DNA of 63,952 bases, the filler included, from Thelocarpon superellum (lineage: Eukaryota): NCBI GenBank assembly GCA_026025795.1. It is 3 parts of 3 records of this genome, joined end to end, with 100 filler letters (N's around TTAATTAATTAA, not from the genome) between each part and the next. Parts side by side here need not be neighbours in the genome. Positions count along the whole stretch, not along the records: positions 24,300 to 48,497 come from JAPEUG010000276.1; 2 more parts are not named here. The stretch is one strand, 5' to 3'. A program made the position numbers and the translations under genes. How positions within the stretch are numbered: position 1 is the stretch's first letter; every line of letters starts with the position of its first letter. The notes under the pieces are model-generated. The model was not told the DNA's origin. It was given only the letters and a program-made list of their open reading frames with translations, and ran no database searches. This document shows, one piece after another, positions 1 to 63,952 of the stretch.

Positions 1-591
1 TGCTTGTAGCCGAACTCTTGGCGGAGCACCTCCTCCTTCTGCAGCAGCGGTGGGTGTTCGAGGAGGCTCAGGACTTGGCGAAAGAATGTGATGGGTTTCT
101 GGTCTAATTGCTGAGGATTGCCGATGTTGGCCGAGATGACCGTGTCGAACGGAAGGGCGTCGTCAGGGGGGGTCGGCGGATGTCGAGCGAGTTTGGCGCG
201 GTACTCCTCGGCCCGGACGGCGAGTTCACCACGGACGGCGTATTGCGCATCCTTGACGTGCGGGTTGATGTTGTTGATGTCAAGACTTCGCAGGCGGGCG
301 CTGGACGACATGCTGCGTCGGATGGGCACGAAGGAATGGATGGAACGTGGTGACGGAGCTTTCGGGAGGTGTCAGCACCTGGTCCAAGTAGTCACGGTCT
401 CCCAGCACGGGACATGAAGACTCACTCGTCAACAGAATCAATACCTTCGAACCCAGAGGTGTGTAGGAATGTGCCAGAAACAGCGTGGCGGCGGATGCGC
501 TAGGAGGTCGAGTTGGACGGTTGATGCGAGCGTCTCTCCGAAGCCCACGGAGGGCTAATCTTGCTAATCCGCACGCCGGGTGCGTAGCCAT
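1..591 (-). CDS. ALT1: Alanine aminotransferase (PLP-dependent), 5' part; runs off the window start
   Basis: Minus-strand translation NINPHVKDAQYAVRGELAVRAEEYR...PFDTVISANIGNPQQLDQKPITFFRQVLSLLE is the conserved ALT N-terminus. Exon 1 is 591-426, the intron is 425-359 (GTGAGT...GCTGAC...AAG), and splicing keeps the frame to a second ATG at 311. Confidence 0.93.
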
Positions 592-1268
592 GGGGGTCTC
601 CGGGGTCTGCCCACGCTCTGTCAGCGCGGCTCAAGGCCATTGACCATTCACACTGACCGGGGTCGCGCGTCCAGATCATACGGAAGATGATCACCACCGC
701 TGCTCTCCTCGACCGGGGAGGGGAAGATGACGAGCTTACGCTCTCGTACGACCGCCTGCGTTCGCCGCCCCAGTCCCTCTTCATGCAACTGGCACGATAG
801 CGATTAGACTCCGGCCGTCGGTAAGGGTCTACGGCGGGCGATGGGCCAAGCTGCACTTCTCGCGAGCTCCATTACTGAGTCGCCCTATGCCCCAACCACC
901 AGCACGAGTACTTACACCAGATCTAGTCGACAGTACCACAGAGGAAGTACTACTTCATCATTATATCATGAGCCGATAGCCTGCCGATTTTCTGGCCGAG
1001 ATGTGTGTGATCTAGAAGTCGGCGTGGGATCTATTCGGGTAAATGCTCGCGCGAAGAACTCTACCACGTCGTGGAAGCGATAAACCGAGATAAATGTAGA
1101 ATGTACTGTTGTACCATCTGGGAGCAAGATGCTCATTACAAGAAGGAGGAAATTGCAACATGAGCACAGTGGAAATGATTCGAGGCAGCCAGCAGGATCT
1201 CCGGGATACACGGCCCCATTCCTCCCATTGCCCTGACCGACCCAGCTCACATGTAGGGCAGTGGAATC

Positions 1269-2033
1269 CTACTTTAGGTTGGAAGAAACCCAAGTCCGGT
1301 ACTGTCCAAGGTTAATCAAGACATCCGGAACGTTGAATCTACTGCAGCTGACGTGGCTGATGAGGGCAACCAGCCCACCCGAGTCAACGGTGACCGGCCC
1401 GCCCTCGTCTCCTTGGCAGGCCCCTTCGCCACGGTCAGGAGCCTCATCGAACAGGGAGTCGTAACTATCAAAGTATCCGTCGAGCTGTGCAACGGCCGTA
1501 TCGCGGTCGATGATGGGTATCTCGACCTGGAAAAGTTCCTTCGGCAAGGTCTTATCATCTTCATGCTGCTTGCCAAGTTCCAGGAGCGTCACGTTGCTAC
1601 CCATGTACGGCATGTCCTCCGACGTTGGGAAAGATGTCGGCGAGAAGTTGTCGCTCACGACAGCGGCATCGTTGGAAAGTTTCAAGATGGCGATGTTGTG
1701 CTCTCCCGTGTTGGAGTCGGAGCTTGGACGGACGGTAATCTTGGTGGCGGAAAATGTCCGCGGGTCCGCTGTGCGGTCGATCGATCCTCCTCCCCCTCTG
1801 ACTTTCAACTAGCGTGCCGACGAAACCTCCACGTACGCCGCCGTGGTCAGAACATTCGCGTCGCTCAAGAGGACGCCGCCACATTTGTACGAATCGCTGA
1901 ATCATCCCGCGGAGTAGAGGCCGACAAAACAGGGGTAGGCCGTGGCATCGTCGACTGGGACCCCACTGACGATGGCGCGTACGGGAAGAAGGGCAAAAGC
2001 CAGCATGGCCAAGGTCGGTAGTAGAGGAACCAT
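1269..2033 (-). pseudogene. Secreted trypsin-like (S1) serine protease homolog with two in-frame stops and a degenerate catalytic triad
   Basis: Single 255-codon frame: signal peptide MVPLLPTLAMLAFALLPVRA, then IVSG, CGGVLL..VLTTAAYV, HNIAILKL, ACQGDEGGP. TGA at 1904-1902 and TAG at 1811-1809 interrupt the frame. Confidence 0.8.
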
Positions 2034-2698
2034 GGCGTGGCAGAAGCGTTCACAGATTCGATGAGCTTGCGAGTGGCTGCTTGAGCGGCCGAACGGTATG
2101 GACCGGCCGAAGATGACATGGCTGGCAAGCTGTAGACACAAGAGAGAACCCTCTCCCCTTGGGACATGATCATGTTCAGACCATGGGAAGTTCGGGATTT
2201 TGCCGTTCAAGATGCTATCTTTCGACGCCCGGCCGCATCCCTTGCTTCGTTCCTCTCGCCTGGCGACCCTGATCATCGCGTCCGAGAGGAGACATGGAGA
2301 CGAAAGCGACGATTTGTTGTTCTTGACGTGTCGGCTTGGAAATATTCAAAGAGACTCAGCACGAACGAGATGTGGTAATAAATGTAGAAGAGGGCAAGCA
2401 AAGCTATCATGTCCTTCTTGGGGCGGCGCTGCCCGACTGGCTTCTCCGATATACCAGGCTCGCTTGCATCTCGGGCGCTCCCGGCGGACCCAAGGTGCCG
2501 GCAGCCAATCCGAGCCAATCAAAGCGCGAATTCACTCTCGTGGCAGAAGCGGGCCGTATGGATCAACGCCGGCGGGACAGTGCAATACTTAGCGCTGGTT
2601 GCTTCGTACAACATCGAGAGCTCGGTGACATAACATCGGCCTTAGAGCATTGCTGTTGCTAATCTCAATTGTCTCCCGCCACGCGTGAGACATGAACA

Positions 2699-4119
2699 AT
2701 GGTTACGATTACGAGGAACCACGTATCGCTCCCCCTGTCTCAAGTCTTCGGCGTGGTGTCGGGCTACTTCTTTGCTCGTAGGTCCAGCCACAGGACCCCT
2801 CCTCTCATCGGGATCGTGCTGACGGGCGATTCACTAGTCATATCGGGCGTGGGTGCACTGATCGCCGCCCCCTTTCGCCAAGACAATGGTGCCCCGACCG
2901 TCTTACGGCACGTGAGCTATCAAGCCATTCGGAAGCTGGTGCAACAGTTGTCCATCACGCAGCTCCAGTATGGCCTCCAGGTCTTCGTGGACGAAGCTCT
3001 CTGCTGATTCACGACGTCTACAGATGGCTTCTGCCCGGGACGGATGATGTCTATGCACAATTTGCCAGGAACAAGGGGTTCCGACCCTCCACCACCGTGA
3101 CCGAAGCAGGTGTGAGGGGACATTGGCTTGGTTCCCAGGATGCGAAGAACATCATCGTCTACTTCCACGGTACCTATGCCTTCCGCCCAAAAGCGCCTGG
3201 GTGTGATCACCTCTAAGCTGACGGTGTGGCAGGCGGCGGCTATGCGATAGCCCTAGATGAGAACTGTCTCTCATGGCTCTGGAAGCTCTTCATGTCGCTG
3301 AAGAAAGCGGGATCGGACGTGGCTATTGTCATCTTAGCGTACGGTGCGTCGGAGCACCGCGGCGTGGATCCAAGGGCCAAGATACTGATCCTTTGTGGCC
3401 GTAGATATCACGCCTCATGCGCGGTACCCCACTCAGCTCGAGCAAGCTGTGGGCCTGCTCAAGTACGTCCTGCAAGACCTACAGAAGAAGCCGTCCGAGG
3501 TAGGACACTGCGGGTCTTGGCGTCTTGATCTGGCTCTGATCACTTCAGACCTTTCTCGCTGGAGACTCCGCCGGGGGAAATCTGACGCTCGCGGTCCTGT
3601 CGCACCTCGTGCATCCGCACCCGCAGATTCCGCCCTTGTCGCCCCCTGGACCCTTTGCCGGCGCGGTGTTGTTGTGCCCCTGGACAAACTTCAATTGCAT
3701 GGCCAACGCGTACTACCGCAACATGTATAAAGACTGCATCGGCATCGATCACATAACGAAGTGGGGTCGCGCGTTTCTGGGTGATGCCAAAGCGGACGCC
3801 TATAACCAACCCATGACCGCACCGGCGGGCTGGTTCAAGGGTCTACCGGTTGAGAAGATGCTTGTGGTCGGTGGTGGGGACGAAGTGATGATTGATGATA
3901 TCAAAGCCACAATGAAGAGGATCGAGGCACGTCTTCTCTGATGCACCTCCGCATGCCTTCCTGCTAACGTCGTGATGTCAGGCTGTTTACAGCGGTGTCG
4001 AGCTGGTCGTGGCCCCCGAAGAGGCTCACAATCAACCGATCATGAATCAAATGCTTGGGTATCGGGAGCCAAGCGAGCAAGAGAAGGCCATTCAGTCGTG
4101 GTTTTTGCAGCGTCTTTGA
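2699..4119 (+). CDS. Alpha/beta hydrolase (hormone-sensitive lipase / Say1-like steryl acetyl hydrolase family), multi-exon
   Basis: Spliced motifs IIVYFHG/GGYA, GDSAGGNL (nucleophile), LLCPW, GGDEVMIDD and EEAHNQP. Six short introns, the last GC-AG (3927-3981). Stop TGA at 4117-4119. Confidence 0.85.
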
Positions 4120-4241
4120 GCCTGCTTCGAGTGTGATGCCCGGCAGTCGTGAGACGAGAGGTGTTGGAGGGAACGTAGGACTTGGGGAACGTAGGACGTG
4201 AGGGACGAGCCTTTGGGTTAAAGTCCGTGATCAATGTCCCA

Positions 4242-5126
4242 CTATCGATTCGATCTGGTAGACCTCCGCAGCGTCCCGTCTGCCGTCTTTGGCTTCTTGC
4301 GCTCTGACTCTGCAGAGGCAAGCGACTTCTTGACTGGGCGCTGCGCCGGAGCTGGGCTTGCCCTCTTGCCCAGCGAGGAGATAGAAGGCTCGGCCTCTTT
4401 GCCAACGACGAAGCCTACTCGCTCCACATCTTGGGCCGACACATCTCGGCCTGCTTCCCCCGCTAGCCTCGTGCGGAGCGCTTGGACTTGCGTCAGGTAG
4501 TCAGCATATTCCCGGGCATCATACTTGATCTTACGGTCCCAGCCCCTGCCCCGACCCGGCTCGTCGTACATGACCCAGCGAAAGCATTCGTCGGAGAAGA
4601 AGGGGATGGTCGTGGGGTCGAAGATGGACAGGAGAAGGGAGGCCGTCGCAGGACCCACGCCTTTGAGTGAGCTCAGCGTCTTGAGCGCTTCGGCCGGATC
4701 CGCGACCGAAGCGAAGCGCGCGAAGGCGTTTCTGGTGGTATCCTTGACCGTCGTCGGCGCGTTGGACTCGGCGAGCTGCAACAAGCGCGGACGAAACTTG
4801 CCATGTTTCCTACGGGGCCATCGCGTCAGAGGCGAACGCCAGGCACGCATGCCTCGATACACGCACAGCTTCCACTTGACCAGCGTCTCCACCTCGCTCT
4901 TCTCCAGCCAGGTAGATCCATTGCCCTTTTCCCTCTTCCGAACGACGTCTGGGAGGACCTTCAGCCGCCAGGCGTCTAGTTGTGCGAGAGTCTCCAATGC
5001 GCCCTCCTTAGCATGACCCGTGGACCGCGAAGGCGCGGAGAGCGTCTCGATGAGAGCCTCGTAGCGCGCGAGGACCCGGTCAAATTCCTCGGGAGAAATC
5101 CTAGCGCTCGTCAAGTCGGCCGTCAT
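4242..5126 (-). CDS. Conserved uncharacterised protein with a helix-hairpin-helix motif (HhH-GPD/DNA glycosylase-like fold)
   Basis: LVKWKL-KHGKFRPRL, ALKTLSSLKGVGPATASLLLS, PFFSDE, and a basic C-terminal tail. Probable 57-nt intron at 4866-4810. ATG at 5126. Confidence 0.75.
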   Translation of the reverse strand: MTADLTSARISPEEFDRVLARYEALIETLSAPSRSTGHAKEGALETLAQLDAWRLKVLPDVVRKREKGNGSTWLEKSEVETLVKWKLCVYRGMRAWRSPLTRWPRRKHGKFRPRLLQLAESNAPTTVKDTTRNAFARFASVADPAEALKTLSSLKGVGPATASLLLSIFDPTTIPFFSDECFRWVMYDEPGRGRGWDRKIKYDAREYADYLTQVQALRTRLAGEAGRDVSAQDVERVGFVVGKEAEPSISSLGKRASPAPAQRPVKKSLASAESERKKPKTADGTLRRSTRSNR

Positions 5127-5958
5127 GGTGGAGATCACGTAAGGCGACTTCAAAGCCGCAGGAGATCACATGTGACGCGCGTCATGGGCTTGAAAGCTTT
5201 GTGCAGATCTGGTGGATTTGAAATGGTCGACTCGGTGATCTGGGTACAGGTGTAGCACGAGGGCCAGGAAGGATTCTCTATGGATCCTTTGCCAATGCGG
5301 CAGCTGCTATTGCGCTACCTCACCCAGCTGGCCGGCATGGATTGCCCGCTCAGAAAAGGCGGCACTCCTCTCCGGTGGCTCGGCACTTAACCGAGATCTG
5401 ATAAGATGATGCCCATCCATGTCGAAGTTTGGTGGCATCCCACCGTCAAAACCCACGGATGACGGCGGGCCAGGTAACATGGCTCGTCTGATCGCCTTGC
5501 TTGCTGGTTAGTATCACCGAGGAAGAAACACGTCAGCGTGGGGGGTTCAAACGAGACAGGTGTGGAGCACTGCGAGGTTCTTCCTACCAGCATGTCCCGA
5601 TAAGGGTGAGCACGACCCTTGAACCTTCAGCTCCTACGCACCTCCCACACCTACAGCCTGACGCACAAGCTGCCTGCGAAAAAGGGAATATTCTCTCATG
5701 CCACCACGTGTATGCAGCGATTCATCAAACATGTGCTTGCGTGCTCCCGCCTCTTCTACCCTCATATGAACTGAGTATTACTGGACAACATGGTACTTGA
5801 CATGCCATGGAACTCTCGTGGCTTCACATGATGGTCCGTAACAGGATCATTTAGCTAGAGAGATGGGCAAGCCCGGGCCGTGTTCAACTGCTCGGGCCTT
5901 TGCTGTGTCTTGACCTTCTCGCAGACCGTCGCCGTCATCGTCGCGACGTCTTGCGATA

Positions 5959-6776
5959 ATGCTCCTGTCACACGTACTGCTGCTGCTGGTCGGCATGTAT
6001 GCGTGGACCAGCTTGGGCCAGCAAAGCGATCACGAAAGCGGATATGAGAGTGACACGGACAGCGACCATGAGACCATGCCGCAAGGCGAAGGCGCGGATT
6101 CAATCGTACGGCCCATCTAACCATCCGTCCATCCCCCGATTCACCCCACCCCCTTACCCTAGCCAGAGACTAACAGAGACGCCAGGGCAACCTCTTCTGC
6201 ACAAAGGACTACGGGATGATGCACAGCATCCCATATCCGTCCAGTATGATGGACAGCGTCAACTCCATGGACCTGCGCACCGTTTGTCTAGCCGTGCCCT
6301 GCCGATGCCACTACATCCCCATAATCGGAGGCTCCGTACGGTGCTACACCAATGCCACCTTGCGCCCGAGCACACAACCGCCCGAGCGCGAAACGGACGA
6401 GTGGAAGCTCGAGCACATTGCACTGCTGTGCCAGCAAAACTGCTACTGCTGGCGGCCGGGACTTCCGCGGCAGGAGACCACGGCACGCTACGATCCGGGC
6501 ATCGACGACTTCGGGTTCCGCCGTGTTAATGACCGGCTGGAATATACGGGTCAGAATGCCGCAGGAGGCGGGGCGAGCTCGTCTGCATCGCAGATGTGCC
6601 TGTCGCGCCGGCGTCGCTGCAATCCGAGGACGCACCGCTGTCCCCCGCTTCGTCTTCGTCGCCCCGTCCATCATCGGCCTGGGCAGTCGGGCCCGCCGCA
6701 GCCTGGTCTTCCCTTTTGTTCACGCGTCGGCGCCGTTGCGTCTGGATCGGGAGCCGGATCCGGTCTCGGGGGGTAG
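5959..6776 (+). CDS. Small secreted cysteine-rich protein (~245 aa, 12 Cys), unknown function
   Basis: Exon 1 (5959-6105) encodes signal peptide MLLSHVLLLLVGMYAWTSLG plus an acidic linker. The intron 6106-6185 (GTACGG...CTAAC...CAG) joins in frame to ORF 6216-6776 (GNLFCTKDYG...LCQQNCYC...). Confidence 0.7.
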
Positions 6777-7508
6777 GTGGGTGGGTGGGTAGTTCACTGC
6801 AAGGGACCTGGAGTATGTGGTACGATTTGACTGTGCGTTACCTCTTGAGTACGACGGGGTTGCATTGGTTTGAACGGCGTGCAACATCATACATTGGGAG
6901 GGAAATCAAGGCTCGTTCCATAGCCAGATGGCTTGGACTGCATTCGTCATGGGTGCCTGTTCAACCTGCAGCACGACCGTCACGCGTAGGTCGAGCTCGC
7001 CGCCGCATTTCCGGCATACGGCGCCGTTGTTGCCATTGTGTTCTTCTCCTTGGTCATCGCGCTGGGGGGTGTTCGGTTTCATGACGGCGGGCTTGTCGGT
7101 AAGGATTGATGGCTGTTGGGAGGTTCTTGGCTCCACATATCTCCAATCGAGTCCGCCAAGTTGATTGAGAGCCTCTCCCGAGCGTGTATGGACCGGATCA
7201 GGCCCTTCGTCTCGCTAGGTGCCATTTCCATCAGGTGCAATGAGGCGGCGCACCATGTCATTATATTCTCGGTTGCTCTCCAGGTGAGATGGTTCTCGGT
7301 GTATCCGCCTCGCGCGTGCCATCGACTTCCGATCCTCCGTTTTAGGGTGGAACCGGCTGCCGGGGGACAGTGGATTCGGCTCGTCTTGGTTTTGCTGCTC
7401 GTGGGAATCGGAGTTCATCTCGGCGCCTGGCTGAATGCTTTCGGGGACTGCGGTCCATCGGGCAGTAGTGGCGGAGTCGTTGAACCCGTCTGCAAAGGGG
7501 ACGTTTGC

Positions 7509-8663
7509 TTATGGGTTTTCGTTCGGGGGCGGCTGCACGTAGGAATATTCGACACCCTTGTTCGTTACCATCGTCACCCGGCCGGGTCGCACTAGTTCTG
7601 CTTCGACCTTTTCGGCCCAGGAAAAAGTACCGCACATGCTCTGGGCAACCTCACGATTCTTCGCCAGCCCAAAATCGATCACCTTGACATGAATTGGATT
7701 GGGGCACTGCACCACGACGTTTTTCCGGCTTCAGATCTCGATGCATCAGACCGCGTCCGTGGAGATAGCCAATGGCTTGGCAGGTCTGCCAGAGCACCCA
7801 CAGGACACGACCGATTGGCATCGCAGCGTACCTGGAGAAGTTCCTGCTGGGGAGATGCTACATCATCATGCACATTGAAGTGTCTGTCTGTATCGCCGTG
7901 ACGAACTTGACGATGTGGGTCTATCCCTCCCACTAGCTTCGTGCAAGGTCTTGAGAGTGAGCTCACACGGTGCCACGTACACGCTGAAGCGACTTGGTAG
8001 TGGCCAAGCTGCGTCACCAAAACATACACTGCCTAGGTAATCTATGACAAGGAAGTCGACGATGCGGGCGCGCTTCACGACGGGTGAAGCGTAGTAGCTG
8101 TTTACTATCCCTCCAGATGCTGAGAGTAGAGAGGTCACGTAGCGCTTCTGGTTCTCCAGAAAGGCGGCCTGATAGTCACCGTGTACTGGGTACCTGACGA
8201 TGGAAACATGCCCCTGGCAAGAGATGATGAACGTGTCTTCCAGAACAGTGGACGAGTTCCGTTCGGCTAGGATAGCGCTGCCAGCGATAGTCCCATGGCT
8301 AGACTTATTCCACAGGAGCAGGATGCCGGTGTTAGGGTTGAAATTGATGGCGAGGTAGCGGTCGCTTGCGGCGCTGCCGGGTACCATACCTCCACCAGCA
8401 TCTCCAGCATGGGATTAGCCAGGCTGAAGGGGAGGCAGGAGGATGTCGCACACGCCCGGGTTGTTTCCGAAAGTGAGCCCCCTGTTCTTGTCGACGAGTG
8501 TTTGGTCGAGGCCAAGGCGAAAGACAGTGTGAAGCTGTCCTGGCAGGTCGAATCTTCTTCCGGTATGAATATCATTGTGAGGGAGCCCAACTGCATCGAT
8601 AGCAGCAACGTTGATGATGATCAGATGGAGAGCGGAGTTGGCTAATGGTGCGGTTGGATCCAT
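7509..8663 (-). pseudogene. Degenerate Ser/Thr protein kinase with an FHA-like N-terminal region
   Basis: LTFGNNPGVCDILL (FHA-like start), HIVKF, YLHGRGLMHRDLKPE, VKVIDFGLAK, SMCGT. In-frame TAA at 8417-8415 and TAG at 7860-7858, a +1 frameshift in the T-run 7720-7724, and no recognisable APE motif or C-lobe. Confidence 0.8.
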
Positions 8664-9382
8664 CTTTGCTCGAAGTGAAGCGAGGGAGACGAGGAGAACA
8701 CGAAAGCCGAAAGGACGAGGAGAAGGTCAAAGGGATGATGAGAAGTTGAGGAAACCATGAGGACTGGAGGGTAAGAGATAGATCAAGCAAAGATCTTATC
8801 CACCAGCTCTTCGAGGCGGTTTACATGTGCTTCGGCAGGCGGAGGGGCGGTCGAAACGATTGACAGACACCATTGCCACCACCATAACGCACGGCGCTAT
8901 AGTAGAAGGGAGCGATGGCCGGTCCTTAGATGCTGGTTTAGCAAGGTAGCCAGAATTGGGCATCACGCTTCATTGGTGGTCGTGTCGTGTCCGCTGTTGC
9001 AAACAGCGCCTCGCGAGAGCGCCTCCAAAGAAAAGTCTCCTATGGCGGCTGCCCAAACCAGATGGATGGCCTTACGGCCCTCCGTCGTATCAGGAGTAAG
9101 GCGTAGGATTGACTCGGTGTGTGTGCGAGGCTGTACTTAGCATCCAAGCTCTCTTGACCTACATCGCGTGACGACAAGTTGCACAGGAGGGCGCAGTACC
9201 TTGGCGAAACAACGTCAGGTACATTGGTAGGACTATTGGAGGCCACCAGCGGGACAGGCACTGCTGCAGGAGCGGGGCACGGAAGCGGCGGGAGGGGAGC
9301 GTGGGACGAGAAATTAGGATGGGTTCGATGTCGTCAAAGCTTGGAGGGAAGAATTGAGGATAAGCTCTCAGTGTAGGAGCGC

Positions 9383-9403
9383 GCACGTGATCTGGTCACG
9401 TGC
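9383..9403. promoter_or_regulatory. Paired palindromic CACGTG E-boxes upstream of GIT1 (candidate Pho4/NUC-1/PalcA-type sites)
   Basis: GCACGTGA-tctgg-TCACGTGC is a perfect inverted repeat. Extra CACGTT sites occur at 9791 and 10019. Confidence 0.4.
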
Positions 9404-10382
9404 CCAACCCCATTACTATCCCAGACTACGCGTTGATTAGCAATTCAGCCCTGATTCCTACATCAGTAAGTTGGTAAGGCTTCGTCGGTTACAGCGGACT
9501 GTTCCGACAACGCACGGAAACGCAGCGCTAATAATAACATACTTGTTCGACTACCAGGAGTGAGGGACGGCTGGGAACTTCAAAATTCACTCATTCTGCT
9601 CGAGCGCTTGGGATGCGCGTCGATTTTGGCCCTTGAAGCACTGTTGGCTGTGCTCGTTTCGCTGGAAATAGCTGCAGAGATGTCACGGATCAACCGAGGT
9701 CCCACTATTGATGGAACACAACAAGTGCGAGAAGGAGCCTCCTTGGTTCTAATGGATGTTGGAGGATTTCTAGTACGATGAGTTGGTAGTCACGTTACTC
9801 TTTCGATCATCCCGGATGCTCGCTACTCCGCACCCAAGGACTGCGAACAATCACTATCCACCTTCCTAAATGTCGCTCGATTACTTCGGGTCTCACCAAC
9901 ATCGTTGCAGTACCTCTGTGCTCGTACAACGATGCCTGCGACACTTGACCCAGTCACAGCAGGAGGGCGAGTGGCAAATCAACATCGGCTCAAGCACTCG
10001 GGCCCCACCGTCACCGTCCACGTTTATCCCATGCTACCCGTGGTTGGCGGAGCCTGGCGAACGGAGCGTACACCTGCCCCATCCTCGGCAGACCGTTGAG
10101 CACCCTCGCACCCTGGTTCCCTCCGGCTCCCTCGCCATGTGATGAATTTCCGCTCGTGGTCTAGACCAGCCCTGTTTCGATCGACAATCGTCCTAGCTCG
10201 TCCGGATGTATTCTCCTCAGAGGTCGCGGTACTGTGGGGCATGGAGGATTTGTGCGACCCCACGCCTTTAAGTAGAGAGCATGGACCACGCTCGTTCGCC
10301 CTTTGACTTTCGTCCCCTTTGTCATGTTGTCATCGTGAGGATTCCAGCGCGCTCCTGCTCGTAATTCCTGCCGGTCCTCAAC

Positions 10383-12169
10383 ATGATCGGGTCCACCAAA
10401 GCGGCGGAGATCGACATGGCCGAGACAAGCCCCACGGAGACGAGGGAGTCACAGCCATTCGAGGACCCGCTCGACCAGCTGCCCAAGACTCGGTGGGAGC
10501 AACTCTGGCCGACGATTGCCTGTGGTGCCGGTCTGTTCTCCGATGGCTACCTCAACAACGTGCGTTTTGAGCCTTGCCTGTCCGCTTTGGAGCGTACCCG
10601 AAGTGATTGGCCTTGCTGGCTAACGCCTGACCGCCACAGGTTATTGGATCGGTCAACACGATTCTCAAGATCTTATATCCCAAGGACTACGGCAATTCCT
10701 CGGCCTCCCGCAATGTGACGTCGGTCGCCTTTGCGGGCACGGTGGTGGGCCAACTGTTCTTTGGCTACTGCAGCGACCACTACTCGCGCAAGTGGTCATT
10801 GATGGCCTCGACCATCATCTTGATCATCTTTGCCGCGCTCGCCGCGGGCTCATACGGTGCGGGAGGCTCCGTCGGCGGGCTCCTCGCCGCCTTGACGGCC
10901 TATCGTTTCTTTCTGGGCATCGGCATCGGTGGAGAATACCCGGCAGGCTCGGTGGCGTGTGTCGAGTCCACGGGCGAGCTCAAGGCCGGCACGCGCAATC
11001 GGTGGTTCGTGCTGTTCACCAACGTGCAGATTGACGTGGGCTTCGTCATTGCCGCCTTTGTGCCGCTGGTGCTGGTGTGGATCTTCTCGGAGAACCATCT
11101 ACGGGCCGTGTGGCGCATCTCCCTTGCGCTGGGAGTCATTCCTCCGCTCAGTCTGCTCTATCTTCGGTTGAAGCTGCAGGAGCCGGAGGAGTTCAAGAGG
11201 GAATCCATGAGGGATACCAAGGTCCCGTGGCTTTTGGTCATCAAGTGAGTTGGGGGCGGCTGTTGAAGTGGCGCGACTGACTGGCGCAGGTATTATTGGT
11301 ATCGTCTGATGCTGGTATCGATCCTGTGGTTCATCTACGACGTGGGACCGCCTCCCCCATTCCTTCCCCTACACTGCCGCTGCTGACTCGTCTTCGCTAG
11401 TTTTGCTCATATTCATTCGGACTATATGCCTCCACGATCTTGTCGGTGGTGATTGGCAACGACGCGCCGCTTTGGAAGACGTTTGGATGGAATACGGTCA
11501 TCAACTTGTTCAACATTCCCGGCTGCATACTAGGGGCGTTTGTGAGCGACTGGGTGGGTCCACGCCGGGCCCTCGGATACGGTGTGCTGGCGCAGGCGGG
11601 CGTAGGCTTCCTCATGGCCGGGCTGTACAGCACGTTGGCGACGCCGGAGCACATTGGAGCCTTTGTAGTGGTCTACGGGTACGAGAGCTGCCCGCCCACC
11701 ACCTACCTCATTTGTGCTAACGGCCGTCAGAATCTTCCTGAGCCTTGGCGAGCTAGGACCAGGCGACAATATCGGACTGATGGCGTCCAAAACGTCCGCG
11801 ACAGCCATCCGAGGCCAGTACTACGGCATCGCAGCCGCATGCGGCAAGATTGGCGCCTTTGTAGGCTCCTACGTCTTCCCTATCATCCAAGCCAACGCGC
11901 CCAATCCCACCCGCAGCGGCCAAGATCCCTTCTTTGTCGCCTCAGCCCTCTGCGTGGTCAGCGCCGCCCTGACTCTGTTCTTGCTGCCGCATATCGGCCA
12001 GGATACTATCACCGAGGAAGATCACAAGTTCCGCGAGTACCTCGCCGCGAGCGGCTTCGACATCTCTCAGCTCGGCACGAAGGAACATCAGGCCGAACGC
12101 AACGCGAGCATCGCCATCGTTGAGTCGTCTTCCACCACGGGATTCGAGAAGAGTGCTTTTGATAAGTAA
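10383..12169 (+). CDS. GIT1: MFS glycerophosphodiester (glycerophosphoinositol) permease
   Basis: IACGAGLFSDGYLNN, GQLFFGYCSDHYSRK, YRFFLGIGIGGEYP, GELGPGDNIGL, RGQYYGIAAACGKIGAFVG. Four GT-AG introns. The start could alternatively be the second Met (MAETSP). Confidence 0.9.
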
Positions 12170-12757
12170 GGATTGCCTGAGTTCGGGATCACATCTTCCA
12201 TTGATGGCTGGATGGACACCTGCTTCAATTCGAGCTTGTGCCTCCACTCGTTCGATGGGTCACGGGGTACATTGGCGTAGTGTCGAATGGAAACTGTATT
12301 GCGAGAATACGGGTTCCACTTGCTTATTGTGTTCTCTCATCTCGTCTCATTTCTTGGCATTTACATAAGACGCACGATTACACGAATACACGATTCAATA
12401 CTCTACACCTGCACAACGGTTCCTTCTGTCATCACGCACTTGAGAGTACGTGCCTGCCATATCCCACCCAGGCTCTACTAGCGACGTTGAAGATGAGGTG
12501 GGTTCGAAAATACCGACTCTCTCTATGTCGAAAAGGGGCCATGGATAAGGATGAGGTTAGCGGTACAGGATAAGGATGAGGAAAGAAGGAGAAGGGCGAA
12601 AAGGTGCAAAAAGGAGTGGCAAGAATATCACGAACGACGTCTCGGCCCGGTATCTCATCCGCGTTCCTCGTCTTCTCTTCGCCACGGATGGGCGGCGCAT
12701 GAAGACACGACACGAGAGGCCGGGACGACAGGCACACGAAATGGGGGTTTGATTGGT

Positions 12758-14211
12758 TTAAAAGAGGAAATTATCAGGAAGTCCGCGCTGGTCGTCGACC
12801 AAGGCGTCGGAGATAAGCGACGACATGGCCGAGGTGGCGAAGTAGCTCTCGTCCCAGATGGTCATGTTGTTGTTCGTGTCGTTGGCGGTGATGTCATGAT
12901 TGATTGTCACGTTGGCGGTGTGGTCGAAGGCGTAGCGTTGCGGATTGTCAAGAACTCGCTCGTACTGACTGTGTTGGTCGAAGATGTAGGTGGTGGCCTG
13001 ATTGGAAAAGCCGCGCATGTTAGCAACGCTCAGGGAGGCCCAACGATACGCGCTGTGGGTGAGTGGAAAGTGGTGGAATGGGAGGGAGGGGAAACCGTAC
13101 ATTGGAGGAGCCGGTCTGAAAGGCGGCAACAGTCTTGTTCAGGGCCGAGTTGTAATCGTTGATTCGACTCTCCCACGTCTCCGCGTTGTCGATCTCGGGG
13201 TACCGATCGACCGGGGGCAGATTCAAGAAGAAGAATTTGCGGATACCGGCGTGGTAGAGCTCGTTCAGCAGGTACAGGAGAGAGTCTTGCTGAGCCTGGA
13301 GACCGGCAGACTTGGGGCCAATGGTTCCGTCGATGATGCTGGTACCGGCATGCGTTAGCCCGTCTTTCTTTCTCCCGCGCCCGTGGGTAATGTCTTACTC
13401 CATGAGTCCGATGTAGATTCCTGCCACTGCCGTGCTCTCGTTCCATTGGCGCGTGTTCGGGTCGGCCTGAGTAGGGACAAAGAACTTCTCGACCTGCTCT
13501 TGCATCGACGGATCGGCGCTCGGCGGCATGTTCGCCGGAAGCTGGGACTTGTTGGTGACGGAGTCGAAGCTGGCATAGTTGTAAACATTGGCGTTGGCGA
13601 ATTGATTCGCATCATACGCGAAATAATAAGTCCACGGCCATTGATCTGCGTCCCATTCTCTCAGCATCATGTCTGGCCGCGCACCCGCACCAGAGACTCA
13701 CGATTTGGCTGGATCGCATTGCTCTCGTTGCCAAGCGGATCCGTCGCATTTGCAGGTTTGTCGGAGGCGTCAAGCGTACTGTCGTCGTCGCCGTCGCCGC
13801 CGACGCCAAGCGCATTCGTCCCGTTTGGTTGCGGGCCTTTGGGATTGAACCCCGTCGAGGTGTATCTGTCACCACTGCAGGGGATGAGCGACGGCCACTT
13901 AAGAGAGACAAAGTCCAGTAGACGTACAAGATGAAGAAGTAGCGATTGGGAAGAACGTCGTCGCCATCATCATCATCGATATCCCCCGCGTTATCCGCGT
14001 CACCCAGATCTGCCATGGTTCCCATACCGCCCAGGTCGGAGGCATCTGCCGCGACGCCGGGGTTACCTGAGAGCATATCGTCAAGACTAGACGTTGTCTT
14101 GTTTGGCTGAGCCTGGGCCGGGGCCTGGGCCCCATTCGCGACTGGCTCTGGTATGTCCTTTCCATAACAGGCGCGCACGACGGCAAGGCCGAGCACGAGT
14201 TCTCGAAACAT
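12758..14211 (-). CDS. Secreted SGNH/GDSL (carbohydrate esterase family 16-like) protein with substituted catalytic residues
   Basis: Signal peptide, then YFFIF|GDRYTSTGF (GDS block), VYNYA, IYIGLMD (GxND block), LYHAGIRKFFFLNLPPVDR, YERVLDNPQRY and TIWDESY. Four introns; the spliced frame is open. Confidence 0.8.
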
Positions 14212-15241
14212 GATGGCGGCACCTTTGACGCTGGGAGGATAGACAATGGCGAAGGAGCAAAGAGAGCAGCAAAGAGAGAGACAGAACGCGACGCGGCAGG
14301 GTAGTGGAGACAGCGAGCAGGGTCACGGCGTGTACCTCGTACCGTTCTTATCCGAATCTGCGGCACCTGGCGATGCCGGACGAGGACGTGGCCGCACACG
14401 CCTTCGTAAAGCCTTTGCCATCTAATTTGGCAGCTGCCCACCGCAGGAGCGGTAGCGGAAGTGTGTTTTCATGGCCGGCAGTGATTAAGGCGTTGCGGCA
14501 ATTATCTGGACTCATGCCGATCCTGCGTCGGGCCAAGCGCACATGCACAGGATCTCGTAGACCGGGGGTCAAGCGGGGAGGGCAGAATGTTTCATACGCA
14601 ACGTCCCTTGAAGAACGACGCTTAGCATGGTTGTCATTGGAAAAGTGGAATATCAAGGGATGCGTAAGGTTACGGATGGCACATCATCAAGGGAAGCACT
14701 TGTCACGCAGCCTGTGCCACTGGACCATGAGACCATTTAACGACAATGTGGCAGGATCAGCCGGGATGGAAGAGGAACCGCCTGGGCCATTCATATTACG
14801 AAAAGAATCGAAAACCTCGAAGCATTTCACTCGCGCCTTTTTCGGGACCTACAGGAGCCCTCGCATACCTAGGCAAGGTGAGAAGAGGGCAGGACGGTGT
14901 CAATTGCTGCGGCTTGAGGAGACTTGAGCGAAAGTCGACCTGTGTCCTTCCTACCTTGTACTTGTGTGCCGCTGCTGTTGCATGAGTGGCGTGGGATAAG
15001 AATAGATGTCGCCGGCAGGTGGGCCAGGTAGGCGTAACGGTCAGTAATGCTCGACATTCAAGCGAGTTCGAAACGCCTCGCATATCCTCATACTTTTGAC
15101 ACACGCCTAAGCCGTCACGTGCTCGATAGGTCTCAGCATCGCGTACTTACGTACGCGTCTCCTGAGGTTGAACTGACTTATATTCCTGCATCTCACATTG
15201 CGGCGACTGATACCCCCAGATCGACGCAGCAACGCTTGACC

Positions 15242-16706
15242 ATGGCGCCATCCAATCGGCGGTCCAACGCGCGAGACGCCGCACGAGCCTCGCATGGTGC
15301 CGTGGCTGGGCCTGTCACCTACCAAACTGCCCTACATCCTTTGACGCCCGGGGCAAAACGTCTCATGCACGCCTTACCCCAAGCACATAGCTATGCCAGG
15401 CTGCGCGACCATATCAAGACTGCGAACGCCATCATGACGGACGCTGCAGGCGAGGCCAATGACCGACTAGCCTTGAAAGAGGATCTGGTGCGCCGAAGAC
15501 GAGCCAAACGCGTGAAAGATGGACTAGACGAGGAGGAAGCGGACGATGAGCAGGAGCAGGCCCTGCGGGACCTGCGGAGAGACGTGGGGGAGGTGACAGG
15601 CGAACTGGAGGCGAAGACGCGCGTACTGGTTGATCTGGATACCTTCGTCATGGCCCTCGAGACCGAGCTGGCACGCGCCAGCGCGTCGTACGGCGGGGCA
15701 GAGGTGGCGCCACCGGGGGGCACGCAGAGCTCCAACCGGCGACGACGACGCAGAGGCGCGGTGGAAAGCGACGAGGACGACGAGCGGAACGAGGACGCCA
15801 TGGACGAAGACTATGCCGAGAGGGAGACACAAGAGGCCGAGGCCACCGCCGGGCAAGACGACATTCCCAGCGGGCCTCTACACCACTGGCAAAAGCAAGT
15901 GAACACCGCGAAACAACTATACGAGAAGCTGTCCATGTACGAAAGGTGAGTTCCCCTCCCCCCCCCTCCCCCCCTCTCCTCTCCGGTCTCCAGGACCCTA
16001 ACAAATGCCCCCCAGATACGCACGCCACAACAATTACGTCGGCTTCAAGCGCATCGTGCACGACGCGCAGAACCCCGGCGATGAAGCCCCGCCCGTTCCC
16101 GCCGCCGAGACCTGGTTCCCTAAGCCAAGTCAACCCACCTCCACATCCACGCCTGCCCCCTCCCCCTCGTCCTCCACACAAGCACGCCGCCTACCTCAGC
16201 GGGCCACCAGCAGCGCCACACTACGCGCGTCGCCGGGCTCCAACGACGACGACGACCTCGCCATAACGGCAGACAAGACCTCTCTCACATGCCCTCTCAC
16301 TCTCCTCCCATTCACGGACCCTGTGCGAAGCACGAAATGCCCGCACAGTTTCGAGAAGAGCGCCATCCTCGAGATGATATCGCACAGTACGGCGCGACTC
16401 GGCGGCGACACGCGCCGTGGCCGCGCGGGCGCAGGCGGCGAAAAAGCCGTCCAGTGTCCTGTCTGCGAGCAGATGCTGACCGCGCAACATCTCGTGTCTG
16501 ATCCGGTGCTCTTGCGGAAAGTGCGCCGGCTGCAGGAGTTGCATGCCGAGCGTGAAGATGAAGATGAGGATGAGGACGGGGATGGAAACGGGAGTGGGAG
16601 TGGGAGTGGAAGTGGGAAAAGGGAGGAGAGGAAGAAAGGGATGGGGGTAGGTATCGGGCGCGAGGCTGGGGAGATGGTGGATGCAGATGAGCTAGACGAG
16701 GCGTAG
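15242..16706 (+). CDS. MMS21: Smc5/6 complex SUMO ligase subunit Nse2/Mms21 (SP-RING)
   Basis: RYARHNNYVGFKRIVHDA and SLTCPLTLLPFTDPVRSTKCPHSFEKSAI...CPVC. Intron at 15946-16015. Confidence 0.88.
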
Positions 16707-16956
16707 TGGCCTAGCCCCGCCTAGGCTTCCTACGTTCAGACATGCATACTTGATGATACGACAGGATATGATGTGAGAGTAAATCAAGATATTGATCTGG
16801 CATGACGTGACACGACGATAGGCGTCGCAGAGGTATCCAAACTGAGAACAACACGCGCTCAAGCTCAACAGGAGCGCAACAGGGGAACAATGTATTGTCC
16901 TGCTTCCTTCTCTCTCCTTGCCTCAATAACCCGTCTGGATCATGCAACGCCATACC

Positions 16957-18035
16957 TTATCGCGTGATGAAGCCCAGATAATCCGCCACAATCAACGTCA
17001 CCATCCTATCCAGTCATGTCAGTCACATGCGTCGTTGACGGGGAAGACCCGCGTGAACGGAAGAGAGACGAACGCATGAGGCGCGATGCGCACGTAGTAA
17101 GTCGAGAAGCCACGATAGAAGCGCAAGAGACCCTCGTCCTTGGCCACCTTGCGAAAACAGTCCATCATGCTCTTGTACGGGAGCGAGCCGTCCGGGGCGC
17201 GCGTCTGGCGCTGGAGCCGCGTCTTGACAAAGTCAAAGGGCAGGCTGAAGAAGCTGGCGAAGAAGCCGGCGATGCCTGATGCCGCCAAGGTCTGGGCCCG
17301 TCCGGACCATTCCGTGCGTGCCCTGAGCTGCTGCTTGGCTTCGCTGAAAAAGGCCAACTGTCCGAAGTTGAGCGCCATCGCCCGCACGACCGTGGGAAAA
17401 GCCCCGGCCCAGAGGGCCAAGACGCCTTCCGATCGTGCGATCCGTGCCAGGGCGTCGATGACCGATCGATAGTGAGCGCGTTGTGCCGCCGGCTTGAGCC
17501 CGTCCGATTGCATCCGGATCAGGGCCAGGTCCGCCGGGTTGCCGACCAGTGCCGCCAGGCCTCCCGCCGTCAAGCCCGCCGCTGCGCGATCGGCAAAGCC
17601 CACGGAGCGGCCTTGCGCCGTGGCCCGCGTGCCGAGGGCGGTCATGAAGCTGTCGAAGAAGCCGAGGCGCGCCGTGGTGTAGACGGCTTGACGGAGCAGT
17701 CCTGCACTCAGTCCGGTGTAGAGATCCATCACCTTGCCCGAGGCGATGATCTTGCGTGTCACCGACAGTGCCGACGGTCGAGGCCCCGACCGTGCCCCTT
17801 CACCGGCCAGCTGCAGCCGGACCTTGACCATGTCGATCGGCTGAATCACCGTCGTGGCCGTCATCCCCGCCAGCCCGCCGTTGACAAAGGGGAGCATGGC
17901 CCGGACGGCGGGGGTGTGGAGCACATCATTGCGCAGACGCGACGACGCCGCGGCCGAGGACGACTTGGCTCGATCCAATGCCGTATCCGCTCTTCTCTTG
18001 GCCTTTTCCATCGCTCGTGACCAGGGAGAAGACAT
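16957..18035 (-). CDS. Mitochondrial carrier, 2-oxoglutarate/malate (dicarboxylate) type
   Basis: Three Px[DE]xx[KR] repeats (PIDMVKVRLQ, PADLALIRMQSD, PFDFVKTRLQ) and GLLRQAVYTTARLG. The last intron precedes MVTLIVADYLGFITR*. Confidence 0.93.
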
Positions 18036-19625
18036 GGCTCGGGAGGACCGACGGCCTCGACGATCACAATCGTTCTGTGCACGCTACCACTCAGTACTGT
18101 CTATCTTACACGAGCGGAGAGCAAAGGAGACGACGAAGCACGAGGCACGAGGCCAGAAACGGCGATAGACAAAGAAACGTTGAGAATGGTAGATGGGGTA
18201 GACTGACCGACAACGCCCGGTGGTACCCGACTGATCTGCTATCGATCGGGTGGTCCCGGATGGACCTGAGGTTCCGGAGGCCAGTCGGCTCACCAATCAG
18301 CCCAGCCAAGACGATCCGTACAGCACGCACTGCGACGCAGGGTCTCGGTGCTAGAGGGGCTGCGGGTGAGCCAGGATGGGGGACTGTAAGCTTGACCTCC
18401 TTCGCCTGACGTGAGGTGACAAGCGATCCGATCGATTCCGGCCATAGCAGGAGCGGAGAGGGGCCAAGGGAGGGGAGCTCGAGGACGTGGTGTGCCACTA
18501 AGCGTTGAGAACTTGCAGCTACAGCTTTGGTACACGGGAGGGTCGTCCATGGACATGATGGATGCAGCTCCTCCACCACCGGAAGGCGAACTACGTCCGG
18601 ATTGGGACCACGACGCAGCCGAAGCGGTAGGTATTCGACGGTCGTTGAGGAATGCAAGGTGGACCCACGACTCGGAAAATCGGTGGGTGGGAGGTCAACG
18701 CATCTCTGCGGTCAAGTTCATCGAGGTATCTCGAGGTAGTGCACGTGCCGGGATCCGCACTGAAGGACCCGGTATTGAGGAGGTGGAGTGATGGCGGTGG
18801 TTCGCGGATGAGAGCGCCACACCCCCCGTCTGCCATAATGCGGGGTAAGTCTGACTCGGCAAGTGATATTTGTGGCGTCGTGGGACGTGACTGGCGGCTC
18901 CAGCGAACGAGCACGAGTACAAGTAGGGGAGTAGGAAAACGAGCACGACGAGTTCGAGAGCGAGAGCTTGCAGGGGTAATTTGTGGCCAGTGGTACCCAG
19001 CGTGAGTGCGGATCCGGGTACGAAGGCTTCACGTGAGTAGCGAGGTTGCCCAATTGATTTCGCCTGGCTTCGCTTCAACGAGCGAGCAGAGACTCGGTGC
19101 ACCACCGGTCGTGCGCGGCGAGAGTTGTTTGCGTGCGAATTCCCACTGGCCATCGAGAAGGCGAAAACTGCCTGTGCGCAAGCGGACGTTGAGGGCACGC
19201 GGCATCTTCGGTTCACCGTTCCGTGCCCTCCATAGCGTGCCATATGTGGGCCGGCGGAGGATGGCGCAATCTTGACCGCAGCCAGGCTGGTAGGAGAAGC
19301 GCGCGGGGCCGGCACCAGTGGGACCACCCATGGGCCAGATCATAATATATATGGAGTCTACGAGGCTCTAGGGTGAGTGTGAAACGCCGGGACGCCTGGC
19401 TTTCGTTGCTCCAGCCAAGGACGGACAGCGGGATGCCACAAGACAAGAATGAAACCGTGTCGGTCAAAGGCATGCTGTATGTGTGTGCTCGAAAGACGGA
19501 CTGGGCGTGGGGGAAGAGATCGTGAGGCCGTCAAATCATCAAGCCCGTCAGTCTTCACGTAGGCGGCGGGCGACGCGCGCCGCTGGGTGGGTTCGCCATC
19601 GGCGGCCGAGGGGCATCGAGCGACT

Positions 19626-22600
19626 CTACGTAAACCACCCTCCGCGCTCCCACGCCCCCGGTTGATATCGGGCGGCCGCGCGCTTGTCTGGCTCCACGAT
19701 ACCGGCGAGGAGCGTGTTGAAGCGCGGGAAGTCAATGGGCTTCAAGATCCACCCGTCAAAGCCGGCCTCTCGATAGAGCCCGCGGTTTTTCTCCACCAAC
19801 GAGGCGGAAACGGCGAAGATGGGTACGCGTGGGCGGGGCCGGATCCCCCCCGCTGGTGCAGCAGGTGGCACCGAGGACTCAAAGGCGCGGATCCTCTTGG
19901 TGGAGGTGAGTCCATCGACGATGGGCATCTAGACTATGTCAGCACGAAGCCCGTCACAACTGATCAAGCGGAAGAGCCGGGAGCACGGAAGGGAGGGAGA
20001 GACCAACCTGCATGTCCATCAGGACCACGTCAAATCCCTCCGCCTGCTCCCCGTACATGCTCGCGCATTCTTCGCCATTGACCGTGAGCTGCACCCGGTG
20101 CCCGATCTTCTCCAGTCGTTTCTTGATGATGCGGCTGTTGATCGGGTCATCTTCCGCCACCAAGACGCGCAACGGTCGGACCGACGGCGCCTCCGCGACT
20201 TCCTCGATCCGTCGCGCGACGCGTTGTGGCGCTTCGATCGCCACCCGGTCCGGCAGCGCCGTCGAGTCGTCCGGCATCCGCACCGGCCGTAGCGGGCTGA
20301 TGGAGTCCGTAATGATCTCCTCCCCAGGCTTGAGCTGCTGCGGCGAGCGGAGGTGCTCCGGCGTCATGACCAGCGGCTCGCCACCATACGACGCGCTCCG
20401 CGACATGGGGGGTCGGTTCGGATGAGACACCGAGCCCCGGCCCGCGCGCGTCACCGCGTCGGTCGTCGACGTCTTCGGCACCATGTGCGGCTCCGAGATG
20501 GCGTCAATCAGCCGATCCACGTCGCTCTTGTTGCTCTTGCCGCTCTTGGTGCTGCGCTGGCTCTCGAAGCTGTGGTGGCTGTGCATGCTATCGACGCTCT
20601 GCTTCCGTGCTACCGTCGAGCCGCCGTGGGAAGTGCGGTGGACCGGGGCATTCTGTACGAGGAAGACCTCACCCTCCGTGGCCATGGGCGTGACCGGGCC
20701 AGACGGCGGGTCCATGTTCGACGGGGTCAACGGCGCGCCAGGCTCGCCAGGCCCCGATCCCGGGGGGATCTCGAACGGGATCTGGATGACGAAGCGCGAC
20801 CCCTTGCCTTCCTCGGACTTGAGCCGCAGCTGTCCGTCCATGTTGCGGATGTTCCGGGCCACGACGGCCAAGCCGAGGCCCAACGGGCGTTGCTCGGCGG
20901 GCTGCTGGGGGCGCGGCTCGGTCGACGCCTCCGCGGCGGTGGGTTCCCTCCGCTCGCCGCTGAGCGAGTCCGTCAAGGAGTGGTTGGCCTCGGTCTGCAC
21001 CTGCTCCAGCTCGCGGAAAAGCGCATCGAGCTTGCTCGCCGCCATGCCCGCACCCGTGTCCTGCACCGCGATTTCCACGTCCACCCGTCGGCCCTCACGA
21101 TGCGCCACCCAACATTCCACCGTCACTCCACCCGTGACCGTGTTCTGGATGGCGTTGGCGATGATGTTGGACAGCGCCTGCTGGGTGCGCCGCTGGTCGC
21201 CGATGACCAGCCCCGGGACGCCGGGGTGCTCCGTCAGCACAAATTCGAGTTGCTTGCGCTTGGCGTCGCCGCGGAACATGTCCGTGACCTCGCGGATGGT
21301 CTGGGTCAGGCTGAAGATGTCATCCTTGGTGAGCTCGTGCCCCTCCTCCGTCTTGGTAAGGTCCAGCAGGTCGTTGATCACGTAGATGAGCGACTTGGAG
21401 GCCGAGTGCGACTTGGCCAGGCTGTCGCGCGTCTCCTGGTCGAGGCTCCCCTCGAGCGCAATCTCGAGATAGTTGATGATGGCATTGAGCGGGGTGCGCA
21501 CCTCGTGCGCCGAATTGGCCAGCAGCAGCCGCGTGAGCTGACTGCTCTGCAACGCCGCCTCCTTCTGCCGCCACACGGTGATGAACTTGCCGTACACCAG
21601 ACAGAGGACCGCGGCCGTCTCGATCTCCTCTTCGCTCCACTCGCGGCACTTGCCCGTAACGTTTTCGCGCCAGGTCTTGAAGCTCTTCCGCGGCTCGAGG
21701 AAGGCCTGCGTGCCCTCCTTGACCATCTTCTCGTAGGGGTTGCCGGCCCAGCGCACCTCCTTGAGCTGGCCTCGGCGGAAGAAGACGATGAAGTCCTCAC
21801 CCGCAGTCGAGAGCGGGACGAGGAGGAGGCCGGCGATGACCTGAAAGCCGGGCGGATAGCGCAAGTCCGGGAAGTCCTCGCGCAGATCCTGACTCATCAT
21901 GACGCCCGTGAAGCGGCGCATGCGGAGGTACTCCAACATGGCCAGGGCTTCCTGCGTCTGCTCCAGTCGGCCGAGGATCTTGGTCTCATCGTGGATGGAG
22001 AGCAGGCCAAAGTCGGCGCCGAAGAGCTGCAGCAGGTCGTCCGACGAGGCGATGATGTAGCCCGAGGGATTCTGCGCCGTGGGCGCCGTATTGATCAGCT
22101 TGCGCGCCTGCAGGCGCGAGGCATACGACAGCCGCTCGATGTTGTGGGAGGCGGCGTCGCCGATGAGCCGGCACATCTTCCGGATGGGAAAGGAGACGCG
22201 CATGCCGTGCCCGCCGTACGCGTGACAGGAGATGAGACCCCACAGCTCGTTGAAGGCGTTGATGGAGATGGACATGGAGGCGCGCACGCCCATGTTAGCC
22301 AGATACGTGATGTGGATGGGCGACATGGCGCGCAGATAGGAGAAGGTGAGGTCGAGCGGGTTCTCGAGGTCGGCGGCGGTGCGGCAGACGAGGCGCGCCG
22401 TCTCCTGGTCACGGTCATACAGGAGCCGGACCTTGTTGATCTTGTACAGCTCGCGGGCTTGCTGGGGAATGTCCGAGGCCGGGAAGTGCAGGCCCTTGTA
22501 GAGATCCTTGCTGGCGTGGTAGTCGACGAGCTCGGTGACGACCTGTCCGTTCCAGGCATGATCGAATTGGTAGACCATGACGCGGTGGAAACCCGTCAGC

Positions 22601-23919
22601 TCCTTGATCACGCCCACCAAGATCTTCAAGAAGCGGTCGAGCGAAGGCGCGCTCGCCAGCTGTTCCTGCACCTGTGACATGATGTTGAAGACGTCCATGG
22701 CCGCGGCCTCGCCCTTGCGTTTGCGTGCGCTGCGCAGGATGCGGAGGGGTTTGCTGGAGATGGACGTGCTCTCGGCGAGCTCGTCGGGGGTGGGCTCGCT
22801 GCGCAGGGTGTCTTCGGGCTGGGCGGGCGCCGAGTCGTCCGGAGGGACGAGAGGGCAACGTTGATCGTCCTCGAGCTCGAACTCGCAAATGATGAGGTCG
22901 GGGTTCCGCTTGTTGATGTGCATGGCGCACCAGAGCTTGATGGTACGTCGTCGAGGCGGACGGATGGAGATGGTGAAGACCTCCGGCCCATTCACGGCCG
23001 GGTCGGCATCCTCGTCCCGGATGAAGTCGATGTGATCGAGCAGATTGTCCGTCTGCTCCCCGGACAGGATGTCGCAGAAACTATCCAGCGCAAAGAGCTC
23101 GGCCGGGGTGAAGCCGATGATGGATCTCGCATTCTCGCTCGCGATGCGTACCTCATACTTGCCCTCGCCTTCCTCGCGCAGGGCGATGAGGAGGCCGAAC
23201 CCTTGCACGGCGCCTGGGATGTGGATGGGCTCGTCCTCGCATCGCTGCACCGTCTGACCCTCCCCATCCGTGGTGACGCCGGCGCCATCCGTGGTGACGA
23301 CGTGCTTGAAGCGAGCGGTGACGACAGCGCCCTCGGGTGTCTCGTCGTCGGCGACGCCCCGATAGTCGGACGTGGGCCCGCTGGGAGCGGTGGAGTAGTC
23401 GCTACTCGTCGCAGCGCCGCTGCCGGAGCGGAGCGATCGCTCGGTGCTGGGGACTCGTGGAGCATCGGTCGCGACCCTGCTCGAGGTCCTGGCCAGGCCG
23501 GATGGGACGCGGGCTGACTCAGATCGGTCACTGCCGCGCTGCCTGTTCGGGTTATTCGGCGGCGACGCGGCGCGGTCGGAAGACGGGGCGCTGGCGGGAC
23601 TACCGCTGGGCAGGGGCGGGAGCCCCGGGAACTCTTGCCCCTCGAAAGAGCGGACCGACGGGGTGGGCGTCGGGTCGACGGAGATGACGGAGCGGACGGG
23701 AAAGATTCTGTCTGCGATTTCACTGTCCAGGCGGGAATGAGACGAAGCAGACACGACGGAGGTGGGTGAGCCGATAGAGCCCTGCCTCGTCTGCAAGGCC
23801 TCGGTGGTCGAAGTGGGGGGCGGGGACGAGGTACGATTCGACTCCAGACTCTGTCTCTGCGAGGAGCGGCGACCGGTCGTGGCCGCTCGCGGCGAATCGC
23901 GAGCGTTTGGATCGCTCAT
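19626..23919 (-). CDS. fphA: Fungal phytochrome (PAS-GAF-PHY-histidine kinase-receiver), FphA/PHY-type red-light sensor
   Basis: RCEDEPIHIPG (bilin-binding Cys), FPASDIP, LRAMSPIH, PRKSF, H-box SAHEVRTPLNAI, DTGAGM, GLGLA, and receiver VAEDD...LMDMQ|MP. Intron at 20007-19929. Confidence 0.96.
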
Positions 23920-24199
23920 GTCGCGCGAACGCGTCGGACATACGGCAGGAAGAGCCCGGGGTGGGATGGAATGGCGCCACGGGTGGGGCGGAGTGCCACG
24001 CGGAAAGTGGACGACACGCCGCGTGAGTCGGTCGAGGCGAAGCCGATGCGGTAGACGAACTCATTTCACCATTTGAACATGCCGGGCTGCCGCCGAGTCC
24101 GACGCTGTTGCAGATATTAGGACTCGGTCAACTGCGCCGTTGGAAGGAATCGCTCATCGGGCGGAAAGCAAGGACGGGCCACGACGGGCGACCATGGGC

Positions 24200-24299
24200 N
24201 NNNNNNNNNNNNNNNNNNNNNNNNNNNNNNNNNNNNNNNNNNNTTAATTAATTAANNNNNNNNNNNNNNNNNNNNNNNNNNNNNNNNNNNNNNNNNNNN
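24200..24299. other. Artificial scaffold/contig spacer (N44-TTAATTAATTAA-N44)
   Basis: Exactly 100 nt with a central palindrome carrying stops in all six frames. An identical spacer occurs at 48498. Confidence 0.95.
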
Positions 24300-24344
24300 T
24301 GCCCGCTCATCTCCCTCATCGCACGCATCGCGCACCCTCCCCCG

Positions 24345-27300
24345 CTACTTGAACAGACTCCTCAGCTCCTCCAACCGCCGCTTCGTCGCCTCATGCTTAT
24401 CGAGCTTGACGCGATTCATGCTGAGATCCGCCAGGTTCTGCTTCTTGCGCTGCAGCTCCAGCATCTTCTCCTCGAAACTGCCTTCCATGATGAACCGCGT
24501 CGCCGTCACCTCGCGCGTCTGGCCGAGTCGATGCACGCGGTCGATGGCCTGTGCTTCCGCCGCCGGATTGAACTGCGGTTCCATCACGTACACCCGAGAT
24601 CCGGCGGTGAGGTTGAGCCCGAGTCCGCCGGCCGTGATGGACACCAGGATCACCGTCACCGTGGCACTGTCGCGGAAGAGCTCGAGCGCTTGCCCGCGCT
24701 GGACCCGTGACATCTTGCCGTCGAGTCGCGTGTAGGGAATCTGCTGCTCGTCCAGCGCGAGCTGGATCAGGTCGAGGTGCGACGTCCACCCCGAAAACAC
24801 CACGCTATCAACGTCAGCATCGCTCCGGTCGAGAGATGGGAGTCCTGCGACGGGAGTCTTCTGCCCACCTCTTGATCGGTCGTTCCTCGGCATGGGCCTC
24901 GCTCCACTGGCGCGAGGCCAGGAGTGATTCGAGCAGCGCACGCGTCTTCGTGTGCGGCCCCTCGTATCGCCCTAGCTGCTTGGCCAGCTTGGGGTTGTCC
25001 CGCGCCGCGGTCCGCGCCTCGTCGTCGTCGTCGATCTTGTGCTGGCGCAGCCCAAAGTACGACATCTTGATGAAGCTCCCACAGAGCGGGCAGTTGCCGT
25101 GGCTCGCGTCCACGGCGTTCTGTTGCATCGCCTCCCGAAAGGCCGCGATGCAGTCCTTGCACAGGAGCTGGTAGCAGGGCGTCATGTACCCCACCACGTC
25201 GTCCTTGCCAGGCCCACCCTCCTCCACGCTCGCATCTTTTGCCCCGATGCGCCGGTCACATTGGTTGCACGCGTCGGCGTTGGTCTCGCGCATCAGACTG
25301 AACGTGTCGTAGGCTTGCTTCGCCGTCAAGCCCGGCGCTTCGTCATCGTCATCCAGCTCGATGGCGTGCGAGCGGCTGATGCCTTCCAGCACCTTCAGAT
25401 CCTCCTCCCCGAGTAGCGCCTTGCCGTGCGCGCAGATCAGCCGCAGGCGGAGGATGGCACGGAGGATGTGCACGTAGGCTTTGCCCCCAAGGCTCTGCTG
25501 CTTCTCGCCGGCCACGATCCGCATCTTCCGATCCGAGTCCTTCGCAAAATGATCGTAGAGCGCCTGCTCCTCCGCCGTGAAACGCAGCCGCACGATGTGA
25601 TCGTGCCGCGGCGGCAGATCGATCCGGTCCTTCAGACGCCGCAGCGTGATGCTGTCCACCAGCAGCCGCAGCTTGGGGAGGATCTCCGGGTCGGCGTTCT
25701 TGAAGGGGCTGAGGATGAACTGTACGAACCCGCCCTTCTCGTCAAAGGGCTTGATCCGGAGGAACTTGATCAGCGCTCCGAGGTCATCCAACCGATTCTG
25801 CACCGGCGTCCCCGTCACCGCCCACCGACGCTGCGCCGAGAGGCTGCAGATGGCCTTGGACTGCCGCGTCGACTGCTCGCGGATCATATGCCCCTCGTCC
25901 AGCACGATGCGGAACCAGTTGGTCTGCTCCAGCGGACTCACCGCCCCGCCTTGCTTCATCTTCTTGCTGCGCCGGTCAAACTCGCTCGACACCACGCTGT
26001 ACGTGGTGATGACGAGATCGTAGCTCGCCAGCTTGCCCAGGTCGTTGCATCGGTTGCTGCCGTGGTAGATGTAATACGACAGCGTCCCCGGCTGCACGTG
26101 CGTCTTGATCTGCTCTTCCCAGTTGGCGATCGTACTCAGCGGGGACACCAGCAGCGTCGTCTTGGCGTTGTGCAGCAACGGCATCTCCGCCGGCACGTTC
26201 GACAACGGCGGCGTCTGGCCGGCCCAGACCGTCGCCTCGTCCAGCGTCGACACCACCAGGGATAGGATGCTGAGCGTCTTCCCGAGCCCCATCATGTCCG
26301 CCAGGATGCCGCCTAGCACTTCCGGTGGCTGCACCCGCTCTTCCTTGCCCGTGATGACATTGTAGTACATCCTCTGCCCGTTGTTCCGCAGACGGAGACG
26401 CCACAGCGAGCCGTGGTCTTGCGCCTGCTCGCTGAAGACGCGCGCCTTCTCCTTGGTCGTCAGGAAGTGGAGCGCCTGCTTTTGGTGGCCGAGCAGCGGC
26501 GTCAAGATGCGAGGATCCGGCTCCATCTCCGGGAGATTATCGGAATTTTGCAGCGAATCAAACATCCCCACGACGTCGTTGCGAATCTCTTCCACCGTTC
26601 GCGTCACATATCCGCCGCCCACGCTCCCGCCGCCCGGGCCCGATGGTATCGTCCGCGGCGGCGGCGCGGCCTGCGGATTGACCGTTTCAATCCCCGCATC
26701 GACGCCCAGCGGCGTGCGGAGCCAGATTTGCTTCTGGCTGAGAAATCGACCCACCCCCACCGCGTGTCGCTTCTGGCCGTAGAGGTTGATCGACAGATCG
26801 TAGTAGCGAGACACCGCGCTCCCCGGCACCTCATCCGCCAGTCGTCGGCGCGAGGGGATGCGTGCTTGAACCCGGATCCCCGGCTCTTGAGCATCCATCA
26901 GGGGCGCAAGTCCAATCGCCGTCACGCTGTGGACCGTGCCAAAATCGTTGCCCAGTGCGTCGCTGACGCTGATGATATGCGTACCCTTCCCTCTCCGTCT
27001 CACATCCACCTTGATCACCGGCCAAAAATCGGGATCGAGCGTTCGCGCCGTCGGCTTGGGTGCCGGGACTTGATGCGCCTGCACGCGCGCGCCCTCGAGC
27101 CGGCCGAAACAGACCTCTTTATGCGCAGAGTCGCTCACGACCACGACGTCATCTTCGTCACCGACTGAAACCAGCATGAGTCTTGCCGCCTTGACGCGAG
27201 ATGGGGACCCGGCTTACCATTGGTGAGATCGACCACCGACCCAGACTTGGCCGCTTCTGCTCGCCCGGCTTCCTTCTGCTCTCGCATGTATTCACCAATC

Positions 27301-27890
27301 ACCCCGCCCTTGCCGCCTCCCGCGAATGTCGGCTTGCGTTGCGCCTCGTCCACGGGGCCGGCCGCGTCCACTTTCTGACGCTTCAGCGGCCGATTTTCAC
27401 GTTGTGCCACGCCGTGAACACGCTCGATGAGAGTTCCCATGTCAGGTAACTTCGGGCTCTCGATCTTCGTCGTCAAGCTGTTGGTCGTGGGCGTAGCGGG
27501 GGTCTCAGGTGAGAGGCCTGCACCGGAGAACGAGTACAACGACCGTCCGTTGGTTGCACTGAGCTGTGGCTTGGAGTAGCCTCGGGGATCTAAGAGTGCG
27601 TGAGGACTGAAGGCCGGGTGATTCGAGGACGGAGTTCCATTTGTCGGAGGGGTTGGCCGTGAGGGTCGCTGACCTTGAAAGGGGCTCGAGTAAGCATAGC
27701 GATGCAAGGGAGAATCTGACATGCGGTGTCCCAACGAGGGTGGCGCAGAGAAGGCTCTCGTGGCCGGAAAGGAAGAGGAAAGCGAAGAATGAGAAGAGGA
27801 AGTACCGTTTGCCATCTGAGCGGCCTTGGGATTCAGCAGAACATGGGCAGTATTATGGCTACCAGTGAAGCCGGAGCTTGAAGAAGCCAT
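24345..27890 (-). CDS. SNF2-family helicase/ATPase with HIRAN-like and RING-like domains (Rad5/HLTF-like)
   Basis: GGILADMMGLGKT, WFRIVLDEGH, WAVTGTPVQN, a RING-like Cys cluster, GGLGLNL and QAIDRVHRLGQ. Introns at 27217-27165 and 24868-24805. Confidence 0.92.
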
Positions 27891-28712
27891 GGCGGGGTGA
27901 AAGAAAGTAGACGACAGAGATTCCTTGTCTCCGGGACGTCTTCAGTCGCCCTGAATGCTATGCCCCAGAAGGAATCGGGAAGGAACCCGAGTGGCGAGAG
28001 ATGAGGTCAAGGAGAGATCTCCGGTCGAAGAGAAGTGGCAGACCTCATCTCGTACTCGGGCATCCCGACGGCAAACTACTCGAGGGTCATGGTGAATAAG
28101 GAAAGCGTGGATAAGCACGACCGGATCAAGTCGTCGGCCTCAAGCATTGTTCGAGACGACCTGTGACTTCCCTCGAGATGGGCCATTGGATGTTATGTAA
28201 TGCAGATAGCCTACCTGCAGATCTAATCGGCCCATCTTATCATATTGTCATGTGAAGCACTCCCGAGGGCCGGGGGCAACCCAGTTTGCAGCCGGGCTTA
28301 GTAATCGGATCCTGACCGACGCCCAGGCCTTCCGGTCGACGCCAGACCTATGCCATGTATGAGTTCCGGAGCCACTCACTGGCCGTGCATCTCATTCCAG
28401 ACTGAGATGGGTTCCTGAAGTTGTGTTTCGGGGCAGCATTGGCATACCTGTAGCCACGTCAACTGTCAGGTCTACTGCAAATGGAATGGAATGCATCTTC
28501 CGTCGCGCTGGCACCGGCCTGCAGACTTGAGCGAGCTCTGGCCATCGGATGAGAATTATTAGGTCACAACTCCATATGCCAGGTGAGATGAGCTCGACCA
28601 CGCCGACGCTCGAGACCGACACCTCCATGTAGCTCAGCTCGTACTTCCTCGTGCTTCCTCGTACTTCCATGGCGTGCTCCCATACCTGCCATGAATCTGT
28701 GGAGACCGACCA

Positions 28713-29513
28713 ATGAAGAGGACACCGACCCTTCTGCACCCTCGACGCTGGCCGTCCCTTCCATCTCGACCGCTGGTCGTTCCTGGCTCTGGGGCCCGGC
28801 CCTCCCCTATAAACCCCGAGCCGTGCTCGCCGAATCCCGCCACATCCACACTTCCATCCAACACAACCGCGCAACACCATCATGACCTACGGAGCTTCCT
28901 GGCTTACGCGGCTCGGGTCGATCTCCCACCAGCCTCGACGTTGTACACCGGCACGCACTACGAGTACACCACACAACGATCGCTTGCACGCTACGGACTA
29001 GAGCTGCGGCGAATCGGCGGCCGGTCGGACGGCGGGATCGACCTCCTCGGTCACTGGACGCTGCCGAGTGATGTGCCGCCGTCGACCGCATCCACTCCCG
29101 CACCCGCCCCGCCGCTGAAGATCCTGGTGCAATGCAAAGCCATCAAGCGGCCAGCAGGCCCGCAGATCATCCGTGAACTCGAGGGCGCGTTCGCCGGGGC
29201 GCCCGTGGGGTGGCGGGTGGCGGGAGGGGTCCTGGGGGCCATGGTGGTGCCGACGGGTGCGACCAAGGGCGTGCGAGAGGCCATGGGTCGAAGCAGCTTG
29301 CCCTTGGCCTTCTTCATGGTGGGAAAGGAGGATGGCAGAGTGGAGCAGTGTCTGTGGAACCAGGCGGCCGTCGCCCTGGGATTGGAGGGCCTCGGTGTGA
29401 CGCGGCGGTATCGTGAGCAGGGGGGTGGGATGGATGGCTCGTCGAAAGAGGCCGGATTGCACACTGACCTGGCGTTGACGTGGAGGGGTACCGTTGTGCC
29501 ACCGGTGGGCTGA
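28713..29513 (+). CDS. RRG7: Required for respiratory growth protein 7 (DUF2034, PD-(D/E)xK/Mrr-like fold), probably mitochondrial
   Basis: STLYTGTHYEY, RRIGGRSDGGIDLLGHW, LVQCKA, IRELEGAFAGAPVGW, ATKGVREAMGRS, QCLWN; basic N-terminus. Confidence 0.85.
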   Translation: MKRTPTLLHPRRWPSLPSRPLVVPGSGARPSPINPEPCSPNPATSTLPSNTTAQHHHDLRSFLAYAARVDLPPASTLYTGTHYEYTTQRSLARYGLELRRIGGRSDGGIDLLGHWTLPSDVPPSTASTPAPAPPLKILVQCKAIKRPAGPQIIRELEGAFAGAPVGWRVAGGVLGAMVVPTGATKGVREAMGRSSLPLAFFMVGKEDGRVEQCLWNQAAVALGLEGLGVTRRYREQGGGMDGSSKEAGLHTDLALTWRGTVVPPVG

Positions 29514-29702
29514 GGCCCGCGTGCTCGGCATCGTACATGCTAATTTCTATGAATCGATGTCTCGATCATGTGAAGAATATCTCTCCCCCCTAGACCCATC
29601 CGATCTATGCTCGTGACCCATGCCCGCTAAAGATACATCGAACATGCAAGTCCTACATCGGTCTGCTTGACGGGAAATGATGCGAGGTGGTGCTGACTCG
29701 AC

Positions 29703-32069
29703 CTAGCACCACGTGAAGACGGGGTTCTTGCTCTTGACCGTTTCCAGCCGTTCCACGATGACCTTGCGCTGGTTCTTCTCCATGCCCTCGGCCGCGGCGT
29801 AGCCAAGGTCGCCCTCGAGCTCGTCGCCTTCGTAGGGGGTAAGGTTCGGGCGCGCGCTAAAGGAGCTCCCGCGCGCCCGGCCCGCCGTGCTGTGCGATCC
29901 CGTCGGCCGATAGCCACCTTCGAGACTGAGACGACCTTGGTGACGGGGCCCTGCGGATCGCGTGGGATCGGTGGGGACAAGCCGTGAGGAGCGCTCCGTG
30001 GGTGCCGTATGCGGCGCGCCAAGATCGCCATTGCTCCTTTCGGGCGGGGACGAGGCGTGCTCTGGGGGTCGGGCGGCGCCGGTCCCCGTACTGCGGGAGA
30101 CGTTGAAGCGATTGGGTTGTGCGCCATCGCCCATCACCGAGCCGAGGCCCAGCAAGTCATGCTGCGGCGCGGGCGCCGAGGCGTTGGCCGCGCTGATGTC
30201 CATCTCTTCGTCGATGCTGTGGCGAAGCTCTCCGCCACGCCGGCGCCTCATCTCCGCCGACGGCACGCGCAGCGGCACGGCGACCGGGATGTCGACGAGG
30301 TCGTCCCACACGCAGACGCGCGCCCGCCGTGTGAGCTCGAGCGGCCCATGGTCGGGCGTCTTGAGCGTCTCAACCACGTTCCACGCCTGACCCTTCATCA
30401 CGGCGATCTGCCGAGCAAACATTTTCTCCTTAAAGTCCGAATCCTGGCCGAAGACGCGACGGAGCGCCATCTGCGTCTCGCTCCACCATTTGTTCGAGGT
30501 CAGGAGCGGGAGAAAGTGGTCGCGCGTCCGCTGCGAGAATGGCTGACCAATCAGGGAGACGGGCAGGAAGAGCCAGCCAAAGGGGAAGCTCCGCCAGGCG
30601 TCCGGATGCTTCCAGGGCCACGACAAGCTGTTGTCAATGGCTCCAATGGCAATCGATGGGCCGCCTGCGCCATCGCCTGCACTGCCGAGCCCTATCGTGG
30701 CCTCCATGGGCGCTTGTGCGCGGTAAGGGCTCGGCTGCGCCAGATTGGAGAGACCAATGTTTTCGCCATTGCTGTAGACTGGCCGTGGCGACGGCGTCGA
30801 GGCCTCGGTGCCATTCATCTTCGGCGGCTCCGAGGCGATGGAGACTTCTTGTTGCTGCCAATCCACCTTGATCATCCAATTGTCGAGCCCACGATCCGTG
30901 TTCCGCATAATGTAATCCAACACAACCAGCTTCTCCAGCGCCTCGCGGAATGACTCTTGGAGCGCGTCGGTCCAGAAAAACCGGCGCGACTCGGCTTCTA
31001 CCTCCGTCGCCCCAGGCGACACGTCACTCTCCTCCTCGTCATCCGATGCCGCGCCGCGCGGCCGACAGGTCTCGCCCCACGTTCGCCGCTTCTTCGACGG
31101 GGTAGCGTCGGCGCGAAACCCGGCGTGAGGTTGGTCGGGCCATGGGTGTTCTCGCAAGAAGATGTTGGCGTCCTTGAAGCCCTTGAGGAAGACCTGGAAA
31201 CTGCCGACCTTGGGCGGCAGGGCCTTGTGCTTCCGATAGAAGTTTCGCCGGTCCCAGTAGTCATAGAAGAAGGACTTGGACGAGAGATGGACGATGTCGG
31301 TGTACGGCACGAGATTGGTGCGTAGTCGACTGTCGAGGACGTAGGCTGCCGCCTCCGACACGTAGCTCAAGTTGGGGATGAGACACGCCCGGCCGAAGAA
31401 GCAGGGGAAGAGGTTGCGATGGATCCACTTGGTCCACTTGGGGTTGCGAGAGGCATACGGCTCCTCGTCTTTGGGCTTGAAGACGCCGACGATGGTGCCC
31501 TCGGAATTGCGGGCGAAATAGCTGCCGGAGCTGCCCTGGGAGATCATGCTGGGATGCACGCCCATCTCGATGGCGACCCGCACGCTCTCGACGATCTCGT
31601 CGAAGGTGTGTTTGGTGATGCGGCCATCGGCATCGGTCGTCTCGGGCGGCGGGGGGGGCAGGCCGTCCGGGGCCTGGAAGACGGAGTGATGGATCTCCAA
31701 GCGCTCCTCCTCGTCCGTCTTGCCCTTCACGCGCCCGATCTTGAACTTGGACGCAATCTCTTCCGCCCATCGCTCCAGACGGGCGTTGATGGCTTTGATA
31801 TCAACGCCGGACGAATTGCTCCGCTGTCGTCGACGGCCGTGGAGTGGCCGCACGGGATCGGGTGGCGAAGCCAGACCCGAGGCGCGCATGGAGGAGGACG
31901 GCGGCGGCTGGATGGGCAGATAATGAGGGGTCGAGGCGGCATGGGACAAGGTGCGTGGTCGGTGATAGGGATCCTCCTCGTCCGACTCGTCGTGATAGCC
32001 GCGGCCGCTGGCTTCTTCATCCTGGGCGATGCGAGCGTAGCCCGAGGTGGGCGGCCGGGACTTGGGCAT
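29703..32069 (-). CDS. LSB6: Type II phosphatidylinositol 4-kinase
   Basis: ISQGSSGSYF, VFKPKDEEPY, FPCFFGRACL, LDYIMRNTDRGLDNW, AIDNSL, C-terminal PVFTWC. Intronless, 788 aa. Confidence 0.95.
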   Translation of the reverse strand: MPKSRPPTSGYARIAQDEEASGRGYHDESDEEDPYHRPRTLSHAASTPHYLPIQPPPSSSMRASGLASPPDPVRPLHGRRRQRSNSSGVDIKAINARLERWAEEIASKFKIGRVKGKTDEEERLEIHHSVFQAPDGLPPPPPETTDADGRITKHTFDEIVESVRVAIEMGVHPSMISQGSSGSYFARNSEGTIVGVFKPKDEEPYASRNPKWTKWIHRNLFPCFFGRACLIPNLSYVSEAAAYVLDSRLRTNLVPYTDIVHLSSKSFFYDYWDRRNFYRKHKALPPKVGSFQVFLKGFKDANIFLREHPWPDQPHAGFRADATPSKKRRTWGETCRPRGAASDDEEESDVSPGATEVEAESRRFFWTDALQESFREALEKLVVLDYIMRNTDRGLDNWMIKVDWQQQEVSIASEPPKMNGTEASTPSPRPVYSNGENIGLSNLAQPSPYRAQAPMEATIGLGSAGDGAGGPSIAIGAIDNSLSWPWKHPDAWRSFPFGWLFLPVSLIGQPFSQRTRDHFLPLLTSNKWWSETQMALRRVFGQDSDFKEKMFARQIAVMKGQAWNVVETLKTPDHGPLELTRRARVCVWDDLVDIPVAVPLRVPSAEMRRRRGGELRHSIDEEMDISAANASAPAPQHDLLGLGSVMGDGAQPNRFNVSRSTGTGAARPPEHASSPPERSNGDLGAPHTAPTERSSRLVPTDPTRSAGPRHQGRLSLEGGYRPTGSHSTAGRARGSSFSARPNLTPYEGDELEGDLGYAAAEGMEKNQRKVIVERLETVKSKNPVFTWC

Positions 32070-33545
32070 GGTGCTACTCTGGGACCCGTGTTATCATCCT
32101 CGTTGCCGGGACAGAAAGTAGTCAGAGAGCAATCGGACGTCGTCGGCGATCGCACGGGACCGAGATGCTGACGGTCGTGCGGGTCCGTGCTAACACCAAC
32201 CGTTGGACCGATGACGGGGGCCACTCCATGAATTCGCGTCTTGACACAAATCCGGTACTCGCGGAGCTGCCAGCTGCAAAAGGGAAGGGTACGAAGTACG
32301 GCGGGCAGCTTCGGTGGTTGCTCTCCGCTGCCGTAGCAAACACACGGCGGGGTCACGTGCATTGTGCCTCTCACGCGCTCCCTGTTGCAACGCTCGCGCG
32401 GTCAGGCAGGGAGGCCAGCAGCGATAGGCCCATTGATTGACTGTAGGGTCGCAGTCCCGGGGCCTGCGCCGGTCCGCTACTGTGCTGGGTCACGTGTCGG
32501 GGCCGCGCAGCTATTCCTATGACTCCCCTTCTGTTCCTGTTCCTGTCAGTCGGGCGGTTTGGAACAGTACGAGTACGATACTCGTCCTCCTCTTACTTGT
32601 GTTGCGCGCTCTATTTTGGCCTGGTGCCGCGTGCCTCGCCTTGTCGGCCGCGACCAGACTCTCACGCGTGGCTCATCTCATGGCAGAGGATCATTACTCG
32701 TGGCCGCGACGTCCATGCGTCCATATGTCCTGATGTCCATGCGCCCCTGCGGCCTGGTTTGGTCGCCGGGATCCAGGTTTTCCTCCCATCCGCGATACGG
32801 CGACGAGCTACTGGGTCGGGCAGTCAGGGCGCTACAAGACCTTCATGTGCTTCTAGCGCATCCCTCTATCACTCGCGAAATTCCGTCGGCCATCGGGCCC
32901 TCGCCGCTTGCGAAATCGCGGTTTCGCTTCCTCTCCCTTTTCAGCCTTATGTGGTGGTACAGGCGGGCCCCCAAATACTCGCGCGCCGTTGACTTCATTA
33001 AACTACCTGCAGGCCCGCCTTGGTGCCGCCACTAATGGATGGGTAGTGCATCGAGGCAGCAGCCAGCGGTGGGATACTTTAGGCTTGGGTGGCTTGGGTG
33101 GCCCGGTGGCGGCCGGACTTACCTAAGGGTACCGCACTGTAGTTCTCGCTCTTGGGTGGATGGGCACCTACCAGGCGATGTCATACCCTGTCACGTAATC
33201 GCATCCTGGTATAGCGCGGGCGATCAGCGGTCGAGAGGCGCGTAGCCCCCTCCCGCGGACCGCAGGCAAACAACGACGCCTATCTGACCCATGAAGTAAT
33301 GTTACTCGTAGAGGGCCGCACGGCGGGCAGGCCCGACGCCAACACGGTGGAGTTCCTGCTCCCAGTCCTTGCATTGGTCCTCGGACGAGGACTTTCGACC
33401 AGGCCTCGCCGTACTTTTCGACCCGTACCCACCCACTGCGACTCGCGTTAGGCACGCATCGGTGCTTGCGATACGGACATTCTCCGTTTGGCACCATCAT
33501 GGGTGCTGGAGCACGAATCAGCGCAAACGGGCAGGTGTGTATCGC

Positions 33546-33626
33546 CATTGACCTCATTGATCTCATTGGCCTCATTGGCCTCATTGGCCTCATTGGCCTC
33601 ATTGGCCTCATTGGCCTCATTGGCCT
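33546..33626. repeat. 9-bp minisatellite (CATTGGCCT)7 plus 2 degenerate copies, forming tandem CCAAT boxes on the minus strand
   Basis: Seven perfect units at 33564-33626 are preceded by CATTGACCT and CATTGATCT. Confidence 0.95.
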
Positions 33627-34129
33627 TACTCTCCAGGGAGCCAGGGGAAGGCGTGCGATAGGATGCACCAGGCGATAGGACCATTTTCATTACCGATTAG
33701 ATTAGCAGATAGAGGCCGAGCTGCGTCGAGCATTTCGCTCGGCAGGTTTGGCTGCTGAAGCGAATCCTCCCCCAACGGTGGAACCAGAATCTTCAGGCAG
33801 TTGGGCGCTCCCTCGTCTCGCTACACCCCTTACTCCAATGCTGCACGTCGTACGACCGTGACGCCGACCGAGCATGGCGGCCGGGGAGCGTAATGAGCGG
33901 GGAGGTGGAAGGAGGCGGGCTCGATGATGTCCGGGTCTTGGCCGGTCGGCATGATCCGTCGGCCATAACATTCGTCGCCGTGGCCGTGGTCATGGCCGTG
34001 GCCTGTGTACCCAAATTTTACTAACGCCCGCTGGACGCTGCCAGGGCATCGCTGATTTTGCGCGATAATTTGCGCCGCGTGGACGGGCGTGGCCCGCATA
34101 GCGTTCCCCGTCTCCCGGCGTCAGGGTAG

Positions 34130-34169
34130 GAGGACGACTAAGAGGACGAGTAAGAGGACGAGTAAGAGG
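34130..34169. repeat. 12-bp tandem repeat GAGGACGA(C/G)TAA x3
   Basis: Read directly from the sequence. Confidence 0.85.
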
Positions 34170-34687
34170 GCGCGGACGGGGCAGGTCGAGAGGGGATGGT
34201 GGTACCAGTCCGTACCGGTACTCGTCCTCGGCCTGGGCGAGTAGCGAACAGCGACTGGCCCGGCTGCCAGCGTATCTGGGCCGACGCACGCACGCAACAG
34301 CGAGAGGGACGAATAGGATCGCCCGGCCTTGGCCGTCGGCTCATTGGGGGGTGGGCAGGTAGATGGGCAGAGAGGCAGGATAGGCCGCGGCTGCTCGTAC
34401 AGGTACGAGTACTCGCACCATAGGCCCCGTAACCAGGCGTGCGCCAGCAACACCGACCAGCACTATCGACGGGCGACCTGGTTGAAGCAGCGCTTCATTC
34501 TCTTTTCTTATCGCGCCCCAACTTTCTGGACCTATCCCTCTCGTTGCCTTCACCCAAGTCACTCCTTGAGATCTTGTTGTCATCGTACCCTTCCAGTCCC
34601 TACCCCCTCAGCTTCCCACCACCCGTCGCCGTCGCCGTCGCTGTCGCCGTCCCTTTCTTCTCATCCCTTCAAGCAGCACGAGGGACG

Positions 34688-34897
34688 ATGCGTTGAATGC
34701 GTTCACTTGCTCCTCTCCCGTCGCCCGTGAACCCTCGCGCCCGCCGGTGCTCGACGGCCACCCTCCCACCGCCACACGACGACTCCACTCCCTCGAGGCC
34801 TCCCTCGATCATCGGGCGACTTACCCACGTCGCCTCTCTAATACTTAATCACGGCTTCGACGCTGGCTCCATTGATCTACCGGGCGCCGCCGAGTGA
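34688..34897 (+). promoter_or_regulatory. Tandem uORFs in the putative areB leader: uORF1 ATG-CGT-TGA (34688-34696) and uORF2 (34697-34897) overlapping the main ORF out of frame
   Basis: Sequence ATGCGTTGA ATGCGTTCA lies downstream of a pyrimidine-rich tract. The TSS is unknown. Confidence 0.45.
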
Positions 34898-36327
34898 CCC
34901 GTTTCGTGCGTCGGAGCAACACACGCGGGATCTGCCCCCCTTCGCCACGGCCCACGCGGCCGTCGACGACCGGGTCCCGTTACCTCCGCTCGACGACCTC
35001 TCGCGACCGTCGTCGACGTCGACGTCGGCCTCGTCGCATCCACCGACGCACCACTCGCTGCCGTCGCTCCCCGGACTGTCCGCCCTGGCGTCTATTGCGT
35101 CTGCGCCCTCGTCACAGCTCAGGTACGTTCTTTGCGAGGCCGTGATCCACCCCCGTTCCGCCATCGATCCCGCGTCTCACGTCTCTCCCCAACGATCGAT
35201 CTCGCAGCGTGTCTCCCCAATTGCTGTCTCCTTGTCCCCCGTTCCTTGCACGCGTCCTGTCCCATTCCCTGCGTGACGTTGGCTGACCCAAGCGGCTCGA
35301 TAGGGGATATAATGGCGGTCATAGCATGACTTACGCAACATCATCGCCGGCCGCTACCACAGCGGGTCCCGGCAATTCTCCGGTGAGTCTTCTCCCCCGC
35401 TTGTCGCCCCCGACCGTCGTGAAGATCCGTATTGATCCATGGCGCATAGCCGACCTGCCAAAATTGCACAACGTCGACCACCCCGCTGTGGCGACGAGAC
35501 GAGATCGGCTCGGTACTGTGCAATGCCTGCGGGTTGTTCCTGAAGCTGCATGGACGCCCGCGACCGATCAGTCTGAAGACGGATGTCATCAAGAGTCGCA
35601 ATCGTGTCAAGAGCTCTGGCCAGGGGCCGCGGAAGAAGGTAGCCCGCTTCCCGTCTTGATATCTGCCCGTAACGCCGCTGACGACCGTTTGTAGAGTTTG
35701 TTCGACGGTAACAGCCTATCGGCGGCCCGATCGGATGGCGGCACGCCGCCGCCGGGGTCCTTGGGATACCGTCGCACCTCGCAAAAGACGTCGTCGGGCA
35801 ATTCAAATGGGTCGCATTCTCCCTTGTCCCGCACGGCTACCCCCGCCTTTCCCTCGGGCCCGCATCTAAGCCATCCTGGGCTCTTCGACGGTGCTGCCTT
35901 GTCCGACCATGGCTTCCACCCATCGCCCGCCCTTCCCGCGCTACAACTCGGAACGCGGTCGCCTGGCTCGGCGGGCCATGACCGTCATCTCGAGGCACCG
36001 GCCAGCTACGATTCCCTTGTGGCGGCCAACACCTCCCTGAAGACGCGGGTGAGCGAGCTAGAGGTGATCAACGATCTCTACCAGAGCCGAGTCAGTCAGC
36101 TGGAGCAAGAGGCCCAAAACAAGCGGGGCGTGGACGCGGATTCTCAAGCACGGGCCAGGCTTGATGAGATGCAACGACGGGAGAACGAGCTTCGACGGAA
36201 GATCGACCACCTCGAACGCGAACTCTCGGAATACCGCGACGCCGCCCCGCGGGCCAAGAAGATGCGACTTTCGGACATGGTGACGGACGAGGCGACTTCG
36301 TCACCGCGAACCTCGACCCCTTCGTGA
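34851..36327 (+). CDS. areB: GATA zinc-finger/leucine-zipper transcription factor AreB (NreB/ASD-4 type); long isoform predicted from ACG 34851, short isoform from ATG 35326
   Basis: [52 protein letters not shown] and the zipper [17 protein letters not shown]. Exons 34851-35122, 35304-35382, 35450-35638 and 35695-36327 are all in frame. Confidence 0.88.
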
Positions 36328-37540
36328 AGCCGCTTGACGACCATTTGATGACCATTTTCCTTTCCGGGTAACAACGGGTGGATGATCCCGGTGATTCCGA
36401 CTTCCCTTTGTTCCCCTTGGCCTATTTCCGACGGCTCCGCGCCTCATCTAATACTCGCGGACCGTCGGTTCCACCATCACGCATCCCTTGGACGCCATCC
36501 CCTAATCCTGTTGACTCGCGACATCCCTCCGCTCTTCCGACACCACGTGGTCACCCCCGGCCGGCCCCTAATCACCCCTTTCGACTCTATGGCCGGCCAG
36601 CCAAAAGTTCGGCCCTCGTCCCTCTAATAATGTAATGTGCTGGTTCTTATCTTTTTTGTTTTCCTGCGAGCGTCGTCGCCCCGTGGGCGGGGCGCGTGTC
36701 ACGTCGTGCCGTGCAGGTGGCTCGGTATCAGGTGCCACACGCGCTCTCTCGACGTCCCGTGATGTCTCGTGTGTCTGTTGGTTCGTTTCCTTTGTGCAAT
36801 TTTCTTTTGTGTGCATGGGTTCTTCCGAGCGTCAGTAAGGGTGAAGGATGGGGGTGGGGATGGAATACAGGAACACAGTCACAGGCATTCTGGTTGAAAA
36901 GAGGGGAGAAGAAGGGGAGGGAGTGGAAACATGGAACGAGGGAGGGGAGAAAGGGGAGAAAGAAGATTGATTGTCCGCAACCAACAGGCAGCAGCAAGAG
37001 CGACAGCAGAGCGACGGCAGCAGGCATAGGACGATATGCGATCGTTAGGTCGCTGGGGAGCTCCCTCACTCACCTCGCACTCGAGCAATTGATTTGGTCG
37101 AGGGCGGGAGGGGGTTGGGGGAAGCAAAGGTGGAATGACAGATATCAGTCGACTTATCGCTCTACTGGACATGGTCTCCCGTACATCGTACTCATTTAGT
37201 CACTCGAGCATTTGACATCTAGCGCACGGGACGGACGCCTTCTACCTTTCCTACCGTCCTTCCCTTGACCTTGACCCTTCCACCCCATTCCATTCCATCC
37301 CATTCATTTCATCCACGACCAGTAGTAGCGGGAGCAGTAGTAGCAGTGCCGGCTCCGTCTATCTCTAACCGCTGCGCTGTGCCCTCTCCTCTTACCCTTC
37401 CTCATTCCACTCCCCTTCGTTTTGTCTTTCTCTCAGTTGATCTCTCATCTCCAGAGCGAAAGAGGGAGGAGAAAAGGGGAGAAGGAGAGGGTAAAGGCAG
37501 GAAAACAAATCAAATCGAGCGAGTCAGTCAAAGGAGAGGC

Positions 37541-39826
37541 TCATACGACGCCGTCATCCTCGTCGTCGATATCCTCGCCCATCGGGCCGTCGCGTTCCAG
37601 GCGAAGACCGCGCCCGGTCCGCGAGTGTTCCGTGTGGATGCTCCACAGGCTGATCACGATGCCAAGTAGCGCCGCTGCTAGCGTCACGCAGTATGCCGTC
37701 CGGTAGCATGCGAGGCCGTCGGGACACGTGTGTCCGCCGCTCGGTAGGAGTGTGCTGTGATGGTCGTAGATTCGGCCTTGCATGGTGTTAGCGGTATTTC
37801 TGGTTGGGTGAAAGGAGACGGAAGGTGTACCGTAGAGGAGGTTGAAGATGTTGCCGCTTATGATCGGTGCTAGTGTCATGCATCCCCAGCTGGAAGCATC
37901 CGTGTCAGATGGAGACGAGAAAAGGGGTTTGAGCATGACCTACTTTTGCGATAGCCCATGGACGCCGAATGCTTCCGTGACCTGTCCGTGGTTTAATGTC
38001 CCTTCGACAGCCGAGGACGATGCACCTGGGAAGATGAGGCTTACCATGGCGGGATACACTCCATACAAAACACCATAGCCCACTAGAAGCGCCGTCAACG
38101 GAGACCAGTGGTGCTCGGAATGAGAACAACGCACATCCCGTCAAGCCTGAGACGGCCCATAGGTGATGTGGATTCTCGATTCGGATGGCGCAAATCTGGG
38201 CGGTCGTGAATAGCAAGCTCGCGACCACGGCACACCATTGTCGGCTCTTGCCCAGCACCTTGACGATGAAGTCGGAGCCGACCCCTGGGAGCCATCAGCA
38301 TCTCGACATCAGCAAGGCCCGTCGCTCATACCGCTCAACAGCCGACCGGCAAAGCTGGCCAGCGACAAGATCGACACATGCATGAGCTGTCGCTTCTGGA
38401 TAAAGTCTTGCGTCACGCTATCGTCATAGTGGCTCCACAATGCTTGCGCCTGCGGTGATCAACATGCGTCGGCTCGAAAGATGGTATCTGCGCTTACGTC
38501 GTTACCGATGTTGCTATGCCATATGAGCTATGATGTCGCAAGTGGAGATGCTCAACCTGACACTCACTTGATGGTCATGAGGCCAATCCCCGACAGCAAC
38601 GCCAGATTGGAGAACAGTTGCCAAAATTCTAGGACCCGGATGAGTTGGAATCCTCGCACGTCTACATGGCGCAATCGTTTGTCGGTGATGCTGGACTTGA
38701 CGTAGACATCACCCGGGCCGGACGAGCTTGACCGCGACACTAGCGACGACGTTTCATCGCCCTCATGGTCACTTGGCTCGTGGAGATCAAGAAAAACGGA
38801 GGAGTCCTTGGCGCCGAGATCCGCAGCATGTCGATGCTGCCTGGTCGAGTCTATCGACGTCCGTGATCGTTCGGGCGAGGAGCGAAGGGTGAGGCGCCGA
38901 CCATTGACGGGTTTCGTGGACCGGAGGCGGCTGGAGTTGGATCTTGTTCGGCGTTGCGGGGCCAGGGAGGCGTATGACGGAGGATCGTGCACCACACGGA
39001 GGAAGAAGAAGGATACGAAGACCATAGCAAAGGTGCCGATAGCCAACAAGAACAGGAACTCTGACGTGTCCTCGGGAAACGCGACAGCCCCGACCTCGGC
39101 GAAGAAGAAGGCACTTAGGCCAAAGGCGGCCAGTGGAAATGCCGTGGCCGATCCTCGATGATGTGGCCAATTCAACGCGGCTATCACTCCGTCAGAAGGC
39201 TATCCTCTGATCCGACGAAGACGACTCACAGGTCTTGAGCGAGGCCGAGAAGGCGGCGCAACTTCCTACGCACGAGTCAACCGGCAGCCATCAACCACGC
39301 GGGCTTTTCCATACCAACGCCCGTCAACAATGAGTAGAAGCAGAGCAGGAACAGGTTGGCCGAGCCTGGACCGTTCTCGTAGGCTACACGCGCATGTGAG
39401 TCGAATGCAGCGACGGCGATGCGGGAGAGCATCACCTTTATGGATGGGATAGTATCCAATGCCCAAGGCGAATGCGCCAATCATCACTGGTATGCGCGGT
39501 CCTCTGGCATCGACCCAGATTCCAATGGGGATACCCGAGGCATACATGCCAAAATTTGCAGCGTTCCCCTGGGCATCCGTTAGCTGGGCTGCCAGCGACT
39601 CGACGGTGGGGGGCACGTACGATCAAGTTGCTCTCCGTCCATGACAGATTGAGTCGCTTCGCGAACTGCGGAGCCCAGGCCGAATAGACATACTGCCGCA
39701 CATGGATGAGCCTCGTCCGGTACTGGAAGAGCTGGAGATTCGTACATTGGTACCGCAGGCCAAGGCAATTAGGGTCGCGGCCACGACCGACACCACGCGG
39801 GTGACCTGATGCGAAGCTTCGGCCAT
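37541..39826 (-). CDS. MCH1: MFS transporter, Mch1/nodulin-like family, many introns
   Basis: ATLIALACGTN|YVYSAWAPQFA, NWPHHRGSATAFPLAAFGLSAFFF, GIGLMTIN|NIGND, SFAGRLLSG, FGVHGLSQN|WG, GNIFNLLYG. Confidence 0.88.
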
Positions 39827-40177
39827 ATCGAAGGTCGAAGGGTCTGCGGAGTGCCACCACTCGTTGACGTGATGGGTGGCCTCAAGGCTCGACCATGGTC
39901 AGTCGAGACAAGAAGGTTGACGGCGAGAGCGCGAGCGGAGTCGTGCGTGGTGATAAGCGGACGCTTGTCTGCAAGGGATCAGGTCAGAAGATGGAGCTGT
40001 TTCGTGGACCAGAGACGTGCCACGGGCATACCAATAGGCCAAGAGTCTCAGAGGCTGGCGTATCTGTCTTGAAGTCTCGGGAGATCCCATCGCTTGACCA
40101 ATAGCAATTGATCGACCTCTTGTAACAGATCACGTTTGACCTTCTTGATGAACTCCGTCGGACGTTGATGTCACGGT

Positions 40178-40276
40178 CACGTGCGACGATCGGCGTCTCC
40201 GCGTCTTTTGCACATTGCCGCAGCGCCTGAGTGGCGGCCGCCGTCGTAGAGTTATGGTCACGTGCTGGCTCACGTG
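40178..40276. promoter_or_regulatory. Three TCACGTG E-boxes in the MCH1/TMS1 divergent promoter
   Basis: CACGTG at 40178, 40259 and 40271. Confidence 0.35.
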
Positions 40277-40420
40277 TGGGTCTGATGATGGTGTGGCCCG
40301 TGCGGGCGCCTTGCGTAATGGCGTGTCATCGGCCTCGTCCGCCTCCAGCCTCCCTCTCCACCAACCCTCGATCCCAGAGATCCCGAAAGGCGATCGTTCG
40401 GCACAACTGACAGTATCATC

Positions 40421-42021
40421 ATGGGGGCCCTCCTCTCCTTGCCCCTCCTCGCGCTACCCAGTGTGGGCTCTGTCGGTGCCTCACCCTGTCCATCCCATCG
40501 CCGCCGCTGACGGTCTACAGTTGGTTACCGTCGCAGCGTCGTGCTGTGGTGCCGCAACCTGCTCGGCGGTATGCAGCTCGTGCGGGAAATGCCAGGGAAG
40601 GTATGCCCGCAGTCTTCTGGGTGTGTGGTGACGAGGCTGATGCTCTGATGATAGCACGGCCACTCGAATCGCCTATGCGCTCATCCTCCTCGTCAACTCG
40701 ATCTTCTCGTGGATCGTGCTCACGCCATGGGCCATCAAGAAGCTCGAACACATCACCCTCGACTACGTCAAGATTGAATGTCCCGAAGGTCTCTGTTTTG
40801 GCGTGTTGGCCGTGCACCGCGTCAACTTCGCCCTCGGCGCCTTCCACGCCCTGCTCGCCATCATCCTGCTCGGCGTGCGGTCCTCGCGAGACGGACGCGC
40901 CGCCATCCAGAATGGCTTCTGGGGCCCGAAGATCATCGCCTGGCTGGGTCTCATCGTCCTGACCTTCTTCATCCCCAACGCCTTCTTCAAGTTTTGGGGC
41001 ACCTACTTTGCCTTGATCGGCGCCATGCTCTTCTTGCTCTTGGGCCTCGTCCTGCTCGTCGATCTCGCCCACACCTGGGCGGAATACTGCCTGGAGAAGA
41101 TTGAGTTCCGCGATTCGCCCGTCTGGCGAGGGGTCTTGATCGGGTCGACGCTCGGCATGTATCTGGGCTCGATCGCCATGACCATTGTCATGTACATCTT
41201 CTTCGCCGGCAGCGGGTGCTCGATGAATCAGGCCGCCATCACGGTATGGCCCGGCCTTCCCCAGCACTCGTGGAAGATGCTGATCAGCGATGCAGGTGAA
41301 CTTGATCCTGCTGCTCCTCATCTCCACCATCTCGGTCCATCCGACCGTGCAAGACTTCAACCCACAAGCGGGCCTGGCCCAGTCGGCCATGGTGGCTGTC
41401 TACTGCACATACCTCACCATGTCGGCCGTCGGGATGGAACCGGACGACAAGCACTGCAACCCGCTTGTCCGTGCGCGGGGCACCCGGACCGCCTCCGTCG
41501 TCATCGGCGCCATCGTGACCATGTTGACCATTGCCTATACCACCACCCGGGCGGCGACGCAAGGCGTGGCCATGGGCGGACGCGGGAACGGGAACGGGTC
41601 ATACTCGCAGGTCAGCATGGAGGATAGCGAGCATGGGCTGGTGACGCAGCAGCCAGGTAGCCGGCGGGAGATGCGGGCCGACGCCCTCCGCGCCGCGGTG
41701 GAGAGCGGCAGTCTGCCGGCCAGCGCCCTGGATGAGAGCGACGACGACGACAGCGACGACGGCCATCGCAGCAAGGACGACGAACGAGGCTCGACCCAGT
41801 ACAACTACTCGCTCTTCCACGTCATCTTCCTGCTGGCCACGGCCTGGGTGGCCACGTTGTTGACCATGAACCTGCCGACCGAGCAGATTGGTGACTTTGC
41901 CCCCGTCGGCCGGACCTATTGGGCCAGTTGGGTCAAGATCGTCAGCGCCTGGGTGTGCTACGCCATCTACACCTGGACCCTCGTCGCCCCGGTCATTCTC
42001 CCCGACCGCTTTGGCTATTGA
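40421..42021 (+). CDS. TMS1: Serinc/TDE-family membrane protein
   Basis: MGALLSLPLL, SCCGAATCSAVCSSCGKC, RAAIQNGFWGPK, YNYSLFH, WVKIVSAWVCYAIYTWTLVAP..PDRF. Three introns. Confidence 0.95.
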
Positions 42022-42314
42022 TGGGGGGGTCTGGATGGATGTGATCGGGCGGTGGTGGGGCTGGCGCTGGCGGGGTCTCTTTCCGCGACCGTCGTGAGGA
42101 AGTAAGCGGGTAGGATTTGTAGCCGTACCTGGTAGCATTGTAGCAATATGAAACCTTTTCTGTCACAGAGATTCGATCATGGTTCAGGTGCAAATCACGG
42201 CGAAGTGGCTATGATGGCCGATCTGGCGTCTCTTAGCGATTGATGTCAACCATCAAGGCGTCTCCTCCCCATGTCACCCACGCGGATGAACGCGGCCGTC
42301 CGTCATGCTCGACG

Positions 42315-45300
42315 ATGGCCACCATCAAGCCAATTGAGCGAAGCGCCGTACGTCAGAAGTCCTCATCCGCACGCACATCCGACAGACATCGAGCTGAGAT
42401 CATGTCCCTCCCAGGTTCATCACATCCAGGCCGGCCAGGTCATTGTCGACCTCTGTTCCGTGGTGAAGGAGCTGGTCGAGAATAGTCTTGATGCAGGCGC
42501 CACCTCTATCGGTACTTGGACCTTGATTCAGATGAGTTCAGTGACTGACATGACATGGACCGGAAGAAATCGCCTTCAAGAATCATGGTCTCGAATCGAT
42601 TGAAGTTCGTGACAACGGGCATGGCATTTCACCCCAGGACTATGAGACCATAGGTGTGCCACGTTGGTCGGACAGGAAGGTCAACCGCTCACGCTGTGCA
42701 TCCAGCCCTCAAGCATTACACGTCCAAACTCTCCTCGTACAATGATCTGACCTCATTGCGTACCTTTGGCTTCCGTGGCGAAGCCCTGTCCTCGCTCTGC
42801 GCCCTCTCGACCTTTCATCTCGTCACGGCGCGTGCCGATGAGGCTCCCAAAGGCACGCGTCTCGACTTTGAGAGTTCGGGCACGCTCAAAGGAAGGCAAG
42901 TCGTGGCCGCCCAGAGAGGAACGAGCGTGCATGTGGAGAGATTGTTCCAGACCCTCCCCGTTCGCCGGCGGGAGTTGGAGAAGAACATCAAGCGGGAGTA
43001 TGGCAAGGTGCTGGTGGTGTTGCAAGCCTACGCATGTATCTCGTTGGGTGTCCGGTTCGCCGTGACCCATCAAGTGGCCAAGGGGTACGTGGCGGTGCTT
43101 CCTGGCAAGATGGGCCGACTGATGCGGGTAGGAAATCCGCCGTCTTTGCCACCAAGTCCAATCCCACCACGCGGGAGAATATCGCCAATGTCTTCGGGGC
43201 CAAGACCTTGACGGCTCTCGTTCCTCTGGATCTGAAGATGCAGCTGGAGGCTACGCGGGGAGTCGGTCAACTGAGGAAGAATGCCGACGAGTCGTGAGTG
43301 ATGGGTTCCGCGCCCGTTGGCATTGTTGGGGCTGAGCATGATCAAGGTCGAGAGATGTCCATCTCGTCGGTCACATCTCCCGTCCCCTTCACGGTGAAGG
43401 ACGACAGACGCCAGATCGGCAGATGTTCTTCGTCAACGCCCGTCCGTGTGGACTGCCTCAAGTGGCCAAGGCGTTCAACGAGGTGTATAAGATATACAAT
43501 GCGGCTCAGTCGCCGTTTATCTTTGCGGATCTCAAGATGGACACCGGCAGGTTCGCCGTACTCGGTTTGGTTCGCCCGAAGCTGACCATGACCAGGCTCC
43601 TACGATGTCAATGTCTCGCCGGACAAGCGCACGATTCTACTCCAAGACCAGACGGCGCTGCTTGAGTCTCTCAAGGTGATACGCTCCCAGTTGGGGATGG
43701 ATACGTCTGACGCTCCTGTGATCCAGGAGTCCTTGACGAGTCTGTTTGAGACACAAGACCAGATGATACCTCAATCTCAATTGCAGACACAGCGACCTCC
43801 AACTTTGCGACAACTCTCCATTGCACGTCCGCCGATCGCCCCAACCGCATCATCCGATCCTCAAGACAGCCCGGCCGGTGATTCAGAAGAGGATGGAGAG
43901 GATGGAGAGGATCTCACCAATCGAGAACCAGAGCAATCGGCACAGAATTCCGGCGTCAGCTTGATACAGGAGTTTGTCGAGGCTGGAGGAGCACGTCGTC
44001 GCCCAACACCGAGCGTTCAAACCAAGAAAGACTTGAGAGGGAAGGATGAAGCGAGAATATCAAGGCAGCAACGTGAACAAACGCCCGTGGAGGTTCTTGA
44101 GAGCGACGAAGAGGCGCAAGTGGCTAGTTCCGACGAGGAAATGGAGCAAGGAGAGCAAGGCGAGCAAGGTGAACAAAGACTTGCAGAGGGAATGTTCACG
44201 GAGCCAGGGGCACCACAAGCATCTACGTCGATTCCCATCATCACTTCAAGCCCAGTGCAAGCTGAACCGAGCGTGGTTCAAACCGCATATGACCGTATGC
44301 GGGCAAGACGGGTTCCTCGAGAGACGGCGACAATCACCATTGGCTCGAAGACGACAACGTCGACGATTGGAAATACTGCGGGCAATCGAGACGACATCGG
44401 AGGTGCAGTGTCCAGTGGAAGGAGCACGAGAGTCCCGTCCAAGCCTGTGGAACGTCGAGGGTTCGCCCGCGGTCTACAGGCTTTCACGGCTCCTGGCATG
44501 CAGGTCCATGAAGAAAGTGATTCCGAGGACGTGAGTACAAGACAGGCTACACTGACCTCATATATCAAGGAAGAGGGGGAAGATAATGCAGAGGATGAAG
44601 AGGTCGAAGACGTGGGCATCAGTCCAGATGCAGAGAGCGACGTTGAGGAAAAGTCTGCCGGGTCAGAAGCGGAAGAAGCTGAAGACTCCGTCAGGTCAGA
44701 CGCTGAAGAAGCCGAGGAGGCCGAAGAGTCCGACGACGAGTACGTGGACGAGACAGCGAAGAAAGCAAAGGAGGAAGCACGGGTACAACGACTGATCCAG
44801 CGAGCGGAAGAAGCAGCGGCGAAGCCAAGCTTGAAGAGCGCGTCACGAGCCGACGGGCTGATCCGAGACCGGCGGAGCTGGAAAGACTCAACCTACAGCA
44901 TCATACAACGGATGGAATGCAGCGTGGCGAGCATCGAAGCGCAGTTGTGCACCTTGAACGAGCAAGTCCGACGATACGAAGCGAATCGGCCCCTCGACGA
45001 GCCCGAAGAGGGACAGCCCGAGAACTCGGCCGAGGAGAAACTCACCCTGACGGTGTCAAAAGAAGATTTCGCCCGGATGAAAGTGATTGGACAATTCAAC
45101 CTGGGCTTCATCCTGGCCACTCGGCCTGCGGCGTCAAGACAAGACTCGGCTGCTCGCGCGGGCGCACGTGCACACCACCACCACGACGAAGTCTTCATCA
45201 TCGACCAGCACGCATCAGACGAGAAATACAACTTTGAGCGACTGCAATCCACGACGGTCATGCAGAACCAGCGGCTCGTGCAGCCGCGCATGCTGGAGCT

Positions 45301-45934
45301 GACAGCCATGGAGGAGGAGGTCATGATGGCGCATAGGCACATCCTGGAGCAGAACGGGTTCATCGTCGACGTGCCCGCCCCCTCCCACCCTTCCTCTTCC
45401 TCTGCTCGCGCCGGCCACCGGTGCCGTCTCCTCTCTCTACCGATGAGTCGTGAAGTGGTGTTTGGTACTCGAGATCTGGAAGAGTTGGTGGCTCTCTTGG
45501 CGGATTATTCTACGCGCACCACCTCGCCCGTCACCACCTCTACCACAACCGGTGACGACGCCCCTGACCTAGCCCAACACAACGCATCAGTACCACGACC
45601 GAGCAAAACACGGCGTCTGTTCGCGATGCGCGCATGCAGATCATCCATCATGATCGGCCGCACGCTGACGCCACGCCAGATGGAACAGGTGGTGCGGAAT
45701 CTCGGCACGTTGGATAAACCGTGGAACTGCCCGCACGGGAGACCGACCATGCGTCACTTGGTCACTTTGCCCGAGGTACTTGCTTGGGATGGTATCAGGC
45801 AGAGGGAGAGGGAGAGGGAGAGGGAGGGGGAGAGGGAGAGGGACAGTAGCGGGAGAAGAGGTAGGGCAGAAGAAAACATGGCAAAGGACGTCGATTGGAC
45901 TGCATATGCAGATGCAGATGCAGACGCTATGTAG
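42315..45934 (+). CDS. PMS1: MutL-family mismatch repair endonuclease (yeast Pms1 / human PMS2 ortholog)
   Basis: VKELVENSLDAGAT, TFGFRGEALSSL, DVNVSPDKR, GQFNLGFI, DQHASDEKYNFE, MRACR, CPHGRPT. Several introns, one GC-AG. Confidence 0.95.
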
Positions 45935-46505
45935 AGACTAGCAGATATGCACTGCGAACAGGGTGAAGATGATCTTGCTGGGGAGAACTTGGAATACATG
46001 ACAAAGCCGGTCAGTAGATGTTTCGTGGGGGTTCCCCGTGCAGAGGGGCTATCTTGAAGCTCTCCTTTTGAATAAAGTAGACGCCAGGAGAATTCCACCA
46101 GTGTCAATCATGCCCCACACACCGTACTGATGCACCCCGGTTATTCCACTGGAGATGGGTGGTTTATTCTACGGAAGCTATCCGTCGTTCTAATATACAG
46201 CTATTGTGGGTCACGTGAGGCGGCTTACTCAGAAGCCTCGAGCTCCCGTATGGAGCCTCCATAGTACGGTCAGACGGATGGTCAAGTACGAAGCACCATG
46301 ACGATGCTATGCGATGCATTGAAGCGACTGTTCTACTCCGGTGCTAACGATACAAATGCAAGTGACCGGCCGCGGCATCGTCGTCGTCGTCGATGATGAT
46401 ACGAATGTAAGCCGGGCGGAGTCGTCGATGATAAGAATGTACAGGGGCACAGGGGCACAGGGGCAACTCCCTCTTCCTCCACAACAACGGCAGCGGCAGC
46501 AGCAA

Positions 46506-48497
46506 TCACACTCCATTGCCACGGGCACCACTCGTCTTCCTGAACCGAGCCCATCCCATGCTCATTCCCAAACCACCCGTCGTACCACTCACCGCACGAC
46601 CAGAGGAGGTGTTGGCGGTGATGAAGTGGCCGGAGGTGGTCAGGGGGATGCGGTCCTCAGCGGCGACGTTGACGTTGACGGGACTGTTCTCCGTATATGG
46701 AACACGGCCCTCCTCGGCCACCTTCCCGCTGACTTCGCGCCGACCCACGGACATCCCGACCATGAGCGGCGGCGTGGCCGACTTGAGCTCGCCGTACAGC
46801 TTTGCTTTGAAAGAGCCGGCGCCCACCCCGCCGCGGTTGAGGCTGCCGAGGCGCAGGCCCGGCTGGTATCGGTCCGATGACAAGTGGTACTGTTGTTGCT
46901 GTTGCTGGTTCGGCTGCGCAACGGAAAGGGAGCGGTCTTGCTGGAGGATAGGGCGCGAGTGGTGTTTGGGCGGCGGTGATAGAGCGTGTCCGACCGGTGG
47001 CGTGGGTGGGTTCGCTTCGAGTGGAAGAGGGTGAGGAGAGTGGTGCGGAGGGAGGAGGGAAATGATGGAGACGTCGTCGTTTTCGTCTTGCTCGAGCGTG
47101 TACCCGGGCGGGAGCTGGAGCTTGTCTTCGTACCCGTGCCCCTGCCCGTGCCCTTGCTCATGTTGGTTGTCCATGAATCGGTTCTCCTGCTCGACGAGCG
47201 GCGTGTAGATGTTCTCCGTCTCGTTCGTGATGGCTCCCGCCATACTCTTGCTCGCGCTCTTGCTCTTCCTCGTGCTCTTGCTGGTGGTGCTCGCCGCCGC
47301 GAGATGTTGAAGTTCCTTGGGCTGCACTGGCTCCGCATTCTCCTTGCCCTCTTCGTACGTGAACCAGTTGTCGCCAATCAGAGGATACCGAGAGTCCAGG
47401 CTCTTCCTCTTGGACGGCGACTTGAACGTCTTTGGGTGGTGGGAGGACCGCTTCGACGGGGCCTGTGACTGGGCCGCCACTGAGCGCGTGATCGACGCGG
47501 GACGTGCGTTGTGCCGCGACACCTGGCTGGGTAGATCGGACCGTGAGTCTCGCTGGCGGCGGGTTTGAGGACCGCCAAAGGTATCAGTGGACCCGGTCCG
47601 CGTCCGAGGCGCGCCAAAAGTGTCCGTGGATCCGTTGCGGCTCTGAGGGCCGCCGACGGTGTCCGTGGATCCGGTGCGCGTATGGGTAAAGGGCATCAAG
47701 CGGGGCAGCGACACGGACGGATGTTCCACCTGGGAGATGGGGCGGGACTCCAGCCCCCCGTCCGAGGAGGACGTCAGCGTCGAGCCGTGGCTGATGCGCT
47801 TCTCCGACATGTAGGAGTCGCGCTTTTTATGCCGACAGGTGAGATTATCCTCCAGTGGGTTCATGTCCGGCGGCAGGTGCGAGATCTGGCGGAAGATGAT
47901 GGCCAGATAGATATCCAGCACCAGGGACACGGCGTGCAGCCCGGCGTTCACGACGGACACTAGGAGCACCGCATAGACAATCATGCGGTCCGTGGTGTCT
48001 TTATTGAACACCGTGCCCCAGTCCATGGGGCCCCCCGTGACACGATGCTGCGCGTTGGCCAAGATGGCCGTGAAGACGTAGAAGGGCACCAGGCCCGCGT
48101 CGAGGCCCGCCGCGAAAACCATGTAGCTGGCCGATGAAGCCGGCGTCCGGCCCGAGGCTTTCCGCGCCAGATGGTAGATGGCGTACACGCAGTGAACGAG
48201 GGCCACTCCGGGCTATCCAGATGCGTCAGCCTGCGGCGCTCCAGATATGTGCCACGAAGGATACGTACGGCGATTCGAATGATCCATCCATCCGTCAAGT
48301 CCACGTTGCGGAGACAGACGGTGCCGATGAGCATGCCGATGGCGCCGATCAAAGCCAGCCCGCGAAGCATCAGCTGGATCCATCGCAGCCACTTGACCTT
48401 GCTCTTGGTGCGCCGGCTCATGGGAGCCGCCTTGGTGTTGCCATAGGGCAGGATGATGTAGCTATCCGGATGGGTGTTGAAATCCAACAGCGGTCCA
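46506..48497 (-). CDS. Fungal uncharacterised membrane protein (about 4 N-terminal TM helices, long disordered C-terminal tail); 5' end lost in the gap
   Basis: Hydrophobic segments WIQLMLRGLALIGAIGMLIG, WIIRIA|PGVALVHCVYAIYHL and ASYMVFAAGLD, then LPPDMNPLEDNLT. Intron at 48268-48213. Confidence 0.75.
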
Positions 48498-48597
48498 NNN
48501 NNNNNNNNNNNNNNNNNNNNNNNNNNNNNNNNNNNNNNNNNTTAATTAATTAANNNNNNNNNNNNNNNNNNNNNNNNNNNNNNNNNNNNNNNNNNNN
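48498..48597. other. Artificial scaffold/contig spacer (N44-TTAATTAATTAA-N44)
   Basis: Same 100-nt structure as 24200-24299. Confidence 0.95.
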
Positions 48598-48617
48598 TAC
48601 CACCCTCGCTGGCTGAC

Positions 48618-48994
48618 TCAACATGACCAGATGCCCCGCCGTGCAAGCCTCGTCCGCTTCACGACGCCGCCGCTCTTCCCTTGTCCTGCGCGCTCCTTGA
48701 GACTCAGGCCTTCAATGGCGTTGGATGCTAGAAAGCCGCCGGCCGAATGGGCCACCAGCAGCACTTCCTCGCCGGCCTCCACTAGGGGCTCCAGCTTCTG
48801 GCGGATGGCCACGACATCATCCTCTTGCGTGGGATTACCGGGCGACGTGGGCCCGTGCTGCGAAGCGGGGCGTAGACGGTCTTGTAGCCATACACGGCCT
48901 GCAGGGTCGAGGTCACCTCGTCGAAGACCTCGGGCCCTTCCCAGAAACCGGGCACGATCACAATGGTCGGTTTCGTGCTCGTGTTAGAAGCCAT
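48618..48994 (-). pseudogene. Frameshifted, truncated alpha/beta hydrolase (Abhydrolase_6-like)
   Basis: KPTIVIVPGFWEGP...LRSTG is in one frame, while TSPGNPTQEDDVVAIR...VLLVAHSAGG...GGVV is in another (1-nt deletion near 48850). Similarity is lost after GGVVK. It lies next to a contig end, so an assembly error is possible. Confidence 0.7.
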
Positions 48995-49476
48995 GATACG
49001 TGGATGGGTCAATGGTGAATCTTCAGCAATGATTGGGCGTCTCGTGAGAATGCCTTACGTTCGTATTCGCACCCTCGGCAGGGTCGTCATCTTGACTTGC
49101 TCCGCTGATCGGGCAGTGTTTGCGCCGCCCCGCCGTAAGCGCTAGAACGGGCGTGGACGTGGAACGCAGAGTTTCATGTTCGGCCTCTTGGATGACGGAA
49201 ACAGCCAGGCTCCGTCGATGCCAATCGGGCGATGATTTGATCTATTGCTACAAAGAAGATGACCACGTATCGAATGGCGCGAGCATGAACGGCATCATCC
49301 CATCGATCCATGCTGTACATGCAACGCGTCATCACCACCCCTTGGTCGATACCTACGCAGCGTGAGTAGCTGGAGGCTAGATACAGATGGTGGGTATGAG
49401 GTAGCCACTTCCGAGCAAGATATGAACAAGATGTACAAGATGCCTGTATCGATGACCGCCTGCTGGCTGGTGGTGC

Positions 49477-49990
49477 CTAGGGAGGGAAGGGAGGAAAGAC
49501 TGGAAAAGCGGTGTCGCCATTTAGATCGACCGGATTATCCGTTGGTAGCGTAGGCTCACAGACCGTCCGAACCCACGTTCGATTGGCGAAGCCCAGGCTG
49601 GGAAGACAATCGCCGGGTATGATTGGGTCCGAGACCAGTTGCGATGTTGGGATGGCACTTGTACAAGTTGCGTCGGCGTAGAAGGCCGTGCTGCAGCTGC
49701 TCACGGACGACTGATTGGCGTACTGGGCAGCGTAATGTAGGCTATTGACCAGACTAATCCCGTCACCGATGAGACTGCAGTTTCCCATGGGCACGGAGGG
49801 GAAGGGGTCTTGGGGGCCGGTGCAATTGGGGGAGGCATAGGCGGTGTAGTAGACCAAGTTGGTGGTGGACGGATCATATATTACCACCTGTGCGACGACT
49901 GCGACGATGCTGGCGAGGAAGAGAAGTGATCTCTTTTCCTAATGAAGTCAGACAGTGCCGTTTGGAAGGATGCTCGGACTCGCGCACCAT
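49477..49990 (-). CDS. Small secreted 6-Cys protein (~154 aa), unknown function
   Basis: ATG (49990-49988), a 49-nt intron (GTGCGC...CTGAC...TAG, 49987-49939) and exon 49938-49477 give MEKRSLLFLASIVAVVAQ (signal peptide) in frame with ORF 49477-49887. Confidence 0.65.
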
Positions 49991-50681
49991 GGACAGCAAC
50001 ATGGTCGGCCAGACCAAACGGCCCGCAGTCTGGAGCCAGCTCATCAAGAACGTCTCATTGCGAAGTCTGACAACTCTCCTCTTCCCATGAGTTGTGTGAT
50101 GACAGGTTCGTGAGCGACGCGCACTGCGAAGAGATCAATGGGATTGACTGTGAAGATATCAGTGGAATTGACGCAGGTGCCCACGTCTCAAATTTAGAGT
50201 CGAACGGCGCATGACCGCTGAAGACCACGATGGAGCGATTTAAGATTAGATTATGCTGTCCTATATACAGTGACCCTCATACCTCGAAGGCAGAGGATAA
50301 ACGAGAAACGGGTCACGAGTGGTACGTGAACGAGTAACAAGGAGGTCGGTCAAGCCAGTGCGTGGATGGCCGAGCGGTTTAGGGAATGCAAGTGTGAGGA
50401 CCGAAAAGGATGGCTGTCGGGAGTCCGGCATGCTACTTCCATTCCACCACGATGGAGGGGCGATATTGATACGGGAGCCGATAACAACCCTAGAGGAAAG
50501 TCAAGGGTCGCGAAGCTTCGGCGTCCATAAGCTTCGTCATGCATCTCGCGGAACCAATGATTGGTAATGCTGGGCGTCGGTGGAAGCTCCAGTCTCCAGA
50601 TATGAGGCTCACCGCGCCCACGATATCCTCCTCGCTCAAGAGGATCGGATTCGATCTTCCTTCAAGATCGAGATCAACGTC

Positions 50682-51758
50682 ATGATGGAAGGAGACGAGG
50701 ATATTCAACTGACCATCCACCACCATGGCACGACACACATCCTCCCCTTCCCCAGGGACGCCACCTTGGTGGATCTATCCTCGACCGTCACCACGAACCT
50801 TTCCATTCCGCAGTCAAACCAAAAATTCATGATCACCCCAAAACCAGGCCTCCTCAAGCCGCCCTTTCCCACCCTTCCCCTCTCCACTCTCACCTCTAAG
50901 AAAATCCTCCTCCTGGGGTCCACAGCCACCGAGATCGCCTCCATCAACCTCCCTCCGCCCTCCCACTCCTCTCGCGCACGTCGTCACTCCCGCCCGCCCG
51001 CCACGGCCAAACCTAGTCGGCACCGTGACTGGAAGCGGGCGCAAGAAGAAGCACTGTACACCTTCACCACACTCCGACCGCTCCCGTACCTCCCCAACCC
51101 CTCGCGGTCCCTGCGGATGCTCGAACGGCTCCGAGACGACGCCGGCATCAAAGCGACGATGCGGAAACACCAATGGACGGTCCCGCTCCTCACAGAGATG
51201 GACCCGGCGCAGCACACGACACACGACGGCAAAACGCTCGGGCTGAACCGCAATGGCGGCGAAGTGATTGAGCTCCGACTCCGCACGGATGCCTACGACG
51301 GATACCGAGACTACAAGGGCGTGCGCAAGACGCTATGTCACGAGCTGACCCACAACGTGTTCAGCGAGCACGATGCCAAGTTCTGGGCCCTGTGCAAGCA
51401 GCTGGAAAAGGAAGTGGAGACTGCCGACTGGCGCAGCGGAGGACGCGCTCTGACGGACGAAGAATTCTACAATCCGCACGACGATCTGGACCAAGGAGGG
51501 GACGAGGGAGACCACGTCGACCATGGTGCGTGGACGGGTGGAGAATATGTCTTGGGCGGTGCTCCTGCTCCGTCCTCATCTGCCGCCTCGCCAACGACGG
51601 TGACAGCCACAACAGCTCCGCCGCTCTCAAGACGCGACATCCTAGCCAGAGCAGCGGAGGCACGCATGCGCGTGCGGAGATGGGGAGATGGACCTGCGTC
51701 TGCGCCTGATTCAGACGCCGACGGAGCTGGAAGCTCCGGTCATCCATCAGACTCGTGA
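50682..51758 (+). CDS. Ubiquitin-like domain + WLM zinc metalloprotease (Wss1-family paralog)
   Basis: N-terminal UBL-like region (LSIPQSNQKFM), LLTEMDP, LGLNRNGGEVIELRLRTD, and the HExxH motif in TLCHELTHNV..H...FW. Confidence 0.9.
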   Translation: MMEGDEDIQLTIHHHGTTHILPFPRDATLVDLSSTVTTNLSIPQSNQKFMITPKPGLLKPPFPTLPLSTLTSKKILLLGSTATEIASINLPPPSHSSRARRHSRPPATAKPSRHRDWKRAQEEALYTFTTLRPLPYLPNPSRSLRMLERLRDDAGIKATMRKHQWTVPLLTEMDPAQHTTHDGKTLGLNRNGGEVIELRLRTDAYDGYRDYKGVRKTLCHELTHNVFSEHDAKFWALCKQLEKEVETADWRSGGRALTDEEFYNPHDDLDQGGDEGDHVDHGAWTGGEYVLGGAPAPSSSAASPTTVTATTAPPLSRRDILARAAEARMRVRRWGDGPASAPDSDADGAGSSGHPSDS

Positions 51759-51816
51759 GAGCGAGAGCGAGAGAGGAGACGCGTGGTTTTTCACGTACAT
51801 GTACATGTACATCCCT

Positions 51817-51849
51817 CTTCTTCTTCTTCTTCTTCTTCTTCTTCTTCTT
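51817..51849. repeat. (CTT)11 microsatellite in the 3' region of the WLM gene, preceded by (GTACAT)3
   Basis: Read directly from the sequence. Confidence 0.9.
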
Positions 51850-52685
51850 CATTTCCTCAGCATCATGAAGGCTAGATACGTATCTACTGAAAGGCAGGAA
51901 GGAAGCAAGGAACAATAATGAAACTATGCATTCCATATCATACAAGCGCTTAGTCGCCGATGGGCCGGCAAAAGGGACGTATCGTAATGATCTATCTATC
52001 AGGATTTTCCTCCCTCTCTCCCTTCCCTCACTCACTGTTCTCTGTTCTGACTCTTGTCTCGTTGCATGTCCGTGGTATATGCGCTCGCGTATGCTTATGC
52101 CATGCCATGCCATACCATGCTTCGATTGCACTCTCTCGTCCTCCGCTCCCTTATCCCTTATACCTTCGCGTCTCATCCCGTCCCTCGTCCCTCGTCTCGC
52201 TGAGTGCATGTCAAAGACGTAACAAGAGAGACGTGTAAAGTACATCTAGCAGGGCATGGGCAGGGATATGGGCAGGGGCTGGGTATGAGCAAGGCACGAG
52301 CAGGGCATGAGCAGCACGAACCTGAAATGCACAATGTAGATCGAAGGTCGTAGAACGCAGGACGCATATGCAGTGGACAAGAAGACAATGACAAAGAAAA
52401 TCGGTGCAGGATTTGTTGGCGCAGATTTGCACCCCTCTCTCCCTCCTTCGCGCTCCCGCCAAGCCAAAGAATCGATATATTCCAATCGATCCGATGTCCG
52501 TACGTGAATAAACTGTCTTCTTCAGTCTTCTTTAATCCTGGTCACTCGCGATTTTCTCGTTCCATGCTCGTTCTTGTCGTCTTCTCCATCAACCCTCCAC
52601 CCTCATCATGCGTCACCGTGTCTACTCGTGAGGGTTCGAACGAGGGGGAGAGATGAAAGATGAGGGATGGAGACAAGACCAAACC

Positions 52686-55600
52686 TCATCCGGCAGCTTT
52701 GAGCTCCCGCGCCAACCGCGTCAACGGTGGAATCTTGCGCAGGACCGGATCAAGTGCGTTCGTCTCAGCAATATGCATGTATAGCCCCTCGAGGCGCTGG
52801 ATCAACACATCCATGATCCGAGGCAGGACTTCACGCACGTCGGCATCCTAGAGGGCGTGAGTCAGAAAACAAAGCAGGTGATACGACAGGAAGGAGAGAC
52901 AAACAGCCGGGTCAATCGAGGTAAAGCATGCCTCGAGCCAGTCCAGCCGCTCCTTGATGTAGGTCTGAAGACTCGAGCTGACCGTGGCGGCAACCGAGAG
53001 CAACACGAGCGGTGAGAGCGACTGCGTGTACGTGGGCCCGAACCGCACGAAGAAGCGGTCAAACAATTCCGTCTGCTGGTTGGATTGAAGCCACTGCACC
53101 CAGTATCTTAGTAAAGCGAGTCTCTCTGACGTGTCCCACTATCGTCACCTGAATCGTCGCCTCCTCATATCGTTCCTCGCGCATCATTGCCGTGATCGAG
53201 TCTTGCTCTTCTTGCTCCGCCGTCCGCTGCGGTGAGACGGGCACTTGATGTTGTCGTGACGAGGCTCGCACCGCCTCCGCCGGTGCGGCGGCTTGAAGAG
53301 GCTGTACCGACATCACTTGTCGCTGCAGCTTTAGAATCTCACGCTGAAAGTCCGTCTGCGCATCCGCCATGCGCGACACCGTTTGCGTCAGACTGCGCAC
53401 CAAGTCCTGCAGTTGGTCGATCTTGGCGTTGTCCTGCTGACGAAGTCCCTCGACCGCGCGGACTTGGCCCAGGGCGCGGCGCTCCATCTCGCCCACCATC
53501 TGCTGCGACGTGCTCAGGGCCAGCTCGGTGAAGGCGGGGGCGATGGTGCCGTGCAGGATCGTGACGAACTCGCGCTCCACATGTGCCGCCACCTTCTTCG
53601 TCACCAGCTCGGAGATGACGCGGAGGAGATCCGGTGACTGCATCACCCGGGCGATGGCGTCTGGCAGCGCCCCCCGGATCTCCCGGCTGAGCGTGTGGGG
53701 CAGCTCCTCGCGGAGCACTTCCACTATGCTCCGACGCACGCTTGAGGCCGTCACATCTGCAATGGACGGTAGCACGGCTTGTTGAATGCTGCGGTCGATC
53801 ATCCGCGCCAACGACTTCTCCACATTTTCCGACAGCGTGCTTGACACCAGGCGCAACACCGCATCCTGCTTCGCGTCACCCGACGCTTGCTGAATCCGCT
53901 TGTCCTCGTCGAATCGGCGATAAAGCCCGTCGAGCTCCTTGGCGATGACGCGCGAGAACTCGCTCGTCACGGTCGTTTCAATCTTCTTGAGCTCCTGCTC
54001 CGACACGCCCACGGCACTCCACGTCGTCTCGGCCACATTCGGCGTGGTGCCATTTTCCCTCTCGAGCTCCACAACCTCCTTGTATGCCTTGGCGTGGCCG
54101 GTCGTCTTGCTGCCGGCAGACGCCTGTAAGGCCTTGATCGGGGTTGAGGCAGTCGGCGCGGACACCGCGGCCTCCTCCGTCCGCCCTGCGTGTTCTCGCT
54201 TCTTCTTTCGCTTGTCCGCCCGATCCGTACCGCTCAAGTCCTGAGCGCCATTGAAGAGCGTCGGACGTGCCGCATCGCGCGAAGGCGTCGTGGCGGCGGG
54301 CTTCCCTGCTGCGTCCTTGGATGCGGAACGTGGGATGGGATCCTGACCATTGGCGCCGCTCGCCTTCTCACCCTCCGTCGCCGGAGGCTCGGAGGCCGGG
54401 GCCGATGGGATCTCGCGCAAGTCGCGGATCTCGAGCAGACCATGCTGCTCGGCGTCGATAGGATGCAAGACACGGCCTTCTTTGCTCCAGCCAAGGTCCT
54501 CGCGCTTGATGCTAAAGGAGCTGACCCCGCGCGAATGCATGACGTATAGCTCGAAATAGACCGGGTCGTCGGGATCATCCACCGTGGCATTCGGGCGTGA
54601 GAGGATGTCGAGGCTACGCAATTGACCCTTGTTGGCCAGAGAGAATTCGCGTACGCCGCTCATGATGGCCGTCGCCTCGGGCTTGAAGAGCGAGGGGTCC
54701 TTCCGGGCCAAGCGCTCGATATAGCGTGCTTGCGACACGGGCGAGAGGTTGTACCGCGGGGCGGAGAGATGGACGAGGTAGATGGAATTGCGCGTCGGGT
54801 GGCCGACGACGATGATACCGGTGGCCGCATGGTAGGCGACGCTACAGATGCCATCGGTCTCCTGGTCGTGGGGAAAGTGTAGCTCTTGCACAGCCTTGCC
54901 GAGGGCAAGGTCCCACAGCTGCAGCGTGTGATTCTGCTTCAAGCCCACGATCATGTAGCGTTGCGCCGTGCCGCGGAGGTAGGGCCGGGACTTGTCGACG
55001 AACATGACGGACGAGGGCCAGGCCTTCTCCGCCGTGTCGGAGGTCAGGAAGGTGATCAAGGGGGTCTTGACCTCGACGGGCACGAGCTGGTAGCTGTTCT
55101 CCTCCACCACGCCATTGACGCCATCCACCAGGTCGCGGATATCCCAGAGGCGCAGGCGACCCAGCTTGTCGAGCGAGGCGATGGTGCTGTCGTCCTCGCT
55201 GAAAGAAAAGTCTTTGCCGGCCTTGCCGGTTGTGATCTTCAGGCTACGTTCCTGCAGGTACTTTTCCGTGTTCACCACCCGGCTTGTGCCCTGGAGATAA
55301 CGCGGCGAGGCCGCGACGGCGGGCCAGATGAGGTGGATGGCCTTGCCGCGGCCGACGGCAAAGTACTCGGGATGACGGGCACTGGTCTTGGTGCGGGTCT
55401 TGAGCTGTCCGCCCGACGGCGTGTCCTCGGGCGTGGAGATGGGTGGCAGGATAAAGCCATGCCCTTCGGCGGCATCGTCTTCCCACAGGTCGGCATTGGC
55501 CTTGGTGGTGTGGAACCAGTAGACAGCCCCGCTGACGCCCGTGGCCAAGACGGCCTCGGTGCCGGCCGACAGCGGGCCCGGCGGCGAGGCGGCGAGCGAC

Positions 55601-57288
55601 ACATTGAAGACGCGGTCGTTGGTGCTGGGAAAGACTTGCTTGTCACGACCGTCGTCCTGTCGGATGAGGCGGACGCCACCGTGCTTGGACATGGCGTAAA
55701 CGATGTAATCCTCCGAGGACGTGGCCAGAGTACGATCGAGCTGATCGAAATCCTTCTTGAGCCGGGCAATGTCCATGATCTGGTCATCGCGCAGGACGGG
55801 GACGGGGTCCGTGGCAGGCTTCAGATGCAGCGACACAAAGGGCTTGATGGGGAAGTTGTAGACGCGGATGACGCGCTGGGGCTCGTCCTTCGGCGGGCTG
55901 TCCTCGGCGTCGGCACTCTCCCAGCTGTCGGCCACGTTGCCAAGCGCCGCTTCCTCGACGACGGCCTTGACGGTCTGTGCCACGGGTGCCGGAAGCGTCT
56001 CCTCCAAAGCGCCCCGGTTCTCCTTCTTGTCCAGCTCCTTCTGGACGACGACCGCGGCGTTCTTGATGGTCGTCCGAACATCGAGGGGTGTCGTGTGATC
56101 GCCCGCCTCGGAGAGACGCTTGGCCGCTGCGTCCAGGTCATCCTCGGCGCGGGCGAGGGCCTCTTCCACCTCCTGATCGACTTGGTCGCCGACGTGCTCG
56201 AGGGCCGTGGCCACCGTCTCCGGTGTGGATCTGGCTCCTCCCGTGGCGGCGATGGTATTCACAAGAGCGCGTTCAAGATCGACCTTCGGATGGACCGCTG
56301 CGAGTTCGCCAGATCCACTCGTAGCGGGCGAGGCATTGCGCGGCGGGCGTAGGATCTCAAACTTGGGCGTGGCCGAGCGTGACTCTGTTGGACGCGGGGT
56401 CTGGATCTTTGGGGGACGGTTGCGCGGCGATGAGGCCGCCAGCTGGTCGAAAGGATTGACGTACGTGAAGAGCGGCTGCGAGGCGTCCTGTGACGCGGCC
56501 GGGGCCTCGGCTGGGTGAGGCGGATGCACTTGTGGGGGTGGGCCTGCCGTGAGGACGTCCGGTGGAAGGGAACGACGGGCCTCGAGGGAGGTGTCGGCCA
56601 ACTCGCGCGCCAGATGGGTCACGGCGGCGTCCGGGACGGCCTTTTCAATCAGGTTGCTCACCTCGGCCTGGGCGGGCTTCGGACGGTTGAGCAGCTTCAG
56701 AAGGTAGTCCTGCGTCTGCACCGCCGGCGATGGCTTCGATTCCGATGCGGAGCGCGGGGCCTCGGGGCGCTGCTGCGACGATTTGCTCATGAAGGATGCG
56801 ACCAGGTCGGAAGCGGAGATGGTCCTTCCATGTGGACCCTGATTCTCGGGCTGAACCGACGTCAGCGCCCCATCCCCTGACGCCGGCGGTCCGACTACCA
56901 CGGCTGCTTGAGTGGGGGGAGTGTTGGCAGCGGCCTGTTCTTCGGCTTTCGGCTGGCTGAACTTGAGCAGGTTCAACAGGCTGGTGGCACGGTCGGTGTT
57001 GGAGGTCGGTCGGGGCGGCGTCGCATTGGGACGGAGCAGCGACGAGAGACGCTCGGACTGAGCACGCCGCACGCCGGCCTCCTCGGCGGCCGGGGCCTGG
57101 GGGGCATTCGTTGTCGGGCGGACGTCAACGGGCGAGAGCGATGGGATCTGACTGGGCGGAGAGTTGTAGACGGTGATGTTCGGAGACGAGGCCGCCAACG
57201 AGGTCGCCCCTGGGTTGCGAAGATTGGCCAAGAGCGACTCTAGGGATGGGCTGGACGCGCCTGGGTCCTGGCGATTGGTGTCCGCCAT
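52686..57288 (-). CDS. EDC4/Pdc1-like mRNA-decapping scaffold (WD40 region + coiled coil + C-terminal domain)
   Basis: FTYVNPFDQL, VYNFPIKPFVS, DIARLKKDFDQLDRTL, WD-like repeats, QDAVLRLVSSTLSENVEK, YEEATIQ|WLQS, LSPLVLLSV. Two introns near the 3' end. Confidence 0.8.
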
Positions 57289-58072
57289 GGTGCCCACTTG
57301 ACTGCGCCCCCGTTCCGGGGCCGAGGATGATGTCGCTGCGAGCGGGGACCAGTGACGGGGCAAGGGCGAAAGGGTGAAGGAGATGGCTGTAGATGGCGAG
57401 CTGTGGCAGGATTGTTGGTGTGCGCAGCTGTGGCAATTGGGACTGCTCTCGGCTCCACATGGGACAGCGGGCAATCATCCAGCGATGAAAGCTGCTCTGG
57501 CACTCAGACGGAGGTGAGAAAAAAGACTGCAGGGGACCTGTGGACCAGAGCACGGCAGATGCCTGAGGTGAGTGCTGCAGCGAGCGAGGTTGAAGAGACG
57601 GTGATTCAAGAGCAATGATGCCCGAGGCACACCGTCGTTGAGCTCCAGATCGATGAGCTTTAGATGTGGAGAGTTTGTGGCAAGATCAGATCTGAGATGC
57701 TTTGCTCTGGCTGCTCCTGCTCGCCAGAACGGCGTAGTGCCCACACCCGGCTAACTGGCACTGGCACCAGCCCTGGCGCAAGCACTGTCACTAGCCTGAA
57801 GCAAGCCATTCTTCTCCTAAAGTCAGCTCTTTTGGTCGTTCCGTCATCCCGTAGTGGCCCTCTTCGCCGCCACGGTCGCGTCTCGGTGGGTGAGGCTCTC
57901 CCGAGCCAATCTCGGTCGCCGTATTCCTCCGCTCAGGCTCGTCGTCCATGCGTCACAACCCACTCACTAGAATTCTTCCGCCTGGGCAACCTCGACATCA
58001 GTCTTGCGCTGGCATAGTGACCATGAAGACGCCACGATAAGTCCCAAAGGCGCTCATTCAGAACCCCTCGCG

Positions 58073-58606
58073 ATGTTCTGCTTACGAAGGTACCCTCTCT
58101 CCCCCCCTGTCGGACGTGACCGAGGTGACGAGTCTGACGTCTCCAGCTGGCTGCCGCTCCTCTTCATCCCGACCAATGCCTCGCCGGCCTTCATCCTCCT
58201 CTTTTTCTTGTCGACCTACTTTCTGAACCGGCCCTGTGTCTACTGCTCCATCTTGCTGGTGATTTTGTTCATCTCGTCATGCCACTGGTCGGACCACTGT
58301 TTCTTCGACATCCACGGCAACTGGTTCGAGCCACGACATCTATCTTCGCCCTTTCCGAACCCCATCTCCCAACCTGGAAATGAGTCGTCACTCTTGCCGA
58401 CCAACGTGTCGATGGAAAACGCATCCATCTTGGCCGCCGCCGCCGACCAGACGGTGGCCGCGGTGGCGACTGCCGCAGTGGAAGAAGTGAAGCGACGGAT
58501 CCACCTGCGGCCGGAATGGACCGGCCTCGGGGTCGAGTGGATCCGCAGTCTGTTGGGCCGGCGAGAGTGGCGAGTCCCGTGCCTGGATGTACACATCCGG
58601 TTGTGA
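58073..58606 (+). CDS. BC10/BLCAP-like small membrane protein
   Basis: Spliced MFCLRSWLPLLFIP...LNRPCVYCSILL resembles the BLCAP N-terminus (MYCLQWLLPVLLIP...PCxxC). Intron at 58090-58146. Confidence 0.8.
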   Translation: MFCLRRYPLSPPVGRDRGDESDVSSWLPLLFIPTNASPAFILLFFLSTYFLNRPCVYCSILLVILFISSCHWSDHCFFDIHGNWFEPRHLSSPFPNPISQPGNESSLLPTNVSMENASILAAAADQTVAAVATAAVEEVKRRIHLRPEWTGLGVEWIRSLLGRREWRVPCLDVHIRL

Positions 58607-59377
58607 GGGGGACTGTACCGTCTATCATTGGATTACTTGATTTGACTCTCTGCGCAATGATACGGAAGCATGGCGTCAGTCAGGTTATACTCGGAGGTTA
58701 GATTCGAAAGACGCTATCCATACTGTGCAGTGCGCATCTCTGAAGATAACTATATGCTCTTTGTTGGAGTATTGATATCAAGCGACAACGCGGCCAACCG
58801 AGCGCTCCCTCCTGCCCGATCATGGAGTTCATCTGCTTACCGTCCCTTCCGATCTCTTCCCCGTCGTCACACGGCCATCCCCTCTCAACTATACGCACTC
58901 ACTCGCATTCGCATCTGCCTCTCACCCACGAGGCCTCCCATGTCGTATTTCCCAAGCCCGCCCCACGGTCTCTGCCGAAGTTGGCAAACGGACTCCTCGA
59001 GCGTTCAAGCCAAGACAGACATCCGACCATGACCCGTACGAGCTCCTACTTGGTTCGGAAGTCCAGCTGGCGTATTGAAATCTCAACTCACCCATGACTC
59101 CCCCCCTCTCCCCCCCTGCACACGCAGACGAGATCCTACTAGTATATCATGACAAAAAGGGCAGGACCAGGCGGATGAGATAGGCTGTCAGCGTGTGCAT
59201 GCATGTATGGACATATTGCATTTTCGTGGTGTGAAGTGGCGTGCGCAACTCACATGATGATGATCGAATAGTCTCTGCTTTCTTTCTTGCACCAGCGACA
59301 ATAATGGCGGGAATGTGTCGAGCAAGAGAAGCAAGGTTTGATAAATCCAAATAACGAAATCCGCCAAAGTGTAACCG

Positions 59378-59449
59378 GGGCCGCTGGCGCAACGGTAGCG
59401 CGTTCGACTCCAGATCGAAAGGTTGCCGGTTCAAATCCGACGTGGCTCA
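59378..59449 (+). tRNA. tRNA-Trp (anticodon CCA), intronless
   Basis: Cloverleaf: acceptor GGGCCGC/GTGGCTC, D arm GCGC/GCGC, anticodon arm TTCGA-CTCCAGA-TCGAA, T loop TTCAAAT. A TTTT terminator follows. Confidence 0.93.
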
Positions 59450-59861
59450 ACTTTTGCTCCTTTAGTTTCTCATCGCAACTACATTACCTCTACGATGCTT
59501 GGTGTTTCTCTGCTTTACTGACCAGTAGTACTGGTGTATGCTTTTTCCTTCTTCATGTTGTTGCTTCACAGATGCAGTTGGAACCCTGCACACAATTTGA
59601 TTTCATCGTTCTCGCCATTCTTCCTACCTATCCTTGCGTTTCCTATCTGGTCCTTGTCATGTCATGTCGAAGCATCGTGTATGCACTGGCATATGTGTGT
59701 ATGTAAGTATGTGTGAGGAAAAGAGGGATGGAGAAACGCCAAGGTGCATGCGAATGACCGTTCCTTCATGGTCGTCATGTCATATCGTGTCGTTGTCGAT
59801 GTCGTCTTCATGTCCAGTTGGTCCTCGTTCGTCTTCAATTGTCCGTGCCATACCTCAAGCC

Positions 59862-62441
59862 TCATGCCTCAACACTACCCAGCGCCTCTCGTAGTTCCTT
59901 CATGTTGAGGCCCGACGCCTCGGTGCATTGGCCCCCCTCGCAGATCATCACTCGTGCTCGATCCCCCTTGAGAGCCCCGAGGAGTCGATTGCGCTTCGCC
60001 AGCCAGCCCCCCTTCCGCCAGCGCACCAGTGTCCCCAGGTCGCCGACCGTGGCGCGCATGCGCCGGATCACCTCCGAGACCTCGTCGCCCTCGCCCACTG
60101 CCACGATGCTCCGGACCCCGAGCTGCCCCGCCACCACGGCCGGCAGCATCGACGTGAACAGAAATGGGTGCTGCATCACCTCGGCGTCAAAGGCCAGGCA
60201 CGTCTTGCGCCCGTATTCGGCGTACTCGGCATCGTGCAGGAAACTCGACAGCCGATACAGATTCTGCGCGCTGATGCCGTTGGTGGACGGCTCAGCGCTG
60301 TCCATGCCGTCCTTGAGCCGCAGGATGAGATCCGGAGCCGAGGCTTCGGTCGAAAAGAAGCCCGACGACGTCGCGCTCGAGTCGTCCCAGAAGAGTGAGA
60401 TCTGCGTGCCTGCCACGTGCCATACACCGTCAGCGGACGTCGGCGAAGGTAGAGGAGGGTTCCTTACGCTGTAGTTGGTCCGCAAACTCGAGGTAGCGTT
60501 CCTCAAAGGTGGCCTCGTATAGGTGAAGAAGTCCCTCGATCAGGAAAGCGTAGTCGTCCGCGAACCCCGGCGTCGACCCCGCGCCCTTGCGATACACCCG
60601 CGTCAGGCGACCGGTCCGCGCATCGAACAACTGCCGCCGGACGAATGTCGCCGCCCGCTCCGCCGCCTCCCGATACCTGGCCGCACGATCGGCGTCGATC
60701 TCCCACAGCGCCGCGCTCGTCCGGGCCAGCGCACCAATCGCCAGGCCATTCCAGCTCGTGACGATCTTGTCGTCGAGGTTGGGCCGCGGCCGTGTCTGCT
60801 CGCGATGCTCCCGCAGCCGACGCCGGCCGTCCTTGATCATCCGCACCACCACGTCCTCGCTCATGCCGAAATCCTTGGCCAGCTGCGTCGGCGTGCTCGC
60901 AATCGCCAGCACATTCTGATTCATGAACTCGTCGTGCGCGTCATTCTCTGGCGGCACGTTGCCATGTCGCTGCACATTCCAGAACTTGGCACACACCTCG
61001 GCCTCGCGCTCGCCCAGCACCTGATCAAACTCCTTGCGCGTCCAGAGGTAAAAGGCCCCTTCGCGCTTCTCCGTGTCCGTGGCGCGATAGAAGGAGTCGG
61101 CGTCTTCGGCGGAAAAGAAGCCGCCGTCGGGCGCTGCAAGGGCGTCAGTCGTTAGGTAGTTGGCGACATCGTACACGGCCCCCAGCATCTCGGCCGATTT
61201 GGCAACGAGAAAGGCATCTAGATAGGTGTGTAGCAACTGGGCTTGGTCATACAGCCTGCCGGACCACCACGGCCAGTCAGCACACCGGCATGATTGACCG
61301 CACCGCGGGTGCTCACATCTTCTCAAAATGGGGCAGGTTCCAGTCTGCCGTGACTGAGTATCGCGCGAAGCCATGACCGATCTGATCGTGGATCCCACCA
61401 CGCGTCATGCGTTGCAAGGTCTTCAGCGCCATGAAGGCTGCCTGGCTACATTCACCATCGCCCACCACATCCTGCACGGCCGGAGGAGCGACGCGTAAGC
61501 GGAGCAGGAAGGAGAGATTGACGGGAGTGGGAAACTTTGGGGCCACTGGTTCGGGGGTGAGTAGGCATACAGTGTGGTCCTCGCACGATCATGCGAGGAG
61601 AGGGCCGACTCACCGGCGAAGCCCCCGTGCGCCTTGTCGTAGCGATTGGCAAAATGCTGATAGGCATCCTCGAGCAAATCTAGCTCCGGCTGTTCGCCGT
61701 CCAACGACGCCGCCGCCCGGTTGTGGTTGCCCTCTTCCGCAAACTCCCGGAGCTGCGTCAGGATCTCCTTGGCGCTGTCCAGGCACCGCTCCTCCTGCTC
61801 TACCCAGACATCGCGAATCTTCTTTAAAATCTGCAGGAAGCCGACTTGGTCGGCCATCATCCCGGGCGCGGTCGACGTCGGGCCGGGCCAGTAGGTGCCG
61901 CCAAAGACAGGCTCAAGATCGGGCGTGATGAAGACATTGAGCGGCCAGCCGCCCGACCCCGTGGTGGCCTGGACGTAGTTCATGTAGATGCGGTCGACAT
62001 CCGGCCGCTCCTCGCGATCCACCTTGATGGGGATGAAGGAGGCGTTCAGTAGACGGGCCACTTCGTCATTCTCAAAGGACTCGCGCTCCATGACATGGCA
62101 CCCTACACCTCACGGAGTGAGATCAGCGATACGCCACCACCAGGGCCGGAGGCCGATCTCACGCACAGTGACACGCGGCATATCCGACGCTCAGAAAGAT
62201 GAGCCGATTGTGCTTCTTGGCCAAGGCGATGGCCTCGGGCCCCCAAAGCTGCCATGCCACCGGGTTATTCATGTGTCCTCGTACCTGCGATATGGCCAGG
62301 TCAGCTGAGTCGATCGAGGGTATGGGAGAGCCAGGGGAAGAAGGCCTCCACCGCACGCACATAAGGACTCCGGCTCTCGGCCAGGCGATTGGTCAGAGCC
62401 GCTACGCTGGGCGCCGCCGTCTTCGCGCCCGTGGCCGCCAT
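59862..62441 (-). CDS. Thioredoxin-like (DUF255) + six-hairpin glycosidase-like protein (SPATA20/YyaL family); possible upstream start at 62594
   Basis: NRLAESRSPY|V, FLSVGYAACH|WCHVMERESF, IKVDREERPDVD, GGWPL, PHFEKM|LYDQ, FFSAEDADS, DDKIVTSWNGL, DGMDSAEPS. Five introns. Confidence 0.93.
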
Positions 62442-63383
62442 GTGGAGCGCTCGTCGTCGTGGCCGGGCCGCAACAGGCGTGTGGACGGCAGGGGAAATGG
62501 AGGGGAATGCGAGGGGCCAACGGACGGCGGCAGGGCGATGACGTCGATGGATGGCGGGGCTGAGCGCGGAGCCGGTGTGGAAGCGCCTGAACATCCACCT
62601 TCGACCACGGCCGATTTAGACGTGTGAGCACTCGTCCGGCATCTGCTGGAGATCCGTCCAAGCGCCACCGGGGGCAGTGGCAGGGACAGCGGAGGGCACT
62701 CGAGGATTGCGGACGCACAGACGGTGCTCGGCCTCACGATGGCCCTTCGCTACGCGGAGCCGGCGATCCGGGATAGGGAGATAGGCAGATGCGGCGAAAC
62801 GGGGACTCTTACTCGTTCTTCTACTCAGCCTCTGACAGAGGGATAGTTGGGACGTTCCCTTACCTGGAGCGCGATCGTCGCGTGGCTGTTGGTCGCTTAC
62901 CAGCTAGATCCGTGTCGCCCGCACCGCCAGGCCAGCCACTGGAGCCGCCCTTCCGGATCGGGTCACGTCGGTGGGCTAGACGCTGGGCACCACCCCACCC
63001 TCTCACGGGCCCTAGGAGGTCATGTCCGTTGGAGGGTTTAATGATCTCACGGTCTCACGAGCACCGCATGTGGCCGGACAGGGGAAAGCACGGAGGGTGA
63101 CGATGATGTTCACTCAAGCTGTCCCAGACTGCTGCCAGCCTTAGGTACAAGGTATCAACACGGAAGAGAAAAGAATGGCGGGCGACTCGCCCCGGGGAAA
63201 GGCCCGCCGCAGACGAGTCGGGCCCCAACCAGATGGAAGAAGAGGCGGAAATATACAAGGTGCCCTCGCCAAGAGAGCCCGGCATCTGCAAGTCATCTCC
63301 CCCCGTCTGCCAGCCAGCCCGTGCCAGACAGAATGCTGTAAAGGTATCGTACAGAAAAGTCCACCACGCCTCGACCAAGTGGC

Positions 63384-63952
63384 CTACGACGAGGCCGGGA
63401 GCACGTTTGCGCCATACTCGCCGCCCATGTTGCCTGGTGCATCGTGGGTCAGTCAACCTTCCTCGTGCGGGATCAGGAGCGTATCTCACCTGGCGGGCCG
63501 TAGTTACAGACGGTGTTCCCGTTCTGGACTTCCTCGCCGCCGAAGCCGCAGTCGGTCTTGGTGTAGCAGCCGACGTGGGTGGTACCCTTCCAGACCAATT
63601 GGCTAAAATGACCCCATGACTCAAAGTTGGACATGTCAGGCGTGGGCACGCCGTATTCCGGGTAGTTTGGCTGCTCCTTGGTGTAAAACTCCTGGACCAT
63701 GCCGGACTCGATGGTGGACGGGTCGGCACCGACGCCGAACAAGAGGTTCTGTCCGTAACCACCACCGTTGACGTTCATCGTGTGCGACGTGGTGCACAGT
63801 TGCGCGATCTGCTGGGCCGATGCCGCGAGGCCGTCATCCCAGGATAAAGCAGGAGCCCCATGGATGGCTCGCTGCACATTGTGCGCGGCGAGCACGGCAG
63901 ATTGATAGTCGTTGGCTGCGGGTGCAGCTTCCGTGGTTACCTTGGCCGGCGC
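63384..63952 (-). CDS. CAP/SCP (PR-1/Pry-like) protein, 3' part; runs off the window end
   Basis: HNVQRAIHGAPALSWD, YGQNL, GHFSQLVWKGTTHVGC, TVCNYGPPG|NMGGEYGANV. Confidence 0.92.

Follow-up and report, generated by a model that had tools for sequence, protein, structure and literature searches.

Where does translation of the longest form of a regulatory protein begin when the exon that encodes its N-terminus contains no AUG? The question is raised by the areB locus of Thelocarpon superellum (GenBank assembly GCA_026025795.1), which lies in the window, the whole stretch of 63,952 nucleotides that was analysed and along which all coordinates below are counted. In filamentous fungi, two GATA factors regulate nitrogen metabolism. 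AreB is one of them, and its non-AUG form, AreB-gamma, has reportedly been known since 2001, from the work of Conlon et al. The Aspergillus nidulans gene gives rise to alpha, beta and gamma proteins of 312, 320 and 436 amino acids, gamma being initiated at a GUG codon (PMC6494665), and the roles of AreB isoforms have been described as poorly understood (PMC4246892). An original prediction for Thelocarpon, made from the DNA itself, placed the start of the long form at an ACG codon in a first exon free of ATG. Judging from the comparison of related loci, the long AreB form very probably does start at ACG rather than AUG, both in this fungus and in the majority of the relatives that were compared.

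The areB locus of Thelocarpon superellum

The segment in question is the 5' end of a single areB/asd-4 gene on the + strand of a Pezizomycotina fungus. Four exons, separated by GT-AG introns, give a single frame of 390 amino acids (Table 1); splicing in T. superellum would follow from these GT-AG signals and from the pattern seen in relatives. The first exon had been described as splicing in frame into the GATA finger. The frame is indeed kept, but the join is not direct, as the 79-nt exon 2 intervenes. Position 35329, given earlier as the end of the feature, turns out to be the last base of an overlapping out-of-frame TGA, and the first in-frame ATG occupies 35326-35328.

The encoded protein carries one GATA finger, near the N-terminus of the short form (PF00320, 57.6 bits against a cut-off of 26.8), and a C-terminal Asd-4/leucine-zipper domain (PF25026, 86.6 bits against a cut-off of 29.1). 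It groups among proteins named AreB or asd-4 and is an AreB orthologue, not AreA. The 19-Mb genome (G000) contains one areB copy at 100% identity; a separate finger at 72% identity, found in a frame of 1122 codons on another contig, is taken to be areA. The promoter contains 6 HGATAR sites in 1.5 kb against 2.4 expected, and the corresponding figures over 19 sequences are 110 and 77, by a crude shuffle.

Standard annotation was expected to miss about 98 N-terminal residues, and it does. The long form has 390 residues against 292 from the ATG at 35326, a difference of 98, and the public model P0116, a Thelocarpon protein by the name its source gives it, is 100% identical to the 292-residue short form and lacks the 98 residues upstream. 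Among 120 AreB models, 71 lack the exon-1 motif, and only 7 of the 48 that contain exon 1 begin at either of the two conserved start sites described below. If the ACG start holds in most classes, then most gene models, and the constructs derived from them, would lack or mis-model the AreB N-terminus.

Table 1. Features of the areB gene and its leader, in window coordinates
Feature	Position	Strand	Remarks
Short conserved element	34557..34571	+	About 12 of 29 sequences have a similar element, 209-297 nt before the start; also inside contig L009, taken as cDNA
Two uORFs	34688..34897	+	ATG-CGT-TGA at 34688-34696 (A at -3); 66-codon ORF at 34697-34897 overlapping the ACG out of frame
In-frame TAA	34839..34841	+	Precedes the ACG by four codons
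ACG, proposed main start of long (gamma) AreB	34851..34853	+	Would give 390 aa; A at -3, G at +4; conserved column
Exon 1, coding part	34851..35122	+	90 codons + 2 nt; S/P/T-rich disordered extension with conserved short motifs
CTG, second near-cognate start	34863..34865	+	Would give 386 aa; homologous to the Aspergillus GUG; A at -3, G at +4
12-residue motif	35067..35102	+	Most conserved part of the extension; invariant columns; predicted helix at residues 80-86 of P0001
Intron 1	35123..35303	+	181 nt, GT-AG, donor GTACGT; missing from intron-less contigs L009 and L034
Exon 2	35304..35382	+	79 nt; relatives encode the same peptide
Out-of-frame 5-codon ORF, MAVIA*	35312..35329	+	Strong context; its TGA overlaps the beta ATG
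First in-frame ATG, beta start	35326..35328	+	292 aa; start of public model P0116
Intron 2	35383..35449	+	67 nt; acceptor TAG is an in-frame stop
Exon 3	35450..35638	+	GATA zinc finger, PF00320, E 9e-16
Intron 3	35639..35694	+	56 nt, GT-AG
Exon 4	35695..36327	+	Asd-4 (leucine-zipper) domain and stop; PF25026, E 1e-24

Conservation of exon 1 as coding sequence

The original prediction depended on amino-acid-level conservation of exon 1 among relatives, and conservation of the coding type is what was found. Approximate dN/dS values in 10 pairs fall between 0.07 and 0.36, with 0.09 for the window against L017 (a pairwise value that takes both lineages together), and indels tend to keep the frame: 6 of 8 inside exon 1 have a length divisible by three, compared with 21 of 97 in the preceding 240 nt (p = 0.003, over 13 pairs that are not all independent).

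The translation of exon 1 has 12 protein matches at E<=1e-3 among 1646 candidates, and a profile search with exon 1 gave 168 protein matches (best 150 of 168 listed). Similarity starts at T-A-S-(T/A)-(L/V)-A, and the sequence before that point is unalignable between the matching proteins. A Pfam search of the extension found no family. Additional loci came from metagenome contigs scanned with exon-1 patterns, which left at least 43 loci from at least 588 stretches. Thirty-nine were analysed, after L043 and L044 (false matches with no finger) and L025 and L049 (which end before the start) had been dropped. Because the loci were found through exon-1 patterns, the sample is biased toward query-like loci and lineages with a diverged exon 1 are under-sampled; class labels of these loci were taken from the nearest named proteins. 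The window and all 39 loci have a stop in the same frame 4-114 codons before the start, and no in-frame Met occurs in that interval.

The conserved ACG codon

The in-frame TAA reported upstream of the ACG is present in the same frame, and the description of exon 1 as free of ATG in any frame also holds. The + strand has no ATG from 34700 to 35311, and those within 34000-35460 lie at 34196, 34363, 34688, 34697, 35312, 35326 and 35439. The ACG at 34851 had been singled out as the best start candidate, and both its context (TTAATC ACG GCT, with A at -3 and G at +4) and the conservation of its column bear this out.

Alignment of areB 5' regions was expected to reveal a conserved near-cognate codon, and ACG stands at this column in 21 of 28 distinct sequences (window included), the others having ATG (1), ACA (2), TCC (2), GCA (1) and CGG (1). 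These 28 sequences are loci collapsed at 95% identity, with L045 (ACG-like, aligned 12 nt off) left out. With the codon missing in 6 of the 28, ACG must be dispensable.

The choice of codon was compared with that of other threonines. Thr codons are ACG in 21 of 23 cases at the start column and in 52 of 184 (28%) elsewhere in exon 1. The naive binomial p value for this excess is 4e-10, or 4e-8 when sequences are de-duplicated at 85% (18 of 20), and one draw per clade (five) gives p = 0.002; the binomial values ignore relatedness, and half of the sequences (14 of 28) are Leotiomycete-like. In two Thr columns used as controls the codon varies freely, column +3 having ACA 11, ACT 4, ACG 2 and ACC 1, and the two ACA exceptions at the ACG column are loci with a moved start. 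Position -3 is A in each of the 22 sequences that have ACG or ATG at the column. No independent weight attaches to the G at +4, because the anchor patterns imposed an Ala codon after the start. By these comparisons, the ACG is selected as a codon, beyond the amino acid that it specifies.

L029 has methionine at this column, as do proteins P0010, P0037, P0065, P0100, P0111, P0142, P0219 and P0265, and 43 proteins have threonine; an N-terminal Met in the unnamed proteins may reflect the reading of a gene caller. No stimulatory hairpin beyond chance was found downstream of the ACG (z 0.37). Locus L037 has an additional new ATG two codons into the motif.

A second near-cognate site

Thelocarpon was originally thought to use a different codon at the Aspergillus start site, and this must be corrected: the Aspergillus GUG aligns with CTG 34863, four codons (12 bases) downstream of the ACG. 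Aspergillus proteins P0395 and P0400 have 436 residues counted from V/M-A-S-L-L-F-R, and P0114 has 320. Since these are the published lengths, the first Val of P0395 and P0400 is identified with the GUG, the A. nidulans sequence itself standing outside the comparison. Their V/M start aligns with the Leu of A-S-T-L-A-P in the window, and anchor-free DNA alignments place the GTG of L039 and the CTG of L040 and L046 at the CTG 34863 column. An arrangement with ACG, GTG, CTG and ATG in one column, obtained with hand-chosen anchors, was dropped because the anchor-free alignment puts L039, L040 and L046 twelve bases downstream. L047 is alignable at either column and was placed at +4 by its protein match. 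Near-cognate initiation appears conserved as proposed, with ACG the majority state in five clades, but the idea of a local codon switch at one site is not supported.

Column +4 holds CTG, TTG or GTG in 14 of 14 non-Leotiomycete sequences, against a background of 64 of 160 Leu/Val codons. The codon in 5 of the 6 ACG-less sequences was first chosen as start-like, and so the unbiased count is the one restricted to non-Leotiomycete sequences that keep the ACG, all 8 of which have one of these codons (p = 7e-4). In all 6 ACG-less sequences, the column is near-cognate with A at -3. Leotiomycete-like sequences have CTG, TTG or GTG there in 8 of 14 cases, against a background of 39 of 141. Because CTG 34863 is kept near-cognate outside the Leotiomycetes, it is a real rival to the ACG or a second start.

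History of the two sites

An unrooted tree of the finger and C-terminus was built from 20 of 29 sequences and 32 named or reference proteins; L010, L026, L030, L033, L039, L040, L045, L047 and L048 were left out for want of exon 3 or 4. ACG or Thr is found in five tree groups: the window with Thelocarpon, Leotiomycetes, an Acarospora-like group, Eurotiomycetes and Dothideomycetes. Aspergillus and Penicillium are nested inside the Thr-bearing Eurotiomycetes. Six changes are required among 34 labelled rows (24 ACG/Thr, 3 ATG, 7 lost), and a topology that unites L046 with the Aspergillus/Penicillium rows in one clade is rejected (AU p 5e-6). ATG at the ACG column (L029; P0010, P0037, P0065, P0100, P0111, P0219) occurs on three separate branches. 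The history that fits best would be one of a tandem pair of weak starts, the first of which was repeatedly lost or repeatedly turned into ATG.

Given its frequency at the column (21 of 28) compared with the 28% among other exon-1 Thr codons, ACG is probably the usual and ancestral start of the AreB long form and not a local oddity. The word "ancestral" rests on parsimony over the five groups, since the tree has no root and the sequences retrieved include neither Pezizomycetes nor Orbiliomycetes. The Aspergillus GUG would then be the second site, the sole start that remained after loss of the ACG.

The leader and its transcripts

The original prediction also turned on whether an upstream exon supplies an ATG, and none can join between the TAA and the ACG: no AG occurs within 34798-34892, so that no acceptor is possible between TAA 34839 and codon 15. 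A 176-nt contig from an RNA library is identical to 34829-35004 along its whole length and shows no joint, and so spans the TAA and ACG unspliced; its depth is 2, in one study, and DNA in the library is possible. Within 34851-35122 this contig reaches as far as 35004, and no contig bridges an intron. Of the 4 RNA contigs compared, it alone fits wholly, 3 fitting over 34-40 nt only; the RNA data come from one run and 5% of words, so that lack of cover elsewhere is uninformative. In the intron-less contigs L009 and L034, taken as cDNA, the ACG, exon 2 and finger are joined, with a stop 8 codons before the ACG.

Across loci, the upstream 200 nt are poor in ATG (11 ATG against 98 CAT, compared with 161 against 204 at 500-1000 nt). 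The window has two uORFs, and the 66-codon uORF from ATG 34697 could divert ribosomes from the ACG. The context of that ATG is weak (T at -3, C at +4), and the codon directly adjoins the end of the 2-codon ORF, with no gap after its stop. An overlapping uORF occurs in 3 of 25 distinct sequences (window, L030, L037), and a conserved uORF layout like that of GCN4/cpc-1 is not supported across the loci compared. The conserved element at 34557 suggests that the uORF of ATG 34697 is probably in the leader.

Short isoforms

The beta form would come from the first AUG in exon 2, as in the three-isoform system of A. nidulans, where retention of intron 1 yields an mRNA for beta only (PMC6494665). The out-of-frame ATG that precedes it in exon 2 is present in some relatives only. 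The window should make no alpha isoform, because the TAG acceptor of intron 2 is a stop in the required frame and ATG 35439 lies in a different one. An in-frame Met upstream of the finger is kept in 26 of 31 genomic loci with a GATA exon, and the window is without it.

The N-terminal extension

A structure model of the extension (pLDDT 60, pTM 0.17) predicts disorder with one helix (SALASIA). The helix pattern is kept in 160 of 251 proteins with the motif, against a chance rate of 0.01 per 98 aa in window ORFs. On this model, we infer that the helix would most likely be a docking site for a co-regulator. Like the Sin3-interaction helices of the REST and TGIF1 type, the AreB motif is a short helix in disorder with similar spacing, but the published pattern wants a bulky residue where AreB has Ala (PMC10163088). 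L-x-x-L-A-x-I-A fits the REST/TGIF1 Sin3 pattern only if Ala counts as hydrophobic, and the helix is of low confidence. The yeast relative Dal80 binds Sin3, Cyc8 and Tup1, but does so through residues 151-200, behind the finger, whereas the AreB helix is N-terminal. A Sin3 PAH1 domain was located in the T. superellum genome itself. A co-repressor role for the modelled helix is possible, though we lean against it. Phosphoproteome data naming AreB, including the searchable part of the PMC8399174 supplement (of which Table S6 perhaps falls outside), contained no extension peptide.

Proposed initiation at ACG and its alternatives

From the coding selection, codon conservation and alignment of the two start sites, all read directly from the sequence, we infer a pattern of initiation in which the single areB gene is likely to make long and short GATA factors from one mRNA by leaky scanning, with ACG as the main start. 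Ribosomes would scan a leader of about 300 nt, and a fraction would initiate at ACG 34851 to produce the 390-residue gamma form. Some of those that pass it would initiate 12 bases on at CTG 34863 (386 residues), and the remainder would reach exon 2, where the out-of-frame AUG 35312 would compete with the beta AUG 35326 (292 residues). The weak start codon would keep the long form at a low, adjustable share, and the extension would act as a disordered tail with a short helix as its most conserved piece. Initiation at ACG uses initiator Met-tRNA, and near-cognate codons generally rank CUG > GUG > ACG (PMC5666671).

That ranking means that CTG 34863 may carry more starts than the ACG, and the long form could come mainly from this homologue of the Aspergillus GUG, with the ACG minor or kept as context for the CTG. 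This reading is unlikely, although it accounts for the near-cognate state of column +4 in all 14 non-Leotiomycete sequences, including the 8 with ACG retained, for the A at -3 in the ACG-less sequences, and for the A at -3 and G at +4 of the window CTG itself, and although CUG is generally the strongest near-cognate codon (PMC5666671). In Leotiomycete-like sequences, however, CTC or CTT occupies the same column in 6 of 14, even though 13 of 14 retain the ACG. True ATGs arise at the ACG column and not at the CTG column; the ACG is scanned first, has its own fixed A at -3 and lies 12 nt away, too distant to be CTG context; and the four residues before the CTG (T-A-S-T/A) are conserved. It is very unlikely that exon 1 is transcribed and hardly translated here, owing to the uORF of ATG 34697 or to a downstream transcript start, with the extension a relic and beta the only product. 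The upstream ATGs at 34688 and 34697 do lie nearer the start than in most relatives (nearest 154 nt, against 170-540 nt), the genome is small (19 Mb), the alpha start is already lost and RNA evidence is slight. Yet the reading frame of exon 1 is intact, both starts retain codon and context, no invariant motif residue has been lost, and the low dN/dS against L017 (pairwise, both lineages) also speaks against decay; ATG 34697, with its weak context and no gap after the 2-codon ORF, would by scanning theory be skipped by re-initiating ribosomes. Several public gene models assume instead a hidden upstream exon with a normal ATG, a reading that the sequence brings close to excluded. As many as 25 of 48 models containing exon 1 start upstream of the conserved boundary, but their upstream parts do not align with each other. 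No AG is available between TAA 34839 and codon 15, the RNA contig runs unspliced across the TAA and ACG, and the stop before the ACG is also found in the intron-less L009 and L034.

If leaky scanning from a main ACG start is accepted, a broader reading can be offered as speculation, and one that we regard as doubtful. Tandem weak starts, present since the common ancestor of the five classes, would set the dose of a long isoform with a Sin3-type helix absent from the short forms; lineages would retune it by loss of the ACG (Aspergillaceae, some Dothideomycetes) or by change to ATG (several Leotiomycetes). A still longer non-AUG form would also lie hidden before the annotated start in Sordariomycetes, Fusarium AreB and Neurospora ASD4 among them. 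If this were true, start-codon stringency setting the isoform share would explain AreB as both repressor and activator. The natural series of starts (ACG+CTG, ACG+GTG, GTG alone, CTG alone, ATG) stands in one conserved context, which makes the relation between start strength and isoform dose easy to test.

Comparison with known systems

The mechanism is not new, in that a non-AUG AreB-gamma and conserved near-cognate starts in fungal regulators have already been published. In the accessible literature on areB/asd4 starts, no areB ACG, tandem pair or codon turnover was found; most subscription papers fall outside that body of text, and Conlon 2001 or Michielse 2014 may already show the ACG in an alignment. 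The window gene resembles A. nidulans areB in being an orthologue with finger and zipper, three introns and a non-AUG long form in exon 1. It differs in having two candidate starts where A. nidulans has one, with CTG at the position of the gamma GUG and the ACG four codons upstream, and in the length of the extension (98 residues against 116). A. nidulans makes alpha from a promoter and in-frame AUG in intron 2, whereas the 67-nt intron 2 of the window has no in-frame AUG.

The AreB-a, -b and -c proteins of Fusarium fujikuroi and other Sordariomycete AreB/ASD4 proteins likewise include several N-terminal isoforms, and the largest F. fujikuroi form alone was seen in nuclei under nitrogen sufficiency (PMC5404775, PMC4246892). 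Sordariomycete models have an AUG inside exon 1, about 15 residues before an ISRPSS motif, whereas exon 1 of the window is without AUG. The ISRPSS motif lies near the protein start in 67 of 120 proteins.

A further likeness is to Neurospora crassa cpc-1, also a Pezizomycotina transcription factor with several conserved near-cognate codons and branch-specific codon changes; the best conserved of these codons is an ACG whose A at -3 and G at +4 are fixed (Ivanov et al. 2017, PMC5487733). The areB uORFs are not conserved and its two starts are only 12 nt apart, unlike those of cpc-1. The cpc-1 starts, which bypass a conserved inhibitory uORF, have been assayed in vitro (PMC5487733), whereas the areB starts are proposed here from their sequence and its conservation.

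The region upstream of areB

The areB gene lies well within the middle contig of the three, and the joins between contigs are marked by N runs at window positions 24200-24299 and 48498-48597. The table lists features on the upstream side of the gene.

Features upstream of areB
Feature	Window position	Strand	Remarks
Long ORF of 795 codons between stops	29703-32090	-	Divergent from areB
Tandem repeat, nine copies of CATTGGCCT	33546-33626		95% matches
Short tandem repeat, 12-bp unit x3.7	34126-34169		
Short non-coding element GTCACTC..TTTGA	34557-34571		Common to about 12 of 29 sequences, several classes
Short tandem repeat, CCGTCG x4.8	34623-34651		

In the sequences that have it, the GTCACTC..TTTGA element is located 209-297 nt upstream of the start, and it falls within the leader of L009, an intron-less metagenome locus taken as cDNA. 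The element could mark the transcript start. Further upstream, 1.2-1.3 kb from areB and within the divergent intergenic region, the CATTGGCCT array can be read on the minus strand as a series of repeated CCAAT boxes. The 1.5 kb preceding the ACG also contains six HGATAR sites (window 33656-34513, three of them grouped at 33656-33712) versus 2.4 expected from a crude shuffle, an excess that would be consistent with regulation by AreA or by AreB itself. The product of the divergent ORF appears to be a type II phosphatidylinositol 4-kinase of the LSB6 type.

Differences in the predicted AreB isoforms between lineages

The in-frame AUG within intron 2, from which the alpha isoform starts, is absent from the window and from loci L015, L016, L019, L036 and L046. 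Because these lie on separate branches, the alpha isoform has apparently disappeared on more than one occasion. Exon 2 lacks an in-frame AUG in some Leotiomycetes (L009:334-1540 and proteins P0062, P0098 and P0101), which therefore have no beta form; their first AUG is inside exon 1.

In L039, L040, L046, L047 and L048, whose start has shifted to the second site (the near-cognate codon 12 nt after the ACG), the protein again opens M-A-S or M-A-T, not M-A-P. Proline at the third position would block N-terminal acetylation.

The Sordariomycete-like sequences (L047, L045, P0258, P0369, P0374 and P0380) carry an open frame with a DLPxF motif upstream of the usual AUG, which begins MEE/MDD; L047 reads ACC GCC AAG CTG GCA. 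Sordariomycetes, too, may conceal a longer non-AUG form of AreB.
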